Shown here: positions 1 to 64,000 of the stretch, piece by piece
Position numbering within the stretch: the first letter of the stretch is position 1
Layout of the letters: every line of letters begins with the position of its first letter
Source of the DNA: an uncultured Maritimibacter sp.
GTDB lineage: Bacteria; Pseudomonadota; Alphaproteobacteria; Rhodobacterales; Rhodobacteraceae
Assembly (NCBI RefSeq): GCF_937129605.1
Contig: NZ_CAKZNN010000007.1
DNA: 64,000 nucleotides
Direction: 5' to 3' (one strand)
The notes under the pieces: model-generated
What the model saw: the letters and a program-made list of their open reading frames with translations, nothing else
The model's database searches: none
Told to the model about the DNA's origin: nothing
Made by a program: the position numbers and the translations under genes

Positions 1-796
1 GGTCCTTGATGTCGCCCGGCGCACGGTCCGCCGAGATGATGATCTGCTTGTTCTGGTCCACCAGCGCATTGAAGGTGTGGAAGAACTCTTCCTGCGTGGA
101 ATCCTTGCCCGCGATGAACTGCACGTCATCGACCATGAGCACGTCGACGGAACGGAACATGTGCTTGAAGTCCATCATCTGCTTGTCGCGCAGCGCCTGC
201 ACGAAGCGATACATGAACTGTTCTGCCGACAGGTAGAGCACCCGAAGGTCCGGGCGGCGCGCGGTCATCTCATGCGCGATGGCGTGCATGAGGTGCGTCT
301 TGCCGAGGCCCACGCCACCATAAAGGAACAGCGGGTTGAAGGTGACGGGCCCACCGTCGGCCACACGCCGGGCAGCGGCATGGGCCAGTTCGTTGGGCTT
401 GCCGACGACGAAGTTGTCGAAGGTGAAGCGTTTGTCCAGCGGCGCGCCGGGCAGTTCGCCCCCGTTCCCGGCCGAAACCACGGCGGCGGCAGGGGCGGCA
501 GGACGGCTGTTCCCATTCGCGGGCGCCGGCGGAGTGACACGGCCCGTGGACTGCGCCTTGGGCACGACGAATTCGAGCCGCGAGACTTTGGCCCCGTCGC
601 TCACGAATTGCTTGAGGATCTGGTCCCCGAAATTGCGCTGGACCCAGTTACCCATGAAATTGGTCGGAACGATGAAGCGGGCAACGCCGTCTTCAAGATC
701 CGCGAATTCCAGCGGTGCAATCCAGTTGCGATAGTTGTTCGCCCCGACCGATTGCTCCAGCCGCTCGCGTACTCTTCCCCACATAGTCTCCGCCAT
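1..796 (-). CDS. dnaA: Chromosomal replication initiator DnaA, 5' part (continues past window start)
   Basis: Not in ORF track (no stop in window). Manual translation from ATG 796 gives MAETMWGRVRERLEQSVGANNYRNWI..., and the same frame ends ...VDVLMVDDVQFIAGKDSTQEEFFHTFNALVDQNKQIIISADRAPGDIKD, the DnaA AAA+ signature. Lies next to rpsT as in other alphaproteobacteria. Confidence 0.97.
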   Translation of the reverse strand, partial: MAETMWGRVRERLEQSVGANNYRNWIAPLEFADLEDGVARFIVPTNFMGNWVQRNFGDQILKQFVSDGAKVSRLEFVVPKAQSTGRVTPPAPANGNSRPAAPAAAVVSAGNGGELPGAPLDKRFTFDNFVVGKPNELAHAAARRVADGGPVTFNPLFLYGGVGLGKTHLMHAIAHEMTARRPDLRVLYLSAEQFMYRFVQALRDKQMMDFKHMFRSVDVLMVDDVQFIAGKDSTQEEFFHTFNALVDQNKQIIISADRAPGDIKD

Positions 797-1463
797 CTTT
801 TTTGACCTGTTTCATCTGGCCACAAGCCCCGGACCCAAGTCTCCGAAGGCATGACCGCTCAACTCAAAAACGGACGCCTGAACGCGCCACTCTACCCGCG
901 CCTTTGTTTGGTGCGAGACGACCAGCGTGCTGACATTGGGCCAAGCCCCGACGGCACCCCGGCAGGGATCGCCATCAGGCAGGAAAACGGCATACATGCC
1001 CGCGAAGGCACATCGCGGCCAGTATAACTGTCAAAAATACCGAAGGTGTCCCCTCAGATCCCCTCGGTGCGGTCCTCGTGCAGAGATCCCCATCCCTGCT
1101 AACCGCCTGTCCCAAGTCAGCGACGTTTGTCGCTTGGTCAAAGTAGTTTCCGGGGACAACGAGTCGCAACCGATCAATCATCTTGACTCAAACTTAGCGC
1201 ATCCGAATCCGGGGTCGCTTTCACTAATCCAATTTCGCCTCTGGAAACTAAGGGCGAAATCGCTTCCAGCGATCGTGATCACGAATCGTGGTCGCCTTAG
1301 AATGTGTCCGCCGCGCACCATGTTCAGGGTCTGGCAGGGGCAAATCTGCATTTGATCCGGGCAAGCGCCCGCGCTTTGGGCGGGCCGCGTGGAATCACCC
1401 GCCGGACGTTGCGTCAGTGTCCCCGCAGCAGTCCTCGCGATCAGACAGGTCAGCACGCAAAAC

Positions 1464-1496
1464 GAAAACGCGGGAACCTTTCGGTCCCCGCGTTTC
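1464..1496 (-). terminator. Intrinsic terminator downstream of rpsT
   Basis: Stem-loop GAAAACGCGGGAACC-TTTC-GGTCCCCGCGTTTC with a T-rich tail on the minus strand. Confidence 0.75.
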
Positions 1497-1535
1497 ATCC
1501 GTCTGCCTGCTTGAAAGTCTCAAGCCGGCGAGAAA

Positions 1536-1799
1536 TCAGGCCAGCGTTTTCACGCGATGGGTCAGGCGCGACATTTTCCGCGCGGCGGTGTTCTTGTGGT
1601 AAACGCCCTTGGTGACACCCCGCATCAGTTCAGGCTGGGCAGCCTTGAGCGCGGCAGCGGCGGCATCTTTGTCGCCGGCGGTAAGCGCCTCTTCGACCTT
1701 GCGCAGGTAGGTGCGGATGCGCGAACGGCGGGCTTTGTTGACGTCGAAGCGACGCTCGTTCTGACGGGCGCGTTTCTTGGACTGCGGCGAGTTGGCCAT
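1536..1799 (-). CDS. rpsT: 30S ribosomal protein S20
   Basis: [17 protein letters not shown]...[10 protein letters not shown]...[12 protein letters not shown]. Confidence 0.98.
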
Positions 1800-2060
1800 G
1801 GTGATCTTCCCTTCGTCGGGTTTGGTTCAATACTGGTTGCACGAGACAAATCCCGACCGGGTTCTCTACCGGCATCTTCCGACCAAGCGGGTCTCACGCG
1901 CATATGAGGTGTGCCTATAAGGGGTCCGGGCCGCGTTGTGAAGCCGATTCTCACGATGGCACTGCTCGGGCCGCAATCTGCCGCCCGCCCCCTTTACGCG
2001 GAGCTTGCGGATTACAATATGCTGGCATCATGCTGCGATGCAGCGAAAAGGAGTGCCCGG

Positions 2061-3104
2061 ATGGCAAAGGACACGCTGACCACGACCAAGATCGACGTTG
2101 CCCTGCAGGGGGGCGGCGCGCATGGCGCCTTTACCTGGGGAGTGCTCGACCGGCTGTTTCGCGACGAAACCATCGCCGTGGGCGCGCTGTCGGGTGCCTC
2201 GGCGGGGGCGATGAACGCCCTCGTGGCGGCCTCGGGGCTGGTCCGGGGTGGCAATACGGCGGCGCGTGAAGATCTGCGCGTCTTCTGGACCGCGGTGAAC
2301 GAGGCGGCACGGCGCGTGACACCGTTCCTGCCGATCTTCGACCCGATCAACGCATGGCTCCGGGCCTCGTCCCGCTGGCTCGACGCCTTCACGGCCGGGC
2401 GCACGAGCTTTACCGCCTCGCCCATGGCCGGGCTGCCCGCGCAGGACATGCTCCGGCGGATCCTGTCGGATGTCATCGACTTCGACGCCCTGCGACGGCC
2501 CGAGGCGCCACGGCTTTTCATCGCGGCGACCCATGTGCAGACCGGGCTCGCCCGCATCTTCACCAACGAAGAGCTGACGCCAGACGTGCTGCTTGCCTCG
2601 GCCTGTCTGCCCACGGTGTTCCCCCCCGTGACCATTGACGGCGAAGATTACTGGGACGGCGGTTTCGCCGCGAATCCGCCCGTCATGCAGCTGGTCGAGA
2701 ACACCGCGACCCGCGATCTCGTGCTCGTCACGATCAATCCTTATCGGCGGCTGGGCACACCACGGCTAGCCACCGACATCCCCGACCGGATCAGCGAGCT
2801 GACCTTCAACCAGTCGCTTCTGGCCGAGCTGCGCGCCATCGCCATGCTGAAGGAAGAATTTCGCGACGACCCGAGCAGTTGCCGGAGCAGCGTCGTGAAG
2901 TCGGTCGCCAACCTGCGCTTCCACGAGATCAACAACGAAGAGGCGATGGGCGAATTCGACCCCATGTCCAAGCTCTTTCCGTCCTGGTCGCTCCTGACCG
3001 AGCTGCACGGGATCGGGGAACGCACGACGGCGCACTGGCTACGAAAGAACAGGGCGCGGCTGGGCCAGACCTCGACCGCGCAACTGATCGAACGCTTCGG
3101 CTAG
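2061..3104 (+). CDS. Patatin-like phospholipase family protein
   Basis: GGGAHGAF glycine loop, GASAG nucleophile motif, DGG motif. Start placed at ATG 2061 after an AAGGAG RBS. Confidence 0.9.
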   Translation: MAKDTLTTTKIDVALQGGGAHGAFTWGVLDRLFRDETIAVGALSGASAGAMNALVAASGLVRGGNTAAREDLRVFWTAVNEAARRVTPFLPIFDPINAWLRASSRWLDAFTAGRTSFTASPMAGLPAQDMLRRILSDVIDFDALRRPEAPRLFIAATHVQTGLARIFTNEELTPDVLLASACLPTVFPPVTIDGEDYWDGGFAANPPVMQLVENTATRDLVLVTINPYRRLGTPRLATDIPDRISELTFNQSLLAELRAIAMLKEEFRDDPSSCRSSVVKSVANLRFHEINNEEAMGEFDPMSKLFPSWSLLTELHGIGERTTAHWLRKNRARLGQTSTAQLIERFG

Positions 3105-3982
3105 AGGATGTCGCGCCAGTCGTAGCGCGGCTGAAAGCCCACGAGCCGCTTGGCCTTGGCGTTGGAATAGAAGGTCTCGCGCTCGCCCATCTCGGCACGC
3201 TTGGGCACGCCCTGATAGAACCGCGTGATGAGTTCCGGCGTCGTTGCCGCCACCGAATGGTGGTCGTTGGACACGTTGAACACCTCATAGCCCAGCCCGT
3301 TCGTGCGCAGGCAGCAGTCAACCATCTGGCCGAGGTCGCGGGCGTCGATGTAGGCGAATATGTTGCGACGGCGCTTTTCCGGGTCGTTCACAAATGTCGG
3401 GAACAACGTCTCGTATTCATGCGGCTCGATCACGTTGTTGATCCGAAGGCCATAGATATCTGCCCCCGTGCGCGCCTGAAAACTGCGCGCCGTCGCCTCG
3501 TTCACCACCTTTGACATGGCATAGCTGTCGTGGGGGACCGTCGGGTGATCCTCGTCGATGGGGATGTAGTCGGGCCTCTTCTCGCCTTGGGCGAAGCAGA
3601 TCGCATAGGTGGTTTCGGACGAGGCAAAGATCACCTTGGGCACACCAGCCCGCGCCGCCGCCTCGAGCACGTTGTAGGTGGCCAGCGTATTGGTGCGGTA
3701 ACATTCGGCGTCCGAGGTGACGAGGATGCGGGGCACGGCGGCGAAATGCACGATGGCGTCGAAGGATGGCTTCTCGGGCAGGTCGAGTTCGTCGAGGGCT
3801 GCGTAATTCAGCACCGTGTCCATCACCTGACCCGCGTCGGTCAGGTCCACATGCCGCGTCTCGACCCCGTCAAGGTCGAACGGCCTCAGATCAACGTTGA
3901 GCACCCGGTGCCCGGCCTCGACGAGATAGCGAACCGCGTGTTTGCCCGCCTTGCCGGACCCGCCGGTGAAAAGAATGCGCAT
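3101..3982 (-). CDS. NAD-dependent epimerase/dehydratase (extended SDR)
   Basis: TGGSGKAG Rossmann motif, HFAA, YAMSK (YxxxK). Confidence 0.9.
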   Translation of the reverse strand: MRILFTGGSGKAGKHAVRYLVEAGHRVLNVDLRPFDLDGVETRHVDLTDAGQVMDTVLNYAALDELDLPEKPSFDAIVHFAAVPRILVTSDAECYRTNTLATYNVLEAAARAGVPKVIFASSETTYAICFAQGEKRPDYIPIDEDHPTVPHDSYAMSKVVNEATARSFQARTGADIYGLRINNVIEPHEYETLFPTFVNDPEKRRRNIFAYIDARDLGQMVDCCLRTNGLGYEVFNVSNDHHSVAATTPELITRFYQGVPKRAEMGERETFYSNAKAKRLVGFQPRYDWRDIL

Positions 3983-4018
3983 GGTGCCTCTCCAGTTGTC
4001 GGCGATAGCCCTAACAGA

Positions 4019-4423
4019 TCACTCGGCGCAGCGCACGTAGTCGAAGCTGCCCGCGTTCTCGTCGTCGCCTGTGTCGAGCCGGGTGAGCGTGTCGCCCCCG
4101 TCAGACAGCGTGAGCACAAGGTCGCGCTCCCATTCCATGCCCTCGCCGGTAAAGGCGAACTGGCCCTGAAGCTCGGTCTCGGACCCGCCCGTCACGGCCG
4201 CGAGCGTCCCGCGCGATTCGTAGAAGCGCAGCGTGTCACCCTCGACCACCATCAGCCCCTTGGCGATGGAAGGATCGGCGGTGCATTCGGTCGCGGTCAG
4301 GCCCCATCGGCCCTGCATGTCCGCAGGAATACCAGTCGGCACCTCGGCCGCGCCCACAGTCTCTGCCGTGTCGGGGTCGCAGCCCAGAAGGGCGAGCGGG
4401 ATCATCAGAACGAGTGCTTTCAT
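4019..4423 (-). CDS. Hypothetical lipoprotein
   Basis: Hydrophobic N-terminus ending LLGC (lipobox), acidic mature part with QGRWG..EC motif. Confidence 0.75.
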   Translation of the reverse strand: MKALVLMIPLALLGCDPDTAETVGAAEVPTGIPADMQGRWGLTATECTADPSIAKGLMVVEGDTLRFYESRGTLAAVTGGSETELQGQFAFTGEGMEWERDLVLTLSDGGDTLTRLDTGDDENAGSFDYVRCAE

Positions 4424-4464
4424 CAGGTGTCCTCCGGACTGGTCCCATAAGAGAGCACCGGAAA

Positions 4465-4500
4465 CGAAACGGCGGCGTCGGGTGTTCCCGCGCCGCCGAT
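4465..4500 (-). terminator. Probable terminator after enoyl-CoA hydratase
   Basis: CGGCGGCG..CGCCGCCG stem followed by TTTCGTTTCC on the minus strand. Confidence 0.6.
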
Positions 4501-4521
4501 CCTCAGGCCAAAGCCTGCCGA

Positions 4522-5298
4522 TTACTTGTCGCGAAACTGCGGCTCGCGCTTTTCGATGAAGGCGGCCATGCCCTCTTTCTGGTCCTCGGTCGCGAACATC
4601 GAGTGAAACAGCCTGCGCTCGAACAGGACGGCCTCGGTGAGCGGCATCTGATCGGCGCGATGCACGGCTTCCTTGATGGCCATGACCGAGATCATCGACT
4701 TCTCGGCGATCTTCTTGGCCGCCGAGGTGGCCTCCTTCATCAGTTCCTTGCAGGGCACCACGCGGGACACCAGCCCCGAACGCTCGGCCTCTTCAGCATC
4801 CATGAAGCGGCCGGTCAGGTTCATGTCCATCGACTTGGCCCGCCCAACGAGCGCGGTCAGACGCTGGGTCCCGCCCATGCCCGCCATGACGCCAAGGTTG
4901 ATCTCGGGCTGGCCGAATTTTGCGGTGTCCGACGCGATGATGAAGTCGCACATCATAGCGAGTTCACAGCCACCGCCCAGCGCGTAGCCGCTGACCGCCG
5001 CGATGATCGGCTTGCGCACCCGCATCACCGCCTCTTCCTCGGGCGTGAAGAGATCGCCCAGGAACACGTCGGTAAAGCTCTTCTCCGACATCATCTTGAT
5101 GTCCGCGCCCGCCGCAAAAGCCTTTTCCGACCCGGTGACGATAAAGCAGCGCACCTTGTCGTTCTTCTGGCCCTCGGACAGCGCGCGGCCCAGTTCGCGC
5201 AGCAGGTCGAGGTTCAGAGCGTTGAGCGCCTCTGGCCGGTTGAGTTTGATCGTGCAGACGTATTGGTCCACGTCCACTATGATGTTTTCATATCCCAT
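4522..5298 (-). CDS. Enoyl-CoA hydratase (crotonase family)
   Basis: [21 protein letters not shown] motifs; usual position between rpsT and mutM. Confidence 0.95.
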
Positions 5299-5366
5299 GA
5301 AGCCTCAGGCCCCTTCCTTGCGGTTTCAAGTGGGACTCCTACCCACAAGACCGCGCGCCTCGCAAG

Positions 5367-6218
5367 TCACGTTTGGCAAGTGGGACAGTAGAAGGAGGAC
5401 CGCCCCGATTGCACGATGCGGTGGACGGTGTCGGTGCAACCCTCTGTCACGCAAGGCAAAGTCTCGCGCCCGTAAACCCGGAAGGTGTGTTGAAAATATC
5501 CCAGTTCGCCGTCCGCCTGCCGGTAGTCGCGCAAAGAGCTTCCCCCGGCGGCAATCGCCTCGGTCAGGACGTCGCGGACAATCGGGACGAGGGACGCGAT
5601 ACGCCTGGCGGAGATGTTGCGACAACGGCGGGCGGGGTGGATACCGGCACGAAACAGCGCCTCGCAGACATAGATATTGCCCAACCCTGCCACGATACGC
5701 TGGTCGAGCAGCGCGGATTTGATGGGCGTGTTGCGGCCCTTGAGCGCGGCGACGAGGTACGTTTCGTCAAAGGCGTTGCCCAGCGGCTCCGGCCCCAGCC
5801 CGGCAAGCAGCATATGCGCCCCCTCGCCCCCGCCGGGGATCAGGTCCATCGCCCCGAACCGCCGCGCGTCGTTGAGCGTGACCCGTGCCCCGTTGTCCAT
5901 ATGCAGAACGACATGGTCGTGCTTTTCGGTCGCCGGATGGTCACGGATGAAGTGCCCCAGCGGATCGCCCGAGATCAGGATGCGGCCCGACATGCCCAGA
6001 TGCAGCAGGAACACCTCGCCCGTGTCGAGATCGCCGAGGATATACTTCGACCGCCGCCGCAGCCCCGTTACCGTCGCCCCGGTCAGCCGCTCTGCCATCC
6101 CCGGCGGAAAGGGCCAGCGCAGCCCCTCGCGCCGGACCTCAGCCTTGGCGATCCTGATGCCCGTCATCGCGGGTTCCATGCCCCGGCGGACGGTTTCGAC
6201 TTCGGGTAGTTCGGGCAT
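5367..6218 (-). CDS. mutM: Formamidopyrimidine-DNA glycosylase
   Basis: N-terminal [21 protein letters not shown]-terminal zinc finger CPTCQ. Confidence 0.97.
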
Positions 6219-6508
6219 TCTGACCTCGGCAGTTACGTCCGGCGAATATAGGGGGCCTATGCGGGCTGCGCCATGCGGGTGCGACAAGCCAAGGTTCACG
6301 CGCCCCGCATGTCCCGACATCTCAATTCGCGCGCGCCAGCGTGAGACAGGCGCAGCTCACCTGACGGCATCGCGGGAAGAACGCGCACCTGTCGGGGCGG
6401 CGCTTGCCGGAACACCGGCCCGCCCCTTCTCCTCCCTGCGACCGATAGCTATTTGTCGTTTGCCTCAAAGCCCTATATCCCCAAGCAGACCAGAACGAGG
6501 CGCACACC

Positions 6509-7255
6509 ATGTCGGACCAGAAAACCACCCACTTCGGCTTCCAGACCGTTGACGAAGACCAGAAGGCCGGGATGGTCCATGGCGTGTTCACCAATGTCGC
6601 CTCGAAATACGACATCATGAACGACGTGATGAGCATGGGCATTCACCGCATCTGGAAGGACGCGATGATGGACTGGCTCGCGCCGCGTCCGGGGACGAAA
6701 CTGCTCGATGTCGCGGGCGGCACGGGCGACGTGGCGTTCCGTTACCTCAAACGCGCGCCGGGGGCCCATGCCACGGTCTGCGACATGACCGAGGGGATGC
6801 TGATCGAGGGCCGCAAGCGGGCGGAAGCCGAACAGATGGCAGGGAGCCTCGATTGGGTTGTGGGCGACGCCATGGCGCTCCCGTTTGAGGCCAACAGTTT
6901 CGACGTCTACACCATCAGCTTCGGCATCCGGAACGTGACCCGCATCCCCGACGCTCTGTCCGAAGCGTTTCGCGTGCTGAAACCCGGTGGCCGGCTCATG
7001 GTGCTGGAATTCAGCCAGATTCCGAACGAGCTGATGCAGAAGGCCTACGACCTCTATTCCTTCAACGTGATCCCCAAGATGGGCAAGGTCATCGCGAACG
7101 ATTCGGAAAGCTACCAGTATCTCGTGGAATCGATCCGCCAGTTCCCTGACCAGGAGAGGTTTGCGTCCATGATTCGCACGGCGGGGTTCGAACAGGTCAG
7201 CTACCGCAATCTCACCATGGGCATCGCCGCGCTGCACTCTGGCTGGAAGATCTGA
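6509..7255 (+). CDS. ubiE: Ubiquinone/menaquinone biosynthesis C-methyltransferase
   Basis: [33 protein letters not shown]. Confidence 0.97.
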
Positions 7256-8784
7256 TGCGCGGACCGATCAATATCTGGCGCCTGATCGTCACGGGCGCCA
7301 CCTTTGCCCGCACGGGTGCCCTAGGCGAGATGCTCGACGCGATGCAGGCCCCGCCGCTCATGCGCGTGACGGCACGCACGGTGTCCTGGACCTTTGCCTG
7401 GCTCGGCAAACGTGGCGACCCGGCGCTGCCACCCGTGACCCGCGCGATCACCGCATTGGGACCGGCCTATGTGAAATTCGGCCAGATCCTGTCGACCCGC
7501 CCCGATGTGGTCGGGCCCGCAATGGCCGAACAACTGACCTACCTGCAGGACAAGCTCGACCCCTTCCCCACCGCCGTCGCCCGCGCCACCATCGAGCGGG
7601 AACTGGGCGTGAAGGTGGACGACATTTTCTCGGATTTCTCCGGCCCCATCGCCGCCGCATCGATCGCGCAGGTCCACAAGGCAACGCTGCGCGCGACCGG
7701 GCAGGAGGTCGCGGTCAAGGTCCTGCGCCCGAGGATCGAGCGCGCCTTCCGCACCGACCTCGACGCCTTCCACTTCTCGGCTGCGGTGATCGAGTTCCTG
7801 CTGCCCCAGACCCGCCGCCTGCGTCCGCAGGACGTGATCCAGCATTTCGAAAACGTGGTGATGGGCGAGCTGGACCTGCGGTTAGAGGCCTCCTCGGCCT
7901 CGGAGTTCGCCGAGAACACGGCGGATGACGCGGGCTTCGTCGTGCCTCGGGTCTACTGGAACCACTCGTCCCGCCGGGTGATGACGATGGACTGGGTCGA
8001 GGGCATCCCGGCCAACGACCTCACGACCCTGCGCGCCTCCGGCCTCGACTTCGAGGCGATCGGGAACCGCATCCTGCATCTTTTCCTGTCCCACGCCCTG
8101 CGCGACGGCCTCTTTCACGGCGACATGCATCAGGGCAACCTCAAGATCGCGCCCAATGGCGACATCCTCGCCATCGACTTCGGGATCATGGGGCGGATCG
8201 ACGAATACACCCGCCGGGTCTATGCCGAAATCCTCTACGGCTTCATCAAACGCGACTACCGCCGCGTCGCCGAGGTGCATTTCGAAGCGGGCTACGTGCC
8301 CGCCGACAAGGATGTCGAGGAATTTGCCCGCGCGCTGCGCGCAGTTGGCGAGCCGATCTTCGGTATGGACGCCACTCATATCTCGATGGGCCGGCTCCTG
8401 TCCTACCTCTTCGAGGTCACCGAACGCTTCGGGATGCAGACCCGCACCGAGCTTATCCATCTTCAACGCACCATGGTCATCGTCGAAGGCGTCGCGCGCT
8501 CGCTCAATCCCTCGATCAACATCTGGCAGGTGGCCCAGCCCGTGGTCGAGGACTACGTCGCAGGCGCCATTGGCCCCAAGGCGATGCTCTCGGACCTCGC
8601 AAAGACCCTGCGCGTCCTCGCCCGCTTCGCGCCGCGTCTGCCCGACATCGCCGAGGCACAACTGATAAAGCAATCGACCCCGCCGCGCGAGCTCGACCGT
8701 GCACGCCCGCTGCGCGCCATGGGCTACTTCGCGCTTGGCGGCTCCATCGCGCTCATCGCCGTGGCCATCGCGGAACTCCTCTAG
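7255..8784 (+). CDS. ubiB: Ubiquinone biosynthesis ABC1 kinase-like protein UbiB
   Basis: GPAYVKFGQILSTRPD, AAASIAQVH, VAVKV, FHGDMHQGN, DFGI; overlaps the ubiE stop. Confidence 0.96.
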   Translation: MRGPINIWRLIVTGATFARTGALGEMLDAMQAPPLMRVTARTVSWTFAWLGKRGDPALPPVTRAITALGPAYVKFGQILSTRPDVVGPAMAEQLTYLQDKLDPFPTAVARATIERELGVKVDDIFSDFSGPIAAASIAQVHKATLRATGQEVAVKVLRPRIERAFRTDLDAFHFSAAVIEFLLPQTRRLRPQDVIQHFENVVMGELDLRLEASSASEFAENTADDAGFVVPRVYWNHSSRRVMTMDWVEGIPANDLTTLRASGLDFEAIGNRILHLFLSHALRDGLFHGDMHQGNLKIAPNGDILAIDFGIMGRIDEYTRRVYAEILYGFIKRDYRRVAEVHFEAGYVPADKDVEEFARALRAVGEPIFGMDATHISMGRLLSYLFEVTERFGMQTRTELIHLQRTMVIVEGVARSLNPSINIWQVAQPVVEDYVAGAIGPKAMLSDLAKTLRVLARFAPRLPDIAEAQLIKQSTPPRELDRARPLRAMGYFALGGSIALIAVAIAELL

Positions 8785-8910
8785 GCTTCACTGCTTCATA
8801 AATACTTCGGGAGGGTTTGGGAGGATCGCCATGGGCGCGCCATTGGTCCGAGAGACAATGGCGATGCCCTCCCAAGACCGCGCCTCTTTTGCCGGAGGCA
8901 AAAAGGCGCA
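8785..8910. repeat. Intergenic double stem-loop (REP/MITE-like) between convergent genes
   Basis: Nested inverted repeat TTGGGAGG..ATCGCCAT..ATTGGTC/GACAAT..ATGGCGAT..CCTCCCAA (8817-8875), then GCGCCTCTTTTGCC-GGA-GGCAAAAAGGCGC (8880-8909). Confidence 0.55.
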
Positions 8911-8963
8911 AGACCTACCTGCGCAAAGCGCAGTCCTGTCAACGGATACGTCAGCGCAGCCCG

Positions 8964-9755
8964 CTAGACCTCTTCGAGCAGCGACGCCTTGCCATAGCCC
9001 TCGTCGCCCCGTGCGGCTCGCCAGCGGCAATAGGCGCGCATCCGGGCCGCATAAAGCGGGGCGAGCGCGCGGTAGCGATCGGCGACCGCTGCATCGCCAT
9101 AGGCGGCGAGAAAGCCCTCGACCTCCTCCGCCGTCAACGGGTTGTTCCCCGACATCCACTGCATCGCGGGTGACAGGAACACCGCGACATCCGCCGCCGC
9201 ATCGCCGAAGGCCGGGCATTGCCAGTCGATGAAGGTCACGCGCCCGTCTGTCACCAGCGCATTCCCGGCGGTGGCATCGCCATGCAGGAACACCTCGCGC
9301 GCGGGCGGCAGGTCGTCGGGAACGGGCGGCACCTTGCCCGACATGGTAAGCGTCTGCTGCACGAGCACGTCCTTGCGCAGGTCGGCATGGGCCAGGCCCT
9401 CGGGGATCGGCTGCGCGTGCAGGGCGGCCAGTGCCTGCGCCACGACCTCGACGCCATGCGCGGGCCGCCAGACCTCGCCCTCGATCCGGCGATAGACCAC
9501 CGTGTCGCCCTCGGCGTCGATCAGCTCAGGGGCAAGCCCGGTGCCCTCGAGCGCCGTCAGCGCCAGCCGTTCCGACCGCACGTCGTTGCCAAAGATCGGC
9601 GTCTCGCCGCCCTCTCGAAACCGCTTCACGATCCGGTCGCCCACGCGCCAAGTCTCGTTGGTGTTGCCACCCGTGAGCGGCTCCCACTCATGGGCGCCGT
9701 CGACCGCGCCGCGCGCGATCCAGAAATGGGCAAACTCAACGTCCGGGGATGGCAC
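8964..9755 (-). CDS. Aminoglycoside/choline phosphotransferase family protein
   Basis: [21 protein letters not shown] and IDWQ kinase motifs; probable GTG start at 9755. Confidence 0.85.
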
Positions 9756-10599
9756 CGCGCTTTTCTCCCTTACCTTCCCAGTTCTCCATCGCGGCCAGGG
9801 CCTCGTCCGCCGTCTCGACGAAACGGAACAACGCCAGATCGTCGGGCGAAATCGTGCCCGCATCCGCCAACGCGTCCCAGTTGACGATGGTTTCCCAGAA
9901 ACTGCGCCCGAACAGCAAGACCGGCACCTGCCGCATCCTCCCGGTCTGGATCAGCGTCAGCGCCTCGAACAGTTCGTCGAGGGTGCCGAAGCCGCCGGGG
10001 AAGACCGCGATCGCCTCGGCCCGCATGAGGAAGTGCATCTTGCGGATCGCGAAGTAGTGGAAGTTGAAGCACAGCTCCGGCGTCACGTATTCGTTGGGCG
10101 CCTGCTCGTGCGGCAGCACGATATTGAGCCCGATCGACACGCCGCCCGCTTCCGCAGCCCCGCGCGATCCTGCCTCCATCACACCGGGGCCGCCGCCGGT
10201 CACCACGACCTTTTCGAGCTGCGGAAACTTCATCCCCTCCTCGGTCAGTTTCTTCGCGAAGATCCGCGCTTCTTCGTAGTATATCGACAGGGCGCGCAGG
10301 GTTTCGGTTCGCGCCCTGGACGCCTGGTCGGGCGAAGGGATCCGCGCACCGCCGAACATCACCACCGTCGATTTGATCCCGGCCTCATTCATCACGAGTT
10401 CCGGTTTCATCAGCTCGAGCTGAAGCCGCACCGGACGCAGTTCGTCCCGCGTGAGAAAGTCCAGATCGTCAAAGGCGAGCCGGTAGGTCGGACTGCGCGT
10501 CTGGGCGGTATCGGGGGTCTCGTGCGCGGCGCGCCGATCCTCCTCACTGTCACGAAACGGATGGGCGCGATTGCTGGGCGGGTGGCTGTCTTCTGGCAT
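9736..10599 (-). CDS. LOG family Rossmann-fold protein (TIGR00730-like)
   Basis: [33 protein letters not shown]. Confidence 0.93.
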
Positions 10600-10704
10600 G
10601 CTCGTCCTTTATGCCGCGTTGCGCGGACTGGTTTGACCCACTATAGCCGGGCGCGAACAGACGAAAACCGCCAAATTCCGGCAATCCAAAATCGGGGAGA
10701 GACG

Positions 10705-11509
<805 letters not shown>

Positions 11510-11532
<23 letters not shown>

Positions 11533-12574
11533 GGTCTGCGCGACGCGACCCGGTGCGGAACGCCGCGCCAATACCGATGGCCTCGCGGGTGTTCTGCGAG
11601 GCCATTTTGCTGACCCATTCACCGCTCAGCGCCCGCGTCTCCGCAGCGGTCAAGAGCCGTCCGGCAGGCACCGCCTCGGACCGGGCCGGCAGGTCCTCGA
11701 CACGGCAGCCGAGCACGCGCGCGATCCCGGCCAGCGCCAGTTCGCCCAGCGCGTCACGGGCCTGGTCGCCCAAGAGCAGGCTTTCGACCCCCAGCCCCTC
11801 GGCCAGGATCGCCGCGTGCCGGTCGAGAAGGATCGTATGATAGCCCACCGGCCCATCACGCTTCTGTGCCCGCACCTTCGGCAGATCGACAAACGACTTG
11901 GCCGGGCCAAAGACGATCTCACCTCCGAGGCGGAGAGCAATCCTGTGGTTTGGCGACAGGCGCAGCGTGCGATATGGCAACCCGCGCCCCATGGCGTTGG
12001 CGCGGATCAAGATCGGCCGTTGGTCCGGTGGCAGATGCGAGATCATGCGCCCGCCCGTCCAGAGCACCCGGCGCAGGTCGCCAGAAACCGAATAGACGAG
12101 ATCCCCCGGCGAAACCAGTTCGACAGGCCTCAACCCGGCCCGTGTCGCGATCATCGTCCCGGTGGCGAAACAGACCGGCGGCGCCCCGGCGAACGAGGCA
12201 GAATAAGGCTGGGCACTGGTGTTCGTCACCAGAGCGATGGCGGAGAGGATGTTCGGCGTTCCGTTCGGATAGACGAAGAAATACTGACCCGTTCCCGTGT
12301 TGCGCATGATCATCACGTCAACCGGGAAGCCGGTGGGAATGATCAGCGGCCCAAAGGCGAGGCCGGGCTGGGCAAACCCGGATCCCACCATCTCGAAGGT
12401 CTGGCCACCGATCGTGTACTGTTCGCCGAGATAGAAGACCCCGGTTTCATCCACCAGCGACAGCCCGGTTTGCAGCGGGCCGAAGATATTGAGCAAGTGG
12501 TTGACGTTGTTACCGAAAATCGTCGGCAACGTCAGCGAAAAACTCAAAGACTGCATCGAAACCGTCAGGTCCAA
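11510..12574 (-). CDS. Hint domain-containing protein (bacterial intein-like, B-type/Hint_2)
   Basis: [11 protein letters not shown] block [10 protein letters not shown] block [21 protein letters not shown]-terminal block; TTG start. Confidence 0.85.
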
Positions 12575-12747
12575 TGAACGACACCCTTACAAACTTTCGC
12601 GACTCGCCTAATGGGCGACTCAGTTATCCAATCAGTTAATTGTGTCCGCCAATCCTGCTGGTAATATGGCCGATCTCGTCCATTTCGATGGCCCTGTCCT
12701 AACCGCCGGTTTGCGCAGACTCTTCGACCTTTGCCGACCTCGGACGC

Positions 12748-12772
12748 GGAACCAGTTCCGCTCACGCGCGTT
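12748..12772 (+). promoter_or_regulatory. EcfG (sigma-T)-type promoter upstream of the GlsB/YeaQ/YmgE gene
   Basis: GGAAC-N16-CGTT exact consensus. Confidence 0.7.
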
Positions 12773-12841
12773 CACACTCAGGATACCGGACGGCTCGGAC
12801 GACGGACGAGGTCTGGTCACAGACACGAGAGGAAAGAACAC

Positions 12842-13096
12842 ATGACGGGTATTGGCTGGTTCGCTGCCATCATCATCGGGGCCATCGCCGGTTGGCTTGC
12901 CGAACAATTCATGAAGTCCAACATGGGCCTTTTGATGAACATCATCCTGGGCATCGGCGGCGCGCTGATCCTCAATGCCATCCTGTTCGCGCTTGGCGTC
13001 GGCACGCTGGGCGGCTGGATTGGCCAACTCGTCATCGGCTTCATCGGCGCCTGCCTGCTGATTGCGCTGGCTCGGATGATCCGCCGGGCGACGTGA
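12842..13096 (+). CDS. GlsB/YeaQ/YmgE family stress-response membrane protein
   Basis: MTGIGWFAAIIIGAIAGWLA..NIILGIGGALI; GAAAGAAC before the ATG. Confidence 0.9.
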   Translation: MTGIGWFAAIIIGAIAGWLAEQFMKSNMGLLMNIILGIGGALILNAILFALGVGTLGGWIGQLVIGFIGACLLIALARMIRRAT

Positions 13097-13117
13097 GCGG
13101 ATTAATTTTCATCGCAG

Positions 13118-13146
13118 AGGGGCGGGGACACTTGTTCCCGCCCTTT
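13118..13146 (+). terminator. Probable terminator
   Basis: GGGCGGGGAC-ACTT-GTTCCCGCCC followed by TTT. Confidence 0.6.
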
Positions 13147-13221
13147 CCGTATCCATCTGTCGTCGGCGCGGCCCTGATACACCTTGCGAAACCTGCCGCG
13201 TGACCGGAGATCTTCCCCCAA

Positions 13222-14169
13222 ATGCTTGACTTTGTGCTTGTCGCCGTCGGCCTGATCGGCCTGCTCATCGGCGGTGAATTCCTTGTGCGCGGCTCGGTCG
13301 CGGTGGCACGGGCCGCCGGGCTGTCGCCCATGGTCATCGGCCTCACTCTTGTGGGCTTCGGCACCTCGGCGCCGGAGCTTGTCACCTCGCTCCAGGCCGC
13401 CTCCATCGGTTCGCCCGGTATCGCGGTGGGCAACGTCGTGGGGTCCAACATCGGGAACATTCTGCTCATCCTCGGCATCGCAGCCTCGATGGGCGTGATC
13501 GCGGTGGACAAGAAGGCGTTCCGCCGCGACGGCCTTGTGCTCGCCCTCGCCTCGCTCGCCGCGCTGGGGGTCGTGCTGTCGGGCGAGATGAACCGGACCG
13601 CGGGAGGGCTGCTGTTCGCGATGCTCATCGGCTACCTCGCGTTCACGCTGATCTCCGAACGCCGCCGCCCGCAGGCGGCTGATGTCTACGCGGCCGAGGC
13701 CGACCTACCCGCGCCGATGGCAACGATCCCGGCGCTTCTGACCACCGTCGCCGGGCTTGCGGGCACGATCCTTGCCGCCAAGGCCCTGGTCACCGGCAGC
13801 GTGGGGATCGCGAGCGCGATGGGCCTTTCGGAAACACTGATCGGGCTGACCATCGTTGCCATCGGCACCTCGATGCCAGAGCTCGTCACCAGCGTGATCG
13901 CCATGCGCAAGGGCGAGGGCGACGTGGCCTTTGGGAACGTGGTCGGCTCCAACATCTTCAACATCCTTGGCATCCTCGGGATCACCGCGCTCGTATCACC
14001 CCTGACCGTGCCGCCCGAGATCTTGCGGCTCGACATCTGGGTCATGCTCGCCGCGACTGCCGCGCTCATTGTCGTGGCGATGACGGGGTGGCGCATAACC
14101 CGAGGCGAGGGCGCGGTGCTGGTCGCCGGTTACTTGGCCTACCTCGGCGTTCTGATCGCCGGCGCCTGA
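13222..14169 (+). CDS. Calcium/sodium antiporter (CaCA, YrbG-like)
   Basis: Two alpha repeats [15 protein letters not shown] and [15 protein letters not shown]; about 10 TM segments. Confidence 0.93.
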
Positions 14170-14208
14170 GCCGCGGAACATCGGAGGCCAGCGCGGGTTG
14201 GCCTTCCG

Positions 14209-15252
14209 ATGTTCAGTGACCTGCCGCTCCCCGCCCTTCTCGCCCTTTTCGCCGTCGCGGGGGGCGTCGTCGTCGCCGCCTCGATCAAGGCCACGCAACT
14301 GGCCGACGTGATCGCGGACCGCACCCGAATGGGCGAGGCGCTGGCGGGCGGGCTGATCCTTGGCGGCGCCACCTCGCTGTCGGGCGTCGTCGTCTCGGTC
14401 ACTGCCGCCGCGCAGGGGGATGCGAGCTTTGCCTTTTCGAACGCCGTGGGCGGGATCGCGGCGCAAACCATGTTCCTCGCACTGGCGGACTTGATTTATC
14501 GTCGCGCGAACCTCGAACATGCTGCCGCCGAGCCTGCGAACATGTTTCAGGCGGTGATGCTCATCATCCTCCTGAGCCTGCCTGTCGCCGCCATGTCCGG
14601 CCCCGACATCGCCTATTTCGGCATCCACCCGGTGTCGGTCGTGCTGTTCCTCGCCTATCTTGCGGGCGTGCGGCTCGCCGCCGGGGTGCGCGAGGCCCCG
14701 ATGTGGGAGCCGGTCGAAACCTCGGACACCCGCCACGACGACCCCGAGGATGCCGACGACGCGGACAAGCCGGTCACGTGGCCCGCGATCATCTTTGCGG
14801 GGCTGGCCGTCGCCATGGCCTGTGCCGGATGGATCATCAGCCAGGCAGGCGGGCAGTTCATCACCCGGTTTTCCCTGTCGTCCTCTCTCGTGGGCAGCCT
14901 GATCACCGCCGTCGTCACCTCGATCCCCGAGCTTGTCACGACACTCGTCGCCGTGCGCCGGGGCGCGTTGCAGCTTGCCGTGGGCGGGATCATCGGCGGC
15001 AACACCTTCGACACCCTGTTCCTCGTGTTCTCCGACGTGGCTTACCGCGACGGCTCGCTGTTTCACGCAGTGGGGACGGGCGATCTTTACTGGCTCGCCA
15101 CTGGGATGTTGCTGACCGCGGTGCTTCTGGGGGGGCTGATCTTGCGGCAGCGGCAGGGACCGGCGCGGATCGGGATCGAAAGCCTGCTCATGCTCATCAT
15201 CTACGCCAGCGCCGTGGCCGTCGAAGTGACCAAACCGGGGGCGGCGGGGTGA
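14209..15252 (+). CDS. Second CaCA-family antiporter with a degenerate first alpha repeat
   Basis: Alpha-1 ATSLSGVV, alpha-2 VTSIPELV..GGNTFD; hydrophobic. Confidence 0.85.
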   Translation: MFSDLPLPALLALFAVAGGVVVAASIKATQLADVIADRTRMGEALAGGLILGGATSLSGVVVSVTAAAQGDASFAFSNAVGGIAAQTMFLALADLIYRRANLEHAAAEPANMFQAVMLIILLSLPVAAMSGPDIAYFGIHPVSVVLFLAYLAGVRLAAGVREAPMWEPVETSDTRHDDPEDADDADKPVTWPAIIFAGLAVAMACAGWIISQAGGQFITRFSLSSSLVGSLITAVVTSIPELVTTLVAVRRGALQLAVGGIIGGNTFDTLFLVFSDVAYRDGSLFHAVGTGDLYWLATGMLLTAVLLGGLILRQRQGPARIGIESLLMLIIYASAVAVEVTKPGAAG

Positions 15253-15314
15253 CCCCGCGCTTGACTTCCCCTCGCCCGGACGGGCACCTCTTGGCCAAAG
15301 GTCAGGAGAACCGG

Positions 15315-15752
15315 ATGAGCGACGCGCCCGAAGAAAAGCCCGAGAAGGTCAAGAAACCGAAACGTCCGCAGCAGGTCTATACCCTGCTTGTCGAGGTGGG
15401 GCGGCACAGGGACGACGGCCTGCCCGAAGGCAGCACCGGCGCCGCGCTCATGTGCTATGCCTCGGGCGTGGACGAGGCCGAGGCGGTGCGCGAAACCGTC
15501 GCGATCCTGAAACAGGCCGACCTCGCGCCGCTGGACGTGACCGGATACGGCACGCTCGACGAGCGGCTCGAGATGGGCCACGACATTTCCGCGGAGGAGC
15601 GCGAGCTGATGGCGCGCGCGCTCGAGGAGAACTCGGTCATCGTCGCCCAGATGACGCCCTTCTTCGAGGACGACAAATCCGCAGGTGACGACGCCTCGGG
15701 CAAAGGCGGTCCCAAGGGCGGCCCGAAAGCCAAGGGCCGCAAGAATGGCTGA
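15315..15752 (+). CDS. Hypothetical protein
   Basis: ATG after AGGAGAA; globular core VYTLLVEVGR..CYASGVDEAEAVRE; stop overlaps the next gene. Confidence 0.75.
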   Translation: MSDAPEEKPEKVKKPKRPQQVYTLLVEVGRHRDDGLPEGSTGAALMCYASGVDEAEAVRETVAILKQADLAPLDVTGYGTLDERLEMGHDISAEERELMARALEENSVIVAQMTPFFEDDKSAGDDASGKGGPKGGPKAKGRKNG

Positions 15753-16746
15753 TCGCCTGATCCAGATCGTCGCCTCCGAGGACGACATCGGAACGATTAC
15801 CAAATGCTTCGAGGATCTGCCGGAAGAGAACTGGTATTGCATGCCCGCCGGCGAAGACGGACGTCAGGCGGTGATCGCCGCGCTGGACAAGGTCGATCTG
15901 CAAGAGGTGCTCGACGCGATTTCCGAGGCGATGGAGGGCCGAAAGGGCTGGACGCTCCATGCACTTCCCACCGAAGCGAGCCTGCCGGAGGCCGATGAGG
16001 AAGAGGAAGAGCGCGTCGCGCAGGCCGAAAGCGCCAACGCCCGCGAAGAAATCTACAACGACATCCGGGCTGGGACTGCGCTGACCTCGGATTACCTGAT
16101 CATGACCGCGCTCGCGACCGTGGTGGCGGCCATCGGGCTCATTCAGGATCAGGTGCCGGTCGTCATCGGGGCCATGGTCATCGCGCCGCTGCTTGGTCCC
16201 ATCCTCGCCTTTGCCTTTGCCACTACCATTGGCACCGTGCCGCTGATGCTCATCGCGCTCCGGGCACTTGGCGCGGGGCTGCTGGTGGCCATCGTGGCGG
16301 GCGTGGTCCTGTCCTTAATCGTCCCGTTCAACGGCGAATCCTCGCTGCTGGACTATACCGGCGAACTCAGCCTGATGACCGTCGCGCTGCCGCTCGCCTC
16401 GGGCGCGGCGGCCGCGCTCATGGTGGCCGGCGGGCAGACCTCGGGGTTGGTGGGTGTCATGGTCGCGGCCGCGCTGCTGCCGCCGCTCGCCGCCTTCGGG
16501 CTGCTTCTGGGCAACGGCAACTACGTGCAGGCGGTCCGCGCCTTTGCCACCGTGATCATCAACATTGCGGCCATCAACCTTGCCACCCAGGCGGTGTTCT
16601 TTCTCAAGGGCATCCGGCCAAAGAAATGGGAAAGCCAGAACTACGGCACCTCGATGCGGATTTCGCTGGGGTCGTCGGTCTTGGTCGTCGCCGTGCTGGG
16701 CGCGGCGACGCTGGCCGCGGAACATGGATGGATGTGGTTCGGATGA
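15745..16746 (+). CDS. TIGR00341/DUF389 family membrane protein
   Basis: VIGAMVIAPLLGPI, GVMVAAALLPP motifs. Confidence 0.88.
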   Translation: MADRLIQIVASEDDIGTITKCFEDLPEENWYCMPAGEDGRQAVIAALDKVDLQEVLDAISEAMEGRKGWTLHALPTEASLPEADEEEEERVAQAESANAREEIYNDIRAGTALTSDYLIMTALATVVAAIGLIQDQVPVVIGAMVIAPLLGPILAFAFATTIGTVPLMLIALRALGAGLLVAIVAGVVLSLIVPFNGESSLLDYTGELSLMTVALPLASGAAAALMVAGGQTSGLVGVMVAAALLPPLAAFGLLLGNGNYVQAVRAFATVIINIAAINLATQAVFFLKGIRPKKWESQNYGTSMRISLGSSVLVVAVLGAATLAAEHGWMWFG

Positions 16747-17381
16747 GCACGGTTTTCCTCGACCTCGACGGCACGCTCACCGACCCCAAGCCCGGCATCA
16801 CCCGCTCGGTCATCCACGCGCTGCAAAAGCTGGGCTTGCCTGCGCCCGAGGAAGACGAGCTGAAATGGGTGATCGGCCCGGCGCTGATCGACAGTTTCGC
16901 GCGGCTGGGCGTATCGGACCCGGACCTCGCGCTTGCCGCCTACCGTGAACGCTACACCGATGTGGGTCTGTTCGAGAATGCGCCTTTCGACGGGGTGCAT
17001 GAGGTGCTGGACCGGCTTTCCGCCAAGCACCGGCTTTGCATAATGACCGCGAAACCCCATGCCTATGCGACGCGGATCACCGAGAAATTCGGGATCACGC
17101 CCTATATGTTCCGCGAATACGGGCCCGAGCTTGACGGCACCCGCAACGACAAGGGCGAGCTGCTCGCCTATGCGCTGGCCGATCTGGGTGCCGATGCCGC
17201 AGACTGCGTCATGGTGGGCGACCGGCACCACGACTTCGACGCCGCGCGGGTTAACGGCATGGCAAGCGTTGCCGTGACATGGGGTTACGGAAACGAAGAG
17301 GAGTACCGGAGTGCCTCGATGATCTGTCGCGAGCTGCGCCACCTGCCCGAAGCCGTCGAGGTCGCGCTTGGGATGGACTGA
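16743..17381 (+). CDS. HAD-superfamily hydrolase (phosphoglycolate phosphatase-like)
   Basis: DLDGT, TAK, MVGDRHHD motifs; ATGA overlap with the previous gene. Confidence 0.92.
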   Translation: MSTVFLDLDGTLTDPKPGITRSVIHALQKLGLPAPEEDELKWVIGPALIDSFARLGVSDPDLALAAYRERYTDVGLFENAPFDGVHEVLDRLSAKHRLCIMTAKPHAYATRITEKFGITPYMFREYGPELDGTRNDKGELLAYALADLGADAADCVMVGDRHHDFDAARVNGMASVAVTWGYGNEEEYRSASMICRELRHLPEAVEVALGMD

Positions 17382-18024
17382 GTTCTTCGCGGCGCTCGTC
17401 GTCTTTTTCGTCCTGCACGCGGTCCCCGTGCGCCCCGGCGTGAAGGGACCGCTCGTGGCGCGCTTTGGCCGCCCGGCGTTCTCCATCGGCTATTCACTCC
17501 TGTCGCTCGCCACGCTCGTCTGGCTGATCGGTGCTGCAGGCCGCGCGCCTTACGTGGAGTTGTGGCCGCTCACCGACGGGGCGCGCCATATCGCGCTCGT
17601 TATGATGGCGCTGTCGGTGCTAATCCTCGCCTTGGGTATCGCCCGGCCCAACCCGCTGTCCTTTGGTGGTGGCGGAAATTTTCGCTTTAACCCGGCCCAT
17701 CCCGGCATCGTGGGCTACACGCGCCATCCGCTGCTGGCCGCCATCGCGCTTTGGGCGCTCGCCCATCTGGTCGCCAACGGCGACCTTGCCCACGTGATCC
17801 TTTTCGGCCTCTTCGTGGGCTTCTCGGTCCTCGGGATGCGGATGATCGACCGACGCAAGCAGCGCGAACTGGGCGACGCAACATGGCACCACTACGCCGC
17901 CACACGGCGCGAGTTGTCCATCGGCGGCAATGGCGCCGTGCGTCTGGGCCTCGCCGTGACGCTTTACCTTCTCCTGATCCTCCTGCACGGGCCGATCATC
18001 GGCGTCTGGCCCGTCGCGTTCTAG
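17368..18024 (+). CDS. NnrU family membrane protein
   Basis: GIVGYTRHPLL..WALAHLVANGDLAHVILFG. Confidence 0.88.
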   Translation: MGWTEFFAALVVFFVLHAVPVRPGVKGPLVARFGRPAFSIGYSLLSLATLVWLIGAAGRAPYVELWPLTDGARHIALVMMALSVLILALGIARPNPLSFGGGGNFRFNPAHPGIVGYTRHPLLAAIALWALAHLVANGDLAHVILFGLFVGFSVLGMRMIDRRKQRELGDATWHHYAATRRELSIGGNGAVRLGLAVTLYLLLILLHGPIIGVWPVAF

Positions 18025-18027
18025 GGG

Positions 18028-18624
18028 TCAGGATCCCGGACGGACCACCACGTCAAACTCCTGCGGCACCGCAGCACCCGAGACCGAGAACATACTTTCG
18101 AGCGGGATGACGAGCTGCGCGGTCTTGCCATCGTCAACGATCTCGCCCGAGGTCTCGATGATCTCCTCGCCCGTCACGCGCATGGTGATCGCATGGCCGA
18201 CGAACGCATCGCCGAACATCATCGCCATCTGCGCGCGCTCTTCCTCGCTCGGCATGTCGGCGGTCATTTCGCTCAGATCAAAGGTGACACGGACGTTGCC
18301 ATCGGCGGTTTCCTCGATCGACACGCCGTCGGCCATGCCAAGATCGCTATTCGGATCGTTCGCTTCCGCAATCAGGTCCGCCAGCGTGCGCACCTCGGTC
18401 TGCGCGCAGGTATAGGTGCCATCGGCGTTTTCGGTCCCGACGCCCTCCTTGCAAGGGTCCTCGCCCGTCGATTTCGCCATCTGGTAGACATCCGCGCCCA
18501 TCGTCATCACCGCGTCGAGCCTCACCGCATCGCGGTCCGAGAAATCCGCCGTCACATCGGCATCGAAACAGCCAGCAAGCGGCAAGGTAAGGGCAAGGAC
18601 AGCCCCGGCAAGGAAACGGCGCAT
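18028..18624 (-). CDS. Hypothetical lipoprotein (LppM-like)
   Basis: Lipobox LAGC; acidic, beta-rich mature domain. Confidence 0.75.
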   Translation of the reverse strand: MRRFLAGAVLALTLPLAGCFDADVTADFSDRDAVRLDAVMTMGADVYQMAKSTGEDPCKEGVGTENADGTYTCAQTEVRTLADLIAEANDPNSDLGMADGVSIEETADGNVRVTFDLSEMTADMPSEEERAQMAMMFGDAFVGHAITMRVTGEEIIETSGEIVDDGKTAQLVIPLESMFSVSGAAVPQEFDVVVRPGS

Positions 18625-18679
18625 GGAAATACTCCCTGGGTGAATTTCGTCTTACCTTGGCAGGGGGCCGCAGGACTGT

Positions 18680-19777
18680 CTAGCGGTGCAGGACCATGGC
18701 GAGCGAACGCGCCTCGTGATCGGACAGCCGGTAGCGGGCAAAGGCACGGTGCGTGGGCAAGGCAGTCACCGGCATTTCGGCAAGCGCGGTGGCCGACAGC
18801 CGCGTGCGGTCCATTGCGATCTGACCAATATACAGGCTCTCGCTCCAGACCGTGTCGTGCAGCAGGCACTCGTGCTGGTCGAGCAGCACATGGTAATAGG
18901 TGACGAGCTTCAGCTTTTCCTCGGGCCAGGCGGCATTGCTGCCTACGAGCCGCCGGGTTTCCAGAAGCACGTCGTCGTCGCCGACCATGTATTCCGCTTC
19001 GGCCCCGCCGACACGGATACGGTGGTCCTGCGCCATCACCACGTCGCCCGACAGCCCAAAGAACGGCGCGCGCAGACGGATCGGGCGAAACGCCCCAAGC
19101 GCCGGCACCGTGCGGCGCGTAATCCAGCGCACCGGTTGCGGACCCGAGGTCGCCGTAACCACGTGATCGCCCAGCCTGAGCCGCTCGATGGGCACGGATC
19201 CCGACGGTGTCTCGACCGGCGTGCCCTCGCAGACCCCGGCGGCAAGACCGATCGGTTCGACCCGATCGGAGACCGCCATGAACACGGTCTCGGACGAGGG
19301 CCGCGACTTGTTGCCATTGCGCATGATGGTCATGGCGTCGAGCAGAGGCATGGCGAGCGGATCATCAAAATAGGCGACGTGGAATTCGCCCGTCGCGATG
19401 AACTTGACCGCAAGCCGCGCCCAGCGCCCGGGACCATTCCAGCTGTAATAGACCCGTACGGCGGTATCCGTGACCGGCGCCGGAAAGGTCATCGCGGCCC
19501 GGAACACCGACCGCCCCTGATGTGCCTCGACCTCGAAACGGCCGCTGGCATGAAGCGTGAGGCTCAGCTCGCGTTTCCATTCACGGTGACGGGCAAAGCG
19601 CAGAATCTCCTGCGGGGTCTCGTCAAAGGCGAGAAACCGGGTTTCGACGACAAGCGTGCCCTCGGGCAGGATCGCATTGGGCAGTTCCGCCGCCACGTTC
19701 ACCTTGTCCTTTGGCGCCCCGATCCCCGCCGGGTTGAAATGCGCCCGCTTGAGGTCCGTCAATCCGATCCAGCTCAT
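18680..19777 (-). CDS. Hint domain protein with a degenerate first Cys
   Basis: GVCEGTPVETPSG..GDHVVT..QPVRWI, DHRI, YYHVLLDQH..SESLY. Confidence 0.85.
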   Translation of the reverse strand: MSWIGLTDLKRAHFNPAGIGAPKDKVNVAAELPNAILPEGTLVVETRFLAFDETPQEILRFARHREWKRELSLTLHASGRFEVEAHQGRSVFRAAMTFPAPVTDTAVRVYYSWNGPGRWARLAVKFIATGEFHVAYFDDPLAMPLLDAMTIMRNGNKSRPSSETVFMAVSDRVEPIGLAAGVCEGTPVETPSGSVPIERLRLGDHVVTATSGPQPVRWITRRTVPALGAFRPIRLRAPFFGLSGDVVMAQDHRIRVGGAEAEYMVGDDDVLLETRRLVGSNAAWPEEKLKLVTYYHVLLDQHECLLHDTVWSESLYIGQIAMDRTRLSATALAEMPVTALPTHRAFARYRLSDHEARSLAMVLHR

Positions 19778-21357
19778 GCAGCAACCCCGTGCGGCAGCAA
19801 GAGCCGCGCCTCGTATCCCTTGAGCATTTTGCGTGCCGCCGCAGGATAACCCAGGCCGGTCTGGGGATCGAGGTCAGGGAAGAGAGACAGGATTTCCTCG
19901 GCGATCTCACGCTCGAACCCGCCCACGACATGGGGACCGGGCAGAAAGCTCTCGGTCGCGAGACCCTCGGAAAACACGACCTGATGCTGATCGAAAAGGA
20001 TGTGGACATAGACCACCTCGCCCCCCTCGATCCGCCGCACGCTCTTATCGTTGACCAGGTTCTTGGCTGCGACCAGCACCTCGGGTTCGCCGAACAGGAG
20101 TTCCGCCAAGCCATCGCGGATGAGGACGCGGTGCAGCGGCGACAGATGCAACGTGCCATGACGGCCAAAGGTGTCGGCGGCGATCCTGACGGGGGCGAAA
20201 GCGCCCTCTGCCGCGACCCGGCGCGTGCCGATCCAGCGCACCGGCTGCGGTCCGTGATCGAGCGTCAGAACAAGGTCGCCCGGCGTCAGCGTCTCGACCG
20301 GCACTTCGCCCGAAGGCGTCGAAATCCGGGTGCCTGCGACGAAACAGGGGATCGAGTTGATCGTGACAAAGGCGCTGTCCGACGCGCCGTTGCCATTGCC
20401 CGTCGCGACGGTGTAGGAGAAATTGACCGCCTCGATATCGGTCCCGTTCACCACGGTGAAAGTGCCATTGGCGTTGAGCGTGATCTGCTGCCCGGTGGCC
20501 AGCGTGATCGTGTCACCCGCGACCACGGCCTGCCCGTTGATATGCGTTACCGTCAGGGTGGAATTGCCCGGTGCGCTGTCATTGGCCAGCACGTCGATGG
20601 TCTTGGTGCCGCCCAGCCCGATGCTGAGGCTGTCGTCGCTCGCGATGACCACCGTCTGTCCGCTGTTGCCCGCGATGAGCAAAGTGGAATCGTAGCTCGT
20701 ATCGCCCACGTCCGCGATGCCGATGCGGATCGTGTTCACCACGTTCGGAATGACCGCCATTTTCACCGTCATGGTGACGGTGAACCCGTCCATCTCGGTG
20801 TTGTATTGGTCATTGGTATTGGAGATGTAGAGGTTTTCGTTCGAGGCAGAGTTGATATTGCCCACCGACCCGTTGCCGCTGCCGATGGTCATCGTCGCGG
20901 GCTGGCCGTTCACCCAGACCCCGATCATGTCGTTGTAGATCGAACCCGCGTATTCCGGGTATTCCTCCGACGAGAACACGAACTGGAGCGTCAGCGTGTC
21001 GCCGGTCGGGATGATGTCCGTCGTGAGGATCGAGGCGTCATAGGTCGACGTGCCCGCGAGCGCGTTGAACAAAGCATCGTTGTTCGGCCCCGAGGTGTTG
21101 GTCGACGTCGCCCCCGAACGGTTCGGGTCGCCGTTGCGTTGCGTAAAGTCCGTCAGATAGCCGGTCGACAGCATCACTCCCGTGTCGGCCGGCGTGATCT
21201 CGGGCGAAATGACATCGCCGTTCGAATAGATTCCGGACGAACGGCTGTCGCCCGAATATGTTGCCGATACGACCGTGACCCCCTCGCCGAATATGGCATT
21301 CGCCATCTCCAGCGCCGTCGCGCCCGTGTCGATCGGGATTTCCCTGCCCGTCGCCAT
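19774..21357 (-). CDS. Hint domain protein with choice-of-anchor-L-like and Ig/cadherin-like N-terminal domains
   Basis: LTLQFVFSSEEYPEY..YNDMIGVWVNG (choice-of-anchor L), TIDVLAND..NGTFT..FSYTV (Ig-like), IPCFVAGT..SPLHRV..HILFDQH..GLATESF (Hint). Confidence 0.87.
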   Translation of the reverse strand: MATGREIPIDTGATALEMANAIFGEGVTVVSATYSGDSRSSGIYSNGDVISPEITPADTGVMLSTGYLTDFTQRNGDPNRSGATSTNTSGPNNDALFNALAGTSTYDASILTTDIIPTGDTLTLQFVFSSEEYPEYAGSIYNDMIGVWVNGQPATMTIGSGNGSVGNINSASNENLYISNTNDQYNTEMDGFTVTMTVKMAVIPNVVNTIRIGIADVGDTSYDSTLLIAGNSGQTVVIASDDSLSIGLGGTKTIDVLANDSAPGNSTLTVTHINGQAVVAGDTITLATGQQITLNANGTFTVVNGTDIEAVNFSYTVATGNGNGASDSAFVTINSIPCFVAGTRISTPSGEVPVETLTPGDLVLTLDHGPQPVRWIGTRRVAAEGAFAPVRIAADTFGRHGTLHLSPLHRVLIRDGLAELLFGEPEVLVAAKNLVNDKSVRRIEGGEVVYVHILFDQHQVVFSEGLATESFLPGPHVVGGFEREIAEEILSLFPDLDPQTGLGYPAAARKMLKGYEARLLLPHGVAA

Positions 21358-21636
21358 CTTTACTCTGCCCCATGCCCACAAGGCAGAGGCGGTGTCAGAC
21401 GGGCCGTGCCCGTTGTCTTTTCTGATATCCGCTCGTTGGCCCCACGCTTTTGCCGCGCTTCGGTGGCCGACCCCTGCCTCGGGATTTGTTAATGATTGGA
21501 CAATGACCCCGAAGGGTCGATTTGTTAACGAACTTGTTCACCTCTCCACTGAATGGAGGAAATCTGTCGCAGGGCTGCAACATTTGCGCCCGAAGCGCCG
21601 GGGATGTATCTGTCTGACAGGCAAGGAGAATACCCC

Positions 21637-22776
21637 ATGATCGAAGAAAACGCGGTCGAGATCACGCGCAGGTTGATCGAATGCCCCTCCGTCACCCCCG
21701 AGGAAGGCGGTGCTCTGGTCTATCTCGCGGATCTGCTGGCCGGCGCCGGGTTCGACTGCACCCGCGTAGACCGGGGGGAAACCGCGAACCTCTTTGCCCG
21801 CAAGGGACCCAAGGGGGCTGCGCGCACCTTGGGCTTCAATGGCCATACCGACGTGGTGCCGGTGGGGGATACCGGAGCCTGGACGGTGCAACCCTTTGGC
21901 GCGGAGATCCGCAACGGGATGCTCTGGGGCCGGGGCGCGACCGACATGAAATCGGGGGTCGCCGCCTGGGTCGCCGCAGCAATGGCAGCGGAGGTTCCCG
22001 AAGACGGCGCGTTGATCCTCGCCATTACCGGCGATGAAGAGGGCGACGCGACCGACGGCACCGTCGCGCTGCTCGACTGGATGGCCGCCAATGGCGAGGC
22101 GATGAGCGCCTGTGTCGTCGGCGAACCCACCTGCCCCGATGTCATGGGCGAGATGATGAAGATCGGGCGTCGCGGTTCGATGACCGCGTTCTTCACCGCG
22201 CGCGGCGTGCAGGGGCACGCGGCCTATCCGCATCGGGCGAAGAACCCCGTGCCCGCGCTGGCGAGACTGGTCGCCGCGCTCGACGCACATGTGCTGGACG
22301 AGGGCACGGATCATTTCGACGCCTCGACGCTCGCCGTCACAACGATTGACGTGGGCAACCCGGCCACCAACGTGATTCCGGCCGAGGCACGGGCGACCGT
22401 GAACATCCGCTTCAACGATGCGCATAGTTCGCAGGCGCTGACCCGCTGGCTCGAAGAGATGGCGGATCAGGCGGCGGCGGACACCGGCATCGGGATTTCC
22501 ATGACGGTCAAGGTCTCGGGCGAGAGCTTCGTGACACCGCCCGGGCCGCTCTCCGCCCTTGTCGCGACGGCAGTCGAGGCGGAAACGGGGCTGCGACCCG
22601 TGATGTCGACGAGCGGCGGCACTTCGGACGCGCGCTTCGTCAAGGATCACTGCCCGGTGGTCGAGTTCGGGCTGGTCGGCAAGACCATGCACCAGGTCGA
22701 CGAACGGGTCGAGATCGTCCAGATCGAACAGCTTGCGCGGATCTACGGGCGGATCATCGGCTACTATTTTGCGTGA
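21637..22776 (+). CDS. dapE: Succinyl-diaminopimelate desuccinylase
   Basis: [53 protein letters not shown]. Confidence 0.96.
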
Positions 22777-22867
22777 CGCTTTTGGACGCCGGGACCACGC
22801 GCGTTAACCCGTGACGATGTTCAAAGATGTGCAAGCCTTTGTGATTAATTATTATTTTTGAAATCAT

Positions 22868-22928
22868 GATTCTAGTTTTCTAGAATCCTGGAATTCCGGG
22901 ATGCCAGAATCCCGGACTCGCCGGAATG
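22868..22928. repeat. Palindromic core plus tandem octamer array (consensus CYRGAATC)
   Basis: GATTCTAG-TTTT-CTAGAATC followed in phase by CTGGAATT, CCGGGATG, CCAGAATC, CCGGACTC, then G and CCGGAATG. Confidence 0.75.
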
Positions 22929-22975
22929 ACCTCCGGTGCGCCCGAAGGCCATCACTACCGCGAAAATCGCAGGGG

Positions 22976-23569
22976 TCAGACGAGCGCCACGCCCGCCGCC
23001 CGCATCTCGGCCAAGGCCCGCTCCAGTGACCCGTCCAGATCAATCGCCCGGCAGGCAGACATCTTGACCGTCACATCAAAACCCAGCCGCGCGGCATCGA
23101 GCGCCGACCACGCGACGCAATAATCCGTGGCGAGCCCGACAAAGGTCAGCCGCGTCGCGCCCCGCGAGCGCAGGTAACCCTCGAGTCCGGTGGGTGTTTC
23201 ATGGTCATTTTCGAAGAACGCAGAATAGCTGTCCACGTCCGACCGAAAGCCCTTGCGCAGGATCATGTCCGCCGGCGCCACCTCGAGGTCCTCGTGGAAA
23301 GCGGCACCATCAGAGCCTTGCAGGCAGTGATCTGGCCAGAGCACTTGCGGACCATAATCCATCTCGACCAGGTCGAAGGGCACGCAGGCGGGATGCGACG
23401 AGGCGAAAGAGGAATGCCCTGCCGGATGCCAGTCCTGCGTGAACACCCGGATCGGAAAGGCCGCGAGCATCCGGTTGATCTCGGGCACGACCTCGTCCCC
23501 GCCCGCCACCGCCAAGGCTCCGCCGGGACAGAAATCGTTCTGAACGTCGACGACGATCAAGGCGTCCAT
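22976..23569 (-). CDS. pncA: Nicotinamidase/pyrazinamidase
   Basis: VDVQNDFCPGGALAV, QDWHP..H, WPDHC, YSAF, GLATDYCV. Confidence 0.95.
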   Translation of the reverse strand: MDALIVVDVQNDFCPGGALAVAGGDEVVPEINRMLAAFPIRVFTQDWHPAGHSSFASSHPACVPFDLVEMDYGPQVLWPDHCLQGSDGAAFHEDLEVAPADMILRKGFRSDVDSYSAFFENDHETPTGLEGYLRSRGATRLTFVGLATDYCVAWSALDAARLGFDVTVKMSACRAIDLDGSLERALAEMRAAGVALV

Positions 23570-23573
23570 CTCG

Positions 23574-24965
23574 TCACCCATTGAACCGCGCCGTCACCTG
23601 CCGGTTGCCGCGCATATAGTCCACGCGCCACCAGCCGGACTGGCCGGTGACGACCTGTTCCAGTTCTTCGGGCGTCGTGACTGCCACCCGGTTCACGGTC
23701 AGAATCACGTCGCCGCGCAGGAACCCCGTGCGCGCCGCGCGGCCCTCGACCCCGACGACGACGAGTCCACCAGTGACATAGGGGTTGCCCATTGACCGAG
23801 CCATGTCCGCGGTCATCGGCGTCACCGTCAGTCCCTGAAACGGACCCGCCGCCGCAATGGTGACAAGCGACGCTTCGGCCCGTTCCGGCGCCGGGACCAG
23901 AGCCACCTCAGCCCCCTGCCAGGACCCGCCCGAGATATAGCGCACCGCCACGGTGTCACCGAGCGGATGGGTGGCGAGCCGGAAATCGAGTTCGGCCGCA
24001 GCGTTCACCGGCTGATCCTCGATCGCGACGATCACATCGCCCGGCGCCAGCCCGGCTTGGGCAAAGGGACTGTCCTCGGCCATGCGCCGCAGGATCACGC
24101 CCATCGGCCGGTCGAGCCCCAGCGCCTCGGCCATGCCGGCATCGACCACCTGCACCTCGACCCCGGCATAGGGCCGCTCGAACCGGTCCTTGCCCGCCGC
24201 GGCCTGGTCCACGACCTGTTTCACGAGCGCCGCGGGGATGGCGAAGCCGATCCCGTTCGATCCGCCCGAACGTGTCACGATCTGCGTGTTGATGCCGACA
24301 AGGTCGCCGTTCATGTCGACAAGCGCCCCGCCGGAGTTGCCGGGATTGATCGGCGCGTCGGTCTGGATGAAATAGCGCCCGCCCTGCATCATGCCGCCGC
24401 CGCCCTGCCCGGTGCGCGCAAGGCCCGAGATGATGCCCGATGACACGGTCTGGCCGACGCCAAAGGGGTTGCCGATGGCGAGCACCAGATCACCCACTTT
24501 CAGACCGTCGGAATCCGCGTAATCGAGGGCCGGAAGCTCTGGCGCATCCGCGAGCCGGATCACCGCGAGGTCGGCGAATTCATCGGCCAATACCATGGTG
24601 CCCGCGTATTCGCGACGGTCAGCCAGCACGACACGGATGTCGTCGGCATTGCCCACCACATGGTAATTCGTCACGACCAGCCCGTCGCCAAGGATCACGC
24701 CGGACCCGAGCGAGTTCTGCTCCCGTGGACCCAAGACGAAGTCTTTGAAGAACTGCGAGAAAAACGGGTCATCCTGAAACGGCGTGCGCTGTTCGAGGGT
24801 GCGCGAGGCATAGATGTTCACGACCGCGGGCGCCGTCGCCTCGACCACCGGGGCAAAGGACAGTTGCACCTCGGCCTGACTGCCCGGCACACGCTCCTGC
24901 GCGGCGAGCGGCAAGGCCTGCAACGACGTCGCGAGAATTGCAATCAAGATCAGCTTTCGAAACAT
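23574..24965 (-). CDS. DegP/DegQ-type periplasmic serine protease with two PDZ domains
   Basis: Signal peptide, TNYHVV (His), DLAVI (Asp), INPGNSGG (Ser); true start MFRKLIL at 24965. Confidence 0.93.
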   Translation of the reverse strand: MFRKLILIAILATSLQALPLAAQERVPGSQAEVQLSFAPVVEATAPAVVNIYASRTLEQRTPFQDDPFFSQFFKDFVLGPREQNSLGSGVILGDGLVVTNYHVVGNADDIRVVLADRREYAGTMVLADEFADLAVIRLADAPELPALDYADSDGLKVGDLVLAIGNPFGVGQTVSSGIISGLARTGQGGGGMMQGGRYFIQTDAPINPGNSGGALVDMNGDLVGINTQIVTRSGGSNGIGFAIPAALVKQVVDQAAAGKDRFERPYAGVEVQVVDAGMAEALGLDRPMGVILRRMAEDSPFAQAGLAPGDVIVAIEDQPVNAAAELDFRLATHPLGDTVAVRYISGGSWQGAEVALVPAPERAEASLVTIAAAGPFQGLTVTPMTADMARSMGNPYVTGGLVVVGVEGRAARTGFLRGDVILTVNRVAVTTPEELEQVVTGQSGWWRVDYMRGNRQVTARFNG

Positions 24966-25085
24966 GGTCCCTCCCACTGTTTCCCGATTTGGGCGGCAAT
25001 CGTTCAAATTCAAGAGAATGCACCAGATCGGCCCAAATGCAGCCCCAATCCGGCGCGACTTTCGGCCAAGCTCGGAGACACTGCC

Positions 25086-25583
25086 ATGAAACCGGAAACC
25101 TACGATTACACCCTCACCACCGCCAAGGGCTATGCCCTTCTGGCGCTCTGCGCAATCGGCGCGGTCGGGATGGGGTATCTTGCGCTCACCCATGACGGCG
25201 GGCTGCGGTTTCTCGGGCTCGACCTCGGGTATCGCGGTACCACCGTCGCCTTCGCCGGTCTTGGCCTCGTCTGTGCCGCCATAGTCGTGGACCAACTGCG
25301 CGATGTTCTCAAACCGAAAGCCGTGAAGGCGCCGATCCGTCTGGATGCGGAGGCCATCGTGGCCCCGGTGCGTTGGGACGATCCGTCGCTCCTGCGTCTG
25401 ACCTACAAGGGCATCTCGGACGTCAAACCCCGGCTCGTTGGTCAGGACCGGGTGCTCGAGGTCAAGCATATCGAGGGCAACCTCTATATATCCTCCGCCG
25501 CGATGGAAAGCCGCGAGGCCTTTGACCGGCTGTGGAAATCGCTCGAGTCCCGCGTCGGCCTGCATCGCGGCTATCGCTACTGA
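25086..25583 (+). CDS. Hypothetical membrane protein (2 TM)
   Basis: ATG after GGAGAC; two hydrophobic segments, then a short soluble domain. Confidence 0.7.
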   Translation: MKPETYDYTLTTAKGYALLALCAIGAVGMGYLALTHDGGLRFLGLDLGYRGTTVAFAGLGLVCAAIVVDQLRDVLKPKAVKAPIRLDAEAIVAPVRWDDPSLLRLTYKGISDVKPRLVGQDRVLEVKHIEGNLYISSAAMESREAFDRLWKSLESRVGLHRGYRY

Positions 25584-25621
25584 GGCTTGATCAGGGGGCT
25601 TGCCGGGCGTAATCCCCGGCC

Positions 25622-26533
25622 ATGTTCACCGTCTGCGCCCTTTATCACTTCACGCCCTTCGACGACCTGCAAGCGATCCGGAAACCGCTGGCGGCGCTCT
25701 GCTGCGGGCGGGGGATCACCGGGTCGCTCCTGCTCGCCCCCGAGGGGATCAACGGCACCGTGGCGGGCACGGCCGAGGCGATCGAGGCGCTCATCGCGCA
25801 TATCCGCGCCCTGCCCGGCTGCGCGGATTTCGACTACAAGCTCTCGACCGCGACCGAGCAGCCCTTTGGCCGCATGAAGGTGCGCCTGAAGCGCGAGATC
25901 GTGACGATGGGCCAGCCCGACGTCGATCCCCGCGCGGGCACCGGGCATTACTGCACGCCCAAGGAATGGAACGACCTCATCCAACAGGACGACGTCGTGG
26001 TGATCGACACTCGCAACGATTACGAGGTGGCCATCGGCACCTTCGCGGGCGCGGTCGATCCCCACACGGCGAGCTTCCGCGAGTTTCCGGCCTGGTGGGA
26101 GGCAAACCGCGAACGCTTCCACAACAAGCGCGTCGCGATGTTCTGCACCGGCGGCATCCGCTGCGAGAAATCGACGAACTATCTGCTCGGGCAAGGGGTG
26201 GAAGATGTCTTTCACCTCAAGGGCGGCATCCTCAAGTATCTCGAGGATATGCCCGCCGACCAAAGCCTCTGGCAGGGCGAATGCTTCGTCTTTGACGGGC
26301 GGGTGAGCGTCGGTCACGGCCTTGTCGAAGGCCCGCATGAGATGTGCCATGCCTGCCGCCGCCCGATCCTGCCCGAGGACAAGGAACGTCCTGAATATGA
26401 GGCGGGCGTATCCTGCCACCTCTGCATCGAAGACTACGACGATGACCGGCGCGAACGGTTCCGCGAACGCCAGCGCCAGATCGCGCTCGCCAGGTCGCGC
26501 GGCGACAGGCATCTGGGTCCGCGCGGCGACTGA
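25622..26533 (+). CDS. trhO: tRNA uridine(34) hydroxylase (rhodanese-related, UPF0176)
   Basis: EGINGT, DTRNDYE, FCTGGIRCEKS, HLKGGILKY, CFVFDGR. Confidence 0.93.
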   Translation: MFTVCALYHFTPFDDLQAIRKPLAALCCGRGITGSLLLAPEGINGTVAGTAEAIEALIAHIRALPGCADFDYKLSTATEQPFGRMKVRLKREIVTMGQPDVDPRAGTGHYCTPKEWNDLIQQDDVVVIDTRNDYEVAIGTFAGAVDPHTASFREFPAWWEANRERFHNKRVAMFCTGGIRCEKSTNYLLGQGVEDVFHLKGGILKYLEDMPADQSLWQGECFVFDGRVSVGHGLVEGPHEMCHACRRPILPEDKERPEYEAGVSCHLCIEDYDDDRRERFRERQRQIALARSRGDRHLGPRGD

Positions 26534-26613
26534 TCCCACGAATTGCTGTCACGTCACGCGTGACCTCGACCCTCGGCGCGTTATCCTTCCGCCAAACCAC
26601 GGGAGGACCAATC

Positions 26614-27771
26614 ATGAGCCTGTTTTCACAAACCGCCACCTGGGCCACGGACGAGCACCGGATGTTCGCCGACATGGCAGGCAAGTTTCTTGACGACGCG
26701 ATGGTGCCCAACATCGAGAAATGGGTGAAGGCCGGGGTCGTGGACCGCGATTTCTGGCGCGCGGCGGGCGAGGCGGGTCTCATGGGCAGGTCGATCCCCG
26801 AGGAACACGGCGGCGTTGGCGGCGACTATGGCTTCGACGCCGTGCTGCTTTATGAACAGACCCGGCGCGGCGACATGGGCTGGGGCTACGGCATCCAGTC
26901 CATCGTGGCGCATTACATCACCGCCTATGGCTCGGACGAGCAAAAGGCGCGCTGGCTCCCCGGCCTCGTATCAGGCGACATCGTGGGCGCGATTGCAATG
27001 ACCGAACCGGGCACGGGGTCCGACCTTCAATCGGTGCGGGCCTTTGCCGAGAAGGACGGCAACCACTACAAGATCAACGGGTCGAAGATCTTCATCACCA
27101 ACGGCCAGACCGCCGATCTGGTTATCACGGTCGCCAAGACGTCCAAGGAGAAAGGCGCGAAGTCGATCTCGCTCATCGCCGTGGAACCTGCCGAGGCCGA
27201 GGGGTTCCGGCGCGGGCGCAACCTCGAGAAACTCGGGATGAAGGCCAACGACACGGCGGAGCTTTTCTACGAGGACGTGCGCGTGCCCACGTCGAACTTC
27301 ATCGGCACGGAAGAGGGTCAGGGGTTTTACCAACTGATGAAGCAACTGCCCTGGGAACGGCTGCTCATCGCCATTCAGGCGCTGGGAGCGGTCGATTTCG
27401 CCATCGCCGAAACGGTGAAATACGTGCAGGACCGCAGGGCGTTCGGCCAACGCGTGATGGATTTCCAGAACACGCGGTTCAAACTCGCGGAGTGCAAGAC
27501 CAAGGCCGAGGTGCTGCGCTCCTTCGTCAACGACTGCACCGCGCGGCTCGTGAAGGGTGAATTGGACGCGGCCACCGCCAGCATGGCGAAATATTACGGG
27601 TCCGAAGTGCAGGGGCAGGTCATGGACGATTGTCTGCAACTGTTCGGCGGCTACGGCTTCATGATGGAATACCCCATCGCGCGCGCCTATGCCGACGCGC
27701 GGGTGCAGCGGATTTACGGCGGCACGAACGAGATCATGAAGGAACTGATCGCGCGGTCGCTGGATGTGTGA
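26614..27771 (+). CDS. Acyl-CoA dehydrogenase
   Basis: AMTEPGTGSDL, GSKIFITNG, QLFGGYGFMMEYPIAR, IYGGTNEIMK. Confidence 0.96.
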   Translation: MSLFSQTATWATDEHRMFADMAGKFLDDAMVPNIEKWVKAGVVDRDFWRAAGEAGLMGRSIPEEHGGVGGDYGFDAVLLYEQTRRGDMGWGYGIQSIVAHYITAYGSDEQKARWLPGLVSGDIVGAIAMTEPGTGSDLQSVRAFAEKDGNHYKINGSKIFITNGQTADLVITVAKTSKEKGAKSISLIAVEPAEAEGFRRGRNLEKLGMKANDTAELFYEDVRVPTSNFIGTEEGQGFYQLMKQLPWERLLIAIQALGAVDFAIAETVKYVQDRRAFGQRVMDFQNTRFKLAECKTKAEVLRSFVNDCTARLVKGELDAATASMAKYYGSEVQGQVMDDCLQLFGGYGFMMEYPIARAYADARVQRIYGGTNEIMKELIARSLDV

Positions 27772-27869
27772 GACGAGTCTTGTGTCACGAGCCGAACTTT
27801 TGCCCTTAACTTCCGGGCGATAGCACCTAGCTGTTCCGCAACGAACCAAAACAGCGAACAGGAGCCCCA

Positions 27870-28313
27870 ATGCGCTATCTTCACACCATGATCCGCGTCA
27901 CCGATATCGAGGAAAGCCTCGATTTCTGGTGCAACAAGATGGGCCTCGTCGAAACCCGCCGCAAAGAGGTGCCGGAGGGCAAGTTCACCCTGATCTTCCT
28001 CGCCGCCCCCAAGGACGAGGCAGACGCCCGTGCCAACAACGCACCGGAACTGGAACTGACCTACAACTGGAATTCGGACGAGGTCCTCGACACCGCCCGC
28101 GCCTGGGGTCATGTCGCCTACAAGGTCGACAATATATATGAGACCTGCCAGCGGCTTATGGATGCGGGTGTCACGATCAACCGCCCCCCGCGCGATGGCA
28201 ACATGGCCTTCGTGAAATCCCCCGACAACATCTCGATCGAGCTTCTGCAAGAGGGCGATCCGCTGCCCAAGCAGGAACCTTGGGCGTCGATGGAAAACAC
28301 CGGAAGCTGGTGA
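27870..28313 (+). CDS. gloA: Lactoylglutathione lyase (glyoxalase I)
   Basis: [35 protein letters not shown]. Confidence 0.9.
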
Positions 28314-28349
28314 CCCCTGCGCACTTGAGAAAGAAGGCGAAGGCCCGGT

Positions 28350-28841
28350 TCAGACCGGGTCTTCTTCTTTCGAGAACCGCTTTTCCATCCGGCCGACAAG
28401 GCGGATGACCACAAGCGCCGGGATGGCGGTCAGAACGGCCACGTCCCACAGGCCCAGGCCACAGGCCACGCCGACGGCGGCGACGAGCCACAGGCTCGCC
28501 CCCGTTGTCAGACCGCGCACCTTGCCCTGCGAAAAGACGATCATCCCGGCCGCGAGAAAGGCGACACCCGAGGTCACCGCCTCGATCACGCGGATGGGAT
28601 CGTAGCGCGCGGCATCCACCGCGTCGCCGCCCTGCGCCATCAATTCAAGCGTCAGGATGCAGTAGACCGCCGCCGCCAACCCCACGAGCATGTGGGTACG
28701 CAGCCCGGCCGGCCGGTCGCGCTGTTCGCGTTCGAACCCGATGGCACCGCAAAGCACCAGCGCGCCAAGGATCCGCAGCGCAATGATGCCGATCGGCATG
28801 TCCGTGTTCGGCGAAAATTCGGAGATGAGTATGTCTAGCAT
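28350..28841 (-). CDS. MgtC/SapB family membrane protein
   Basis: IGFERE..AGLRTHMLV, GVAFLAAG, GLTTGASLW. Confidence 0.92.
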   Translation of the reverse strand: MLDILISEFSPNTDMPIGIIALRILGALVLCGAIGFEREQRDRPAGLRTHMLVGLAAAVYCILTLELMAQGGDAVDAARYDPIRVIEAVTSGVAFLAAGMIVFSQGKVRGLTTGASLWLVAAVGVACGLGLWDVAVLTAIPALVVIRLVGRMEKRFSKEEDPV

Positions 28842-29005
28842 GATGTGAACCCTTGCCCCAACACGCCGATTCAGGGGAAGGTTCCAGATACGGGGAGTGA
28901 TTTCGCCACAAGCATAAGAATCTTAGGCTAAAGAATCTTGGGAACTTTTTTGTGAGACGCGGGATTACCCCATAGACAGATATTCTGTGAACGAAGGAGA
29001 CAGAC

Positions 29006-29272
29006 ATGAAGACCCCCCTTATCGCCCTCGCCGTTGCTTCCGCTTTCGCCGTAGCTGGCTGTGAAAGCCAGAACCAGACGCAGGCGACCCTCGCTGGCGC
29101 CGCGACCGGTGCTGCCATCGGTGGCCTGACCTCGGGTTCCGTGGGCGGTGCCCTGATCGGTGGCGCGACCGGCGCCGTGGCCGGCAACCTCATCGGTCGC
29201 GTGGCCGACAGCCAGACCCAGTGCTACTACCGCGACGCTTCGGGTCAGCGTTACGTGGCCCAGTGCCCGTAA
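29006..29272 (+). CDS. Glycine-zipper lipoprotein
   Basis: Lipobox VAGC; GAATGAAIGG..GALIGGATGAVAGNLIG; C-terminal CYYRD. Confidence 0.85.
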   Translation: MKTPLIALAVASAFAVAGCESQNQTQATLAGAATGAAIGGLTSGSVGGALIGGATGAVAGNLIGRVADSQTQCYYRDASGQRYVAQCP

Positions 29273-29302
29273 GGCGATCCTTCCAGATCCAGGTGCACCT
29301 CA

Positions 29303-29329
29303 CCCCGTCTCTCACGAGACGGGGTTTTT
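29303..29329 (+). terminator. Intrinsic terminator
   Basis: CCCCGTCTC-TCAC-GAGACGGGG-TTTTT. Confidence 0.85.
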
Positions 29330-29376
29330 CTTTGCCCGCTGGTCCGGTCCGTCCAACGGTCCCCCGCCGCGCTTGC

Positions 29377-29412
29377 AAAAAAACCGCCCGCCGGATCGCT
29401 CCGACGGGCGGC
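29377..29412 (-). terminator. Intrinsic terminator of the CsbD gene
   Basis: A7 followed by CCGCCCG..CGGGCGG stem (T-tail on the minus strand). Confidence 0.75.
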
Positions 29413-29432
29413 TCTGTCAGTCGACGGAGTGA

Positions 29433-29630
29433 TCAGTGGCGGCTCATCCAGGCATCGACCTCGTCACGGGCCTCTTCCTTGGTCTTGCCGTAGCGTTCCT
29501 GAATCTTGCCCTCGAGCTTTTCGCGGTTGCCCGCGACTTCGTCGAGTTCGTCGTCAGTCAGCTTGCCCCACTGGACTTGGGCTTCACCTTTGAATTGCTT
29601 CCATTTGCCTTCGATCTGATCCCAGTTCAT
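29433..29630 (-). CDS. CsbD/YjbJ family general stress protein
   Basis: MNWDQIEGKWKQFKGEAQVQWGKLTDDEL..GKIQERYG. Confidence 0.95.
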   Translation of the reverse strand: MNWDQIEGKWKQFKGEAQVQWGKLTDDELDEVAGNREKLEGKIQERYGKTKEEARDEVDAWMSRH

Positions 29631-29667
29631 GGCGTTCTCCTTTTCACCTGATGGGTTATGAAAGAGA

Positions 29668-29693
29668 AACGCTCGGTCCCTGATGGCGGTTCC
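29668..29693 (-). promoter_or_regulatory. EcfG-type promoter of the CsbD gene
   Basis: GGAAC-N17-CGTT on the minus strand. Confidence 0.75.
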
Positions 29694-29696
29694 CGC

Positions 29697-31460
29697 CTAT
29701 GCCCGCGAAACGATCGGATGGGTGTGATCAGAGGGCACGATTTCGTCATCGAAGCCCTGAATCGGAAACTCGATCTCGACAACGTATTCGCCCTCATCTT
29801 CCCGGCGGGTGACCTTGCCGTCCATCTGGCTCACGAAGGCCCGGACAAGCTGCTCACCCAACCCGGTGCTTTCCTCTCCCGCACCCTCGCCAAAGGGCGC
29901 TCCCAGCGTGTTGACCACGGTGATCACACCCCGATCCCCGCCGGGCTCGCAATCAAGCCGGACCGTTAGGCGCGGATTTTCGCCGTTTTCGGGCTGCCCC
30001 AAGTGCTTCAGCGCATTGGTCACGAGCTCAGACACGGCAAGCGAAAGCGGCACGGCCTGATCAGGGTAGACCTCGCATTCGTCGAAGCTCATCGTCGTGG
30101 CGACGACCTCGCCCTCGGTGGCCGAGGAGAGGATCTGGCGCACGATGGCGTCAAGCAGCTCGTTGACCCGGACCCGTTCGGCGGTCGAGGTTTCGTAAAG
30201 ATTCTGGTGAACCCGCGCGATTGACATGACACGTTGCTGGATATCTGACAGGGCGTTCTTGATCGTGGGTGAATTGGCCTTGCGCATCTTCATGCCCACG
30301 ATCGACACGATGAGTTGCAGGTTGTTCTTGACCCTGTGGTGCACCTCCTTGAGCAGCACGGTGCGCTGGTGGATGGTGTCGTAGAGCTCGGCCTCGTCGT
30401 GCAAGATGTTCTCGGCCAGCCGCATCCAGGTCTCTTCCATATCCCGGATCTCGGCCGGCACCGACGGGTCGGGCTTGGGCTCGACCAGTTTGCGCGAGCG
30501 CATGAAGGCGAGCATCCGCGCCCGAAGGTTCCGTGTGGGCCGGATCACCATGCGCTGAACGGCGTAGAAGGCGACGAGAAGGCTCACGACCCACATCATG
30601 AGCGGAAAGAACATGGATGCGCCCCAGCTCATCCCGCCGACCAGTGCGCCGGATCGGTTCTCCCACGACCCCAGCGCAAAGACCTGCCCGGCGACGATGG
30701 GCACCACCGCAAACAGCCGCTCGTCCCCGGTTTCGGTCTCGGCCACAAAAGCCACCTCTTCGCCACCTGCCAGCGCGGCGAGTGAGCGATTCAGGGGCAG
30801 GTGCCGCCCCACATCCTCCATGCCCGAGGAGGACGTCAGGACATCGCCCTCGGCGTTGAAGGTGACAAGCTCGAGCGGACGTTGCTCCGGCCCCGTCGTG
30901 TCGATGGGCGAGGTCAGCTTGCGGTGGGGGATCGAGGCGACGACATAACCGTCGTAGTCCCCGTCCGTGACCACGGGCAACGAAACGATGATCACCGGCA
31001 CGTTGCTGATCGAGGGTGCCACGTTGAATTTCACCCGCGGCCCGGGCCGCTCGGTAAACTCATTGTGCATCGGGCGTTCCGCCAGGCTGTTGCCCTGCCC
31101 CGACGATGCACAGGCCACATTACCGTCACGTTGAACATAGGCGACGAGCGACAGCTCGGGCGTGTCGCGCAGAAGCGATGCGAGCGGCCCTTCGCAGGGC
31201 CACCCGTTTGCCCGCAGGACCGGCACAAGCGAAACAAGCGTCTTGGCGACGCCTGTTGCCGTCCGGATCGCCGCCTCTGGTTCCTGGGCGGCATCGGAGG
31301 TCAACGCCAGAAGCGTGTCGGCGAGATCCTCTTCCGCCCGATTGAGAAGCTGATAGGTCGTGGCGACAGAGATGATCCCCACCGGCAGAAGAGCCAGCGC
31401 GAGCAGCGCGGCGATCCGAAAGGTTAGGGTTCGACTCCGCTCGCGAAGCGTTGCAATCAA
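29697..31460 (-). CDS. Membrane sensor histidine kinase, HisKA_2/HWE type (PhyK/Pak-like)
   Basis: Two TM segments, periplasmic domain, LKEVHHRVKNNLQ H-box, ELVTNALKH, GLGEQLV; downstream of ecfG. Confidence 0.92.
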   Translation of the reverse strand: MIATLRERSRTLTFRIAALLALALLPVGIISVATTYQLLNRAEEDLADTLLALTSDAAQEPEAAIRTATGVAKTLVSLVPVLRANGWPCEGPLASLLRDTPELSLVAYVQRDGNVACASSGQGNSLAERPMHNEFTERPGPRVKFNVAPSISNVPVIIVSLPVVTDGDYDGYVVASIPHRKLTSPIDTTGPEQRPLELVTFNAEGDVLTSSSGMEDVGRHLPLNRSLAALAGGEEVAFVAETETGDERLFAVVPIVAGQVFALGSWENRSGALVGGMSWGASMFFPLMMWVVSLLVAFYAVQRMVIRPTRNLRARMLAFMRSRKLVEPKPDPSVPAEIRDMEETWMRLAENILHDEAELYDTIHQRTVLLKEVHHRVKNNLQLIVSIVGMKMRKANSPTIKNALSDIQQRVMSIARVHQNLYETSTAERVRVNELLDAIVRQILSSATEGEVVATTMSFDECEVYPDQAVPLSLAVSELVTNALKHLGQPENGENPRLTVRLDCEPGGDRGVITVVNTLGAPFGEGAGEESTGLGEQLVRAFVSQMDGKVTRREDEGEYVVEIEFPIQGFDDEIVPSDHTHPIVSRA

Positions 31461-32035
31461 GTGCCGGATTTCCTCACTTGCAGACCAGCGTTGACCACCG
31501 CCATCGTGGCGCGGTCCGTGATCTCGATTCCGTCCTCATCGCCGATGTCCAGCAGTTCGACCAAGCGTGCGCGTCCCCGGTTGATCCGGCTCTTGATCGT
31601 GCCGATGGCGACGCCACAGGTTTCGGCGGCCTCCTCATACGACATGCCCGAAGCGCCCACGAGGATCAGCGCCTCGCGCTGCTCGACGGGAAGCTGGGTG
31701 AAGACCTTTTCGAAATCGGAAAAGGCAAGGCGCCCGTCATGAGCGGGTTTTTCCGACAGGGTTCCTGCCATCACGCCATCCACATCCTCGACCTCGCGCT
31801 TCTTCTTGCGCAGGTCCGAGTAAAAGGTGTTGCGAAGAATGGTGAAGAGCCACGCCCGAAGGTTGGTGCCCGGCTTGAACTTGTCGAAGTTCTTCCACGC
31901 CTTGACGATCGTGTCCTGCACGAGATCGTCGGCGGCGGCGGAATTTCTGGTCAGACTCGCAGCAAAGGCGCGCATGGCCGGAAGATGCTCGACCACCGCT
32001 TCGCGCGGGTCCAGGGGTCGTGCGTCATTCGCCAT
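31457..32035 (-). CDS. ecfG: ECF sigma factor EcfG (sigma-T)
   Basis: DDLVQDT, FKPGTNLRAWLFTILRN, GTIKSRINRGR; within the phyR/nepR locus. Confidence 0.93.
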   Translation of the reverse strand: MANDARPLDPREAVVEHLPAMRAFAASLTRNSAAADDLVQDTIVKAWKNFDKFKPGTNLRAWLFTILRNTFYSDLRKKKREVEDVDGVMAGTLSEKPAHDGRLAFSDFEKVFTQLPVEQREALILVGASGMSYEEAAETCGVAIGTIKSRINRGRARLVELLDIGDEDGIEITDRATMAVVNAGLQVRKSGT

Positions 32036-32186
32036 GAGCGCGCCCTCCGGAATCCTGTTCCTTCAGCTTGGCGAGAAGGTCCAGGAACTTGTCCGGCACG
32101 TCCTCATCCAGCTTGCTCTGGAACACTTTCCGAAGGTTGTCGTCGATCTGCCTTTGCAGGCGATCCTCGTCATTGTCTTTTGTCAT
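32025..32186 (-). CDS. nepR: Anti-sigma factor NepR (53 aa, absent from ORF track)
   Basis: Manual translation MTKDNDEDRLQRQIDDNLRKVFQSKLDEDVPDKFLDLLAKLKEQDSGGRAHGE matches the NepR I..NL+..Y/F...L.E.VPD+F.DLL..L pattern; lies directly upstream of ecfG. Confidence 0.92.
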   Translation of the reverse strand: MTKDNDEDRLQRQIDDNLRKVFQSKLDEDVPDKFLDLLAKLKEQDSGGRAHGE

Positions 32187-32281
32187 TCCCGGTTGCCCCG
32201 ATCGTCTCTTGCGGCCAGCTCACTACAGGCGGTTTCAAATTCATGCACCCTGTCGTCCAGCACATTTTTTTCGCGCAGTTT

Positions 32282-32313
32282 GGAACCTAACGTGGCGATC
32301 CACGTTCGGTTCC
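32282..32313. promoter_or_regulatory. Overlapping divergent EcfG promoters for phyR and nepR-ecfG
   Basis: Plus strand: GGAAC(32282)-N16-CGTT(32303). Minus strand: GGAAC(32313)-N16-CGTT(32292-32289). Confidence 0.85.
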
Positions 32314-32356
32314 CATGAAGACCAAAAAAAATGGGGACCTTTCCGGGATGGACGGC

Positions 32357-33166
32357 ATGGCAGACAAAGACAGAGAATACCTATCGGTGAAGATCGCCTC
32401 GTTGCTTCCGTATCTTCGCCGCTATGCGCGTGCCCTGACGGGAAGCCAGACGACCGGCGATACATACGCCGCCGCAACGCTCGAGGCGCTGCTCGAGGAC
32501 CGCTCGGTTTTCGACATGGGCCTTGACCACAAGGTCGCGCTTTTCCGCGCTTTCAACCAGATCTGGGTGTCGTCCGGCTCGCCCATCGCGACCGAGGAAA
32601 GCGGCATCCACGCCCGCGCCCAGCGCCATCTGGCAAAACTTACCTCAAACACTCGAGAAGCGCTGCTTCTGCACACGGTCGAAGAATTCACCGTGGCCGA
32701 AATCGCGCAGATCATGCAGGTGGACGAGAGCGAAGTGAACGAGCTGATCCGCATCGCACGGCGCGAGATGGAAGACAGCGTGAAGGGCCGCATCCTCATC
32801 ATCGAGGACGAAGCGATCATCGCCATGGACCTTCAGGACATCGTTGCCGACATGGGCCATGCGATCACAGGCGTGGCCCGGACCGAACGCAATGCCATCG
32901 ACCTCGCTGGCAAGGAAAAGCCCGACATGATCCTGTCGGACATCCAGCTGGCCGACGGCTCGTCGGGCATCGACGCGGTGAACGCGATCCTGAAATCGGC
33001 GGGCGACGTGCCGGTGATCTTCATCACCGCCTTCCCCGAGCGGCTTTTGACCGGCGAACGCCCGGAACCGGCCTTCGTCATCACGAAACCCTATTCGGAA
33101 GACCAGGTGCGCTCGGCGGTGAGCCAGGCGATGTTCTTCTCCTCCACGGAAACGCTGGAGCTCTAA
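32357..33166 (+). CDS. phyR: Anti-anti-sigma response regulator PhyR
   Basis: N-terminal sigma-like LPYLRRYARALTG; C-terminal receiver IIEDE..LSDIQLADGSSG..FITAFPE..ITKP. Confidence 0.95.
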   Translation: MADKDREYLSVKIASLLPYLRRYARALTGSQTTGDTYAAATLEALLEDRSVFDMGLDHKVALFRAFNQIWVSSGSPIATEESGIHARAQRHLAKLTSNTREALLLHTVEEFTVAEIAQIMQVDESEVNELIRIARREMEDSVKGRILIIEDEAIIAMDLQDIVADMGHAITGVARTERNAIDLAGKEKPDMILSDIQLADGSSGIDAVNAILKSAGDVPVIFITAFPERLLTGERPEPAFVITKPYSEDQVRSAVSQAMFFSSTETLEL

Positions 33167-33192
33167 GACCCTCGATCAAAGGTGCACGATCG

Positions 33193-33230
33193 AAAAGACG
33201 CGGGGCCTGACGGTCCCGCGTTCTTTGTTT
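33193..33230 (+). terminator. Terminator after phyR
   Basis: AAAAGACGCGGG..CCCGCGTTCTTTGTTT. Confidence 0.7.
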
Positions 33231-33327
33231 GCGGCACGGGTATGGGGTATGCCGCGCCCCAACATCCGGACATGAAAAAGGGGCGCCCGAGGTACGTTGG
33301 CGCCCCTTTCCCATCAGTCAGTCAGCG

Positions 33328-33498
33328 TCACACGCTGCGGCCACGCACCGCCCGTGCCACCAGGGTGATCACGAAGAGCACCAAGAACACGAAGAACAGG
33401 ATCTGTGCGATACCGGCCGAAGCGGAAGCGATGCCGCCGAAGCCGAACAGAGCCGCGACAAGCGCGATGACGAGGAACGTAAGAGCCCAACCAAGCAT
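33328..33498 (-). CDS. DUF1328 (UPF0391) small membrane protein
   Basis: [42 protein letters not shown]. Confidence 0.93.
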
Positions 33499-33556
33499 GG
33501 GTATTCTCCTATCTGTTAGGTTGCGCCGTGCCCACTTGCACGGTGATTGAAGAAAA

Positions 33557-33582
33557 AACCGCTGCCCGGCGCGAAATGTTCC
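33557..33582 (-). promoter_or_regulatory. Probable EcfG-type promoter of DUF1328
   Basis: GGAAC-N17-GGTT (one mismatch). Confidence 0.55.
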
Positions 33583-33606
33583 CCGAAAAGAATCCACCCA
33601 ATGTTT

Positions 33607-33632
33607 GGAACAGGACCGGAGGGGTCCGCGTT
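33607..33632 (+). promoter_or_regulatory. EcfG-type promoter of the DUF883 operon
   Basis: GGAAC-N17-CGTT exact. Confidence 0.75.
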
Positions 33633-33669
33633 TCTAGCCAAAGGACAGACACCTTAAAGGAGTTGACCA

Positions 33670-34011
33670 ATGGCTACCGCCACTCAGACCGCGAAGAATG
33701 TCTCGAACGGCATCGACCGCAGCATGAAAGACCTTGAAGCGCAGATCGCCGCGCTGAAATCCGACGTTTCCGAGCTGACCACCACGCTGGGCAAGCTCGG
33801 CAAGGAAGCCAGCGCCGAGGCCAAGTCTCGCGCTTCCAAGGCGGCCTCTTCGGCCAAGGACAGCGCTTACTCGACGGCCAATGCCGCCGGAGCACAGGCC
33901 CGCGAATACTACGGCCAAGCCGAAGCGCAGGTGCGCGAAAACCCGGCGGCCGCCGTTGGGATCGCCGCAGGCGTCGGCTTTCTCGTCGGTCTCTTCATGG
34001 CCCGCAAGTAA
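33670..34011 (+). CDS. DUF883 (ElaB/YqjD) family protein
   Basis: Coiled-coil N-terminus; C-terminal VRENPAAAVGIAAGVGFLVGL. Confidence 0.9.
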   Translation: MATATQTAKNVSNGIDRSMKDLEAQIAALKSDVSELTTTLGKLGKEASAEAKSRASKAASSAKDSAYSTANAAGAQAREYYGQAEAQVRENPAAAVGIAAGVGFLVGLFMARK

Positions 34012-34017
34012 GCCAGC

Positions 34018-34398
34018 ATGTTCGCTGCCCTGAGATGGAAAGCCCACCTTGCCGCGCGCAAAGCCGCGTTCGGCTTGGTGGGCGTTTTGCTGCTGACTGT
34101 CGGTCTGACGTTCCTGACCACCGCAGCCTGGATCGGGCTGGTGCAGGTGGCGGACACGCTGACCGCGGCGCTTGTGATCGGCGGCGTCTATACCGGCTTC
34201 GGTCTCATCGCGTTGGCGCTTGCTGCCCGTAGACCCCGTGTTCCGGTGCGCGACCCCTATGTCGCGGGCGCGATGGCCACGGGCCATGCCACGAAATCCG
34301 GTCTCGAAAACGTCGGCGGCATCGCAGCCGCCTTCATGTCCGGCCTGAACGCGGGCACAGCCGCGCGCGACGGCTTTCACCGCGGGCGGGGTCACTGA
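34018..34398 (+). CDS. Phage-holin-like (YqjE-type) membrane protein
   Basis: Two TM segments; follows DUF883 as in the yqjDE pair. Confidence 0.65.
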   Translation: MFAALRWKAHLAARKAAFGLVGVLLLTVGLTFLTTAAWIGLVQVADTLTAALVIGGVYTGFGLIALALAARRPRVPVRDPYVAGAMATGHATKSGLENVGGIAAAFMSGLNAGTAARDGFHRGRGH

Positions 34399-34448
34399 TC
34401 CGAAAGGATCGGCCCGCCCGGCGGCTCTTACCGACTTTTTCCGAACGA

Positions 34449-34928
34449 TCAATGCTTGTGGGTCTTGAGATCCCCGTGGTGCAATACCGGTGCCGCGTCG
34501 ATGTCGTCGGCATCAAGCATCGCGGCCACCCGTTCGAGCGAGGCGATTATCTGCGCCTGCTCCCAATCCTCGAGCGACTCGAACTTGCGAACGTAACGCT
34601 GCTGAAGCGCGTCGGGCGCATCGTCCAACACAACCTGGCCCTGACGCGATACCGTCACGTTTGTCTGCCGCCGGTCCCGCTGCGACGGCTCGCGGGTCAC
34701 GAGCCCCTTGGCCACGAGCTTGTCCACCAGCGTCGTGATCGTCGCCTGCGACACCCCCATGCGGGTCGCGATGATCGACGGCGTGGCCGACCCCTCCTCG
34801 CCCGCGATCTGGAGCACGCGCAACTGCGGCGCCGAAAGCCCCGCCGCGCTGGCAAGCTCCTTGCCGTAAAGTTCGGTCGCGCGAAGGATACGGCGCAGCG
34901 CGATCAGGCTGACGTCTGTGCGGTCCAT
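34449..34928 (-). CDS. ectR: MarR-family regulator of the ectoine operon
   Basis: SLIALRRILRATE..GLSAPQLRVL..DRRQTNV; divergent from ectA; start after GAGGGG. Confidence 0.85.
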   Translation of the reverse strand: MDRTDVSLIALRRILRATELYGKELASAAGLSAPQLRVLQIAGEEGSATPSIIATRMGVSQATITTLVDKLVAKGLVTREPSQRDRRQTNVTVSRQGQVVLDDAPDALQQRYVRKFESLEDWEQAQIIASLERVAAMLDADDIDAAPVLHHGDLKTHKH

Positions 34929-35158
34929 GGTTTTCCCCTCTTTCGGCATAGGTGCCACAAGGGTGAGCAGTGAATCAATCATGATCCTTAGATAGGCAAA
35001 AGATTAGCTAAGTAAAGGTTCTGCGCCGCTTACTAAAGAAATTTGCGCCCAAAAACCCGTTATTTTACCGCATATCTTGAGAATATTGCTTAGACGGTTG
35101 AAACAAAACCCGCGATCCATTAGTTAGATGTGCAAAGGAACTTTGGAGGCACTGACTT

Positions 35159-35725
35159 ATGAAAGACATGAATGACTTCATGAATTCGCACGACCGAACC
35201 CGGTCGCCCCGCTCCGCGAACCCGTCCGGCGCTGTTACGCTGCGCAAGCCGGTGAGCGAAGACGGGGCCGCAATCTGGAACCTCATTCGCGCGTGCAAAC
35301 CGCTCGACGAGAACTCGGTCTACTGCAACCTTCTGCAATGCGACCACTTCCGCGACACCTGCGTGGTGGCGGAAAAGGACGGCGAAGTCGTCGGCTGGAT
35401 CTCCGGCTACATCGTCCCAGGCGAAGACACCCTGTTTGTCTGGCAGGTCGCCGTTGGTGAAAAGGCGCGCGGTCTGGGCCTCGCGGGCAAAATGCTCGAC
35501 GAGATCATGGAACGCGAAGAGTGCATCAACGTGGACCAGATGAAGACGACCATCACCAAGGATAACGACGCCTCTTGGGCGCTGTTTCGCAAGTTCGCCC
35601 GCCGTCACGGTGGCGATCTTGACGATGATCCCCACTTTCACGAGGACGACCATTTCGAGGGGCGCCACGACACCGAACACATGGTGACGATCACGCTCCC
35701 GGAACCGCTGGCAGCCGCCGCGTAA
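35159..35725 (+). CDS. ectA: Diaminobutyrate acetyltransferase
   Basis: PLDENSVYCNLLQC.HF, LFVWQVAV, TTITKDNDASWALF. Confidence 0.96.
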   Translation: MKDMNDFMNSHDRTRSPRSANPSGAVTLRKPVSEDGAAIWNLIRACKPLDENSVYCNLLQCDHFRDTCVVAEKDGEVVGWISGYIVPGEDTLFVWQVAVGEKARGLGLAGKMLDEIMEREECINVDQMKTTITKDNDASWALFRKFARRHGGDLDDDPHFHEDDHFEGRHDTEHMVTITLPEPLAAAA

Positions 35726-35768
35726 GCGCCCGCGCCGCACGTCCCTTTCACATCACTGGAGATTTTCC

Positions 35769-37070
35769 ATGACGACCCAAAAGTCCGTCAACGACCCCGT
35801 TTTTGCCCGCCGTGAGAGCGAAGCCCGCTCTTACTGCCGGAGCTTCGACACGACCTTTGCCTCGGCGCAGGGGTCCATCATGACCGACACAACCGGCCGC
35901 GAATATATCGACTTTCTCGCCGGTTGCTCGTCGCTCAACTACGGCCACAACGACCCCGACATGAAGGCGGCGCTCGTCGATCACATCACGTCGGACGGCA
36001 TCGCGCATGGCCTGGACATGTTCACCGAGGAAAAGGCCAAATTCCTCAAGGCCTTCGAGGAAATCATCCTCAAGCCGCGGGGCATGGACGACTACAAGGT
36101 CATGATGACCGGCCCGACCGGCACCAACGCCGTGGAGGCCGCGATCAAGCTCGCGCGCAAAGTCACGGGGCGGCGTAACGTGGTCGCCTTCACCAATGCG
36201 TTCCACGGGATGACCATGGGCTCGCTCGCCCTGACCGGTAACGCCGGCAAGCGTGGCGGGGCTGGCACCGGGTCGCTTACCGACGTGACCCACATGCCCT
36301 ATGACAAGGCGTTCGGCGACGATGTCGATACGCTCGCGATCATCGAACAGATGCTGTCGAACTCGTCCTCCGGCATGGACGCCCCCGCCGCGTTCATCTT
36401 TGAACCCGTGCAGGGCGAGGGTGGCCTCAACGCCGCCTCGCAGGAATGGATCGAAGGCATCGCCAAGCTCGCCCGCGAGCACGGCGCGCTGATTATCGTC
36501 GACGACATTCAGGCGGGGATCGGGCGCACCGGGAAATACTTCGGTGTCGAGGATATGGACATCGAACCCGACATGATCACGCAGGCGAAATCGCTGTCGG
36601 GCTTCGGCCTGCCCTTCGCCTGCCTGCTCATCAAGGGCGAGTATGACATCTGGAAGCCAGCCGAGCACAACGGCACCTTCCGGGGCAACACCCATGCCTT
36701 CGTGACCGCCCGCGTCGCGCTCGAGAAATTCTGGGCCGACAAGGTGGCGATGGAAGGCATGATCGCCGAGAAATCCGACGCTCTGCGCGAGGGCCTTCAA
36801 GAGGTGGCCAACCTCGTGCCCGGCGCCAAGCTCAAGGGCCGCGGTTTCATGCAGGGTGTCGATGTGGGCTCGGGCGAACTTGCCGCCGACATCTGTGCAC
36901 GTGCCTTTGACAAGGGCCTGATCATCGAAACCTCCGGGGCCGATGACGAGGTGGTCAAGGTCCTCGCCGCCCTCACCATTCCGAACGAGGTGCTCGCGCG
37001 CGGTCTCAACATCCTCTTGGATGCGACCCGCGACGCCCTTGCCGACAACCACAAGATTGCAGCGGAGTAA
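35769..37070 (+). CDS. ectB: Diaminobutyrate-2-oxoglutarate transaminase
   Basis: ESEARSYCRSF, GPTGTNAVEAA, DDIQAGIGRTG, AKSLSG, HNGTFRG. Confidence 0.97.
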   Translation: MTTQKSVNDPVFARRESEARSYCRSFDTTFASAQGSIMTDTTGREYIDFLAGCSSLNYGHNDPDMKAALVDHITSDGIAHGLDMFTEEKAKFLKAFEEIILKPRGMDDYKVMMTGPTGTNAVEAAIKLARKVTGRRNVVAFTNAFHGMTMGSLALTGNAGKRGGAGTGSLTDVTHMPYDKAFGDDVDTLAIIEQMLSNSSSGMDAPAAFIFEPVQGEGGLNAASQEWIEGIAKLAREHGALIIVDDIQAGIGRTGKYFGVEDMDIEPDMITQAKSLSGFGLPFACLLIKGEYDIWKPAEHNGTFRGNTHAFVTARVALEKFWADKVAMEGMIAEKSDALREGLQEVANLVPGAKLKGRGFMQGVDVGSGELAADICARAFDKGLIIETSGADDEVVKVLAALTIPNEVLARGLNILLDATRDALADNHKIAAE

Positions 37071-37076
37071 CACGAC

Positions 37077-37469
37077 ATGCTTGTTCGCGATTTCAACGAA
37101 CTGAAGAACACCGACAAAAAGGTCGCTGATGCGCGCTGGACCTCGGTCCGGATGCTGCTGGCCGATGACGGGATGGGCTTTTCGTTCCACATCACCACGC
37201 TCGAAGCCGGGTCGGAACACACGTTCCACTACAAGCACCACTTCGAGAGCGTCTACTGCATCTCGGGCAAGGGGTCGATCACAGACCTCGCCACCGGCGA
37301 GACGCATGAGATCAAGCCGGGCGTGATGTATGCGCTCGACCAGCACGATCACCACACGCTGCGCGCGGAAGAAGAGCTGGTCATGGCCTGCTGCTTCAAT
37401 CCGCCCGTGACGGGGACCGAGGTGCACCGTGAAGACGGTTCCTACGCCCCCGCCGAGGACGCGGCGTAA
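37077..37469 (+). CDS. ectC: Ectoine synthase
   Basis: [45 protein letters not shown]. Confidence 0.97.
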
Positions 37470-37479
37470 GGAGGGCCAG

Positions 37480-38913
37480 ATGACCCAGGACGAGATCAAC
37501 AAACGAAACCACACGGTCGAAAAGATCGGCGGGACGTCGATGAGCCGGGTGCATGAACTGCGCGATAGCCTGCTCATCAAGAAGGACGATCCCTACAACC
37601 GCATTTTCGTCGTGTCGGCCTTTGGCGGCATCACCAACCTGCTGCTCGAACACAAGAAGTCGGGCGAACAGGGGGTCTATGCTCTTTTTGCAGAAGACAA
37701 CGACGACCACAGCTGGCTCGACGCGCTGAAGCGCACGCAGGTCGCGATGGAAGAGGCACATCGCAAAGCGCTCGACCACCCCGCCGACATTTCGGACGCC
37801 ACGGATTTCGTGCGCGACCGGATCGAGGGTGCGCGCAACTGCCTGTTCGATCTGCAACGGCTTTGCACCTACGGTCACTTCCGGCTGTCCGAACATATGG
37901 GCCGGGTGCGTGAACTGCTGTCCGGTCTGGGAGAGGCGCATTCCGCCTACGTTACCGCACTCATGCTGAAACGAGCAGGTGTCGAGGCACGGTTCGTGGA
38001 CCTGTCGGGCTGGCGCGACGAAGGCGATGTGACGCTGGACGAACGCATCGCGCTCGGGCTTGAGCGTATCGACGTGGCCTCCGAGCTGCCCATCGTGACA
38101 GGCTATGCCCAATGCCGCGAGGGGCTGATGAGCGAATACGACCGGGGCTATTCCGAAGTGACTTTCGCCCGTCTTGCCGCGCTCACCAGCGCCAAGGAGG
38201 CGATTATCCACAAGGAATTCCACCTGTCGTCTGCCGATCCGAACCTCGTGGGCGGCGGCGTGCGCAAGCTCGGCCACACGAACTACGACGTGGCGGATCA
38301 GCTGTCGAACCTCGGGATGGAAGCCATTCACCCGTCTGCGGCCAAGATGCTGCGCCAAGCGGACGTGCCGCTGCGTGTGACCAATGCGTTCGAGCCAGAA
38401 GATCCGGGCACGCTCATCGACGATGCGCCGGCGGATGTGCCGGGTGTAGAAATCGTGACTGGCCTCGATGTCTTTGCTCTGGAAGTGTTCGAGCAGGACA
38501 TGGTCGGCGTCAAAGGCTACGACGCCACGATCCTCGACGCGCTCAAGCGTCACAAGATCTGGATCGTGTCCAAGACCTCGAACGCCAACACGATCACGCA
38601 TTATCTGCGCGGCAACCTGAAATCGGTGCGGCGCGTGGAGGCGGACCTGAAGGAAGCCTATCCCAACGCCTGCGTCGGCGTGCGCTCGCTTTCGATCGTT
38701 TCGGCGGTGGGTCGCGACCTGCGCAAGCAGTCGGTGCTGGGACGGGGCCTCCTGGCGCTGGACGAGGCGGGGCTCGACGTCATCGCGGCACATGCGACGC
38801 CGCGCAACGTGGACGTGCAGTTCCTCATGAACCGTGACGAAGCGGACGCGGCCATCGCCGCGCTCCACAAGGCCTTCATCGAAGAAGAGGCCAAGCTGCG
38901 GGAAGCAGCCTGA
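37480..38913 (+). CDS. ask: Ectoine-associated aspartate kinase (Ask_Ect)
   Basis: VEKIGGTSMS, DRGYSEVTF, IIHKEFHLSSADP; directly follows ectC. Confidence 0.93.
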   Translation: MTQDEINKRNHTVEKIGGTSMSRVHELRDSLLIKKDDPYNRIFVVSAFGGITNLLLEHKKSGEQGVYALFAEDNDDHSWLDALKRTQVAMEEAHRKALDHPADISDATDFVRDRIEGARNCLFDLQRLCTYGHFRLSEHMGRVRELLSGLGEAHSAYVTALMLKRAGVEARFVDLSGWRDEGDVTLDERIALGLERIDVASELPIVTGYAQCREGLMSEYDRGYSEVTFARLAALTSAKEAIIHKEFHLSSADPNLVGGGVRKLGHTNYDVADQLSNLGMEAIHPSAAKMLRQADVPLRVTNAFEPEDPGTLIDDAPADVPGVEIVTGLDVFALEVFEQDMVGVKGYDATILDALKRHKIWIVSKTSNANTITHYLRGNLKSVRRVEADLKEAYPNACVGVRSLSIVSAVGRDLRKQSVLGRGLLALDEAGLDVIAAHATPRNVDVQFLMNRDEADAAIAALHKAFIEEEAKLREAA

Positions 38914-38948
38914 CACCCAAAGTTCCTTTTTGACCGTCAGGCTGAGAT

Positions 38949-38982
38949 CGGGCGCTCGGAGACATCCGGGCGCCCGTTTTTT
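38949..38982 (+). terminator. Terminator of the ect operon
   Basis: CGGGCGCTCGGA-GACA-TCCGGGCGCCCG-TTTTTT. Confidence 0.85.
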
Positions 38983-38999
38983 GCGCCGGCTTGCGCCCG

Positions 39000-40040
39000 T
39001 CAAATCATCCGCGACTTGTCCAAGGTCAGCACGAACTCCGCCCCCATTGCTGTCGCGGGCGTTGTGAACCCCGTCGGCAGGCTCCCCTCCGCCGCCGCCT
39101 GCGCGATCTTGGGCGCGGTGATCGAGGTCAGCTCGTAGGCTTCCATCGTCTCGAGCCGCAATTCCACGACCTCGCCCGCCCCGTTCACCGCCCGGCCATA
39201 GATCCGCGACCGGCCCGTGGCGCGCGTTTCGGCATCCGGCCCGTCGGGCATCTTGCGAAGCTGCGCCCTGACGATGGGTTGGCCCAACGGCGTCGACAAA
39301 AACCACTTCGCGACACGCGGCAGTTTGAGCAGCGCGACGGTGTCGGGCGGAGCCTGAAAGAATACCTCGATACTCTGGACGCCCGTGGTATGCGCCGCCG
39401 TGACGATATCGCCCCAGGAGACAGCCATGACCTCCTGCGGGCCATCCCCGAAATCCACCTCCGTGGACAGCGGCCCTTGACGCGCGACGAGCCGTCCATC
39501 CTTGCGCACCAGCGGCCGCGCGGCGATCTGACGCGCGCCGGTCGTCGCCGTCCCGCGCGAGGCCCGGCCGATCCCACGAAACGCCAGCGTGATCTCCTGC
39601 GTGTCAGGCAGGCGTTCCACCAGCATCGCGGCCATGCAGTCGGTTGGCACAACGTCGAATCCGGTGCCGGGCAGGATCGTGATCCCCACGCCCTTTGCCG
39701 CCTCATCAAGGCCTGCGCAACCCGCCAGCACCTCGGATTCCCCGGTGATGTCGAGGTAATGGGTCCGGGTGTCGAGACAGGCCCGCGTCATATGCGCCCA
39801 TGTATCGGCGAAGGGCCCGGCGCAGTTCAGGACCGCGTCCACATCTGCCAGCGCCTCGCGCGCGGCCGCGTCGTCGGTCACGCTGAAAGCCACCTTCTCG
39901 CACCCCAGTTCCGCCGCCAGCGGAGCGAGCTTGGCCATCGACCGCCCGGCGAGGATCGGGTGCAGTCCCATCGCCACGGCCTGCCGCGCCACAAGCGTCC
40001 CGGTATAGCCGGTCGCCCCGTAGATCATGATCCTGCGCAT
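39000..40040 (-). CDS. Saccharopine dehydrogenase-like / trans-acting enoyl reductase family oxidoreductase
   Basis: IYGATGYTG, LAGRS, NCAGPF, YLDITGE, GFDVVPTD. Confidence 0.88.
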   Translation of the reverse strand: MRRIMIYGATGYTGTLVARQAVAMGLHPILAGRSMAKLAPLAAELGCEKVAFSVTDDAAAREALADVDAVLNCAGPFADTWAHMTRACLDTRTHYLDITGESEVLAGCAGLDEAAKGVGITILPGTGFDVVPTDCMAAMLVERLPDTQEITLAFRGIGRASRGTATTGARQIAARPLVRKDGRLVARQGPLSTEVDFGDGPQEVMAVSWGDIVTAAHTTGVQSIEVFFQAPPDTVALLKLPRVAKWFLSTPLGQPIVRAQLRKMPDGPDAETRATGRSRIYGRAVNGAGEVVELRLETMEAYELTSITAPKIAQAAAEGSLPTGFTTPATAMGAEFVLTLDKSRMI

Positions 40041-40294
40041 CCGTCGGCTCCTGCCTTATCGCCCATGTCAGATGTCCCGGTAGTGATCCGGAACATCGTC
40101 CTGTGTCTCTGGTCACCCTTTGCCGGGTGGGGCGCGGGGTCAAGCCCGCGCCGAAATGGTGCGTCACCGCCCGTCCCACACCAACGTGAGCATCTTCGGT
40201 CCCGAGTTGACAGTTCGGTGATCACCTCGCCGCACCGATTGCTGCAAAGGCCGCGCCCCCCATATCGGAATGAACAACCATCGCAGGAGTGACC

Positions 40295-40579
40295 ATGACC
40301 CCCATCGCCAAGATCACCGCCGCCACTGCCCTCGTCGCAGCCCCCTTTGTCGTGCCGCTCGCCGCCAGCGCCGATGACGACCGGATGCCGACCGCAGACG
40401 AACTGTCCTCGATCGAGACCGTGCTGACGGACGCGGGCTATACGATCTGGGAAGAGATCGAGTTCGACGACGGTCTGTGGGAGGTCGACGATGCCCGCAA
40501 GGGCGACGCAGTCGAGGAATACGACCTCAAGCTGCAGCCGGACACCTTTGCCATCGTGAGCGAGCGCGTCGATCGCTAG
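40295..40579 (+). CDS. Secreted single PepSY-domain protein
   Basis: Signal peptide; GYTIWEEIEFDDGLWEV..YDLKLQP; strongly acidic. Confidence 0.85.
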   Translation: MTPIAKITAATALVAAPFVVPLAASADDDRMPTADELSSIETVLTDAGYTIWEEIEFDDGLWEVDDARKGDAVEEYDLKLQPDTFAIVSERVDR

Positions 40580-40603
40580 ACTGCCCAGAGCGCGCCGGCG
40601 GTC

Positions 40604-42445
40604 CTAGACCACCGGCGTCACGACACGCGCGCCCGTCTCGGGTTTCGCGCCCAGTATCACCTCAAGCGGGTCGTGCTCGGCCACCCAATGTCCCGGCGCG
40701 ACCTGCTCGAGCCGGGGCGTATAGTCCCCCTGCCCCGCAGCCAGTTTGGAGGGCAGGAACCGGAGCGCCGCCCTGGGGTCGAGCGGTGAGGGCAATTCGC
40801 CGGGGATGCGGATGCGCTCGCGGCTTCGTTCAAGCTCCGGGTCCGGGATCGGCACCGCCGAGATCAGCGCCTTGGTATACGGATGTCGCGGCCCTTCCAC
40901 CACATCCCCCGCCGCGCCAAGCTCCACGATCCGGCCCAGATAGAGCACCATGATCCGGTTCGAAATCGCGCGCACCACCGACAGGTCATGCGAGATGAAG
41001 ATCATCGACATCCCGAACTCGGCCTGCAAGTCCTTCAGAAGCTGCACGATCTGCGCTTGGATCGACACGTCGAGCGCCGACACCGCCTCGTCGCAGATGA
41101 TTAGCTTGGGCTGGTTGATCATCGCGCGGGCGATCCCGACGCGCTGGTTCTGGCCGCCGGACAGCTCGTGCGGGTAGCGGTTGTAATAGGTCTGATCCAG
41201 CCCCACCCGCTCCATCATCGCGATCACCTTGTCGCGGCGCTGGGTCTTCGTCAGGCCGGGCTGAAAGGTCTTGAGCGGTTCCGTAATCGAGTCCGCGATG
41301 GTCATGCGCGGATCGAGGCTCGCGAGCGGGTCCTGAAAGACGAGCTGCATGTCGCGCCGCGATTTCGTCATCTCGCGCTTGTCCAATTCGGTGAGCGACC
41401 GCCCCAGCCACGTCACCGATCCATCGGTCGGCTCGATCAGCCGCAGAACCGCGCGCGCCATCGTGGACTTGCCGCAACCGCTTTCCCCCACGACGCCCAG
41501 CGTCTCGCCCTTGGCCAGGTCGAAGGTCACGCCGTTCACCGCCTTGAGCGGAATGGTGCGCCCGAAAAGCCCACCTTTGACCCGGATCGGGAAATGCACC
41601 TTGATGTCGTCGGCGGACAGGAGCGGCGCGGCATCGGCGCCGGTCCCTTCCGGCGCCCCCTTGTCGTCGATGCGCGGCATGGCATCGAGGAGTTTGCGGG
41701 TATAGGCGTGTTCCGGCGCCTTGAACACCTGCATCACGTCGCCCGACTCCACGTATTCGCCCAGCCGCATCACCTCGATCCGGTCGCACATGCGGGCGAC
41801 CACGCCCATGTCATGGGTGATGAGCGCAATCGCGGTGCCCTGTTCGCGTTGCAGTTCCGCCATCAGGTCGAGGATCTCCGCCTGCACGGTCACATCGAGC
41901 GCAGTGGTCGGTTCGTCCGCAATGAGCAGCTTCGGCTCGCAGAGCATCGCCTGTGCGATCATCACCCTTTGGCGCATCCCGCCGGATAGTTCGTGGGGGT
42001 ATTGATCCAGCCGCCGCTCGGCCTCGGGGATCTGCACGCGATTGAGCCAGTCGAGGCACTGCCGCCGCGCCACCGCGCCCGACAGGCCGCAGTGGACCTT
42101 GAGCACCTCGGCCATCTGGTCGCCCACCTTCAGATGCGGAGTCAAAGCGGTCAGCGGGTCTTGGAAGATCATCCCCACATCCGCGCCTCTCAGCTTGTTC
42201 AGCTTGCCCACGGGCAGGTTCAGGATCTCGGACCCCTGAAACGTCACGGACCCCGTGGCCCGGCCATTGGGCGGCAAGAGCCCCATGGCAGCCATGAAGC
42301 TCTGCGATTTGCCCGAGCCGGATTCCCCAACAATGCCAAGACATTCGCCCGGAGCGATGTCGAAGCTCACGCCCTTGACGGCATGGACGGGGCCATCGTT
42401 GGTGTCGAAGGTGACGGTCAGGTCGCGTGCGGAAAGAACGGTCAT
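40604..42445 (-). CDS. Oligopeptide ABC transporter, fused double ATPase (OppD-OppF)
   Basis: Two Walker [17 protein letters not shown], two YPHELSGG signatures, C-terminal HPYT. Confidence 0.93.
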
Positions 42446-42446
42446 G

Positions 42447-43379
42447 TCAGCGGTCCTTCGGGTCGAGAGCATCGCGCAGGCCATCACCGATGAAGAACAT
42501 CGTCATGATGATCGCGACGTAGAAGAAGAGCGGGTAGAGCAGTTGCCAGGTGGTGCCATAAGCCATGGTTCCGGCCCCTTCCGCGATCAGCTTGCCAAGC
42601 GAAGTATAGGGTTCGGAAATGCCAAGCCCGAGGAACGAGATGAAGCTCTCGGTCAGGATCATCTCGGGCACCAGAAGGGACGCATAGACGATCACCACGC
42701 CGATGAGGTTGGGCAGGATGTGCCGCACCATGATCGTCCCCTCGGACACGCCCGCCGCCCGCGCCGCCTCGATGAACTCGCGGTTCTTGAGGCTCAGTGT
42801 CTGCGCGCGCACGATCCGCGCCATGGTGAGCCAGCCGAAAGCACCGAGCGCGACGAAGAGCATGAGGAACGACCGCCCGGCGATCACCATGAGCAGGATG
42901 ATGATCAGCGTCGTGGGGATGGCGAGCAAGATGTCGACGAAACGCATCATCCCGCTGTCGATCCGCCCGCCCACGTAGCCCGCGATCAGGCCAAAGGTGG
43001 TGCCGATGATGAGTGCTGTCGCGGCACCGACGACCCCGACGAGCAGCGACGTGCCGGTCGCTTGTATGACACGGGAATAAAGGTCGCGGCCCAGTTCATC
43101 GAGGCCAAAGTAATGCCCGTTCTCGATGGACGGCATCCCGGATGTGGCGATGTCGCCCATCCTCTCCCAATCAATTTCCTCGTTGTCCCACTGGGCAAAG
43201 AGTGGGCCAATGAGCACAAACAACACGATCAGGCCCAGCACCACGACCGATGCCATCGCCGCCTTGTTGCGGATGAACCGGCGGTAGGCGTCTTGCAGCA
43301 GCGAGCGGCCTTTGACCGGCAGAACGTCGGTCACGTCATCCGCGATCTGCGCGGCTTTAACGGAGCTTCCAAATGCCAT
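42447..43379 (-). CDS. oppC: Oligopeptide ABC permease OppC
   Basis: [39 protein letters not shown]. Confidence 0.92.
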
Positions 43380-43390
43380 GATGCCCCCCC

Positions 43391-44314
43391 TCAGTAACGG
43401 ATTTTCGGATCGAACCAGGCATAGGCCAGGTCGGTGAGAAGGTTCACAAAGACGGTGAGCACGCCGTATAGGATCGTGACCCCCAGCAGCACGGCATAGT
43501 CCCGCGTCAGCGCCGACCCGACATAGGCCTGGCCCAGACCGCCGGTCGAGAAATAGAGGTCCACGAAGACCGACCCGGTGAGCACATAGACGAACACCGG
43601 ACCAAGGTAGCTCACCACCGGCAGAAGCGTCGGCTTCATCGCGTGTCTCCAGATCACGGCGCGCATCGGCAGTCCCTTGGCCCGCGCGGTGCGGATGAAG
43701 TTAGAGTTGAGCACCTCGAGCATCGAGGACCGCGTGAGCCGCGCGATGTTGCCCATGTAGGACGTGGACAGTGCGATCACCGGCATGATCAGATATTGCC
43801 ACTGCCCGCCGTTCCAGCCGCCGCCGGGCAGAATGCCTAGCCAGAGCGTGAAGGTCAGGATGAGGATCGGGCCCATGATGAAGTTGGGCAGCGCCTGCGC
43901 GGCGATGCCCAGCGTCACGGCGAAATAGTCGATAAAGGTGTTGTGTCGGATCGCGGCCCAGACACCGAGACCCACGCCCACCAGCGTCGCCACGACGAAG
44001 GCGAGCGAACCGTAGGTCAGCGAAATCGGGAAGCCCTGCGCGATGATGTCGTTCACGTCGCGGTCCTTGAACTTGAAGGACGGGCCGAAATCGAAATGCA
44101 GGATGATGTTGGACATATAGTCCCAGAGCTGCTTCCACAGCGGTTGGTCGAGGCCATAGCGCGCCTCGATATTCGCCAGCACGGCGGGCGGCAGCGGGCG
44201 TTCCGACGTGAACGGGCCACCGGGCGCGAAGTGGATCAGAAAGAACGAGGCGACGATCAGCAGCAGGATCGTCGGAATGGCGATCAGCAGACGCTTGAGG
44301 ATATAGGCCAGCAT
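43391..44314 (-). CDS. oppB: Oligopeptide ABC permease OppB
   Basis: APGGPFTSER, DFGPSFK, FIRTARAKGL, DLAYAWFDPKIRY. Confidence 0.93.
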   Translation of the reverse strand: MLAYILKRLLIAIPTILLLIVASFFLIHFAPGGPFTSERPLPPAVLANIEARYGLDQPLWKQLWDYMSNIILHFDFGPSFKFKDRDVNDIIAQGFPISLTYGSLAFVVATLVGVGLGVWAAIRHNTFIDYFAVTLGIAAQALPNFIMGPILILTFTLWLGILPGGGWNGGQWQYLIMPVIALSTSYMGNIARLTRSSMLEVLNSNFIRTARAKGLPMRAVIWRHAMKPTLLPVVSYLGPVFVYVLTGSVFVDLYFSTGGLGQAYVGSALTRDYAVLLGVTILYGVLTVFVNLLTDLAYAWFDPKIRY

Positions 44315-44387
44315 GGGCGCTCCAATACCGATGACCGCGCCCCCCTGTCCTGGGGGCGCGGATCGTTAGGATGCGAGCAACGCGCGG

Positions 44388-46013
44388 TTACTCGGCAATC
44401 TTGTAGAGGTTCTTCGAATACCAGTTCTGCTCGACGTTGTTGACGGGCCAGTTGCCCAGATCGGTGTCGAGCATGTAGACGCCGGCATAGTGATAGATCG
44501 GAATCACCGGCATCTCGTCATAGATGATCTCTTCGACCTCGGTATAGAGCGGGCCGGTGTCATCGGCGGTCTTGGCGTTCTCGAGCAGTTCATCGACACG
44601 GGCGTTCGAGAATTTGCCATCGTTGTATCCCGACTGGCTGTCGAGCAGGTCGAGGAACGTGGACGCCTCGTTGTAATCGCCGCACCAGGCACCCCGCGCC
44701 ATGTCGAAGTTCTGGTTGCCGCGCTCTTCGAGGAAGACCTTCCACTCCATGTTGGCGAGCGTCGCCTGCACGCCCAACTTGGATTTCCACATCTGGCTCA
44801 GGGCCACGGCGACCTTCTCGTGGTCGTCGGAGGTGTTGTAGACCATCTCGAACTCGAGCGGATTGTCGGGGCCATAGCCCGCCTCGGCCAGCAGATCTTT
44901 GGCCATAGCATCACGGTCGGCCTGCGTCATGCTCGCCCATTCAAGTGCGGGCGGCTCGAACCCTGCGACGGCGGCGGGGGTAAAGGTATAGGCGGGCGGC
45001 TGGCCGCCTTGCATGACCTTTTCCACGATGATGTCGCGGTCCACGGCAAGCGCCAGCGCCTTGCGGACGTTCACATCCTTGAAAGCCTCAGGCCCGCCCT
45101 CGGAGACGTTGAAGGTGTAGTAGTAGTTGCACAGACGCGGAAAGCTCGTGGCTTCATCCGGGTAGTCCTGCGACATCTTCGGATACTGGCCGGCGGGAAT
45201 TTCGGTGCGGTCCAGTTCACCGGCAAGGTAACGGGTCAGCGCCACGTTTTCGTCGTTGATGACGAGTGCGATCGTCTTGTCGATGATCGTGTTCTCGTTG
45301 TCCCAATACATCTCGTTGCGCTCGCGCACCGACCGTTCGTTGGGCAGGTGCTCGGTCAGCACATAAGCGCCGTTCGACACGATGTTCTCGGGCTTGGTCC
45401 AATCCTCACCGAACTCCTCGATCACCTTCTGCGGGGCCGGAAAGGTCGTCGCGTGGGTCGTCATCTGCGGAAAATAGGGCAAGGGCGAGGTAAGTTTGAC
45501 CTCGAGCGTATGGTCGTCCACGGCGGTGACGCCCAGCGTGCCGGGTTCAGCCGTGCCCGCGATGATCTCGGACGCGCCCTCGATCGACATAAGCTCGATG
45601 AACCACTGGTAAGGGCTGGCGAGCGCCGGATCGGCGGCGCGGTTCCAGGCATAGACGAAGTCGCCCGCGACCACGGGATCGCCGTTCGACCACTTGGCAT
45701 TGTCGCGCAGGGTAAAGGTATAGGTCAGCTTGTCGTCCGACACCTCGTAGCCCGTGGCCACGCCCGGCACGAGGTTGCCGTCCTCGTCCTGGTTCATCAG
45801 GCCCTCGAACAGGTCGCGCACGATTTCCGAACCGGTCACGTCCTCGACCACCTGTGGATCGACCGAGGAATGCTCGTCGAGCACGCGGTAGGTAAAGGTT
45901 TGATCATCCGCGAGGGTTACGCCCTCGGGCACATGCGAGGCGGCCATGGCGGCCCCGGTCAGCATGGTGGACGACAGAAGCGCCGCCAGCGCAAAGCGCG
46001 TGGTCTGTGTCAT
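44388..46013 (-). CDS. oppA: Oligopeptide ABC substrate-binding protein OppA
   Basis: Signal peptide; LFEGL, YTFTLRDNAKWSNGDPV, WCGDYNEASTFL. Confidence 0.93.
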   Translation of the reverse strand: MTQTTRFALAALLSSTMLTGAAMAASHVPEGVTLADDQTFTYRVLDEHSSVDPQVVEDVTGSEIVRDLFEGLMNQDEDGNLVPGVATGYEVSDDKLTYTFTLRDNAKWSNGDPVVAGDFVYAWNRAADPALASPYQWFIELMSIEGASEIIAGTAEPGTLGVTAVDDHTLEVKLTSPLPYFPQMTTHATTFPAPQKVIEEFGEDWTKPENIVSNGAYVLTEHLPNERSVRERNEMYWDNENTIIDKTIALVINDENVALTRYLAGELDRTEIPAGQYPKMSQDYPDEATSFPRLCNYYYTFNVSEGGPEAFKDVNVRKALALAVDRDIIVEKVMQGGQPPAYTFTPAAVAGFEPPALEWASMTQADRDAMAKDLLAEAGYGPDNPLEFEMVYNTSDDHEKVAVALSQMWKSKLGVQATLANMEWKVFLEERGNQNFDMARGAWCGDYNEASTFLDLLDSQSGYNDGKFSNARVDELLENAKTADDTGPLYTEVEEIIYDEMPVIPIYHYAGVYMLDTDLGNWPVNNVEQNWYSKNLYKIAE

Positions 46014-46352
46014 AGGTGGTTTCTCCCCGTTGTTTTGCGACGGATGCGGCGCGTCCCGGCCCCGCCCTGTCGTTTTTACCGATTGGTCGATCCTAGCCTG
46101 ACAACGGACCCTCACAAGCGAATGCAACGGTGACGTGAGGAAAGCCTGCGGAAATTTGCTCAAATTCCGATGTACCATTTCGTCCCGCGGTCGAACCGAG
46201 GCGAACAGGTGCCTGGCCACGCGGCGTACGTACCCCGAATCATTTCGGTATACCGTCGCACACATTGACTTGCCCGCCCCTGTGGCTTAGGGCGGAGGCA
46301 ACATGGCGGAGGGGCTATTCCCTTCGCGATTCCCGACAGGATGGAGAGCAAG

Positions 46353-48551
<2,199 letters not shown>

Positions 48552-48572
48552 GAGCCACGCCAACGCAGGATC

Positions 48573-48600
48573 AGGGCGGCGCGAGAGCGTCGCCCTTTTT
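48573..48600 (+). terminator. Terminator after icd
   Basis: AGGGCGGCGC-GAGA-GCGTCGCCCT-TTTT. Confidence 0.85.
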
Positions 48601-48655
48601 CATGCGCGACCGCAGTCAAATCGACGGTCCATAAACGGACATTCGTGCGAGGCCG

Positions 48656-48691
48656 GATTCCGGGATTCTAGAATTCTAGAATCCCGGAATC
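48656..48691. repeat. Perfect 36-bp palindrome built from four octamers
   Basis: GATTCCGG GATTCTAG AATT CTAGAATC CCGGAATC is its own reverse complement. Confidence 0.85.
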
Positions 48692-48759
48692 AAAAAGCTT
48701 CAACAAAAGCGCTGCCTTCGAAACGAAATTCTGAGGGATACCTTAACAGGCAGCCGCAC

Positions 48760-49455
48760 CTAAACGGACACGCCCTTGAGCAACTGCTCGCGCGTCACCT
48801 CGCCCTTTGGTCCAGCCAGCGTCACCGCACCCCGCCGCAGCACCACAAAACGATCCCCAAGGTCATGGGCGAAATCGAAGAACTGCTCGACCAGCACGAT
48901 GGCCATCTTGCCCTCGTCGCGCAGCATCTGGATGACGCGCCCGATCTGCTGGATGATGTTGGGCTGAATGCCCTCGGTCGGCTCGTCAAGCAGAAGGAGT
49001 TTAGGCTTCGTGATCAGCGCCCGGGCAATCGCCAACTGCTGCTGCTGCCCGCCCGACAGGTCACCGCCCCGACGGTTCTGCATTTCCTTGAGCACCGGAA
49101 ACAGCTCGAACATCGCCTCCGGCACCTCGTGTTCACCCTTGGGCAGGCAGGCAAAGGCCGTCTCCATGTTCTCGCGCACGGTCAGCAGCGGGAAGATCTC
49201 GCGCCCCTGCGGCACCAGCGCGATCCCCTTCTGGGCGAGCGCATGGGGCGACATGACGGGGAGCGTTTCGCCGTCCAGCACCATGGTCCCGCCGGATCGC
49301 GGATGCCGCCCGCAGATCGCGCGGATAAGGGATGTCTTGCCTACCCCGTTCGTGCCCATGACACAGGTGATCTTGCCCGTCTCGGCTTCCATACTGATCC
49401 CGTTCAGGATCCGCGAATGGCCATAATGCAGGGTGAAGTCGTCGATTTTCAGCAT
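48760..49455 (-). CDS. urtE: Urea ABC transporter ATPase UrtE
   Basis: GTNGVGKTSL, VPQGREIFP, LSGGQQQQLAIARAL, DEPTEGIQP. Confidence 0.94.
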   Translation of the reverse strand: MLKIDDFTLHYGHSRILNGISMEAETGKITCVMGTNGVGKTSLIRAICGRHPRSGGTMVLDGETLPVMSPHALAQKGIALVPQGREIFPLLTVRENMETAFACLPKGEHEVPEAMFELFPVLKEMQNRRGGDLSGGQQQQLAIARALITKPKLLLLDEPTEGIQPNIIQQIGRVIQMLRDEGKMAIVLVEQFFDFAHDLGDRFVVLRRGAVTLAGPKGEVTREQLLKGVSV

Positions 49456-49456
49456 G

Positions 49457-50197
49457 TTACCGCCCCAGATACACGTCGATGACCTGCTGGTTCGACGTCA
49501 CATGGTCCAAGGACCCCTCGGCCAGAACCGATCCCTCGTGCAGGACCGTCACCTTGCAATTCAGCCGCCGCACGAACTCCATATCGTGTTCGACCACGAC
49601 CACGGCCCGCGTCTTGGCCGCCTCGACCAGAATGTCGGTGGTCTTTTCCCGCTCCTCCGGCGTCATCCCCGCCGCCGGTTCATCGACCAGCAAGAGGCGC
49701 GGTTCCTGCGCCAACAGCATCCCGATCTCAAGCCACTGCTTCTGCCCATGCGACAGCTCGCCCGATTTGCGCATCAGTTCATTGGCAAGCCCGATCTCGG
49801 CGGCGAGTTCCGCCACCCGGTTCATGTCGGCATCCGAGGGCTTCCAGAACAGCACGGAGAACGCCCCGCGCTTGTTCTTCACGGCCATGAGGAGGTTCTC
49901 CTCGACCGTCTGATCCTCGAAGACCGTGGGCTTCTGGAATTTGCGCCCGATTCCCTCCTGCGCGATGCGCGCCTCGTTCATGCCGACGAGGTTGCGGGAC
50001 AATTCACCCCAAAGCACCTTGCCCGTATCCGGCCGCGTCTTGCCGGTCACGATGTCCATAAAGGTCGTCTTGCCCGCGCCATTGGGCCCGATGATCGCCC
50101 GCATCTCGGCGGGGCCGATGTTGAACGACAGGTTGTTGATGGCGCGGAAGCCGTCAAAGGTGACGGAAATGCCGTTCACTTCCAGAAGCGTGCTCAT
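49457..50197 (-). CDS. urtD: Urea ABC transporter ATPase UrtD
   Basis: GPNGAGKTT, GIGRKFQKPTVF, LSHGQKQWLEIGM, VYLGR. Confidence 0.95.
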   Translation of the reverse strand: MSTLLEVNGISVTFDGFRAINNLSFNIGPAEMRAIIGPNGAGKTTFMDIVTGKTRPDTGKVLWGELSRNLVGMNEARIAQEGIGRKFQKPTVFEDQTVEENLLMAVKNKRGAFSVLFWKPSDADMNRVAELAAEIGLANELMRKSGELSHGQKQWLEIGMLLAQEPRLLLVDEPAAGMTPEEREKTTDILVEAAKTRAVVVVEHDMEFVRRLNCKVTVLHEGSVLAEGSLDHVTSNQQVIDVYLGR

Positions 50198-51423
50198 TCC
50201 TCGGCCTCCCGTTCGCGCAAGCTGCCCTGATCCGGGCCAAGGTCGGCCCCGTGCCGGTCCGGCGTGCGCCGTTCCGCGATCAGGTCAAAGAGACCGCCGA
50301 TCCCCTTGGGCGCGAAGAGCGTGACGAGCACGAAGGACAGGCCCAGAAGGATGGTCCACCAGTCGACCCATTGGATGCGGTAGAATCCGAGGTTGATGTC
50401 CGGCGCCTGACCGCCGGTGAAATAGGTCGACACGAGCGACACGAAGACCGCGCCTAGCACCGCCCCGTAAAGTCGCCCCCGGCCCCCGATGGCCACCCAG
50501 ACGGCGAGGTAGATCGATGCGATCGGCGCGATTTCCGCCGGGTTGATGATGCCCGCCTGCGGATAATACAGCGCACCCGCGACCCCCGCGATCATGGCCG
50601 TCACCGTGAAGAGAAACAGCTTGTAGCCCTCGACCGAATACCCCAGGAACCGCACCCGTGCCTCGTTGTCGCGGATGCCGCGAATGACCGATCCGAACTT
50701 GCCGGACACGATCCAGGCAGCAAAGATATAGCCAAGGGCGAGCGCCAGCGCCGAGGCCCAGAAGAACCAGATCGACACATAGTCCTGCGATGCGGTCACG
50801 CCTGGAAGGTTCTGGAGGCCCGAGAGCCCGTTGTTGCCCCGCAAGCCGCTATCGTTCTGGAAGAGGTAGAGCGACAGGGCGAGCGTCATGGCCTGCGTCA
50901 GGATCGACAGGTAGACCCCCGTGACCCGGGACCGGAAGGCGAGCCAGCCGAAGACGAAGGCAAGCACACCGGGCACTGCGACGACCAGCAGGAGCTGCAT
51001 GAAGAGGCTGTCGGCAAAGAACCAGATGACCGGAAATTCGGATGACCCGACCACCCCGAAAATCTGCGTCCCGATGCCGTCCACCACCTCCTGCGCCGTT
51101 GGCGGGATCGGGTTCTGCGCCATGGAGGTCGCCACGATCTCTTTCGTCCGCTCATACATAAGCCACATGCCGATCATGTAGCCGCCCAGCCCGAAGAAGG
51201 CGAAATGGCCCAGCGACAGGATACCCGCATAGCCCCAGACGAGGTCCATCGCGACCGCGATCAGCGCGAGGCAGAGCGTCTTGCCCAGCGTTTTCACGAA
51301 GGAGGTCGAGATGATCCCCGCGCCGAAGGCTTCGGAGGAAAAGGTGACAAGGATCGTAAAGACCGTCAACACCGCGAGGAAAATCATGACCGAGGGGTTC
51401 TTGATGAGAAAGCTGCGTTGCAT
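50194..51423 (-). CDS. urtC: Urea ABC permease UrtC
   Basis: DLVWGYAGILSLGH, FRSRVTGVYLSI, IRDNEARVRFLGY, VWVAIGGRG. Confidence 0.94.
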   Translation of the reverse strand: MQRSFLIKNPSVMIFLAVLTVFTILVTFSSEAFGAGIISTSFVKTLGKTLCLALIAVAMDLVWGYAGILSLGHFAFFGLGGYMIGMWLMYERTKEIVATSMAQNPIPPTAQEVVDGIGTQIFGVVGSSEFPVIWFFADSLFMQLLLVVAVPGVLAFVFGWLAFRSRVTGVYLSILTQAMTLALSLYLFQNDSGLRGNNGLSGLQNLPGVTASQDYVSIWFFWASALALALGYIFAAWIVSGKFGSVIRGIRDNEARVRFLGYSVEGYKLFLFTVTAMIAGVAGALYYPQAGIINPAEIAPIASIYLAVWVAIGGRGRLYGAVLGAVFVSLVSTYFTGGQAPDINLGFYRIQWVDWWTILLGLSFVLVTLFAPKGIGGLFDLIAERRTPDRHGADLGPDQGSLREREAEE

Positions 51424-51426
51424 GGC

Positions 51427-53424
51427 TCAATCCCCCGCCGCGCGACCCTTGAGGGCGATGATGCCCCTTGGCCGGAATTGGATGAAGATGATGATGAAGA
51501 TGATCATGTAGGTCTGCGCCGCCAGCGTGTTGGACGGGTTGAACCACTCGATCCCCTTCTGGAGGATACCGATCAGCCCGGCGCCCAAAAGCGTGCCCCA
51601 GATGTTGCCGACACCGCCGACGACGACCGTCATGAAGCTTTGCACGATATAGGCCTGCCCGATCTCGGACGTGACCTGCGCATAAAGCCCGATGGCGACC
51701 CCCGCGATCCCGGCGATGCCCGAACCCAGCCCGAAGGTCAGCATGTTCACCCGCTCGGGGTTGATGCCCATGGCGCTGGCCATGCCGCGGTTCTGCGTCA
51801 CGGCACGGGTTTCCAGCCCCAGCCGTGTGCGCTTCATGATGAACAGGAACACGGCGAGGAAGATGAGCGCGAGCACGAAGATCGCGATCCGCACCGTCGA
51901 AATCGACACCACGTCGTTCATCACCCATGCCCCACCCAGCCAGTCGGGCGAGGTCAGGGGCCGCGCCTGCGTGCCGAAGATGTTCTTTGCCAATTGTTGC
52001 AGCGCAATCGAAATGCCAAAAGTCGCGAGCAGCGTTTCCAGCGGCCGGTTGTAGAGGTATCGGATCACCAGCCGCTCCATCGCCACCCCGGCGGCGAATG
52101 TCACGGCGAAGGCCAGCGGAATGGCGAGCAGGATCGACGCCGTGTGATTGGGGACGATCTGCTGCACGACATAGCCCGTGTAGGCGCCCATCATGATGAA
52201 CTCGCCATGGGCCATGTTGATGACCCCCATCACGCCAAAGGTGATGGCGAGGCCGATGGCCGCGAGGAAATAGATCGACCCCAACGACAGAGCGTCGAGG
52301 CCGAGGTCGAAGATCTGGAACAGTCCCACCTTTGTTTCGATGGCGGTGAGCGCGGATTGCGCCGCGTCGGTCACGTCGGCATTGGGTTCGGAATAGACGG
52401 CGGCAAAGACCTTGCCGTCGAGCGCCGCGTCCACATCGTCCTCGGTCGCCGCCGGGGGCACGGTGCCCGCGGCCTCCAGCGCCTCGAACGCTGCCACGCG
52501 CCGTTCGGGGTCGGACAACTCGGCCACCGGCACGCCGCCCACGGCACCGTCCACGATGTTGGCCTGCAAGAGGCCGCGCAGCGCATCGTCGGTCAGGAGC
52601 GGCTCGCCGTCGGTGAGCGCATAGGCTTCTTCGCGCGACAGGGCTTCGGACCCCACGCGAAGTTCGCGCGCCACGTTCACGTCGTCCGGGATGGCGCCGT
52701 CAAAGGCCATGATCCGCGTCGCGACCAGCGGGTTGAGCGCGCCGCGCACGGCAACGTCCAGATTGCCCGCCACGCTCTCGATCGCCGCGATCCGGTTCGC
52801 CGGGTCGGTGCCATAGGTGATGGTGATGAGCTTTTCGAGCCGCTCCTTGCGCGCCCTGATGTCCGCGTCTTCTTCGTTGTCGATCGAGGCGCGCAGCACC
52901 CCCAGCAGGTCCTCGCTCGCGTTGCGTTCGAGCGACGCGAGTGCTTCACGCCGTTTCGCGGGGTCTGGGTCGTTCAGTTGGAATGCGACGAGTGCCGAGC
53001 CGATCAGCCCTTGTATGCCCGAGTTCGGCTTGATCTGTTCGATGTCGTCCTTGGTAACGGTCGCCACGACCTCGCCGGTGTCGAAGTCGGTCAGCGCGTA
53101 GCCGTCACCGGCCTTCACCGCCTTGAAGAACTGCCCGTCCGAGATGCGCTGCCACATGTCGCGCGCCTGCCACGTCTCGAGAACGAAAGGCGCTGCGTCC
53201 AGCCCCGATCCGGCAACCGCGTCGATGGCGGGCTGGATCGTGCGACGCGAGCTGTCCACGATCAGCTCGGACACGGATTGCAGGACCTCCTGCATCGGAC
53301 CCAGCGCGACCGCTTCCGTTTCAGATGCGGTTTCGTTTGTTGGCTCGGTCGCGGCGTCCTGTGCCACCACCTGTGTCGCGAGGCAAAACATCGCCAGCAC
53401 GACCACCAATAGGCGTTTCAACAT
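51427..53424 (-). CDS. urtB: Urea ABC permease UrtB with a large N-terminal periplasmic extension
   Basis: C-terminal GLAITFGVMGVINMAHGEFIMMGAY, RPLETLLATFG, QFRPRG; about 370-aa signal-peptide-led extension. Confidence 0.92.
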   Translation of the reverse strand: MLKRLLVVVLAMFCLATQVVAQDAATEPTNETASETEAVALGPMQEVLQSVSELIVDSSRRTIQPAIDAVAGSGLDAAPFVLETWQARDMWQRISDGQFFKAVKAGDGYALTDFDTGEVVATVTKDDIEQIKPNSGIQGLIGSALVAFQLNDPDPAKRREALASLERNASEDLLGVLRASIDNEEDADIRARKERLEKLITITYGTDPANRIAAIESVAGNLDVAVRGALNPLVATRIMAFDGAIPDDVNVARELRVGSEALSREEAYALTDGEPLLTDDALRGLLQANIVDGAVGGVPVAELSDPERRVAAFEALEAAGTVPPAATEDDVDAALDGKVFAAVYSEPNADVTDAAQSALTAIETKVGLFQIFDLGLDALSLGSIYFLAAIGLAITFGVMGVINMAHGEFIMMGAYTGYVVQQIVPNHTASILLAIPLAFAVTFAAGVAMERLVIRYLYNRPLETLLATFGISIALQQLAKNIFGTQARPLTSPDWLGGAWVMNDVVSISTVRIAIFVLALIFLAVFLFIMKRTRLGLETRAVTQNRGMASAMGINPERVNMLTFGLGSGIAGIAGVAIGLYAQVTSEIGQAYIVQSFMTVVVGGVGNIWGTLLGAGLIGILQKGIEWFNPSNTLAAQTYMIIFIIIFIQFRPRGIIALKGRAAGD

Positions 53425-53446
53425 CAGCCCCACCCCGATGTAGTCA

Positions 53447-53478
53447 AAGAAGGGCGGCAGGTTGACCCCGCCGCCCGG
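53447..53478 (-). terminator. Stem-loop between urtA and urtB (attenuator/stabiliser)
   Basis: Minus strand GGGCGGC..GCCGCCC followed by TTCTTT. Confidence 0.6.
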
Positions 53479-53490
53479 TTTTTCTTGTTC

Positions 53491-54774
53491 TTAGTAGTTC
53501 GACGTGAGCTGAACGCAGGTCTGCGTCTCGGTGTTGTACATGCCGCACTGGAGGTCTTTCCAATCCGACTCGAGCACCGCCGATTCCGGGAGGTAGTCGG
53601 TCCAGGCATCGCCCGGCACCGGATCGGTTTCCGAGATGATGTCGAACTGACCATCGGCAAGGATTTCCCCGATCAGGACGGGCTTCGACAGGTGGTGGTT
53701 CACGCCCATCACGGCAGTGCCGCCGGTGAGGTTGGGGAACTCCTGCCCCCACATGGCCTCGCGCACGGCGTCAACGTCAGTGGTCCCGGCAGCGGTGGCC
53801 GCGTTCACCCACATGTTGAAGCCGATGTAGTGGGCTTCCATCGGGTCGTTGGTCACGCGGGCCTCGTCACCGATGAACTCGTGCCAGGCGGCGATGAACT
53901 CGGCATTGGCTTCGGTGTCAGCGGACATGAAGTAGTTCCAGGCGGCAAGGTGGCCGACAAGGTTCGAGGTGTCGAGACCGGCGAGTTCCTCTTCACCGAC
54001 CGAGAAGGCCACGACCGGAATGTCGTCGGCCGAGATACCGGCAGCGGCAAGCTCCTTGTAGAAACCGATGTTCGCGTCGCCGTTGATGGTCGAGATGACG
54101 CCGACCTTCTTGCCGTCCGCGCCCAGCGCCACGACGTCAGCGACGATCTTGGACCAGTCGGAATGACCGAAGGGCGTGTAGTTCACGAAGATGTCCTCTT
54201 GCGCGATCCCCTTGTCCTTCAGGTAGCTCTCGAGAATGTTGTTCGTGGTGCGCGGATAGACGTAGTCGGTGCCGAGCAGCGCGAATTTCTCGACGCCAAG
54301 CTCTTCGAGGAAGTAGTCGGTGGCCGGGATCGCCTGCTGGTTCGGGGCGGCGCCAGTGTAGAACACGTTCTTCGACGATTCCTCGCCTTCGTATTGCACC
54401 GGGTAGAACAGCAGGCCGTTGAGTTCCTCGATCACCGGCAACACCGATTTGCGCGACACGGACGTCCAGTTGCCGAAGATCACGTCGACCTCGTGCACGG
54501 TCAGAAGCTCACGCGCCTTTTCAGCGAACAGCGGCCAGTCCGACGCCGGGTCCACGACGACAGCTTCGAGATCGCAGCCCAGAAGACCGCCTTTCTCGTT
54601 CTGCGCGGCGACGAGCATTTCCATCGTGTCTTTCAGCGTGGTTTCCGAAATCGCCATGGTGCCCGACAGCGAGTGCAGCACGCCGACCTTGATCGGGCAG
54701 TCCTGCGCCGCGGCGGCCGAAGTCATCGCGGCAGCGGCGACTGTCCCGGCGAGAAGCGTTCTTACGAATTTCAT
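53491..54774 (-). CDS. urtA: Urea ABC substrate-binding protein UrtA
   Basis: IKVGVLHSLSGTMAISE, DPASDWPLFAEKA, WTSVSRKSVLP, YPVQYEG, DYVYPRTTN. Confidence 0.96.
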   Translation of the reverse strand: MKFVRTLLAGTVAAAAMTSAAAAQDCPIKVGVLHSLSGTMAISETTLKDTMEMLVAAQNEKGGLLGCDLEAVVVDPASDWPLFAEKARELLTVHEVDVIFGNWTSVSRKSVLPVIEELNGLLFYPVQYEGEESSKNVFYTGAAPNQQAIPATDYFLEELGVEKFALLGTDYVYPRTTNNILESYLKDKGIAQEDIFVNYTPFGHSDWSKIVADVVALGADGKKVGVISTINGDANIGFYKELAAAGISADDIPVVAFSVGEEELAGLDTSNLVGHLAAWNYFMSADTEANAEFIAAWHEFIGDEARVTNDPMEAHYIGFNMWVNAATAAGTTDVDAVREAMWGQEFPNLTGGTAVMGVNHHLSKPVLIGEILADGQFDIISETDPVPGDAWTDYLPESAVLESDWKDLQCGMYNTETQTCVQLTSNY

Positions 54775-55246
54775 GTAATCTCTCCCAGGCGGGGCGTCCC
54801 TGGACCTTGCCGAAAAGGGCAAAGGCCACCACATCCGTCCCCGCAACAGTTGTTGTTGCATCCGTGCGGCGGCTGGCCGTTCTGCATCTGGTCCGGCTGC
54901 CGCACACCCTTGCGATCCGTGTCGCGTCCCTAAGGGCAGGGGTAAGGTGTGTCGCAGTGCGGTGGCTGGGCAATTCACCCCGGTTATCTGAACGTTACAT
55001 TCCGGGGCTTGTTTAATAATTAGGCGCAACTTGCCGCATTTGGCGCAAATTTGTGCGAACACTAGGCAGAAAGCGACGTATCATAGACGGAAAGCGTCTC
55101 ACTTCGACTCACGAGTGACTGATTTAATCCGCCGAAGGTCGCAGATTCATGTGCACGCGGCATTGCCTTTATAAATGCAAGAGATACAGTTGTCGTATGC
55201 AGAATACGAGTTTCCCAACCTATTCAAGAAACTGAATGGAAATCCG

Positions 55247-56245
55247 ATGCGTCTTACGGTCAAGCAAATGGAGGTCTTCCACGCAATCGTGGTCGCTGGC
55301 TCCATCAGCCAAGCCAAACGTGTGCTCGGGCTGTCCCAGCCGACGATCTCGCAGCAACTCGCCAAGATGGAAGAATTGCTGGGTGTGCAGCTCATCCATC
55401 GCGGGCGGGGCGAAAGCCTGCGCCTGACGGCGGCTGGAGAATACTGGTACAAGGCCAGCAACCGTATCCTGACCGAGTTCGAGAACGCCGAACAACAGCA
55501 CCGCATCCTCTTTGACGAGAAACGTCTGACTCTTCACTTCGGCACGACGCCCTCGCTCCGTGGCCGCTTTACCGAGGTGGCGGCGCAGACCGCGCTCGAG
55601 CTCGACCAGTTCGCGCGCTTCGATTTCGACTGGGGCCTGACCTCGGCGGAGGTCGTCGAAAACATCAACGCGCACAAGTTCAACTGCGGCGTCGTCTCGG
55701 CGGCAAGCATCGAGGACCAGCGCGCGTCGTTTCACATCGAGTTCCTGTTCAAGGACCGCATCGTCTGGGCCGTGCCCGCCGATGTCCCGGACGAGCTGAT
55801 CGCGCTGGCGCTCGACCGGCTCGATGTCGAACCGGGCGCCGAGGCGCTGTCGCGCTACGTCGACGTGACGCCGCCGATCCCGTGGCGCGAACGCTCGGAC
55901 AACTGGTATCGCTCGCAACTGCCCTTCGCCGCGCCCTATTTCGGCTGCGTTACGCACCAGGCAGCCGTCGATGTGGTGGCGGCGGGTCTTGCCACCTGTC
56001 ACACGCCGATCTCGCTCCTGCCCAACCTGCCCGAACAGGTGCGCGAGCGGATCAAGATCTTCGACATCGGCGAGCATATTCGCGAAGTGGTCTTTGTGAT
56101 GCCCAAGCATCTGATGAGCCTCAGGCCCTTTGCCATGTATGCCACCAAGATCTCGGAATACATCCGCGCCACCTATTCCGACGCGCAGTTCGTGGATCAG
56201 ATCCTGCCCATGCCCCGGATCGACCATCTGGCGGCGGCTGAGTGA
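55247..56245 (+). CDS. LysR-family transcriptional regulator
   Basis: HTH FHAIVVAGSISQAKRVLGLSQPTISQQLAKMEELLGVQLIHR..LTAAG. Confidence 0.9.
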   Translation: MRLTVKQMEVFHAIVVAGSISQAKRVLGLSQPTISQQLAKMEELLGVQLIHRGRGESLRLTAAGEYWYKASNRILTEFENAEQQHRILFDEKRLTLHFGTTPSLRGRFTEVAAQTALELDQFARFDFDWGLTSAEVVENINAHKFNCGVVSAASIEDQRASFHIEFLFKDRIVWAVPADVPDELIALALDRLDVEPGAEALSRYVDVTPPIPWRERSDNWYRSQLPFAAPYFGCVTHQAAVDVVAAGLATCHTPISLLPNLPEQVRERIKIFDIGEHIREVVFVMPKHLMSLRPFAMYATKISEYIRATYSDAQFVDQILPMPRIDHLAAAE

Positions 56246-56295
56246 CGCCCTGCCGCCTTGCGCGGCGGCCCTGTCGCGGCGCGGCATAAGGTTTT

Positions 56296-56312
56296 TCTAT
56301 CTGATACATAGA
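56296..56312. promoter_or_regulatory. Candidate LysR recognition site upstream of the PQQ dehydrogenase
   Basis: Interrupted palindrome TCTAT-N7-ATAGA containing T-N11-A (56298/56310). Confidence 0.55.
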
Positions 56313-56391
56313 CCCATCGGATACGTCCCCGCGTTCCTATGACCTTAGTCGTACCCCGCCCGACGGGGACGCTGACGCAGGGAGGAATAAC

Positions 56392-58137
56392 ATGCGCACA
56401 TTGTCCACATCCGTGGCGGCGCTCGCCGCTACGGGATTGCTGTCTACTGCCCTCTGGGCCGACCCAGCCACGCCGGAACGCCTTGTCAATGCCGGGACCG
56501 ATGCCGAAGCCGCCAACTGGCTCACGGTCCACCGCACCTATGACAGCCACCGCTATTCGCCGCTGGACGAGATCACGCCGGAAAACGCCTCCGGCCTGAA
56601 ACTGGCCTTCGCCGTACCGCTGGGCGGAACCGAACCGTCGGCCTTCGGCGCAGGCGCGATGGAAACGACGCCGCTCGTCAAGGACGGCAAGATGTATGTC
56701 ACCGACCCCTGGGGCACCACGTACAAGATCGACGTTTCGACGGGCACCCGGGGCCAGATCGAGTGGATCTGCGATACCGCGATCGACAAGGACCCCTCCC
56801 TCGGGATCCTGCTCGCCAACCGGGGCGTGGCGCTGTCGGGCGATGTTGTCATATCCAATCTTCCTGACGGCCGTGTGGTGGCCTGCGACGATGCCTCGGG
56901 CGACATCGTGTGGGAACAGCAGACCGCCGATCAGCCGGGCGAAGGCTTTACGGGTGCGCCACTTGCCGTTGGGGACAAGGTCATTGTCGGCCAGTCCTAT
57001 GGCGACTGGGCCACACGGGGCTGGATCGCCGCCCTCGACGCGGCGACAGGTGAGGAAGTCTGGCGCTTCTACACCGTGCCGGAACCGGGTCAGCCCGGCT
57101 CGGAGACCTGGCTGTGCGAAGAAACGGGCAATCCCGATTGCTGGAAGACCGGCGGGGCCGCTGCCTGGGTGACCGGATCCTACGACCCGGAATCGAACAC
57201 ATTGATCTATGGTACGGGCAACCCCGTGCCGATGTTCGACCCGGAGTATCGCCCGGGCGATAACCTCTATTCCAACTCCGCCATTGCGCTCGACGCCGAT
57301 ACCGGCGAATTGAAATGGCACTTCCAGTATACGCCCGGCGACTACTTCGATTATGACGAAGTCGGCATTCACCTGCTGATCGACAAGGAAATCGACGGCG
57401 AAATGCGCAAGGTCGTGGGGCACTTCGGTCGAAACGGGTTCTTCTACAACCTCGATCGCACCAACGGGTCCTTCATCAACGCCGGCCAGTATGTCGAGAG
57501 GCTCAACTGGACCGACGGCGTCGATCCCAAGACAGGAAAGCCGCTGAATTACGACCCGAACGCAACGCTCCAGGCCTATGCGCAAGACGTCGTGCTGCGT
57601 CGTGACGGAGGGCCCGTCGAAAACTGTCCACACCTTCAAGGTGGCATCAACTTCTGGCCGACCGCCTATAACCCCGCGACCGGCATGGCCTATGGCCATT
57701 CGATCGAAGGCTGCTCGGAGTTGTCGACTGTTCCCGTCGCGCCCGAAGACGTGATGCAGGGCGCAATCTTCACCGGCGGCTCCAATGCTGATTCCGGCGA
57801 AATCGACGGCTCGATCGTTCAACTCGACGTCGCCACAGGTCAGGTCGTCAAGAAAGAGATGCGCGAGTATCCCGGTTATGCCGGCGTCCTGCTCTCGGGT
57901 GATCTGGTCTGGGTCGGCGAGCTGGACGGCACCTTCGGCGCCTACGATGCCGAAACGCTGGAACAGGTCTGGTCCACCAACCTGGGTGGGTCCTTCAAGG
58001 CACCGGCGATGACCTACGCGGTCGACGGCAAGCAGTATGTCGCCATTGTTTCAGGTCCCCTCGGCACTGGCTCCTTTGGCCATCCAGACATCGAACAGAC
58101 GCAGGGCGCCAACATGCTCTACGTCTTCTCGCTCTGA
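56392..58137 (+). CDS. Periplasmic PQQ-dependent dehydrogenase (methanol/ethanol family, divergent)
   Basis: Signal peptide; RYSPLDEI, ETTP, NRG, RGWIAALDAATGEEVWRF, GSYDP, GTGNP, FDYD, GRNGFFY.LDRTNG, YAVDGKQYV. Confidence 0.93.
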   Translation: MRTLSTSVAALAATGLLSTALWADPATPERLVNAGTDAEAANWLTVHRTYDSHRYSPLDEITPENASGLKLAFAVPLGGTEPSAFGAGAMETTPLVKDGKMYVTDPWGTTYKIDVSTGTRGQIEWICDTAIDKDPSLGILLANRGVALSGDVVISNLPDGRVVACDDASGDIVWEQQTADQPGEGFTGAPLAVGDKVIVGQSYGDWATRGWIAALDAATGEEVWRFYTVPEPGQPGSETWLCEETGNPDCWKTGGAAAWVTGSYDPESNTLIYGTGNPVPMFDPEYRPGDNLYSNSAIALDADTGELKWHFQYTPGDYFDYDEVGIHLLIDKEIDGEMRKVVGHFGRNGFFYNLDRTNGSFINAGQYVERLNWTDGVDPKTGKPLNYDPNATLQAYAQDVVLRRDGGPVENCPHLQGGINFWPTAYNPATGMAYGHSIEGCSELSTVPVAPEDVMQGAIFTGGSNADSGEIDGSIVQLDVATGQVVKKEMREYPGYAGVLLSGDLVWVGELDGTFGAYDAETLEQVWSTNLGGSFKAPAMTYAVDGKQYVAIVSGPLGTGSFGHPDIEQTQGANMLYVFSL

Positions 58138-58155
58138 TCCGAGACCCCCAACTGG

Positions 58156-58184
58156 TTTCCGGCCGCAGTCAACGCGGCCGGAAA
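58156..58184. other. Perfect 11-bp intergenic stem-loop between dehydrogenase and cytochrome genes
   Basis: TTTCCGGCCGC-AGTCAAC-GCGGCCGGAAA; no long T tail, so a stabiliser or partial terminator. Confidence 0.6.
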
Positions 58185-58240
58185 TCGTCTCTACCCCTAC
58201 GAAACGCGCAAACGACAAGACGATCGGAAAGTCACTCCTG

Positions 58241-58762
58241 ATGAAGGCACGAACCACCCTCACCGCCGCGGCCAGCCTCGGCCTCGCGCTTCTCACCGCA
58301 CCGCTCATGGCGCAGGACGCCACGTTCAACCCTGAAGACTACGACATCGCGCGCGGCAAGGAGGTGTTCGAGCGCATCGGCGTCTGCGTTCAGTGCCACG
58401 GCTGGGACGGCAACGGCATGGGCCGCAACCCGCGTTCGGTCGGGATCGCGCCGAACCTGCGCGAGTTTCCCGATGATGCCGAGCTGCTGCACGAAGTCAT
58501 TGCCTGCGGTCGGCCTTACACCGAAATGCCGTATCACGACCGCAATGCCTATTCGGATGGCCGGTGCTACGACATGACGCTCGACGACTTCGAGGAGGGC
58601 GATGCGCCGTCGCGCGGGAAATCCATTCGTGACGACGATATCGACAACCTCGTGGCCTATATGCTCACCGACGTGATCGGCGCTGGTGAAACCACGCTCG
58701 AGCAATGCGAAAAATTCTTTGAGCCGGGTCACCGCAACTGCGCGCCGCTGGCCAACAGGTAA
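58241..58762 (+). CDS. Periplasmic monoheme cytochrome c
   Basis: Signal peptide; CVQCH heme motif, APNL, TEMP (candidate distal Met), DDDIDNLVAYM. Confidence 0.88.
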   Translation: MKARTTLTAAASLGLALLTAPLMAQDATFNPEDYDIARGKEVFERIGVCVQCHGWDGNGMGRNPRSVGIAPNLREFPDDAELLHEVIACGRPYTEMPYHDRNAYSDGRCYDMTLDDFEEGDAPSRGKSIRDDDIDNLVAYMLTDVIGAGETTLEQCEKFFEPGHRNCAPLANR

Positions 58763-58765
58763 GCC

Positions 58766-59539
58766 ATGCGGACCGCGATCACACCCATGCTCCTCGCGGC
58801 GCTTGCCGCCGGGGGCGTTCTGGCCAGCGGGGGCGCCATGGCGCAGGACCGGGACCGGTCCGCGCTCGAAGCACCCTTCGACATCTGGGATGCGCAACTG
58901 GGCGCGCCGGTGTCGATCATCCCTGCCGTGGATGTGAACGAACTGGCCTGCGGCACGAACGGCGGCCCCTATTCGCTGCCCTTGAGCGAACCTACCGACT
59001 TCATGTCCTGCCCGCCCGAAGCATCGGGCTTGCGTGAAGTCCATTTTTCCTACGACGACGAACTGGACTACGTCGCCCGCGCGATGGAGTCCGAATACGC
59101 CGTACTGCAAGACGGGACGACGGTGTTTTCCCACAAGGTCATGGTCTCGGTGCTCGTCAGCGAAGACGGCATCATCGAGGGTATCCGTATCCTGACCGAC
59201 CCCCGCATCCCCGCCCGCGAACGTCGCCGCGCCGTGACGCTCATGCGCAATCTGGAGGCCCGCTACGGTGACTGGACCCTCGCCTGCGAGGACATGCCGC
59301 TTGCGGAAGGCGAGATGATGATCGGCAACGTCTTTACCAAACGGGTCTGCACGGGGGTCTCACCCGAGGGCGACACCCACCTGCGCCTTGATGCGCGCTA
59401 TCTGCGCAAGGCCGGGCAACAGGCGGTGAACCCGGAAACCCGCGAACTCAATTCCACCTATTTCGAAAGTTTCTCGCGCCTCGAAATGGTGCGCGCACCC
59501 TACGAACCGACGCCGCCGCCCGTGAGGGCGACGCGATGA
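58766..59539 (+). CDS. Hypothetical secreted protein
   Basis: Signal peptide ending AMA; four Cys; 3 bp after the cytochrome stop. Confidence 0.75.
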   Translation: MRTAITPMLLAALAAGGVLASGGAMAQDRDRSALEAPFDIWDAQLGAPVSIIPAVDVNELACGTNGGPYSLPLSEPTDFMSCPPEASGLREVHFSYDDELDYVARAMESEYAVLQDGTTVFSHKVMVSVLVSEDGIIEGIRILTDPRIPARERRRAVTLMRNLEARYGDWTLACEDMPLAEGEMMIGNVFTKRVCTGVSPEGDTHLRLDARYLRKAGQQAVNPETRELNSTYFESFSRLEMVRAPYEPTPPPVRATR

Positions 59540-59541
59540 CC

Positions 59542-60303
59542 CTATTCGCTGTAGGTGCCGTCCGCATTGAAGGTGCGCGTGACGCGGGCCCCCTCCATCA
59601 CCGCGCCCCGCATATTTGCGCGCGAGAACCGGCTCTCGCTGATCTGCGCCCCGGTGAAGTTGGTGTCGCGCAGGTCGGTGCCCCAGAAGTCGGTGTATTC
59701 GATCGTCGCACCCTCGAAGTCCGCCTTGACCGCGTCGCTTTTCACCATCGAGACATAGGACATGGTGACCCCGGCAAAGCTCGACCGGCCAAAGCTCGCC
59801 TCGCTCATGCCCGTGTTGTGAAACGTGGCGCCGGACAGGTCCGCGTTGTTCACCCGTGCCGCTGTCAGATGGGCGTTGTCGATCCGCGCCCCTGCCAGCA
59901 CCGCGCTGGTCATTCGGCTGTGCTGCATCCGCGCCCCGTTGAGGTTGGCCCCGGCGAAGTTCGCCGCGGACAGTTGTGCCTCGTAGAACAATGCAGCGGA
60001 CAGGTCGGCCCCGGTGAAATCGGCCTGGCGCAGTTCCGCGACATTGAAATTCGCGTCGACCGCGGTGACATCGACAAAGATCGTGCCGTTCAGGATCGCC
60101 CGATGAAACCGTGCGCCGGTCAGGTCGGCGCCGGTCAGATCGACGCCCGACAGGTCGGCCTTCTTGAAATTCGCGTAGGCAAGGTCGCAGCCCCGGCATT
60201 CGGTCCGCGAGCCATCGCGAAGCGCCGCAACGATTGCTGGGTCGGCGCCGGCCCAAACGGGGGTGGCGGTGAGGGCTGTGATGACGGCGGTTACGATGCG
60301 CAT
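59542..60303 (-). CDS. Secreted pentapeptide-repeat protein (PedD-like)
   Basis: Signal peptide, CRGCDL cap, many A(D/N)LxG/ANF repeats. Confidence 0.92.
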   Translation of the reverse strand: MRIVTAVITALTATPVWAGADPAIVAALRDGSRTECRGCDLAYANFKKADLSGVDLTGADLTGARFHRAILNGTIFVDVTAVDANFNVAELRQADFTGADLSAALFYEAQLSAANFAGANLNGARMQHSRMTSAVLAGARIDNAHLTAARVNNADLSGATFHNTGMSEASFGRSSFAGVTMSYVSMVKSDAVKADFEGATIEYTDFWGTDLRDTNFTGAQISESRFSRANMRGAVMEGARVTRTFNADGTYSE

Positions 60304-60338
60304 GGGGGATCTCCTCCTGTTGCGGGAAAGGATAGGAC

Positions 60339-60863
60339 ATGATCCCGGCCAAATCCAGCATTTTATCTTTTATAATCATAATGTTATCTGCGCCCTCCGC
60401 GCCCGCGGAAGATATGCGCCAAGACGCCGACGTCGTGACCGGCGAGGCCGAGATCCTTGACGCCGACGTGATCAAGATTGGCCCGCAGCGCGTGATCCTC
60501 TGGGGCGTGGACGCGCCGGAGCGGAACCAGTCCTGCTACAAGGACGGCGAACGCTGGGGCTGCGCGGATGCCGCAAAGCGCACGCTCGAACTGCTCGCGG
60601 GCCGCGGCGAAGTGACCTGTTTTCTCACTGGCGAAGCCGACCCCTTTGGCCGCCGCTACGGCGTCTGCGAAAGCGGCGGCGACGCGATCAATGAAGAGAT
60701 GGTGCGCCGCGGCATGGCGCTGGCCTATCTCGACCAGTCCCAAGATTACATCGACGCCCAGATGGACGCGATCACCGACGAAGTGGGCCTATGGGAGGTC
60801 GGCGTCGAGTTCGAGGAACCCTGGAAATTCCGCCTGCAAAACACACCCGGAGGCTTCCGTTGA
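60339..60863 (+). CDS. Secreted thermonuclease (SNase)-fold protein, probably lacking a catalytic Arg
   Basis: LDADVI, GVDAPE, DPFGR, INEEMVRRGMA, GLW motifs. Confidence 0.85.
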   Translation: MIPAKSSILSFIIIMLSAPSAPAEDMRQDADVVTGEAEILDADVIKIGPQRVILWGVDAPERNQSCYKDGERWGCADAAKRTLELLAGRGEVTCFLTGEADPFGRRYGVCESGGDAINEEMVRRGMALAYLDQSQDYIDAQMDAITDEVGLWEVGVEFEEPWKFRLQNTPGGFR

Positions 60864-61609
60864 GCGACCAGAGCATGGACGACCGTTCCCCCCTTGCCGC
60901 GCGTCTCGTCGGCAACCGCGCCTATGACGACCTGTTTCGCTGGGTGCTGCTCATGGCGCTCATCTGTCTGGGGGCCGTGATCCTGTGGGATTACGGCTAT
61001 CTCGCCTATCTCATTGACAACGACACCTCGGGCATCTCGACGCTGATCATCGCGATCTTCGGGGCCGCGAGTCTTTACTGCCTATGGTTCCTTTTCGACC
61101 TGTCCGGCGAGTTGTCGGCGCTCGCCCGCGTGATGAAGGGGCTCGAGGATGGCGGTGTGCCCGACATGGCCACGGCGGTGGACAAGCTGCGCAACCGCCG
61201 CCGCGTGGCACGGATCGTGAGCGATCTGAATACCATGCGCGTGACGACCGCCGGGTCGCCCGAAACGGTGTTGCAGGCCTTTGCCTCGGAACTGCGTGGC
61301 CCGGTGCGGCTGGGCGTGTTCATCTCGGACACGCTCTACAAACTCGGCCTCCTTGGAACGGTGATCGGGTTCATCCTCATGCTCGTCTCGATGCGCGATC
61401 TGGGCGAGTTCGACGTGGAAACCATGCGCTCGGCGCTGCAAAGCATGACCGGCGGCATGGCCGTCGCGCTCCTGACCACGATCACGGGCCTTTCCGCAGG
61501 TGTTCTCCTGCGGATGCAGTTCAACGTGCTCGACAGCCTCGCGCTTCGGATCACCCAGACTCTCGTGCGGTTTTCCGAGGTCGTGCTGCCCGCGGTCACG
61601 AGGGACTAG
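60860..61609 (+). CDS. MotA/TolQ/ExbB proton-channel family protein
   Basis: LGLLGTVIGF and GMAVALLTTITGL helices plus two N-terminal TMs; TTG 60860 overlaps the previous stop (alternative ATG 60875). Confidence 0.85.
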   Translation: MSDQSMDDRSPLAARLVGNRAYDDLFRWVLLMALICLGAVILWDYGYLAYLIDNDTSGISTLIIAIFGAASLYCLWFLFDLSGELSALARVMKGLEDGGVPDMATAVDKLRNRRRVARIVSDLNTMRVTTAGSPETVLQAFASELRGPVRLGVFISDTLYKLGLLGTVIGFILMLVSMRDLGEFDVETMRSALQSMTGGMAVALLTTITGLSAGVLLRMQFNVLDSLALRITQTLVRFSEVVLPAVTRD

Positions 61610-61612
61610 CAG

Positions 61613-62272
61613 ATGTTCGAGGACATCCGGGACGGTGACTACGACGCCTTTACCGACCTGCTGTTCAACGCACTGGTGGGGTTTGCCTTCATGTTCTTCA
61701 TCGCCTTCGCGATGATCAATCCCGTGGCCGAAGAGGGCAAGATCGACACCGAGGTCGAGATCCTGATCACTGTGCGTTGGCCCGATGGCCACGAGGACGA
61801 CATCGACGTCTATGTCGAGGACCCGGTGGGCAACATTGTCTGGTATCACGAACGCGAGGCGGGACTCATGCATCTGGACCGCGACGACCGGGGGCAGTTC
61901 AAGGACGTGCTTCTCGTGAACGGGGCCGAGATCGAGAACCCGCTCAATCAGGAAACCGTGTCGGTGCGGGGCCTAATGAACGGTGAATACGTGGTCAACG
62001 TGGTGCATTTCATCGCGACCTCGACCGATCCGGTGCGGGTGACGGTCAAGGTCGAAAAGATGAACCCCTCGGTGCGCGTGGTCTACTACGGTGAAACCGA
62101 CCTGACCGGCACCGGGGAAGAGGTGACGACCGTCCGCTTCACGCTCGACGACGACGAGATCATCGACCTCAACAACCGGCCCAAATCGCTCGTCGCGCTC
62201 ACCCGGCAGACCAAGACCAACACGCCCGGCGGTGATATGTCGCTCGGGTCGGGGGAGGTCGTGCGGCAATGA
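61613..62272 (+). CDS. Single-TM protein with membrane-proximal Asp (atypical ExbD/MotB-like partner)
   Basis: AFTDLLFNALVGFAFMFFIAFAMI, then a beta-rich periplasmic domain with DDIDVYVEDP and LDRDDRG. Confidence 0.7.
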   Translation: MFEDIRDGDYDAFTDLLFNALVGFAFMFFIAFAMINPVAEEGKIDTEVEILITVRWPDGHEDDIDVYVEDPVGNIVWYHEREAGLMHLDRDDRGQFKDVLLVNGAEIENPLNQETVSVRGLMNGEYVVNVVHFIATSTDPVRVTVKVEKMNPSVRVVYYGETDLTGTGEEVTTVRFTLDDDEIIDLNNRPKSLVALTRQTKTNTPGGDMSLGSGEVVRQ

Positions 62273-62847
62273 CCCAGACGATCATCACGCTCACGGTAGG
62301 CTATGCCCTCGTCGCCGTCCTCGTCGCGCTCGTCGTGCTTCAGGCGCGGTTTCACTGGCTGATCAAGGGCGGGCTGACGCTGGCGCTCGCGGCGCTTCTG
62401 TTCCTGACCTATCAGGGCGTCGGCAAACTGCGCGGCCTGCCGTCGGATACGAACCCGCCCGAGCGTTTCCGGCTCTACTGGGCGCAGATCGAGGAGCCGG
62501 ACAAGCTCACGGGTGACCCCGGTGCGATCTTTCTGTGGCTGGGCGAGCTTGACGCGGATTACTACCCCGTCGGCCAGCCCCGCGCACACCGCCTGCCCTA
62601 TTCCGACGAACTGGCCGCGCTGGTCCTAGAAGCACAGGCCAAGGTGGCCAAGGGCGAGGATATCGCGGGCGAGGTGTCCGAGGACGAGGCGGAAGAGGAC
62701 CCGGCCGAGACCCTGGCGGAAGAGGCGATGGAGGAGGCCGAACAGGGCAATTCGTCGCGCATTGGCACGCGGGTTCTGAGTTTCGACTTCGGCAATCTGC
62801 GGTTCGACACGACGCCCGCGCCGGTCACGCCGGAAAAGGACAACTAG
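62269..62847 (+). CDS. Hypothetical membrane-anchored protein with an acidic linker
   Basis: Two N-terminal TMs; EVSEDEAEEDPAETLAEEAMEEAE stretch; ATGA overlap with the previous gene. Confidence 0.72.
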   Translation: MTQTIITLTVGYALVAVLVALVVLQARFHWLIKGGLTLALAALLFLTYQGVGKLRGLPSDTNPPERFRLYWAQIEEPDKLTGDPGAIFLWLGELDADYYPVGQPRAHRLPYSDELAALVLEAQAKVAKGEDIAGEVSEDEAEEDPAETLAEEAMEEAEQGNSSRIGTRVLSFDFGNLRFDTTPAPVTPEKDN

Positions 62848-63572
62848 CCGGTGAGGCGGGAGTAAGCGTCCACCAGATCGACGGCCCCGCTCTGGTCGAT
62901 CAGCGCGGCGGGCGATCCGGTGGCGACCACGCGCCCCTTCACCAGCATGATCACGTCATCGGCGCGCTCGACCTCGTCCACCAGATGCGTGGCCCAAAGA
63001 ACCGCGACGGAATTGCCGGCGGCAAGCCGGTGAATGTCCTCGACCAGCGCGCGCCGCGAGGGCGTATCCAGCCCGGCGGACGGTTCATCCATGATGATGA
63101 GGTCCGGATCATTGATAAGCGCGCGCGCGATCTCGACCTTGCGCTGCTGCCCGCCCGACAGATTGCGCACCGGACGCTTGAGCAGATCAGCGAGGCCAAA
63201 TTGCTCGGCCAGCGCCTCGATCCGTTCATCGAGCGCACGTCCGCCCAGCCCAAACAGCCGCCCGTGAAACCGCAGGTTCGCCCGAATCGACATATCGAGG
63301 TCCACGGACCGCGCCTGAAACACGACCCCCATGCGGCGGCGAATGTCGGACCCGGCGTCACGATGGGTCATGCCGAACACCTCGACCGCCCCCGCGTCCG
63401 GCGCAAAAAGCCCCGCGATGATCTGGAAAAGCGTCGACTTGCCCGCACCATTGGGACCGAGCAGCCCCACGAACCGCCCCGGCGCGATCCTGAGCGACAC
63501 GCCGTCAAGCGCCGTGACGGCGCCGTAACGCTTGACCACATCCTGCATTTCCAGCACCGGCGTTTCGGTCAT
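62844..63572 (-). CDS. ABC ATPase of the PQQ-alcohol-dehydrogenase-associated type
   Basis: LLGPNGAGKSTLF, GVVFQ..DLDMS..NLRFHG, RKVEIARAL, VLWATHLVDE. Confidence 0.82.
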   Translation of the reverse strand: MTETPVLEMQDVVKRYGAVTALDGVSLRIAPGRFVGLLGPNGAGKSTLFQIIAGLFAPDAGAVEVFGMTHRDAGSDIRRRMGVVFQARSVDLDMSIRANLRFHGRLFGLGGRALDERIEALAEQFGLADLLKRPVRNLSGGQQRKVEIARALINDPDLIIMDEPSAGLDTPSRRALVEDIHRLAAGNSVAVLWATHLVDEVERADDVIMLVKGRVVATGSPAALIDQSGAVDLVDAYSRLTG

Positions 63573-64000
63573 TCTTCCCCCACCATGCGCTGGGCTTCCT
63601 CGCGCACCCAAGTCTCGTCGCGCAGGTCGCGGGCGACGCCCAGGCGCCGGTCCTCGACGACCTCCACCGGCCGACCATCCAGCACCACGACCCGATCCGC
63701 AAGCCGCGCGGCATCCTCGGGATCATGCGTGACGAGGATCACTGTGGGCCGGTAGGTGCGGATCACCCTTGCGATAAGCCCGGATAAGTCGCGGGCGAGT
63801 TTCCGGTCAATCGAGACGAAAGGCTCGTCGAGGATCAAGAGCCCGGGCTTCACGGCGAGCGCCCGGGCCAGCGCCACCCGGCGCTGCATCCCTCCCGACA
63901 ACTCGCCCGGCAGGGCATCCTCGTAGCCCGCGAGCCCCATCTCGACCAAGAGCTTGCGCGCCCCCGGCGCGTCGATGTTGTCCGAAATGATGGTCAGATT
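63569..64000 (-). CDS. NitT/TauT-type ABC ATPase, 3' part (5' end outside the window)
   Basis: PGELSGGMQRRVALARAL, ILDEPFVSID, VTHDPEDAARLADRVVVL. Confidence 0.85.
   Translation of the reverse strand, partial: NLTIISDNIDAPGARKLLVEMGLAGYEDALPGELSGGMQRRVALARALAVKPGLLILDEPFVSIDRKLARDLSGLIARVIRTYRPTVILVTHDPEDAARLADRVVVLDGRPVEVVEDRRLGVARDLRDETWVREEAQRMVGEE

Follow-up and report, generated by a model that had tools for sequence, protein, structure and literature searches.

Known systems of repeated protein-binding sites

The Omega repressor of pSM19035 places one small dimer on each 7-bp heptad, binding cooperatively at several promoters to units that are direct or inverted and vary in number; the protein is of the ribbon-helix-helix type, is encoded on a plasmid and acts at a handful of promoter sites, and ParR-parC and ParG are grouped alongside it. 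In MatP-matS, ParB-parS, Noc-NBS and SlmA-SBS, one dedicated DNA-binding protein serves tens of dispersed chromosomal sites, each a single 13-16-bp palindrome, widely conserved and clustered in defined regions. REP, BIME and REPIN elements, including the IHF-containing RIB/RIP of E. coli, are dispersed palindromic repeats that prefer gene 3′ ends, are restricted to particular lineages and turn over between species, some of them carrying an IHF site. The repeats of tubC are 12 bp long and are found next to tubZ, on plasmids or phages. In TubR-tubC, a small winged-helix protein cooperatively coats an upstream tandem-repeat array, giving rise to a nucleoprotein filament (PMC9178275).

Here we describe arrays of phased 8-bp units in a Maritimibacter genome which, judged from comparative sequence analysis, probably constitute a chromosomal binding array for a small protein of the ArsR/SmtB fold. 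As in TubR-tubC, a winged-helix gene is preceded by a short tandem-repeat array; the units here are, however, 8 bp long, the gene is chromosomal and stand-alone, ~28 arrays are dispersed, and the best structural matches of the partner protein are ArsR/SmtB repressors, not TubR. Both the adjacent tubulin-like GTPase and the plasmid or phage replicon of type III partition are absent at the partner gene. Very short units of variable number and orientation recall Omega, whereas the partner here is a winged-helix protein and the chromosomal sites lie mostly at gene 3′ ends, not promoters. The likeness to REP/BIME/REPIN elements consists of palindromic extragenic repeats biased to gene 3′ ends, with an IHF-like motif in some spacers; yet two of three carrier genomes checked have no RAYT, a conserved GTAG head is lacking, and the units are phased at 8 bp, vary in number, and are linked to and co-vary with a DNA-binding protein gene. 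Unlike the sites of the chromosome organisers, those described here comprise several units each and are accompanied, at a constant distance, by a second motif, and their specificity shifts within a genus. Finally, the partner shares its fold with the ArsR/SmtB 12-2-12 autorepressors, and a dyad-like TTAA-N8-TTAA box sits at an operator-like place, but the protein falls under the family thresholds and has no visible CXC or alpha-5 ligand set. To our knowledge, a tandem octamer array combined with genome-wide dispersal has no counterpart among characterised ArsR/SmtB members, and a search of the literature on the repeat sequences, Maritimibacter repeats and ArsR proteins paired with tandem 8-bp arrays turned up no relevant work.

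A phased octamer array between two genes

The window, meaning the whole stretch of 64,000 nucleotides that was analysed, contains a 61-bp array in the spacer between a dapE-like and a pncA-like gene (Table 1). Its units consist of CYRG plus a 4-nt spacer, are of the GATTC/GAATC type and stand in opposed orientation; with six CYRG units in phase, it is among the longest arrays of the genome. An earlier, sequence-only reading had picked out the AT run, the dyad, the 8-bp-phased units with their 1-bp slip, the GANTC positions and the convergence of the two genes, all of them correctly, and it had rightly taken the array to be the same element as a palindrome farther along the window.

Table 1. 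Window positions of the features in and around the dapE-pncA spacer, and of the sibling element
Feature	Position	Strand	Remarks
M20 peptidase gene, dapE-like	21553-22776	+	Stop TGA 22774-22776; left boundary, outside the element
GTTAAC, TTAAC end of the polar composite	22803-22808		27 nt past the dapE-like stop, 59 nt before the array
Spacer from TTAAC to array, AT-rich tract included	22809-22867
AT-rich tract GATTAATTATTATTTTTGAAAT	22843-22864		Between GTTAAC and array
Dyad core GATTCTAG-TTTT-CTAGAATC, first three octamers	22868-22887		Inverted repeat I8, 91% complementary
Octamer unit 1 GATTCTAG	22868-22875
TTTT link of the dyad core	22876-22879
Octamer unit CTAGAATC	22880-22887
Five further octamers, 8-bp phase	22888-22928		Second, imperfect dyad centred on GGAATTCC (inverted repeats I1, I2)
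Octamer unit CTGGAATT	22888-22895
Octamer unit CCGGGATG	22896-22903
Octamer unit CCAGAATC	22904-22911
Octamer unit CCGGACTC	22912-22919
Single extra G	22920		Breaks the phase
Octamer unit CCGGAATG	22921-22928		After the extra G
GANTC sites (starts)	22868, 22883, 22907, 22915
Isochorismatase-family gene, pncA-like	22976-23581	-	Converges on dapE; right boundary
Sibling array	48656-48691		Perfect 36-bp palindrome, same family, same window
TTAAC end of the sibling composite	48743-48747		51 bp right of the sibling array

The dapE-like product matches Pfam Peptidase_M20 (1.3e-35) and M20_dimer (1.1e-23), and the pncA-like product Pfam Isochorismatase (2e-26). Labels from G000 (the source genome) to G008 denote genomes of the same genus. 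Ten genomes of the genus were compared: the dapE-like gene has orthologues in all ten, and its synteny with pncA is common to G000 and G004 only.

The window contains four copies of the octamer GATTCTAG where 0.66 would be expected, a count reached in none of 100 shuffles, and all four lie inside this array or its sibling. Lone units such as CCGGAATC, with one mismatch allowed, are not enriched (86 found, 101 expected), so that the signal is the phased run. Genome-wide, about 27-29 intergenic arrays (~28) are present in the source genome, all of them on chromosome-like contigs of 64-65% G+C and none on contigs of lower G+C. The degenerate probe CYRGDWWHCYRGDWWHCYRG gives 28 matches per strand in the source genome, compared to none for the reversed-pattern control; of 120 further genera in the family, 118 yield 0-2 matches.

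A small winged-helix gene behind an array of its own

Clustering of array neighbours brought out a small winged-helix gene whose start faces an array in the source genome, in G007 (two paralogues) and in one unrelated MAG. In the source genome, this candidate partner encodes a 106-aa protein of the ArsR/SmtB fold (G000:C7:13696-14013, 373 kb outside the window). The gene stands alone on a 485-kb chromosomal contig with polA and a DeoC/LacD aldolase gene as neighbours, and one array, the "home" array, lies ~135 bp upstream of it. The partner was missing from the Pfam lists of ArsR proteins since its Pfam score is too low (15.8 bits for HTH_20, whose cut-off is 27; HTH_5, also under threshold), and NCBIfam HTH_metalloreg likewise gives 41.1 against 55. 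The AlphaFold2 model (pLDDT 88.3) has helices at 3-15, 17-28, 36-43, 47-59 and 78-97 and strands at 63-68 and 71-76; in the PDB, it is closest to ArsR, SmtB, CadC and CzrA (TM 0.6-0.73, with the best ArsR/SmtB repressors at 0.70-0.73). In a 17-sequence alignment, HPRR, HH and ME..GL are invariant, and inspection revealed neither an alpha-3 CXC nor a conserved alpha-5 His/Asp/Glu set of metal ligands. Canonical ArsR paralogues were considered as partners as well and rejected: among 70 loci in nine genomes, with eight G000 paralogues profiled, none was specific to array carriers, and the best, C10:551520, has 70% homologues also in G002 and G006.

The partner gene is found in seven of the ten genus genomes, and an 8-bp array or a remnant of one lies upstream of every orthologue. 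The octamer there is CTAGAATC in G000, G004 and G007 and CTAGTATC in G002 and G006; G003 has two paralogues, A behind (AATCCTAG) x5 and B behind (TTTTCCGG) x11 or more. In relatives from metagenomes and two other genera, the octamers CCGGTATT, CCGGTTTT, CTAGGAAA, CCGGATAT and CTAGGGGA occur in arrays 125-190 nt upstream of the gene. Counting the genus, the two other genera and the metagenomes together, 18 of the 22 relatives examined have a clear 8-bp array ahead of the gene. In G005 and G074, the gene is accompanied by array remnants only, and G008 has arrays but no partner gene was found in its assembly, which is 81% complete and split into 310 contigs. The gene contexts of the relatives vary by lineage, none including a partition NTPase. 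Among 120 other genera, only G059 and G115 are array-rich, and only G059, G074 and G115 have true partner homologues; the chance of this overlap is estimated at about 4e-4.

The octamer differs by protein clade (AATC, TATC, TTTT, TATT, GAAA, ATAT), and the four residues that open the recognition helix track it. CDAS goes with AATC in 5/5 cases, SNAA/V with TATC in 2/2, AAS(A/S) with TATT in 2/2, and RPSS with TTTT in 4/4, among proteins merely 45-72% identical. Two of the RPSS-TTTT pairings were forecast from the protein and then confirmed in the DNA. There are two exceptions, the MAG J06555, which has RSST with AATC arrays, and G059, which has ADSS with CCGGTTTT arrays and in which an IS element replaces the upstream region of the gene. 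The tracking residues sit in a generally variable region of the protein, and the 8-bp spacing of the units is tight for ArsR-type dimers. Moreover, gene and home array lie side by side on the DNA, and the clade-specific octamers found there could therefore reflect co-inheritance instead of co-evolution.

A TTAA-N8-TTAA box lies between home array and gene. In nearly all members of the family, it stands 60-90 nt ahead of the ATG and overlaps a plausible promoter whose -35 and -10 are 17 nt apart (TTAAGA-17-GTAATT in G000). A CtrA box was rejected for this motif because its TTAA repeats are spaced by N8, not by the N7 of the canonical site. As the box is constant across clades, it could be the protein's real site. 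The protein might then bind this box alone as a classical autorepressor, with the arrays bound by another factor or acting through DNA structure (slipped strands, cruciforms) and the dispersed copies being duplicates of the gene's upstream region. Such a reading fits the promoter-overlapping position of the box, its survival of array decay in G005 and G074, the constancy of TTAAC while octamers shift between lineages, and the finding that four of the six full boxes of the genome adjoin arrays. It would, however, require a second factor whose specificity changes in step with the protein clades, and the tracking between recognition helix and octamer, including the two confirmed predictions, would go unexplained. 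In addition, direct-repeat arrays such as (CCGGTTTT)n are unable to form cruciforms, and the dispersed copies hold a single TTAAC half-site and no -10. We consider autorepression at the box alone unlikely.

A polar composite dispersed over the chromosome

Beyond the array itself, the copies share a polarity that the sequence-only reading had not included, any more than the co-varying partner protein encoded elsewhere in the genome: TTAAC lies ~60 bp to the left of the array in the dapE-pncA spacer, and TTAAC or GTTAA is found 50-66 bp from one array edge in 23 of 29 arrays, compared to 6.1% of control intergenic positions. The same is true of 17 of 20 arrays in G006. We read 22803-22928 as one copy of a polar composite of ~125 bp, in which TTAAC is followed by a spacer of ~60 bp and then by the 8-bp units of the array. 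A second, conserved factor is the probable reader of the invariant TTAAC. At the position of the AT tract, the spacers of other copies have CTGA/ATCAG, IHF-like motifs; the strict IHF consensus occurs in 3 of 28 spacers (0.8% of controls) and ATCAG in 12 of 28 (24% of controls), which is only suggestive of IHF sites. The TTAAC end faces the 3′ end of a gene in 15 of 22 copies, and a -10 element is not retained, so that the composite was rejected as a general promoter.

In G004, the orthologous spacer conserves GTTAAC and the first four array units, with GATTCTAGAATTCCGGAATC as the counterpart of the dyad core; units past 22895 have no counterpart, and the spacer at 22809-22867 is poorly conserved. 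All 12 of 12 G004 arrays lie at positions orthologous to G000 arrays, and array identity between the two genomes is 74%, compared to 52% in the flanks. Distribution across the genus is patchy. The dispersed arrays repeat the octamer of the home array: within the genus, AATC-type arrays are confined to G000, G004 and G007 and CYGGTTTT arrays to G003 and G008; G002 and G006 have 21-22 TATC-type arrays, compared to 0-2 in the remaining eight genomes.

The patchy distribution would also fit a selfish intergenic repeat of the REP/MITE kind that has no dedicated binder, spreads by some other means and survives chiefly at gene 3′ ends, with the copy at the regulator gene being the oldest or master copy. 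The arrays are intergenic and biased to gene 3′ ends (8 convergent, 31%; 16 tandem; 2 divergent, 8%; against a background of 351, 1129 and 455), their orientation is random relative to neighbouring genes, only about 7 of 16 array positions are common to G000 and G007, which points to turnover, unit number is polymorphic, one array is a rearrangement joint, and a palindromic form exists. The location bias and random orientation resemble tolerated insertions more than a regulon. The same counts show that a convergent setting, which the sequence-only reading had remarked on for both arrays of the window, is one of several and not a defining one. What a selfish repeat leaves unexplained is that an array invariably lies upstream of one protein family, through many lineages and octamers, and that arrays are better conserved than their flanks. 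A RAYT/Y1 transposase (PF01797) was rejected as mobiliser, being absent from G004 (11 arrays) and G007 (16 arrays) and having its sole G000 match on the plasmid-like contig C22. No longer or full-length element bearing the array core and these ends was found in the source genome; the two ends of the composite are unlike, with the array on one side and TTAAC on the other, and a target-site duplication was not seen at them. In a comparison of G007 with G000 for empty sites that would mark insertion boundaries, spacers were too diverged for alignment. A purely selfish repeat strikes us as a rather improbable account of the arrays.

Transcript-level, replication and methylation readings

An element acting at the RNA level was weighed as well, either as 3′-UTR hairpins by which the transcripts of dapE and pncA would be stabilised or terminated, or as a small RNA. 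The array comes just behind stop codons. Three short hairpins cover it, and on both strands the spacer has a stronger fold than its shuffled versions (z -3.5 and -3.7). No site resembling an intrinsic terminator was found on either strand of 22600-23150, there is no U tract, and at two copies the neighbouring gene's terminator lies within 15-25 nt beyond TTAAC, leaving no room for a transcript. Sister arrays in other lineages are direct repeats that are incapable of long hairpins, and orientation is random relative to flanking genes. Rfam 15 gave nothing at gathering score in the window and chance-level matches only (E 3-6) in 22650-23100. A promoter-like match, TTGAAA-17-TAGAAT at 22858-22886, would fit an RNA-level role; it lies partly within the array and was treated as chance. 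Taken together, a role in RNA appears quite improbable.

The sequence-only reading had proposed an iteron- or centromere-like array, coated by a protein, in which the AT tract would melt or bend the DNA. Its first half fares well, in that a multi-unit protein-binding site is very probable. A replication iteron or plasmid-type centromere is, by contrast, hard to credit, even though plasmid origins and parC/tubC centromeres likewise combine short tandem repeats with AT-rich DNA and the partner's winged-helix fold is like that of TubR: the ~28 copies are all on chromosome-like contigs, and in G006 they are spread along the 4-Mb chromosome with no obvious clustering; neither arrays nor partner gene have a Rep, ParA, ParM or TubZ gene beside them; and the units are 8 bp long and opposed, as against iterons of 17-22 bp. 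The AT tract is missing in the closest relative, G004, from the spacer orthologous to this one, which argues against its being a working part. A CcrM methylation or GcrA-type cell-cycle mark, suggested by four GANTC sites within 52 bp and by GATTC or GAATC in nearly every G000-type unit, is just as implausible, since homologous CCGGTTTT, CCGGTATT, CTAGGGGA and CCGGATAT arrays of the same architecture and gene linkage have no GANTC, which makes GANTC a by-product of the octamer of the G000 lineage.

A proposed protein-addressed array

Gene-array linkage, co-occurrence and co-variation, as well as the polarity and positional conservation of the copies, are seen directly in the genomes compared. 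Because the repeat always comes with an ArsR-like protein and its sequence changes alongside, it is most probably a docking array, not a plasmid-style origin or centromere. In the docking-array reading, each array would be a cooperative site for the putative 106-aa winged-helix binder, which we infer to contact the octamers, presumably with one protein unit per octamer, such that several copies could coat the 61 bp. The home array would be the primary site, and the other ~27 would serve as secondary chromosomal docking sites, mostly in gene-3′-end spacers. Our preferred guess is that a coated array acts as a roadblock or insulator, keeping apart the transcripts that converge from dapE and pncA, or that DNA is bridged from one array to another.

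More speculatively, we can imagine a "protein plus satellite" system, in which a stand-alone winged-helix protein of fast-changing specificity has a cognate octamer array that, in some lineages, seeded tens of chromosomal sites, each lying a fixed ~60 bp from the TTAAC of a second, conserved factor. The protein would coat and possibly bridge the arrays, insulating transcription units or organising the chromosome, and the arrays would also serve as recombination joints that reshape the genome. We offer this wider picture as a tentative one.

For annotation, the element accounts for a class of repeats that breaks assemblies and marks rearrangement joints. If the pairing of protein and octamer is true, it would provide a natural set of protein-DNA recognition pairs, in which at least six octamers can be set against short changes where a single recognition helix begins, usable for studies of how winged-helix specificity evolves and as orthogonal DNA tags. 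It would also suggest one way in which genomes poor in intrinsic terminators might insulate converging genes, and it would mean that intergenic "junk" repeats of marine Rhodobacteraceae can be protein-addressed sites.

A phased octamer array between dapE and pncA

Every element that the sequence-only reading had listed for 22840-22928 was found in place, as was the pair of convergent genes around it. Written as 4-nt spacers followed by CYRG, the array reads GATT-CTAG, TTTT-CTAG, AATC-CTGG, AATT-CCGG, GATG-CCAG, AATC-CCGG, ACTC-(G)CCGG, AATG. Its core, GATTCTAG, was counted four times in the window, where 0.66 occurrences are expected, and is confined to this array and its sibling, which bears out the proposed common core of the two copies. 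Degenerate single units showed no enrichment on their own; the signal is the phased run, not the single unit. The GANTC sites were rejected as a meaningful mark, being a by-product of the octamer used in this lineage. There is also a promoter-like match, TTGAAA-17 nt-TAGAAT (10/12), whose -10 hexamer lies within the CTAGAATC unit, so that a near-consensus -10 hexamer comes with every unit of that octamer type.

Coordinates of the arrays, associated sites and genes (window coordinates unless a contig is named; G000, genome carrying the window)
Feature	Position	Strand	Remark
M20 peptidase (dapE-like)	21553-22776	+	
GTTAAC, studied copy	22803-22808		59 nt left of array, 27 nt past dapE stop
AT-rich tract	22843-22864		
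Promoter-like match	22858-22886	+	
GATTCTAG-TTTT-CTAGAATC	22868-22887		
Four more octamers	22888-22919		exact 8-bp phase
Single additional G	22920		
CCGGAATG	22921-22928		
GANTC sites	22868, 22883, 22907, 22915		
Isochorismatase-family gene (pncA-like)	22976-23581	-	
Sibling array	48656-48691		
TTAAC, sibling copy	48743-48747		51 nt right of array
Partner gene	G000:C7:13696-14013	-	106 aa
TTAA-N8-TTAA box (GTTAACGAAGnnnTTAAC)	G000:C7:14086-14101		outside window; also C7:382764, C10:125774, C9:451776
IHF-like spacer examples	G000 C6:444243, C7:382826, C9:880187		also G007 loci L008, L011, L036
Y1 transposase	G000 C22:4865-5221		
Array L157	G004:C2:190997-194016		
Locus L137	G059:C19:15365-18628		
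Locus L138	G115:C6:8571-11744		
ArsR-like gene, L038	G007:C4, about 154050-154420	-	

The sequence-only reading had proposed unit phasing in the orthologous spacer as a check. The dapE-pncA arrangement is common to the closest relative (G004) only, where an array sits at the same place with the first four units kept. Conservation in the alignment of the two spacers is limited to GTTAACC and these four units; the AT tract and the units past 22895 have no counterpart in it. Other 8-bp arrays follow dapE in two further genus genomes, G008 and G003 (L049, L052), namely (TTTTCTGG)x8, and AAAACCGG/TTTTCCGG, a first hint of several octamer types in the genus.

A dispersed and unstable array family

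The window occupies G000:C7:386905-450904 in a 4.54-Mb draft genome (29 contigs). Scanning of this genome for the core and for runs of four units in phase gave about 27-29 arrays. They are confined to eight contigs with a G+C content of 64-65%; the contigs of lower G+C have none. Arrays typically take the form GGATTCCGGGATTCTAGAATTCTAGAATCCCGGAATCC and comprise 2-6 units or more, now and then expanded as in (GGAATCTT)x4, and similarity between copies is limited to about 36-66 bp. All except one are intergenic. By a crude GC3-based gene caller, array contexts comprise 8 convergent, 16 tandem and 2 divergent spacers plus 1 that seems genic, against a background of 351, 1129 and 455 (convergent, tandem, divergent), a shift towards gene 3' ends; a convergent setting like that of the two window copies does not define the family.

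Positions orthologous to those of G000 arrays hold 12/12 arrays of G004, one of them degenerate, and about 7/16 in M. dapengensis (G007). Identity to G004 is 74% in arrays and 52% in the 110-bp flanks, a figure that is merely indicative because repetitive sequence aligns easily. One G004 array (L157) has flanks matching C7:200176 and C9:880210, two array-bearing sites on different contigs of G000, which points to rearrangement through arrays. In addition, unit number varies between near-identical contigs encoding an identical protein (2 versus 7, L148/L149; 9 versus 12, L165/L166). In this the arrays resemble simple repeats prone to slippage. A search of 185,579 species genomes found the 20-nt core in multiple copies only in M. 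dapengensis (17 loci) and one unclassified MAG (4 loci); among 40 relatives it was found only in G000 (14), G004 (11) and G007 (16).

A small winged-helix gene accompanies the arrays

A partner protein was first sought among the canonical ArsR paralogues by profiling them across the genus, but none stood out as specific. Clustering of the array-adjoining genes in G000, G007, G004 and the MAG yielded one small gene family, its start facing the array in three genomes. In G000 the array comes first, some 135 nt ahead of the ATG, followed by the TTAA-N8-TTAA box and the partner gene; polA converges on the 3' end of the gene, a DeoC/LacD aldolase gene diverges beyond the array, and no partition or replication genes are found in this neighbourhood. 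Upstream of the aldolase gene, GCAATATTTTCCGTTTGGTCAAATTT is strongly conserved across the genus (L127-L131, L169), probably as promoter or operator of the aldolase gene itself.

The partner scores below every curated threshold (Pfam HTH_20, 15.8 bits versus 27; NCBIfam HTH_metalloreg, 41 versus 55). Its confident structure model (pLDDT 88.3) has the ArsR/SmtB fold, with ArsR, SmtB, CadC and CzrA as best PDB matches (TM 0.6-0.73). Neither the alpha-3 CXC motif nor the alpha-5 metal-ligand set was seen in the family alignment. The family is small: a search of 5.8 billion proteins yields 17 clusters at E <= 1e-5, most of them from marine/saline metagenomes and Rhodobacteraceae MAGs. M. dapengensis has a second, more distant ArsR-like gene (L038), with a Cys-rich tail and beside a permease; an array precedes it by 75 bp, and it has a perfect palindrome of its own, CTATAAAACTAGTTTTATAG.

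Orthologues of the partner are present in 7/10 genus genomes; none was found in G001, G009 or the incomplete G008 (81% complete). A clear array stands 125-190 nt before the ATG in 18 of the 22 family members with readable upstream DNA, and two more (G005, G074) retain remnants. At the array position of the G059 homologue (L137) there is an IS element (transposase gene, not typed), and P0013, whose upstream DNA extends for 70 bp only, lacks an array. The octamer itself differs between lineages. In G003, two partner paralogues (L133, L162) each have their own array type. The homologue in G115, an incomplete genome of another genus, has an in-frame TAA, the mark of a pseudogene or else of an error in the assembly; the longest array of that genome lies about 165 nt upstream of it (L138), and its octamer is dispersed in the genome.

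Arrays upstream of partner-family genes (P, further members of the protein family)
Member	Upstream octamer or array
G000, G004, G007	CTAGAATC
G002, G006	CTAGTATC
G003 paralogue A	(AATCCTAG)x5
G003 paralogue B	(TTTTCCGG)x11 or more
G005	remnant only
P0014, P0016	CCGGTATT
P0012, P0010, P0015	CCGGTTTT
P0017	CTAGGAAA / CCGGTTTC
P0008	CCGGATAT
P0003, P0004	GATTC/GAATC type
G115	(TCCCCTAG)x10

Octamer type tracks the recognition helix

The dispersed arrays of each genome share the octamer of the home array, that is, the one upstream of the partner gene. TATC-type arrays number 21-22 in G002 and G006 and 0-2 in the other eight genus genomes, AATC-type arrays occur in G000, G004 and G007 only, and matches to CYGGTTTT number 78-82 and 21-46 in G003 and G008 and zero elsewhere. 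Both of the latter genomes hold many long CYGGTTTT arrays, one directly after dapE.

Four residues capping the recognition helix (46-49 in the G000 protein) track the octamer spacer: CDAS goes with AATC (5/5), SNAA/V with TATC (2/2), RPSS with TTTT (4/4, in proteins merely 45-72% identical), AAS(A/S) with TATT (2/2), RKTP with GAAA and RYSS with ATAT. The remaining helix, L(I/V)HH(L/V)R.ME, is nearly invariant, and so is the CYRG core. CCGGTTTT arrays were predicted from RPSS for P0010 and P0015 prior to inspection, and both were confirmed. Exceptions are the MAG (RSST with AATC) and G059 (ADSS with CCGGTTTT arrays). Because of its linkage to the gene, clade-specific octamers in the home array could reflect co-inheritance; more weight falls on the dispersed copies, which are unlinked, and on the two predictions that were confirmed.

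Among 120 other genera of Rhodobacteraceae, each sampled by one genome, only G115 (27 matches, CTAGGGGA) and G059 (62 matches, CCGGTTTT) were array-rich, the others having 0-2 matches, the same as a reversed-pattern control. True partner homologues were confined to G059, G074 and G115; a match in G084 was discarded as an ArsR-ArsC fusion without the HPRR signature. We estimate the chance of both array-rich genomes falling among the three homologue carriers at about 4e-4. Note that G059 keeps its long arrays although a transposase gene has taken the position upstream of its homologue.

A polar composite with a TTAAC site

TTAAC/GTTAA lies within 110 bp of 23/29 G000 arrays, whereas 6.1% of 5000 intergenic control positions have one so close. 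It never stands on both sides of an array, and with few exceptions its distance from the edge is 50-66 bp. The array element is therefore polar. The same coupling was seen with another octamer in G006 (17/20, mostly at 48-70 bp). A fuller form, TTAA-N8-TTAA, of which the sites beside the two window arrays are half-sites, is present at six places in G000, and arrays adjoin four of these; it lies about 45-60 bp from arrays, 60-90 nt before the partner-gene ATG in most lineages, and exceeds the CtrA consensus in spacing by one base. Since octamer changes leave TTAAC unaltered, a conserved second factor other than the partner is its probable reader.

The DNA between array and TTAAC is otherwise poorly conserved, though it often has GAATATGA beside the array, as well as CTGA/ATCAG motifs similar to the IHF core. 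The strict IHF consensus occurs in 3/28 spacers versus 0.8% of controls, and ATCAG in 12/28 versus 24%. The IHF-like motif (WATCARNNNNTTR or the ATCAG core) was seen in both orientations, recalling the IHF-containing RIB/RIP class of BIMEs, and P1 parS. Array orientation relative to flanking genes is random, which rules out the composite as a general promoter.

Interpretation

Taken together, the copy at 22868-22928 most likely serves the winged-helix protein as one of its secondary docking arrays on the chromosome, with a TTAAC site coupled to it. According to the main rival, the partner binds the TTAA-N8-TTAA box only, a box that does precede its gene, and something else binds the arrays; the pairing of cap residues with octamers is left unexplained by it. 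A protein-independent REP/MITE-like repeat leaves the linkage of gene and array unexplained and fails the RAYT test: the sole Y1 (IS200/IS605-type) transposase of G000 lies on a plasmid-like contig of 59.7% G+C and is unrelated to the arrays. Against action at the RNA level stand the absence of a terminator and of an Rfam match, and hairpin potential that is not conserved in sister lineages. The iteron- or centromere-like array first envisaged is at odds with the location of the copies, the size of the units and the partner genes.

On the docking reading, one partner unit may bind per octamer, resembling TubR on tubC and omega on heptads (PMC9178275). As to what the array would do in the dapE-pncA spacer, our guess, which fits its location, is that it acts as a roadblock or insulator where the two transcripts converge, or else in array-array bridging.

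Follow-up and report, generated by a model that had tools for sequence, protein, structure and literature searches.

A palindromic octamer array near dnaA in a Maritimibacter genome is probably the binding site of a rare ArsR/SmtB-fold protein encoded on the same contig

The 36-bp palindrome at 48656-48691 of the window (the whole 64-kb stretch of DNA that was analysed) is probably a binding array of a ~105-aa winged-helix protein of the ArsR/SmtB fold encoded on the same contig. The window covers C7:386905-450904 of the genome designated G000 (4.54 Mb, 29 contigs), and the candidate gene, which encodes 106 aa, lies on the minus strand at C7:13696-14013, beside polA and 373 kb outside the window. 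We read the array as the protein's binding site, from sequence comparison, because such arrays are found only in genomes that have a matching gene. The array can be parsed into 8-bp units of the family consensus nWTWCYRG, here GATTCYRG, two of which face the other two across AATT. Dimers of the protein would line up next to one another along the octamers until they cover the array, a coating that may be likened to that of MetJ on 8-bp metboxes, omega on heptads and TubR on tubC iterons.

The palindrome is real, lies at 48656-48691, and is not a chance arrangement. As the first-pass annotation had it, the two 18-nt arms match perfectly and carry four GANTC sites, the element begins 55 bp past the icd terminator, and it has no T tail. 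The short T/A run behind the array is not terminator-like. The palindrome stands between convergent genes, icd and an ABC ATPase gene in the urtE position, and can alternatively be parsed as four phased TTCYRGAA boxes.
46341-48551, plus strand: icd, monomeric IDH (profile family PF03971)
48573-48601, plus strand: icd intrinsic terminator, stem at 48573-48596 and then a T run, outside the element
48632-48641, plus strand: TAAACGGACA, left-hand member of a 10-bp direct repeat that brackets the 119-bp element
48656-48691, no strand assigned: octamer array, GATTCCGGGATTCTAGAATTCTAGAATCCCGGAATC
48692-48742, minus strand: 51-nt spacer from the array to the TTAAC box, with a degenerate IHF-like motif, CTCAGAATTTCG, on the minus strand
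48741-48750, no strand assigned: box CCTTAACAGG, a single (G)TTAAC motif that resembles a CtrA half-site and adjoins the urtE-like gene at its 3′ end
48760-49455, minus strand: urtE-like ABC ATPase gene at the position of urtE
48761-48770, plus strand: right copy of TAAACGGACA, which doubles as the final codons of the urtE-like gene
22868-22928, plus strand: second array, GATTCTAG TTTT CTAGAATC and ~5 more phased units, between convergent dapE and pncA
22803-22808, no strand assigned: GTTAAC box belonging to the array at 22868, 60 bp away across an AT-rich spacer

The copy at 48656-48691 is somewhat decayed, its spacer and box being degenerate. The TAAACGGACA repeats that bracket it may be of chance origin, and none of this kind turned up at 35 other copies. 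The palindrome has a predicted fold of -19.6 kcal/mol as single-stranded DNA (z -7.2). Its 20-bp core, GATTCTAG-N4-CTAGAATC, had been noticed in the array at 22868 as well; the core occurs twice in the window (22868 and 48664) versus 0 times in 100 shuffles. Rfam (gathering thresholds) and tRNA scans of the 64-kb window gave no matches.

The suggestion that this might be a new repeat family was borne out by genome-wide and congener searches. G000 contains seven exact cores and ~28 arrays, an array being counted where at least four phased 8-bp boxes were present, and the building unit is the phased octamer GATTCYRG/CYRGAATC. All of the real arrays are intergenic; by gene calls from a rough GC3 filter and visual inspection, ~9 lie between convergent and only ~2 between divergent genes. 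They are spread over eight contigs with no cluster at dnaA, and their orientation shows no bias relative to GC skew or replication strand. Across 45 copies from G000 and Maritimibacter dapengensis, conservation is highest in the GAWTC pentamers and in the GAATTC at the centre, and each unit is free to vary at its YR dinucleotide. Since one-sided substitutions in these copies outnumber compensated ones by ~120 to ~12, it is the row of short sites that is conserved and not the pairing. In one array (C9:880189-880246) one arm has grown to five perfect GGAATCTT units, which shows that slippage-type growth occurs in G000 also.

Most copies are composite. On just one side of the array, at a distance of 52-57 bp, there is a (G)TTAAC motif. 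It takes the form of a full TTAA-N7-TTAAC box in ~8 of the 23 G000 copies that could be oriented, and of a lone GTTAAC in the others. Between box and array, the IHF consensus core TCAR-N4-YTR was found in 21 of 36 oriented elements, compared with 0/36 on the opposite side. This IHF-like motif occurs in two orientations, at -13 or at ~-30, both of which place the bend centre ~17 bp from the array edge. The ends of the element are unlike, with the array at one and the GTTAAC box at the other.

By its predicted structure, the 106-aa protein is a winged helix of the ArsR/SmtB fold. The AF2 model (pLDDT 88.3) has the element order a1-a2-a3-aR-b1-b2(wing)-a5, which is the ArsR/SmtB winged-helix order, and the top Foldseek matches in the PDB were ArsR 6j05, 3f6o, 2oqg, SmtB, CadC and CzrA, with TM 0.6-0.73; NolR was also among the best. 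The first-pass annotation had pointed to phased short-repeat arrays as binding sites of ribbon-helix-helix proteins. The evidence agrees with a small, dimeric DNA-binding protein that would bind a phased array cooperatively, but not with the ribbon-helix-helix part: the candidate has the ArsR/SmtB winged-helix fold, and the RHH_1 profile (PF01402) does not track the arrays. The G000 protein matches no Pfam family at E<=0.01, a paralogue matches HTH_5 at 22.7 bits, some homologues have precomputed PF12840/PF01022 matches, part of them marked weak, and the best phmmer match in the PDB is YgaV (E 1.3e-4). Invariant in 17 homologues are F11, HPRR16-19, R24, L50, HH52-53, ME57-58, GL61-62, R65, R67, G69 and A106. 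On inspection, no metal or metalloid site (an a3N Cys pair or an a5 His/Asp/Glu set) is conserved among the 17, and Cys46 is not conserved. Across the same 17 homologues (alignment A1) the C-terminus is a conserved Ala-Ala, usually R-A-A, an ending also seen in other ArsR-like proteins of the genus; an Ala-Ala C-terminus resembles the ClpXP-type degron known from CtrA. The subfamily is rare, with 17 clusters at 90% identity among 5.8 billion proteins, 111 representatives of its profile relatives at E<=1e-10, and members in five of 300 other genera of the family Rhodobacteraceae. We did not detect a homologue in the plasmid collection. Neighbours of the gene and its homologues include polA, aldolase-like, Glu_synthase, NUDIX, Lhr and amylase genes, and no partition NTPase motor gene adjoins any of them.

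A second ArsR-like neighbour, with a Cys-rich tail, was dismissed as a candidate, as array-less genomes have it as well. This gene (G000 C9:~478217-478565; loci L097, L103, L117 and L043) has the perfect palindrome CTATAAAACTAGTTTTATAG at its start and adjoins an array in four species.

The exact core was sought in one genome for each of 185,579 species, and was multi-copy only in M. dapengensis and one related MAG; elsewhere it occurred as singletons. With mismatches allowed, arrays are present in 7 of 10 congeners, and three forms can be told apart. G000, G007 and G004 have dyad GATTCYRG arrays; G002 and G006 have GATACCAG AATACTAG GATT CTAGTATC, with only one GANTC; and G003 and G005 have purely direct (GATTCTAG)n with n = 3-15, from which the GTTAAC box is mostly absent. 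The mismatch-tolerant search found no arrays in G001, G008 and G009. Orthologues of the 106-aa gene (55-82% identity, E<=1e-26) are found in exactly the seven array-bearing congeners, and the array-less G001, G008 and G009 have only paralogues of 26-31% identity. In all seven, the gene is preceded by an array, a spacer, a GTTAAC box and ~70 nt before the ATG, and at these loci a -10-like TAYCNT lies 19-20 nt past the box. At sites orthologous between G000 and G007, the array is ~95-100% conserved, compared with 68-84% identity in the flanks and a spacer that cannot be aligned; elsewhere, species differ by whole copies, seen as indels of 115-150 bp. Some orthologous loci, such as the region downstream of amtB and the proB-proA gap, carry different dialects of the repeat in different species, and the proB-proA spacer shows no 8-bp periodicity in 29 other genera. 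G004 also has longer perfect palindromes at four loci (L010, L030, L034 and L048), of the form (GTTAAC) GTTCCCAG AATCCCGG GATTCTAG AATT ... (GTTAAC). One is placed ~100 bp upstream of another ArsR-like paralogue, whose recognition helix starts RSST; this gene apart, the neighbourhoods of these arrays contain nothing special.

Congeners are not independent samples, so independent support for the pairing of gene and array comes from other genera. Homologues there are preceded by tandem octamers: (GGTATTCC)~12 in one case, (TTTTCCGG) in runs of at least 16, at least 9 and ~23, and (CCGGTTAT) in a run of at least 12 with a GTTAAC 60 nt beyond it. Upstream of homologue P0017 there are two 16-bp TTCCTAGGAA palindromes, one homologue has an array with a 7-bp unit, and G152 and G223b have no upstream array. 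Overall, the upstream sites are mostly runs of 8-bp units, in 2 to more than 20 copies, and not 12-2-12 inverted repeats. The cognate arrays are dispersed in these genomes also, over at least 12 loci in G210, at least 15 in G243 and at least 4 in G059, and dispersed octamer arrays in other Rhodobacteraceae are confined to genomes with the matching gene. In the search of 300 genera, only the genomes G059 and G210 yielded (TTTTCCGG) arrays, each with a homologue behind one of them. Within Maritimibacter, G003 has a second ArsR-like paralogue (C59:364724-365014, L166) behind a (TTTTCCGG)n array and is alone among the congeners tested in having dispersed arrays of this unit, at no fewer than five loci including several on C50. 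G003 thus has two ArsR-like paralogues and two separate dispersed families, (GATTCTAG)n and (TTTTCCGG)n. In G059, the (TTTTCCGG)~23 array is separated from the ArsR-like gene by an inserted IS630-like transposase gene (C19:~15365-18628, L194).

All of the 8-bp unit dialects fit nWTWCYRG, and the start of the recognition helix differs with the dialect: CDAS or TDAT accompanies GATTC, SNAA or SNAV accompanies GATAC, and RPSS accompanies TTTTCCGG. The pairing of helix and dialect is not one-to-one, as RPSS, CHSS and ADSS all accompany TTTTCCGG. Unit number varies as in a microsatellite, from 3 to 25. Contigs start or stop inside octamer arrays in G243 (C101, C2 and C44), in G210 (C278) and at metagenome locus L191; because contigs of other assemblies end inside them, these arrays can be said to break short-read assemblies.

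The arrangement at the gene's own locus suggests how the array might work. Upstream of the -10-like TAYCNT and the start codon, the array would form a control region together with the IHF-like bend site and the CtrA-half-site-like GTTAAC box, and would probably serve as an autoregulatory operator that talks to the promoter across the bend. The ~27 other copies, that at 48656-48691 included, would then be the gene's control region minus the gene, placed between genes and mostly behind gene 3′ ends. They probably provide extra high-affinity sites, and these may titrate the protein, block transcription, shape the chromosome or insulate gene ends, or may form one half of a selfish DNA-protein pair. 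Several points weigh against the pairing. Co-occurrence would also be expected if the gene were a mere master copy of a mobile unit, and for ArsR dimers, whose normal operators are of the 12-2-12 type, a spacing of 8 bp is unusual. The sequences offer no apparent target-site duplications, inverted terminal repeats or related transposase to account for the spread of copies. The decayed spacer and box at 48656-48691, the lack of an upstream array in G152 and G223b, the 7-bp unit at one homologue, the scarcity of GTTAAC boxes at G003 and G005 arrays, and the imperfect match of helix to dialect also speak against it.

The best surviving alternative, which we consider unlikely, is that the arrays are selfish or neutral repeats of the REP, BIME or MITE kind, homogenised by recombination and served by no dedicated protein, the ArsR-like gene being a frequent neighbour only since the repeat arose from its promoter. 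Their multi-copy, strictly intergenic occurrence and rarity between divergent genes agree with this, as do the presence/absence indels between species, the microsatellite-like unit number, and a mosaic with an IHF-like site like that of BIME-1/RIB elements at the 3′ ends of transcription units (PMC2817692). In the interspecies comparisons roughly one array in four sat at a break in synteny, a raw fraction that also agrees. However, we did not find terminal inverted repeats on the element, half-arrays at IS ends, or target-site duplications, flanking direct repeats being at chance level in 35 of 36 copies. There is no array-linked RAYT: the RAYT/REPIN possibility was rejected, since the single PF01797 match in the genome, on C22, has no flanking arrays. 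That gene, an IS200/IS605-type Y1 transposase at C22:4865-5221, has its own flanking hairpins on a low-GC contig of 39.6 kb and is unrelated to the arrays. Selfish repeats would also not readily explain the conservation of array and box across a decaying spacer, the absence of compensatory hairpin conservation or the strict dialect-specific tie to a DNA-binding protein, which recurs in several independent lineages.

The window also contains one end of an inversion around dnaA. Compared with G004, the closest relative, and with G003, a 52.6-kb segment of G000 (C7:382882-435446) that includes dnaA is inverted.
1-48542, no strand assigned: in-window part of the inverted segment C7:382882-435446, with dnaA inside the segment
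48605-48758, no strand assigned: junction of 154 bp at the right breakpoint, G000-specific, which holds the palindrome and has no homologue in G004
C7:382760-382845, opposite orientation: left breakpoint, 4 kb before the window, with box, spacer and half an array
In the relatives G004 and G003, gyrB follows icd, and urtE is convergent with a lysE-like gene. The array is absent from the corresponding G004 junctions. Recombination between two inverted array copies is the simplest account of the inversion and its likely cause, and the palindrome lies close to dnaA because an inversion breakpoint is there.

The first-pass annotation had favoured another explanation, in which a partition or nucleoid protein would bind a CcrM-methylation-gated site for chromosome organisation or segregation close to the origin; this now appears improbable. 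It had drawn on the four GANTC sites in 36 bp against an expectation of ~1 per 300 bp; composition does predict ~1 per 309 bp, and the genome contains 4979 sites, or ~1 per 912 bp. GANTC is thus ~three-fold under-represented in G000 as a whole. The GAWTC pentamers are the best-conserved part of the GATTC dialect, a gene for a CcrM-sized N6_N4 methyltransferase is present in the genome, CtrA-half-site-like boxes adjoin the arrays, and dnaA is 49 kb off. Against this, the units GATACYAG, TTTTCCGG, CCGGTTAT and GGTATTCC of sister-species and other-genus dialects lack GANTC, so CcrM gating does not hold as a principle of the family, although methylation of GANTC could modulate binding in G000. Nor does the scatter over eight contigs, with no GC-skew orientation bias and no dnaA cluster, point to a segregation or origin site, and there is neither a partition NTPase beside the gene nor a plasmid homologue.

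A little less probable again is that the element is an orphan CtrA-type promoter cassette for a small or antisense RNA, with the array either transcribed as a leader or acting as a roadblock operator. The full TTAA-N7-TTAAC boxes of ~8 copies and the -10-like element past the box at the wHTH gene itself are in keeping with such a cassette, and on inspection the box faces a gene 3′ end in 16 of 23 copies, from which antisense transcripts would result. Yet the -10-like TAYCNT is confined to the wHTH gene loci and not conserved beyond the box in dispersed copies, no Rfam match was found, and no conserved terminator was seen past the array. A promoter firing toward the array was also considered and dropped, its apparent -10 being part of the IHF-like motif, which is present in both orientations. 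A CsrA-sponge RNA, suggested by the GGA in each unit, was rejected, as the genome is without CsrA. Finally, a structural hairpin or cruciform serving as a transcription terminator or mRNA stabiliser would suit a perfect palindrome of strong predicted fold downstream of genes, but is very improbable in view of the missing T tail, icd's own terminator, substitutions that break pairing ~10 times oftener than they preserve it, and the direct arrays of the same units in G003 and G005, which are unable to fold.

Returning to the array as the binding site of the ArsR/SmtB-fold protein, a broader proposal may be made tentatively, at a little under an even chance: a protein-plus-satellite system, in which each member of a rare ArsR-fold subfamily would have its own genome-wide octamer arrays, with dialects that co-evolve with the recognition helix and with IHF and GTTAAC modules, the arrays acting as a structuring or insulating device or as a self-propagating symbiont, and as recombination substrates. 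A protein with dispersed arrays of this kind seems not to have been described before; full-text literature searches with the repeat sequences, and for ArsR together with tandem octamers, returned nothing relevant. If the pairing holds, the subfamily would represent, for marine Rhodobacteraceae, a new class of proteins that coat DNA sequence-specifically and whose cognate site can be read directly, and its natural protein/DNA dialect pairs could be used to study the evolution of winged-helix specificity. The pairing would also account for a class of assembly-breaking 8-bp tandem repeats, and would make dispersed binding arrays the substrates of large rearrangements beside the replication initiator gene.

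Among known systems, the spacing resembles that of MetJ on tandem 8-bp metboxes and of tandem TrpR, in which adjacent dimers sit 8 bp centre to centre on contiguous boxes. Unlike the candidate, MetJ has the RHH fold and TrpR a TrpR-type HTH, and theirs are ordinary regulons with sites in promoters. The ArsR/SmtB autorepressors (SmtB, CzrA, CadC, ArsR, NolR and HlyU) share with the candidate the fold, the small, dimer-type protein and a putative site upstream of its own gene, but the candidate belongs to a rare subfamily, lacks a conserved metal or metalloid site, and would recognise a phased octamer array instead of a 12-2-12 inverted repeat, in sites that are multi-copy and microsatellite-like. 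The heptads bound by omega may be direct or inverted in orientation. In the TubR-tubC centromere complex of type III plasmid partition, the small winged-helix protein TubR binds cooperatively to short tandem repeats upstream of its own gene, and the resulting nucleoprotein filament also represses the promoter (PMC9178275, citing Ni 2010; Aylett & Lowe 2012). Like TubR-tubC, omega on its heptad arrays and ParR on its iterons, the present system has short repeats in tandem ahead of a gene for a small DNA-binding protein, whose binding to them is here predicted. It differs in lacking a nearby TubZ, ParA or ParM motor gene, in being chromosomal and not plasmid-borne, in its 8-bp units (theirs being 12 or 7 bp), and in having tens of arrays genome-wide in place of one locus.

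Enterobacteria and pseudomonads offer a further comparison. BIME-1/RIB-RIP elements are dispersed extragenic palindromes with an IHF site, typically at transcription-unit 3′ ends (PMC2817692, citing Boccard & Prentki 1993), and in REP-RAYT systems each repeat family is specific to a lineage and has as its partner a cognate protein gene with the repeat on its flanks (PMC3333891). In contrast to a MITE, the element has no terminal inverted repeats, target-site duplication or related autonomous IS. The ~28 arrays are like REP/BIME (RIB-RIP) in being multi-copy, extragenic, palindromic and near gene 3′ ends. They differ from BIME and REP in that each is a phased tandem array and not a GC-rich imperfect hairpin, and in copy numbers of tens compared with hundreds; and where REP-RAYT has a Y1 transposase, the putative cognate protein here is a winged helix with no catalytic domain.

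What the first reader, a model, noticed from the sequence alone, without database searches (positions are those of the whole stretch)
55247..64000. Accessory locus combining a divergent PQQ dehydrogenase, periplasmic partners, a PMF motor-like module and PQQ/lanthanide-type ABC ATPases
Seen in sequence: ten or more adjacent genes. They are LysR, the PQQ dehydrogenase, cytochrome c, an unknown secreted protein, a pentapeptide-repeat protein, a coupled four-gene operon (SNase-fold, MotA/ExbB, Asp-TM partner, anchored acidic protein) and two ABC ATPases. Established: in the Pseudomonas putida ped cluster, PQQ-ADHs cluster with a cytochrome c (PedF), a pentapeptide protein (PedD) and an ABC system (PedA1A2BC) that aids lanthanide-dependent growth. 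Methylorubrum has the LutAEF ABC system. I know of no characterised PQQ cluster that contains an SNase-ExbB-like operon. Inference: this may be an undescribed metallo-quinoprotein system with its own PMF-energised cofactor (lanthanide/Ca/PQQ) acquisition or loading machinery.
Basis: partly seen in the sequence, partly recalled or inferred. Interest (0 to 1): 0.85.

Follow-up and report, generated by a model that had tools for sequence, protein, structure and literature searches.

The report
MotA-like motor inside PQQ dehydrogenase cluster
A conserved gene island for a periplasmic PQQ alcohol dehydrogenase carries an undescribed three-protein relative of the ion-driven Ton/Tol/flagellar motors, and that motor is found only in genomes that have such dehydrogenases, so it is probably an unrecognised energised step in making or supplying these enzymes.

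Summary
Window 55247-64000 holds LysR, a PQQ alcohol dehydrogenase, cytochrome c, a secreted Cys protein, a PedD-like pentapeptide protein, a coupled SNase-like/MotA-ExbB-like/g3/g4 operon and two ABC ATPases. The cluster continues about 6 kb beyond the window with the rest of a PedA1A2BC-type system.

In 80 related genome loci almost every one with enough flank keeps the dehydrogenase block beside the MotA-g3-g4 trio, even where block order is rearranged. Nested clades sit beside a different, Ca-type quinohemoprotein dehydrogenase. All 36 genomes with a close g3 homologue have a PQQ-ADH: 26/26 versus 93/375 in the class sample (p = 2e-15), plus 10/10 in a phylum sample.

Corrections:
- The g3 transmembrane Asp is present here but replaced in 50 of 80 relatives.
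- The acidic beta-sandwich motifs of g3 also occur in orphan and phage trios, so they are not PQQ-specific.
- The SNase-like gene travels with the PedD/dehydrogenase block, not with the trio.
- The link is not lanthanide-specific.
- The genome lacks pqqC.

Ion-driven operation and a cofactor supply or maturation role remain inferences. No paper found describes this module.

The parts
55247..56245 (+). LysR-family regulator at the head of the cluster
   Evidence: PF00126 E 2e-18. A homologue is present at the same place in 41 of 80 related loci.
56392..58137 (+). Periplasmic PQQ alcohol dehydrogenase of a distinct clade: D320-Y-D322 motif, Asp205 in place of the metal-ligand Glu, no vicinal Cys-Cys
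   Evidence: PF01011 E 2e-57 and TIGR03075 436 bits against a 480 cut-off. The closest solved structure is PedH 6ZCW/6ZCV, E 3e-76. D320, D322, E323 and D205 are each present in 58 of 59 clade members.
58241..58762 (+). c-type cytochrome, the likely electron acceptor (PedF/ExaB position)
   Evidence: PF00034 E 1e-8, CxxCH motif. It is syntenic in 53 related loci.
58766..59539 (+). Secreted 257-aa protein of unknown family with 4 conserved Cys and an FxYDDE motif; always with the dehydrogenase block
   Evidence: No Pfam or NCBIfam hit. Found in 65 related loci; conservation list.
59542..60303 (-). PedD-like periplasmic pentapeptide-repeat protein
   Evidence: PF00805 E 3e-42. Adjacent to the SNase-like gene in nearly every related locus, including rearranged ones. 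PedD naming follows PMC12997753.
60339..60863 (+). Secreted SNase-fold protein, probably not a nuclease: the Arg35 equivalent is Ile53, the acidic metal ligands are mostly kept, and there are 4 conserved Cys
   Evidence: PF00565 E 6e-8. It moves with the PedD/dehydrogenase block, not with the trio, in L088, L120, L122-124 and L127.
60875..61609 (+). MotA/ExbB/TolQ-family membrane protein with 4 predicted TM helices; the putative ion-channel pentamer subunit
   Evidence: PF01618 E 3e-10, 40 bits against a 22.9 cut-off. It is the fourth paralogue in the genome. D51, D153, K157, T163, D181 and T203 are kept in at least 90% of 77 homologues.
61613..62272 (+). g3: ExbD/TolR-like N-terminal transmembrane helix (FTDLLFN) followed by a periplasmic beta-sandwich with invariant acidic motifs; no known family
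   Evidence: No Pfam, NCBIfam or PADLOC hit. Alignment A1. AF2 pLDDT 71, TM helix 9-35 and beta-sandwich 48-187. No significant PDB fold match. 1954 clusters at 50% identity in the exhaustive search.
62269..62847 (+). g4: two TM helices, a small periplasmic beta/alpha domain, an acidic disordered linker and a conserved C-terminal F..PAP..P.K motif; occupies the TonB/TolA position in the operon
   Evidence: No family hit. Alignment A2. AF2 pLDDT 76. No PDB fold match. It follows g3 in tier-1 loci and most tier-2 loci.
62844..63611 (-). PedB-type ABC ATPase of the PQQ-ADH-associated ABC-2 system
   Evidence: TIGR03864 E 2e-84, 282 bits against a 302 cut-off. Its partners PedA2, PedA1 and PedC lie beyond the window.
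63569..64000 (-). 3' part of a NitT/TauT-type ABC importer ATPase (the gene runs to 64279; its permease and NMT1-type binding protein follow)
   Evidence: Best NCBIfam hits are sulfonate, sulfate and nitrate ATPases. The importer is conserved inside the cluster in 40-43 related loci.

Best explanation
The locus is a horizontally mobile, ped-type periplasmic quinoprotein system of marine and freshwater Alphaproteobacteria; here the host is a Maritimibacter. It has three parts.

1. A dehydrogenase block: a PQQ-ADH with the lanthanide-type D-x-D signature, cytochrome c, a secreted Cys protein, a PedD-like pentapeptide protein and a secreted, probably non-catalytic SNase-fold protein.
2. A PedA1A2BC-type ABC system together with a NitT/TauT-type importer.
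3. A dedicated three-protein membrane module: MotA/ExbB-like, g3 and g4.

The trio is most likely a stator-type ion-driven motor. Its channel subunit is MotA/ExbB-like. g3 inserts an ExbD/TolR-like helix into that channel and exposes a beta-sandwich in the periplasm. g4 reaches into the periplasm through an acidic linker that ends in a short docking motif. The work of the motor serves periplasmic PQQ dehydrogenases. The most probable service is supply or insertion of their cofactors (Ca2+/Ln3+ and/or PQQ), or another maturation step.

Shown: gene content, tight coupling, conserved linkage, and strict genome co-occurrence with PQQ-ADHs.

Inferred: ion-driven operation (from homology and conserved channel residues), periplasmic topology, and the cofactor or maturation role.

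My sub-odds are 0.9 for functional coupling to PQQ-ADHs, 0.65 for an ion-driven motor, and 0.4 for a cofactor supply or loading role.
For: Linkage:
- Of 80 genome loci with a g3 homologue at 54-89% identity, nearly all with enough flank carry PQQDH, cytochrome c, unk257, PedD and SNase next to MotA-g3-g4, plus Ped ABC genes.
- Block order and orientation differ in L088, L107, L120, L122-124, L127, L130, L134, L136, L145 and L151, yet linkage persists.
- A nested clade (L040-L045) abuts a different dehydrogenase, a 732-758-aa quinohemoprotein at 32-34% identity.
- In another class, the trio plus a lipoprotein lies 5-30 kb from a PQQ-ADH.

Phylogenetic profile:
- In the class sample, 26 of 26 genomes with tier-1 g3 have TIGR03075, against 93 of 375 others; Fisher p = 2e-15.
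- In the phylum sample the figure is 10 of 10.

Motor features:
- PF01618 hit.
- Conserved GLLGT163 and T203 motifs and an invariant acidic D153 in the MotA-like protein.
- An FTDLLFN helix in g3 that resembles the genome's own TolR and ExbD helices.
- Tight translational coupling.

Context:
- Closest solved structure is the lanthanide enzyme PedH, and the D-Y-D-E motif is near-invariant in the clade (58/59).
- The genome has no pqqC.
- The genome has only one TonB-dependent receptor.
Against: - There is no experiment and no expression data; no RNA runs were found.
- The canonical proton-binding Asp of the B-subunit helix is replaced in 50 of 80 relatives: Ala15 with Lys22 in 37, Ser15 with Lys22 in 3, and Val15 with Gln22 in 10.
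- The acidic motifs of the g3 beta-sandwich are also conserved in orphan tier-2 trios and in Rhizobium phage copies, so they do not point specifically to a PQQ or lanthanide role.
- Neither g3 nor g4 matches any solved fold, so their activities are unknown.
- Only about 22% of PQQ-ADH genomes carry the trio (26 of 119), so it is not generally required.
- The whole island is patchily distributed: it is absent from all other sampled genomes of the same family. Part of the synteny therefore reflects co-transfer.
- Five well-flanked loci lack a PQQ-ADH within 10 kb.
Confidence: 0.55

Rival explanations
1. Ton-like outer-membrane energiser. The trio works like ExbB-ExbD-TonB, with g4 as the periplasm-spanning transducer. 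Its C-terminal motif docks to an unidentified outer-membrane protein, which imports a scarce lanthanide complex, PQQ or the alcohol substrate.
For: - g4 sits at the TonB/TolA position in the operon and has an anchor, a disordered acidic linker and a conserved terminal strand and motif.
- The genome lacks pqqC and so must obtain PQQ from outside.
- The genome has only one classical TonB-dependent receptor.
- In other clades a conserved lipoprotein follows g4.
Against: - No outer-membrane barrel or TonB-dependent receptor gene is conserved in any of the loci.
- g4 has two TM helices, no hit to any TonB or TolA family model and no fold match to a TonB or TolA C-terminal domain. The SHLS motif was checked by eye only.
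- 17 of 26 carrier genomes make their own PQQ.
Confidence: 0.2
2. Scaffold or tether. The trio does no cofactor work. It positions the dehydrogenase and cytochrome at the inner membrane for electron transfer to the respiratory chain, or it senses and relays enzyme or metal status to the LysR regulator.
For: - The trio sits directly beside quinohemoprotein dehydrogenases with no other accessory genes in L040-L045. This suggests direct contact with the enzyme.
- A LysR gene heads the cluster in 41 loci.
Against: - Conservation of the MotA/ExbB channel motifs and charged residues is hard to explain for a passive tether.
- Orphan and phage trios have no dehydrogenase to tether.
Confidence: 0.12
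3. Independent envelope or phage-related module that only hitch-hikes. The trio is a general-purpose motor, for example for envelope maintenance, phage defence or superinfection exclusion as in Zorya. It was captured once on a mobile PQQ island.
For: - Distant trios (30-36% identity) occur without any conserved neighbours and in Rhizobium phages 16-3 and RHph_N34.
- There are weak ZorA hits over the MotA domain.
- The island is patchy and sometimes flanked by transposases, or carried on a plasmid (L123).
Against: - All 36 tier-1 genomes have a PQQ-ADH, including 0.8-2-Mb streamlined genomes.
- Linkage survives rearrangement and a change of dehydrogenase type.
- A separate tier-2 branch (L057, L062) also lies near a PQQ-like propeller.
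- No Zorya effector genes are present, and no ZorB hit was found.
Confidence: 0.1

Closest known systems
Pseudomonas putida ped cluster (PedE/PedH, PedF, PedD, PedA1A2BC)
   Same: - A PQQ-ADH closest to PedH among solved structures.
- A c-type cytochrome and a periplasmic pentapeptide protein.
- All four PedA1, PedA2, PedB and PedC types (TIGR03863, 03866, 03864, 03861). Names follow PMC12997753.
   Different: - The cluster adds a MotA/ExbB-like trio, an SNase-fold protein, a secreted Cys protein and a NitT/TauT importer.
- I saw no PedG/XoxJ-type protein, no PedS2/R2 two-component system (a LysR stands in that place) and no aldehyde dehydrogenase.
- The dehydrogenase has Asp for the ligand Glu and lacks the Cys-Cys ring.
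- The ped review mentions no motor genes in the passages I searched.
ExbB-ExbD-TonB (Ton) and TolQ-TolR-TolA (Tol) energisers
   Same: - The three-gene order is channel protein, single-helix partner, anchored periplasm-reaching protein.
- PF01618 domain with conserved Thr-containing motifs.
- An ExbD/TolR-like helix motif in g3.
   Different: - g3 has no ExbD domain, and g4 has no TonB or TolA domain and has two TM helices.
- No receptor, TolB or Pal gene is linked.
- The helix Asp is lost in most relatives.
- Canonical Ton and Tol operons exist elsewhere in this genome.
TolQ-like motors with non-canonical 'transpore-helix' partners (TPH-vWA; Williams-Jones et al. 2025, PMC12204202)
   Same: Same concept: a TolQ/ExbB-like pentamer paired with a B subunit that keeps only the pore helix and carries a different periplasmic domain.
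   Different: - The periplasmic domain here is an acidic beta-sandwich, not vWA.
- There is a third, 2-TM partner.
- This trio and its PQQ link are not described in the section of that paper that I read.
MxaACKL/MxaRS accessory system of Ca-dependent methanol dehydrogenase (from my own knowledge, not tested here)
   Same: It is a precedent for an energy-consuming, membrane-associated accessory set needed to insert the metal into a periplasmic PQQ dehydrogenase.
   Different: That system is ATP-driven, with a MoxR AAA+ protein and vWA proteins. It is unrelated in sequence to the trio.

Membership tests
ped-type PQQ-ADH gene cluster | PQQ-ADH of the methanol/ethanol family | tested here: met
   PF01011 E 2e-57. 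TIGR03075 E 1.5e-130, but 436 bits is below the curated 480 cut-off, so this is a divergent member.
ped-type PQQ-ADH gene cluster | PedA1 (binding protein), PedA2 (beta-propeller), PedB (ATPase) and PedC (ABC-2 permease) | tested here: met
   - TIGR03866: 301.7 bits, above the 287.3 cut-off.
- TIGR03861: 325.5 bits, above 241.35.
- TIGR03863: 353.8 bits, below 413.6.
- TIGR03864: 282.5 bits, below 302.25.
Each is the best hit for its protein.
ped-type PQQ-ADH gene cluster | PedD pentapeptide protein and a c-type cytochrome beside the dehydrogenase | tested here: met
   PF00805 E 3e-42 and PF00034 E 1e-8. No specific PedF (c550) family model matched, so only the cytochrome class is shown.
Lanthanide-dependent PQQ-ADH (XoxF/PedH/ExaF) | Asp two residues after the catalytic Asp (D-x-D) | tested here: met
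   D320-Y-D322 aligns with the PedH D-F-D. It is present in 58 of 59 clade members.
Lanthanide-dependent PQQ-ADH (XoxF/PedH/ExaF) | Metal-ligand Glu and vicinal Cys-Cys ring near PQQ | tested here: not met
   The Glu position is Asp205 (58 of 59). The Cys-Cys position reads LG.
Lanthanide-dependent PQQ-ADH (XoxF/PedH/ExaF) | Activity depends on Ln3+ | not testable with these tools
   This needs enzyme assays.
Ton system (ExbB-ExbD-TonB) | ExbB-type channel protein (PF01618) | tested here: met
   E 3e-10, 40.4 bits, over residues 158-229 only.
Ton system (ExbB-ExbD-TonB) | ExbD family domain with an essential TM Asp | tested here: not met
   g3 has no ExbD or TolR family hit. Asp15 is present here but replaced in 50 of 80 relatives.
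Ton system (ExbB-ExbD-TonB) | TonB with a C-terminal domain, and a TonB-dependent receptor partner | tested here: not met
   g4 has no family hit and no fold match. No receptor gene is found in the related loci.
Flagellar stator (MotA-MotB) | MotB with an OmpA-like peptidoglycan-binding domain; flagellar gene context | tested here: not met
   g3 and g4 have no OmpA-family hit. The context is a dehydrogenase cluster.
Zorya anti-phage system | ZorA with a long C-terminal tail, ZorB, and ZorC/D or ZorE effectors | tested here: not met
   Only weak ZorA hits (at most 22 bits) over the MotA domain of a 244-aa protein. g3, g4 and the SNase-like protein have no PADLOC hit.
TPH-type non-canonical motor partners (PMC12204202) | TolR/ExbD-like pore helix on a protein with a vWA periplasmic domain | tested here: not met
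   A pore-helix-like motif is present, but the periplasmic domain is a beta-sandwich, not vWA. The resemblance is in principle only.
Staphylococcal nuclease (SNase) family | SNase fold with catalytic Arg35, Glu43 and Arg87 and Ca ligands | tested here: inconclusive
   The fold is met (PF00565 E 6e-8). The Arg35 equivalent is Ile53 here and is a hydrophobic residue or His in at least 73 of 76 homologues, with Arg not among the listed residues. The Asp and Glu ligands and the Arg87 equivalent are mostly kept. The residue mapping was done by hand against the S. aureus motifs recalled from memory.

The most novel reading that the evidence does not exclude
The MotA-like/g3/g4 trio is a TonB-independent, ion-driven machine dedicated to periplasmic quinoproteins. 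It would use membrane potential to capture, move or insert the metal (Ln3+/Ca2+) and/or PQQ into PQQ dehydrogenases. That would be a new functional output for the 5:2 motor superfamily and a missing energised step of the 'lanthanome'. The PedD-like DNA-mimic protein and the inactive SNase-fold protein may form a periplasmic chaperone pair for the same enzyme.
Probability: 0.3. Interest if true: 0.9.

Novelty: new variant of a known kind. Interest (0 to 1): 0.72.

Why it matters
PQQ and lanthanide enzymology has open questions. It is not known how the metal and PQQ reach and enter periplasmic dehydrogenases, nor what powers this in bacteria without a LutH-type TonB receptor.

This module is a conserved, unstudied relative of the ion-driven motors. 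It occurs only in genomes with PQQ-ADHs, including streamlined marine genomes of 0.8-2 Mb. That makes it a concrete, testable candidate for the energised step.

It would also add a new partner set, and possibly a new output, to the MotA/ExbB/TolQ motor superfamily. Its phage-borne cousins show that the basic trio is a portable device.

Tried and rejected
- Family searches of g3, g4, unk257, unk140 and unk288 in Pfam, NCBIfam, PADLOC and PHROGs gave nothing informative.
- A profile search of g3 against PDB gave only a weak P-domain-like hit, E 1.2.
- AlphaFold models of g3 and g4, searched with Foldseek against PDB, gave no hit with E <= 0.001.
- Testing whether the lipoprotein that follows g4 in other clades is a hidden homologue of unk257, unk288, unk140 or SNase gave hhalign probabilities below 1%.
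- A search for RNA-seq runs found only metagenomic DNA holders.
- I considered a Zorya-like defence system and rejected it: no effectors, no ZorB, and a strict PQQ-ADH profile.
- I considered a lanthanide-specific role and downgraded it. G276 has a single TIGR03075 match, the D-x-T quinohemoprotein enzyme beside its trio. G054, G121, G227 and G356 likewise show no D-x-D member of the methanol/ethanol family.
- I considered PQQ scavenging as the only role and downgraded it, because 17 of 26 carrier genomes have pqqC.
- I first called ORFs in high-GC loci greedily by length. This picked antisense frames, so I redid the calling with a GC3 filter.

Full report
**1. What is in the window**

- LysR, 55247-56245.
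- A 581-aa PQQ dehydrogenase, 56392-58137: PF01011 E 2e-57; TIGR03075 436 bits, under the 480 cut-off.
- A c-type cytochrome, 58241-58762.
- A secreted 257-aa protein without family, 58766-59539.
- A pentapeptide-repeat protein on the minus strand, 59542-60303.
- A four-gene plus-strand operon:
  - SNase-like, 60339-60863 (PF00565 E 6e-8).
  - MotA/ExbB-like, 60875-61609 (PF01618 E 3e-10).
  - g3, 61613-62272.
  - g4, 62269-62847.
- Two ABC ATPases on the minus strand, converging on that operon.

The operon genes are separated by 11 nt and 3 nt, and the last pair shares an ATGA overlap.

**2. The rest of the cluster**

The window is C7:386905-450904 of a 4.54-Mb assembly. The best named g3 match (93%) is from a Maritimibacter sp..

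Reading on beyond the window shows the following.
- The first ATPase is PedB-type (TIGR03864).
- The second ATPase belongs to a NitT/TauT-type importer, with its permease and an NMT1-type binding protein.
- On the plus strand follow a 140-aa secreted protein, PedA2 (TIGR03866), PedA1 (TIGR03863) and PedC (TIGR03861).
- On the minus strand follow a 288-aa membrane protein and an Lrp regulator.

With the pentapeptide protein (PedD-like) and the cytochrome, this is a ped-type cluster as defined for Pseudomonas (PMC12997753). The SNase/MotA operon sits in the middle of it.

**3. Is the motor module linked to PQQ dehydrogenases?**

g3 is the most distinctive protein and has many homologues.
- 2104 hits in the 90%-clustered database.
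- 1954 clusters at 50% identity in the exhaustive search, 313 of them at E <= 1e-30.

*Neighbourhoods of individual homologues.* Three distant homologues all show the same ~18-gene cluster.

*Eighty genome loci.* A scan of one genome per species returned 80 loci. They come from Rhodobacterales, Devosia, Hyphomicrobiaceae, Geminicoccales, Pelagibacteraceae, MarineAlpha bins, Microvirga, Chelativorans and others.
- tblastn with all cluster proteins shows that nearly every locus with enough flank has PQQDH, cytochrome c, unk257, PedD and SNase together with MotA-g3-g4 and the transport genes.
- The dehydrogenase block is inverted or moved relative to the trio in L088, L107, L120, L122-124, L127, L130, L134, L136, L145 and L151.
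- The dehydrogenase block is duplicated in L134 and L136.
- Linkage is kept throughout.

*The g3 tree.*
- A large PQQ-linked clade contains a nested group (L040-L045). There the trio directly abuts a different enzyme: a 732-758-aa quinohemoprotein dehydrogenase, 32-34% identical, with a C-terminal haem domain.
- A sister clade has the trio followed by a conserved lipoprotein, with no dehydrogenase within 10 kb. Those genomes carry an XoxF-like D-Y-D dehydrogenase with Ped ABC genes elsewhere.

*Co-occurrence.*
- In an even sample of 401 genomes of the class, all 26 genomes with a tier-1 g3 (E < 1e-50; at least 16 families; genomes down to 0.8 Mb) have a TIGR03075 dehydrogenase. The figure is 93 of 375 for the rest. 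Fisher p = 2e-15.
- In a phylum-level sample, all 10 further carriers also have one, some of them from another class. In that class the dehydrogenase lies 5-30 kb from the trio.

The refutation criterion is therefore not met. The association is strong.

*Caveat.* The island is patchy: it is absent from all other sampled genomes of the same family. It is sometimes plasmid-borne or flanked by transposases. Some of the synteny therefore reflects co-transfer. The rearranged variants and the change of dehydrogenase type argue that selection also keeps the genes together.

**4. What the trio is**

*The MotA-like protein.*
- It has a PF01618 domain.
- The GLLGT163 and T203 motifs typical of MotA/ExbB/TolQ are conserved, as are the charged residues D51, D153, K157 and D181.
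- It is the fourth family member in the genome. A canonical ExbB-ExbD-ExbD-TonB operon lies about 30 kb downstream, and TolQRA lies on another contig.

*g3.*
- It has an N-terminal helix, FTDLLFNALVGFAFMFF. This resembles the genome's own TolR (TPFVDVMLVLLIIFM) and ExbD helices.
- The helix is followed by a beta-sandwich (AF2 pLDDT 71) with invariant motifs WPDxxxDD[VI]DxYVxDPxGN..WY and LMHLDRDDRG.
- It matches no family and no solved fold.

*g4.*
- It has two TM helices and a small beta/alpha domain.
- An acidic disordered linker follows, then a conserved terminal F..PAP..P.K motif.
- It has no fold match.
- By the positive-inside rule its C-terminal part is periplasmic. This is my inference.

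- The helix Asp of g3 (D15) is present in this copy but replaced in 50 of 80 relatives. It is Ala15 with Lys22 in 37, Ser15 with Lys22 in 3, and Val15 with Gln22 in 10. The classical B-subunit proton site is therefore not a family feature. An invariant acidic D153 of the MotA-like protein may take that role (inference).
- The acidic sandwich motifs also occur in distant orphan trios with no conserved neighbours. They also occur in Rhizobium phages 16-3 (p038-p040) and RHph_N34, which encode a 148-aa mini MotA (PF01618 E 7e-5) next to a g3-like protein. These motifs are a signature of the wider family and are not evidence for lanthanide binding.

**5. The dehydrogenase block**

- The closest solved structure to the enzyme is PedH (6ZCW, E 3e-76).
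- It has the D320-Y-D322 motif that marks lanthanide enzymes. This rule is established knowledge of the family.
- It has Asp205 in place of the ligand Glu and no Cys-Cys ring.
- These traits are near-invariant in 59 clade members.

The SNase-like protein keeps most acidic ligands and the Arg87 equivalent, but it has Ile at the Arg35 position. It is always next to the PedD-like gene and moves with that block, not with the trio.

Pentapeptide proteins mimic DNA and SNase folds bind nucleic acid, so the two proteins may form a periplasmic pair. This is speculation.

**6. Limits on the function**

*Not lanthanide-specific.*
- The trios of L040-L045 sit beside D-x-T (Ca-type) quinohemoproteins.
- One complete genome (G276) has no other TIGR03075 match at all.

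*Not only PQQ scavenging.*
- 17 of 26 carrier genomes have pqqC.
- This genome and the quinohemoprotein-linked ones lack it.

*Not universal.* About 22% of PQQ-ADH genomes carry the trio.

*Exceptions.* Of the five well-flanked loci without a PQQ-ADH, I examined L149 further. It has a glucose/sorbosone-type (PF07995) PQQ enzyme within 10 kb upstream.

The common denominator is a periplasmic PQQ enzyme. The best-supported reading is therefore an accessory, probably ion-driven, module that serves these enzymes. Its most likely service is cofactor (metal and/or PQQ) supply, insertion or another maturation step.

The rivals are a Ton-like outer-membrane energiser with an unknown receptor, a membrane tether or sensor, and a hitch-hiking general module.

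**7. Comparison with what is known**

- The ped cluster accounts for the dehydrogenase, cytochrome, PedD and PedA1A2BC parts, but has no motor, SNase-like or unk257 genes.
- Ton, Tol and Mot share only the channel protein and the pore-helix principle. The defining ExbD, TonB, TolA and MotB domains were tested and not found.
- The nearest published concept is the TolQ-like motor with a 'transpore-helix' partner that carries a vWA domain (PMC12204202). This trio follows the same principle with different domains.
- Full-text searches that link MotA/ExbB with PQQ or lanthanide found nothing relevant.
- Earlier notes of this scan report the same trio beside PQQ dehydrogenases in other genomes. I used them as leads. 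I re-tested the linkage and the phage occurrence myself.

**8. Verdict**

- It is a new variant within known kinds: a ped-type cluster combined with a member of the MotA/ExbB motor superfamily.
- It is clearly testable, and it matters for lanthanide and PQQ biology and for motor diversity.

Noticed in passing
whole genome G000: The genome is 99.8% complete. It has three TIGR03075 matches, two of them full-length methanol/ethanol-family dehydrogenases. One of these is a second D-F-D (lanthanide-type) enzyme at C9:77567-79162. The genome has no pqqC, so it appears to depend on external PQQ.
   Followed up: partly
window 59542-60863 and loci L077-L156: The PedD-like pentapeptide gene and the SNase-fold gene are neighbours in nearly every related locus, whatever the orientation. 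This suggests that a DNA-mimic protein and an inactive nuclease-fold protein act as a pair.
   Followed up: partly
window 61613-61720 (g3 helix) and 80 relatives: In 40 of 80 relatives the helix Asp15 is Ala or Ser and position 22 becomes Lys. In 10 more it is Val15 with Gln22 and Lys19. This looks like a coordinated change of the pore helix.
   Followed up: partly
beyond the window, C7 about 450473-452952 (extended coordinates 63569-66048): A NitT/TauT-type ABC importer (ATPase, permease, NMT1-type binding protein) of unknown substrate is conserved inside the PQQ cluster in 40-43 of the 80 related loci.
   Followed up: no
L169 (Rhizobium phage 16-3, p038-p040) and L170 (RHph_N34, EVC06_145-147): Phages carry a mini MotA/ExbB-like protein next to a g3-like protein and a third small protein. 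All are annotated as hypothetical.
   Followed up: partly
L003, L004, L005, L006 (between LysR and the dehydrogenase): Relatives have a conserved gene of about 199 aa with no known family between LysR and the dehydrogenase. It is absent from this window, where the intergenic gap is 146 nt.
   Followed up: no
L039 and L105; L134 and L136: Some relatives carry three tandem copies of the dehydrogenase (L039, L105). Others carry two copies of the whole unk257-PedD-SNase-cytochrome-dehydrogenase block (L134, L136).
   Followed up: no
C7 about 480783-483048 (about 30 kb downstream of the window): A canonical ExbB-ExbD-ExbD-TonB operon lies here. The second ExbD has Asn instead of the helix Asp. The genome has only one TonB-dependent receptor (C9:524658).
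   Followed up: partly
L048-L056, L177-L181: In the clades where the trio is not beside a dehydrogenase, a conserved lipoprotein of about 245-290 aa follows g4, sometimes in 2-3 copies. It has a weak DUF3108-like hit. This makes a four-gene operon.
   Followed up: partly

Follow-up and report, generated by a model that had tools for sequence, protein, structure and literature searches.

The stretch of DNA analysed here (the window) comprises 64,000 nucleotides of a contig from an uncultured Maritimibacter sp. Its relevant genes and features are collected in Table 1. The central gene encodes a PQQ-type dehydrogenase (ADH in the following), and its open reading frame is preceded by a GGAGG Shine-Dalgarno motif 7 nt 5' of the ATG. 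Cleavage of the signal peptide is predicted between ALWA and DP. Scans of the whole window for tRNA genes and Rfam families gave zero matches.

Table 1. Genes and features of the ADH locus (positions are those of the window)
Feature	Position	Strand	Basis or remark
LysR-family transcriptional regulator	55175..56245	+	Pfam HTH_1 1.7e-18 plus LysR_substrate
PQQ-type dehydrogenase (ADH), 581 aa	56392..58137	+	Pfam PQQ PF01011 1.9e-57
Signal peptide, residues 1-23 (predicted to end in ALWA, before DP), Sec type, no twin-Arg	56392..56460	+	Read off the translation
Codons G138-I139, site of the canonical vicinal Cys-Cys ring	56803..56808	+	PedH alignment
Codon D205, site of the canonical metal-ligand Glu	57004..57006	+	PedH alignment
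C242-EETGNPD-C250 loop, putative disulfide staple ahead of W251	57115..57141	+	Both Cys invariant
Codon N277, metal-ligand Asn by alignment	57220..57222	+	GTGNP on PedH GTGNP; invariant
Codons D320-Y321-D322, catalytic Asp and 'lanthanide' Asp	57349..57357	+	On PedH D-F-D; invariant
Monoheme c-type cytochrome (CVQCH), signal peptide	58241..58762	+	Pfam Cytochrom_C 9.8e-9
Secreted conserved protein, 257 aa, fold unknown	58766..59539	+	No Pfam or NCBIfam match
Secreted pentapeptide-repeat protein, PedD-like	59542..60303	-	Pfam Pentapeptide 3.2e-42; kept beside ADH
Four-gene module: SNase-fold protein, MotA/ExbB-type channel, 219-aa TM-Asp partner, 192-aa membrane protein (acidic tail)	60339..62847	+	Pfam
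ABC ATPase, 'PQQ-dependent alcohol dehydrogenase system' type, PedB-like	62844..63572	-	TIGR03864 282.8 bits, cut-off 302

The LysR gene lies directly upstream of the ADH gene on the same strand, and a homologue was found upstream in most of 80 related loci. A cytochrome c gene adjoins the ADH gene in most of these loci as well, in several orders. The cytochrome of the window did not match PedF (TIGR03874) or MoxG (TIGR03872), and a PDB search with it returned no close relative and only weak haem-site matches. This neighbouring cytochrome c is likely the electron acceptor of ADH. The 257-aa protein was found in 69 related loci, in two of which (L090 and L097) it is fused to the pentapeptide protein; its AF2 model had a pLDDT of 85, and a PDB fold search gave nothing at E ≤ 0.001. 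The four-gene module, whose first two members were recognised by Pfam (SNase, 5.7e-8; MotA_ExbB, 3e-10), was syntenic with ADH in 55-57 of the 80 loci. The cluster of LysR, ADH, cytochrome c, 257-aa, pentapeptide and MotA genes is kept across Devosia, Maritimibacter, other Rhodobacterales, Geminicoccales and Hyphomicrobiales. By NCBIfam, the ADH locus has no xoxJ/xoxG-type neighbours, and searches of the cluster revealed neither an aldehyde dehydrogenase nor a protein of the PedG/MoxJ type.

A PedB-like ATPase gene stands beside the cluster in 34 of the 80 loci, short flanks notwithstanding. In the host, the remaining PedA1A2BC-like genes lie just beyond the end of the window. Compared with NCBIfam, the set scored 302 bits with TIGR03866, above the cut-off of 287, and 336, 283 and 216 bits with TIGR03863, TIGR03864 and TIGR03861, all three under their cut-offs; the TIGR03864 and TIGR03861 scores come from ORFs that were read from the first Met and are possibly truncated. 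This divergent set is a full one and resembles a lanthanide ABC importer. In P. putida, the PedA1A2BC transporter functions in the use of lanthanides, and it is missing from P. aeruginosa, a species without a lanthanide enzyme; in Pseudomonas, pedD is a pentapeptide-repeat gene adjoining pedE/pedF (PMC12997753). The host also encodes a canonical PedH orthologue elsewhere (824 bits to 6zcv; 768.7 bits with TIGR03075), which is adjoined by a second, canonical PedA1A2BC set. With the canonical set beside PedH and the divergent set by the ADH cluster, the host thus has two ADHs with parallel accessory sets.

ADH is a secreted eight-bladed PQQ propeller. Its AF2 model was of moderate quality (pTM 0.82, pLDDT 77, with the signal stretch below 50), and Foldseek placed it at a TM score of 0.80 to PedH and of 0.78-0.82 across PedH, XoxF, MxaF and ADH-II. 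The closest solved relative is PedH (6zcv, 2.9e-76, 260 bits, 31-34% identity); XoxF/MxaF entries of the PDB scored 190-220 bits (XoxF 220). With the NCBIfam model of the methanol/ethanol family, TIGR03075, the protein reached 436.4 bits, below the cut-off of 480.05. The second-best NCBIfam model was TIGR04528, 'acido-empty-quinoprotein group A', at 340.6 bits. Membership of this family was ruled out by the cut-off of 650, and 10 representatives of the wider clade, at 244-406 bits, all fell under it too. The propeller extends to the end of the 581-aa protein, which contains neither a CxxCH motif nor a fused C-terminal haem c domain. Its six cysteines are at positions 127, 165, 242, 250, 412 and 441, none four apart.

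To locate the active-site residues, we aligned ADH with PedH (6zcv/6zcw) using HMMER; the alignment had no gaps around each motif. A preliminary description of this DNA had proposed a mosaic active site in which E91, R144, N277 and D320-Y321-D322 are canonical, the metal-ligand Glu is replaced by Asp205 and the vicinal Cys-Cys pair is missing. A scripted residue check found the canonical residues where they had been placed (GAMETTPLV, LANRG, GTGNPVP and YFDYDEV, respectively), and it likewise bore out D205, C242 and C250. The two deviations were borne out by the alignment: 'GGEFG' of PedH falls on 'YGDWA' of ADH (within GQSYGDWAT), and 'rpCCdviNRG' falls on 'slGIllaNRG', so that the Cys-Cys pair lies over G138-I139. 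The same description had put a CEETGNPDC loop (C242 to C250) just before the active-site Trp. The loop is present and abuts W251, but the stacking Trp is, by alignment, W259, nine residues beyond the loop. ADH is about 10 residues shorter than PedH in the loop ahead of W251, and a larger or different substrate, as had been suggested, is only hinted at by this short loop. Two Trp positions of PedH (aplWggv and sgWgg) are not kept in ADH. With these two Trp lost and the Cys-Cys ring over PQQ gone, the cofactor pocket is remodelled.

Conservation was scored across 24 relatives with identities of 62-83%. R144, S202, D205, W259, N277, D320, Y321, D322 and R347 were invariant in all 24, as were C242, C250, C412 and C441; E91, C127 and C165 were kept in at least 90%. 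None of the 24 has the Cys-Cys pair. Given this invariance, the motif features cannot be put down to chance. D205 is Asp in most of the wider clade as well, and no clade member has a Cys-Cys pair within the 14 residues upstream of R144.

The proposal that ADH belongs to a clade outside XoxF and PedH held up in trees built with FastTree and IQ-TREE, both of which gave a separate clade with support of 99-100. In both trees this clade stood apart from the sampled XoxF5, PedH/ExaA-like and quinohemoprotein groups. The XoxF5 anchor was L102 (999 bits to 6oc5). The clade is almost wholly uncharacterised, and its named relatives carry generic annotations only; a plasmid search for named relatives gave one at 45% (Skermanella) and all others at 37% or less. 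Both the Cys-Cys loss and the Glu-to-Asp change map to the base of the clade. Among the sequences compared, ≈ 114 combined no Cys-Cys with Asp, ≈ 70 Cys-Cys with Glu, ≈ 10 no Cys-Cys with Glu and ≈ 7 Cys-Cys with Asp, the 80 fetched loci carrying Asp by construction, as they were found by a pattern with the Asp motif. A tree-aware test of the association yielded 8 independent pairs and a median p of 0.125. Because of the Asp-containing search pattern and the small number of independent pairs, the counts are suggestive of a coupling between the two changes rather than a demonstration of it. The other cysteines behave as pairs on the trees: C242 and C250 occur both or neither and are restricted to the subfamily of ADH itself, and C127 and C165 are likewise gained or lost solely together. 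The columns of C412 and C441 are also Cys-Cys in XoxF5-like sequences.

From these data we think it somewhat better than an even bet that ADH depends on PQQ, is linked to cytochrome c and represents a distinct clade of dehydrogenases, an estimate that excludes the choice of metal. It would be a periplasmic alcohol, aldehyde or polyol dehydrogenase of a disulfide-less type I quinoprotein clade, and its mechanism is probably that of its relatives. PQQ would lie under W259, held by R144, S202, R347 and N420, and the metal ion would be liganded by PQQ together with D205, N277, D320 and D322. D320 would act as the base, with hydride passing to C5 of PQQ, and the monoheme cytochrome c encoded in the same cluster would then take up the electrons and deliver them to the respiratory chain. 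Gly-Ile takes the place of the Cys-Cys ring, and the loop is probably pinned by a new disulfide, C127-C165; a second new one, C242-C250, may staple the shortened lid loop. Both the 257-aa protein and the pentapeptide protein resembling PedD probably serve in maturation or as partners.

As to the metal, the accepted marker for a lanthanide is an Asp at position +2, counted from the catalytic Asp (bioRxiv 10.1101/2020.02.25.964783; PMC11996626). The +2 residue of ADH is Asp322, not the Ala, Ser or Thr of the Ca-dependent MxaF and ExaA/PedE. Assuming a working enzyme, we lean slightly towards a lanthanide: the three carboxylates, as in XoxF/PedH, and the adjoining PedA1A2BC-like importer would make a trivalent lanthanide the likelier metal. 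The preliminary description had cautioned that D-x-D is necessary yet insufficient for this assignment, and we agree, since D-x-D is the commonest state in nearly all sampled clades, many of them uncharacterised. That distribution also fits an alternative to which we give a real but minor chance, namely that the same PQQ dehydrogenase is Ca2+-dependent or metal-promiscuous and D-x-D is the ancestral state. Asp205 is one methylene shorter than Glu, and D322 would therefore have been retained as a compensating Ca2+ ligand. Membrane glucose dehydrogenase offers a precedent, as it functions with Ca, Mg and other metals although it carries D-x-D (PMC11996626). Moreover, Ca2+ was used to assay related PQQ enzymes that oxidise DON, from Devosia and Ketogulonicigenium (PMC10301637; PMC10975547), and seawater contains ≈ 10^-2 M Ca versus ≈ 10^-11 M lanthanides (PMC11996626). 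However, the characterised Ca enzymes carry Ala, Ser or Thr at +2 (PMC11996626; bioRxiv 10.1101/2020.02.25.964783), whereas D322 is invariant, with zero Ca-type variants in the ADH subfamily, and the PedA1A2BC-like set adjoining the cluster is a dedicated one.

The supply of PQQ bears on whether ADH is an enzyme at all. Neither pqqC nor pqqE was found in the host genome, which is 99.8% complete. pqqC was present in 8 of the 27 carriers tested (≈ 30%) and missing in 19, and in three pqqC-less Devosia genomes ADH is the sole type I homologue. These absences would be explained if ADH were an 'empty quinoprotein' that binds, senses or scaffolds without PQQ, or one that uses another quinone. The rank of TIGR04528 as second-best model and the loss of the Cys-Cys ring and of two pocket Trp point the same way. 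We nevertheless consider this improbable. All metal ligands are invariant, as are the catalytic Asp, the stacking Trp and the Arg, Ser and Asn contacts to PQQ; it is difficult to account for this if ADH is not catalytic. A cytochrome c gene is conserved alongside. The TIGR04528 scores of ADH and of the 10 representatives are far under the cut-off. Of 33 alphaproteobacterial genomes that encode canonical PQQ-ADHs, 13 are also without pqqC. In the present host, the canonical PedH orthologue needs PQQ too, and scavenging must therefore occur. As the host cannot make PQQ, ADH must, like PedH, load the scavenged cofactor.

A working PQQ dehydrogenase that passes its electrons not to the adjoining cytochrome c but to, e.g., the 257-aa protein or another carrier appears very improbable. 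In its favour, efficient transfer to cytochrome c550 by the ethanol dehydrogenase of Pseudomonas reportedly needs the vicinal disulfide, and the cytochrome of the window lies outside the PedF/MoxG families with no close solved relative. Against it, a cytochrome gene directly follows ADH in most related loci, in several orders, and the cluster showed no gene for a Rieske protein or a cupredoxin.

A PQQ-dependent dehydrogenase linked to cytochrome c thus remains our preferred reading, and it can be extended. We regard it as doubtful, albeit conceivable, that the clade represents a new class of rare-earth enzyme, in which an all-Asp/Asn site (D205, N277, D320 and D322) without the disulfide ring would have a geometry that gives selectivity or redox tuning unlike that of XoxF/PedH. 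Such a class would use scavenged PQQ and a cytochrome c acceptor, and conserved accessory genes of its own (for the 257-aa protein, the PedD-like protein and an energised module of the MotA/ExbB type) would see to its maturation or supply. If this extension were true, the Cys-Cys ring would be dispensable for transfer to cytochrome c.

At present, lanthanide use across metagenomes is inferred from D-x-D alone (PMC11996626). The ADH clade keeps D-x-D and alters two supposedly fixed active-site features, and it therefore constitutes a natural test of the D-x-D rule. It equally tests the roles of the vicinal disulfide and of the ligand Glu in the choice of metal and in electron transfer to cytochrome c. 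Some Devosia have ADH as the sole type I homologue, with PQQ synthesis genes not found, and would therefore permit clean knockouts and feeding with PQQ or lanthanides. Cultured strains of both Devosia and Maritimibacter, none of them pathogenic, carry ADH. Several proteins of unknown function that are tightly linked to it might have new roles in the maturation or supply of quinoproteins.

Among known systems, the best match to ADH in both sequence and fold is PedH/ExaF, the lanthanide PQQ ethanol dehydrogenases ('PQQ-ADH type 2b'; 6zcv, 6zcw). Secretion, the eight-bladed propeller, the Asn, the catalytic Asp, the +2 Asp, the Arg and the stacking Trp are common to both, and the neighbours of PedH/ExaF (a pentapeptide-repeat gene, a cytochrome c gene and a PedA1A2BC-type transporter) are matched at the ADH locus. 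Unlike PedH, to which it is 31-34% identical, ADH has no vicinal Cys-Cys, has Asp for the ligand Glu, carries a putative disulfide of its own in the shortened lid loop, is accompanied by a non-PedF cytochrome and falls in a separate clade. XoxF and MxaF share the fold and the catalytic core with ADH, and XoxF also has D-Y-D and the second disulfide, C412-C441; ADH differs from them in the missing Cys-Cys ring and in the Asp for Glu, and the XoxF5 clade is far off in the trees. The type II quinohemoprotein ADHs (1kv9, 1yiq, 1kb0) scored ≈ 250 bits, near the PedH score. They have a fused C-terminal cytochrome, Cys-Cys, Glu and D-x-T, whereas the cytochrome of ADH is a separate gene. The DepA/QDDH and sorbose-type enzymes (7wmd, 22vi, 4cvb, 4mh1) are PQQ propellers from the same genera (Devosia, Rhodobacterales), and their alignment with ADH extends to the extreme C-terminus, but they are far more distant (E of 1e-40 to 1e-43, 24-27% identity); DepA/QDDH-type enzymes were assayed with Ca2+ (PMC10975547; PMC10301637). 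TIGR04528, to go by its family name, resembles the case of ADH in that it covers homologues of quinoproteins whose hosts do not make PQQ.

At the level of the cluster, the closest parallel is the ped cluster of P. putida KT2440, which like the ADH cluster combines a PQQ-ADH, a cytochrome c and the PedD pentapeptide protein (PMC12997753). The ABC system is built alike in both, with an ATPase and a permease next to a substrate-binding protein and a beta-propeller (PedA1A2BC). The regulator is of the LysR family at the ADH cluster versus PedS/PedR in KT2440, and the ADH cluster has in addition the protein of unknown fold and the SNase/MotA-ExbB four-gene module.

Translation of the ADH gene by script returned every active-site residue named in the preliminary description, namely E91, R144, D205, N277 and D320-Y-D322 (precursor numbering), as well as the sequence SLGILLANRG, in which the usual Cys-Cys pair ahead of NRG is missing. 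The start codon is preceded by GGAGG at a distance of 7 nt, and the protein begins with what resembles a Sec signal, which ends in ALWA and is followed by DP. PedH, a lanthanide-dependent PQQ ethanol dehydrogenase (PDB 6zcv/6zcw), aligned with ADH in HMMER at an E-value of 2.9e-76 and with no gaps around each motif. G138-I139 occupied the position of the PedH Cys-Cys pair and D320-Y-D322 that of its D-F-D. The ligand Glu of PedH (GGEFG) fell on D205 (YGDWA), which upholds the proposed Glu-to-Asp ligand swap. The predicted cysteine loop was present (C242-EETGNPD-C250), but its placement just before the active-site Trp held only in part: the loop adjoins W251, whereas the PQQ-stacking Trp is W259 by the PedH alignment, nine residues away. 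In PedH, the loop preceding the W251 position is ~10 residues longer, and two Trp residues of PedH (aplWggv and sgWgg) are not kept in ADH and 24 relatives.

ADH matched the Pfam PQQ model PF01011 (1.9e-57). It scored 436 bits against the methanol/ethanol family model TIGR03075, below the cut-off of 480, and 341 bits against a second NCBIfam model, TIGR04528 ('acido-empty-quinoprotein group A'; cut-off 650). An AlphaFold2 model built from the 24 relatives (pLDDT 77, pTM 0.82) was compared with solved structures using Foldseek. Every solved type I enzyme was recovered at TM 0.78-0.82 with PedH on top (31% identity), whereas DepA and the sorbose-type enzymes ranked lower (24-27% identity).

The 24 relatives used for conservation analysis were 62-83% identical to ADH; the closest named relative of ADH is from Maritimibacter harenae (83%). 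R144, S202, D205, W259, N277, D320, Y321, D322, R347, N420, C242, C250, C412 and C441 were invariant, and E91 (Gln in some), C127 and C165 were at least 90% conserved. None of the 24 had Cys-Cys. ADH contains six cysteines in total (127, 165, 242, 250, 412 and 441). Cys127 and Cys165 were kept or replaced jointly, with Gly and Phe at these positions in a Devosia subgroup, and the same was true of Cys242 and Cys250; this is the pattern that disulfide partners would show. The C412 and C441 columns also hold Cys in XoxF5-like sequences; in methanol dehydrogenase these positions form the second disulfide.

Phylogenies were built from 80 query-family loci of named genomes, unbiased 50%-identity representatives of the full HMMER scan and 29 TIGR03075 matches drawn from 150 evenly sampled alphaproteobacterial genomes, using FastTree (159 rows) and IQ-TREE with a mixture model (72 rows). 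Rows were labelled by PDB searches: L102 was XoxF5 (999 bits to 6oc5), the host paralogue on contig C9, which has Cys-Cys, Glu and D-F-D, was orthologous to PedH (824 bits) and L120 was a sister of PedH (448 bits). The exceptions were ~700-aa D-Y-T sequences, labelled quinohemoproteins by length and motif. Both trees placed ADH in a 34-row clade (SH-aLRT 99) apart from the XoxF5, PedH-like and quinohemoprotein groups, in agreement with the earlier assignment to a non-XoxF/PedH clade. No row of the clade has Cys-Cys, and most carry Asp at position 205; its nearest outgroup (rows P0139, P0140 and others) retains Cys-Cys and Glu. Only the query subfamily has the Cys242-Cys250 loop; it comprises 10 rows at support 100, or 12 rows at support 96 if a Cys-loop pair of L080 is counted in. 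Cys-Cys loss was strongly associated with the Glu-to-Asp swap in raw counts. Because the 80 loci were fetched by a pattern containing the Asp motif, and the tree offered just 8 independent contrasts (median p 0.125), we regard a coupling of the two changes as suggestive only.

Nearly all members of the wider clade are metagenomic and carry generic names only. Close homologues (62-64% identity; L025, L038, L075) occurred in bins assigned to Limisphaerales (Verrucomicrobiota), Halioglobus and Fluviibacter (the latter two Gammaproteobacteria in GTDB), beyond the family's alphaproteobacterial range; these could reflect horizontal transfer or mis-binning. Some uncultured alphaproteobacteria had several clade paralogues per genome, three of them in a single locus in L080. 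In one Hyphomicrobiales MAG (the genome behind L089-L097), six or more relatives (50-51% identity) were spread over different contigs or sites.

Features of the ADH region and related loci of the host genome (window positions unless a contig, C7 or C9, is given; the window spans C7:386905-450904 of genome G000)
Feature	Location	Strand	Remarks
PQQ-type dehydrogenase (ADH)	56392..58137	+	ORF, 581 aa
Inverted repeat	58157-58183	+	perfect, 10 bp
Secreted 257-aa protein	58766-59539	+	conserved in 69 related loci
Four-gene module	60339-62847	+	SNase-fold secreted protein, MotA/ExbB-type channel, 219-aa protein, 192-aa membrane protein
Divergent second PedA1A2BC-like set	G000:C7:449700-456450 (window 62844 onward and past window end)		TIGR03864, 03866, 03863, 03861
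ATPase	62844-63572	-	TIGR03864, 283 bits, cut-off 302
Beta-propeller			TIGR03866, 302 bits, cut-off 287
Substrate-binding protein			TIGR03863, 336 bits, cut-off 414
Permease			TIGR03861, 216 bits, cut-off 241
PedH orthologue	C9:77459-79225	-	
Canonical PedA1A2BC set	C9 ~80400-85000		beside PedH orthologue
~670-aa D-Y-D propeller	within C9:214342-216123	-	

The strongest new evidence is the gene neighbourhood. Across the 80 loci, with representatives from Devosia, Maritimibacter, other Rhodobacterales, Geminicoccales, Hyphomicrobiales and a handful of odd bins, the recurring order was a LysR regulator, ADH, monoheme cytochrome c, the secreted 257-aa protein, a secreted pentapeptide-repeat protein and the four-gene module. 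The cytochrome fell outside the PedF and MoxG families and had no close solved relative. Between the ADH stop and the cytochrome start lies the inverted repeat (ttccggccgc agtcaac gcggccggaa), followed by no T-run as judged by eye; it may form an mRNA-stabilising or attenuating hairpin. The 257-aa protein has four invariant cysteines (Cys62, Cys82, Cys174 and Cys195), and its confident AF2 model (pLDDT 85) had no fold match in the PDB. Its fusion to the pentapeptide-repeat protein in two loci (L090 and L097) suggests that these proteins act together. The four-gene module was syntenic with ADH in 55-57 of the 80 related loci, in several orders. Its 219-aa protein has an Asp in a TM helix, as in ExbD, TolR or MotB, and its 192-aa membrane protein has an acidic tail. 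The module, next to which we saw no TonB-dependent receptor, might energise cofactor or metal supply. Nothing in the cluster points to a substrate. Adjoining the cluster, and in part past the window end, are all four ABC components of the 'PQQ-dependent alcohol dehydrogenase system', and the ATPase was found beside the cluster in 34 of the 80 loci, short flanks notwithstanding. The same segment of C7 also encodes a 140-aa secreted protein without family match and an ABC system of the SsuA/NMT1 type.

The host genome, which is 99.8% complete, encodes at least three PQQ-type propellers (ADH, the PedH orthologue and the ~670-aa protein), and neither pqqC nor pqqE was found in it above cut-off. 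The pqqC search detected the gene in relatives: 8 of 27 genomes carrying this ADH had it, though the 27 may include one or two duplicates. For comparison, among 33 sampled alphaproteobacterial genomes that encode canonical PQQ-ADHs, 20 had pqqC and 13 lacked it. PQQ auxotrophy is thus common among quinoprotein carriers and, from these counts (kinship among carriers uncorrected), looks more frequent in the family of ADH. Three Devosia genomes that lack pqqC had the ADH homologue as their sole type I protein at E ≤ 1e-60. An independent study (PMC11331793) reports that the PQQ cluster is missing from Devosia strains that do not epimerise DON. The host looks like a PQQ auxotroph living on scavenged PQQ.

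By its sequence, ADH is a secreted PQQ propeller with a complete catalytic core, its own cytochrome c, no Cys-Cys ring and a metal site of three carboxylates and an Asn. PQQ would be taken from outside the cell, and the metal would be held by D205, N277, D320, D322 and PQQ. D320 would serve as the base in PQQ-dependent hydride transfer, and electrons would leave to the neighbouring cytochrome c. A C127-C165 disulfide probably pins the loop that stands in for the Cys-Cys ring, and a C242-C250 disulfide may staple the shorter lid. A lanthanide is favoured as the metal, since the +2 Asp is an accepted marker, the charge balance resembles that of XoxF and PedH, and transporter-like genes lie next to the cluster. 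This assignment is not certain, because D-x-D is widespread, and the membrane glucose dehydrogenase, which shares the motif, works with Ca, Mg and other metals (PMC11996626). Moreover, Asp205 is shorter, so that D322 could act as a compensating Ca ligand, and related Devosia and Ketogulonicigenium enzymes have been assayed with Ca.

Surveys have already noted many uncharacterised D-x-D clades (PMC11996626), and archaeal quinoproteins with D-Y-D and without Cys-Cys are on record (PMC7300363); among Methylobacterium PQQ-ADH homologues, Cys-Cys is reported to be nearly universal (PMC8561711). Our literature search, whose scope did not include the Keltjens 2014 classification, returned no description of the clade, the Glu-to-Asp swap, the two extra putative disulfides or the conserved accessory genes. 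In Pseudomonas putida, the four transport components constitute PedA1A2BC, a lanthanide importer required for PedH-dependent growth, and the ADH is flanked by the pentapeptide-repeat protein PedD and the cytochrome PedF; P. aeruginosa has neither a lanthanide enzyme nor this transporter (PMC12997753). Since a second, canonical propeller copy (508 bits) lies beside the PedH orthologue on C9, the host genome contains a canonical ped-like system and, parallel to it, a divergent one.
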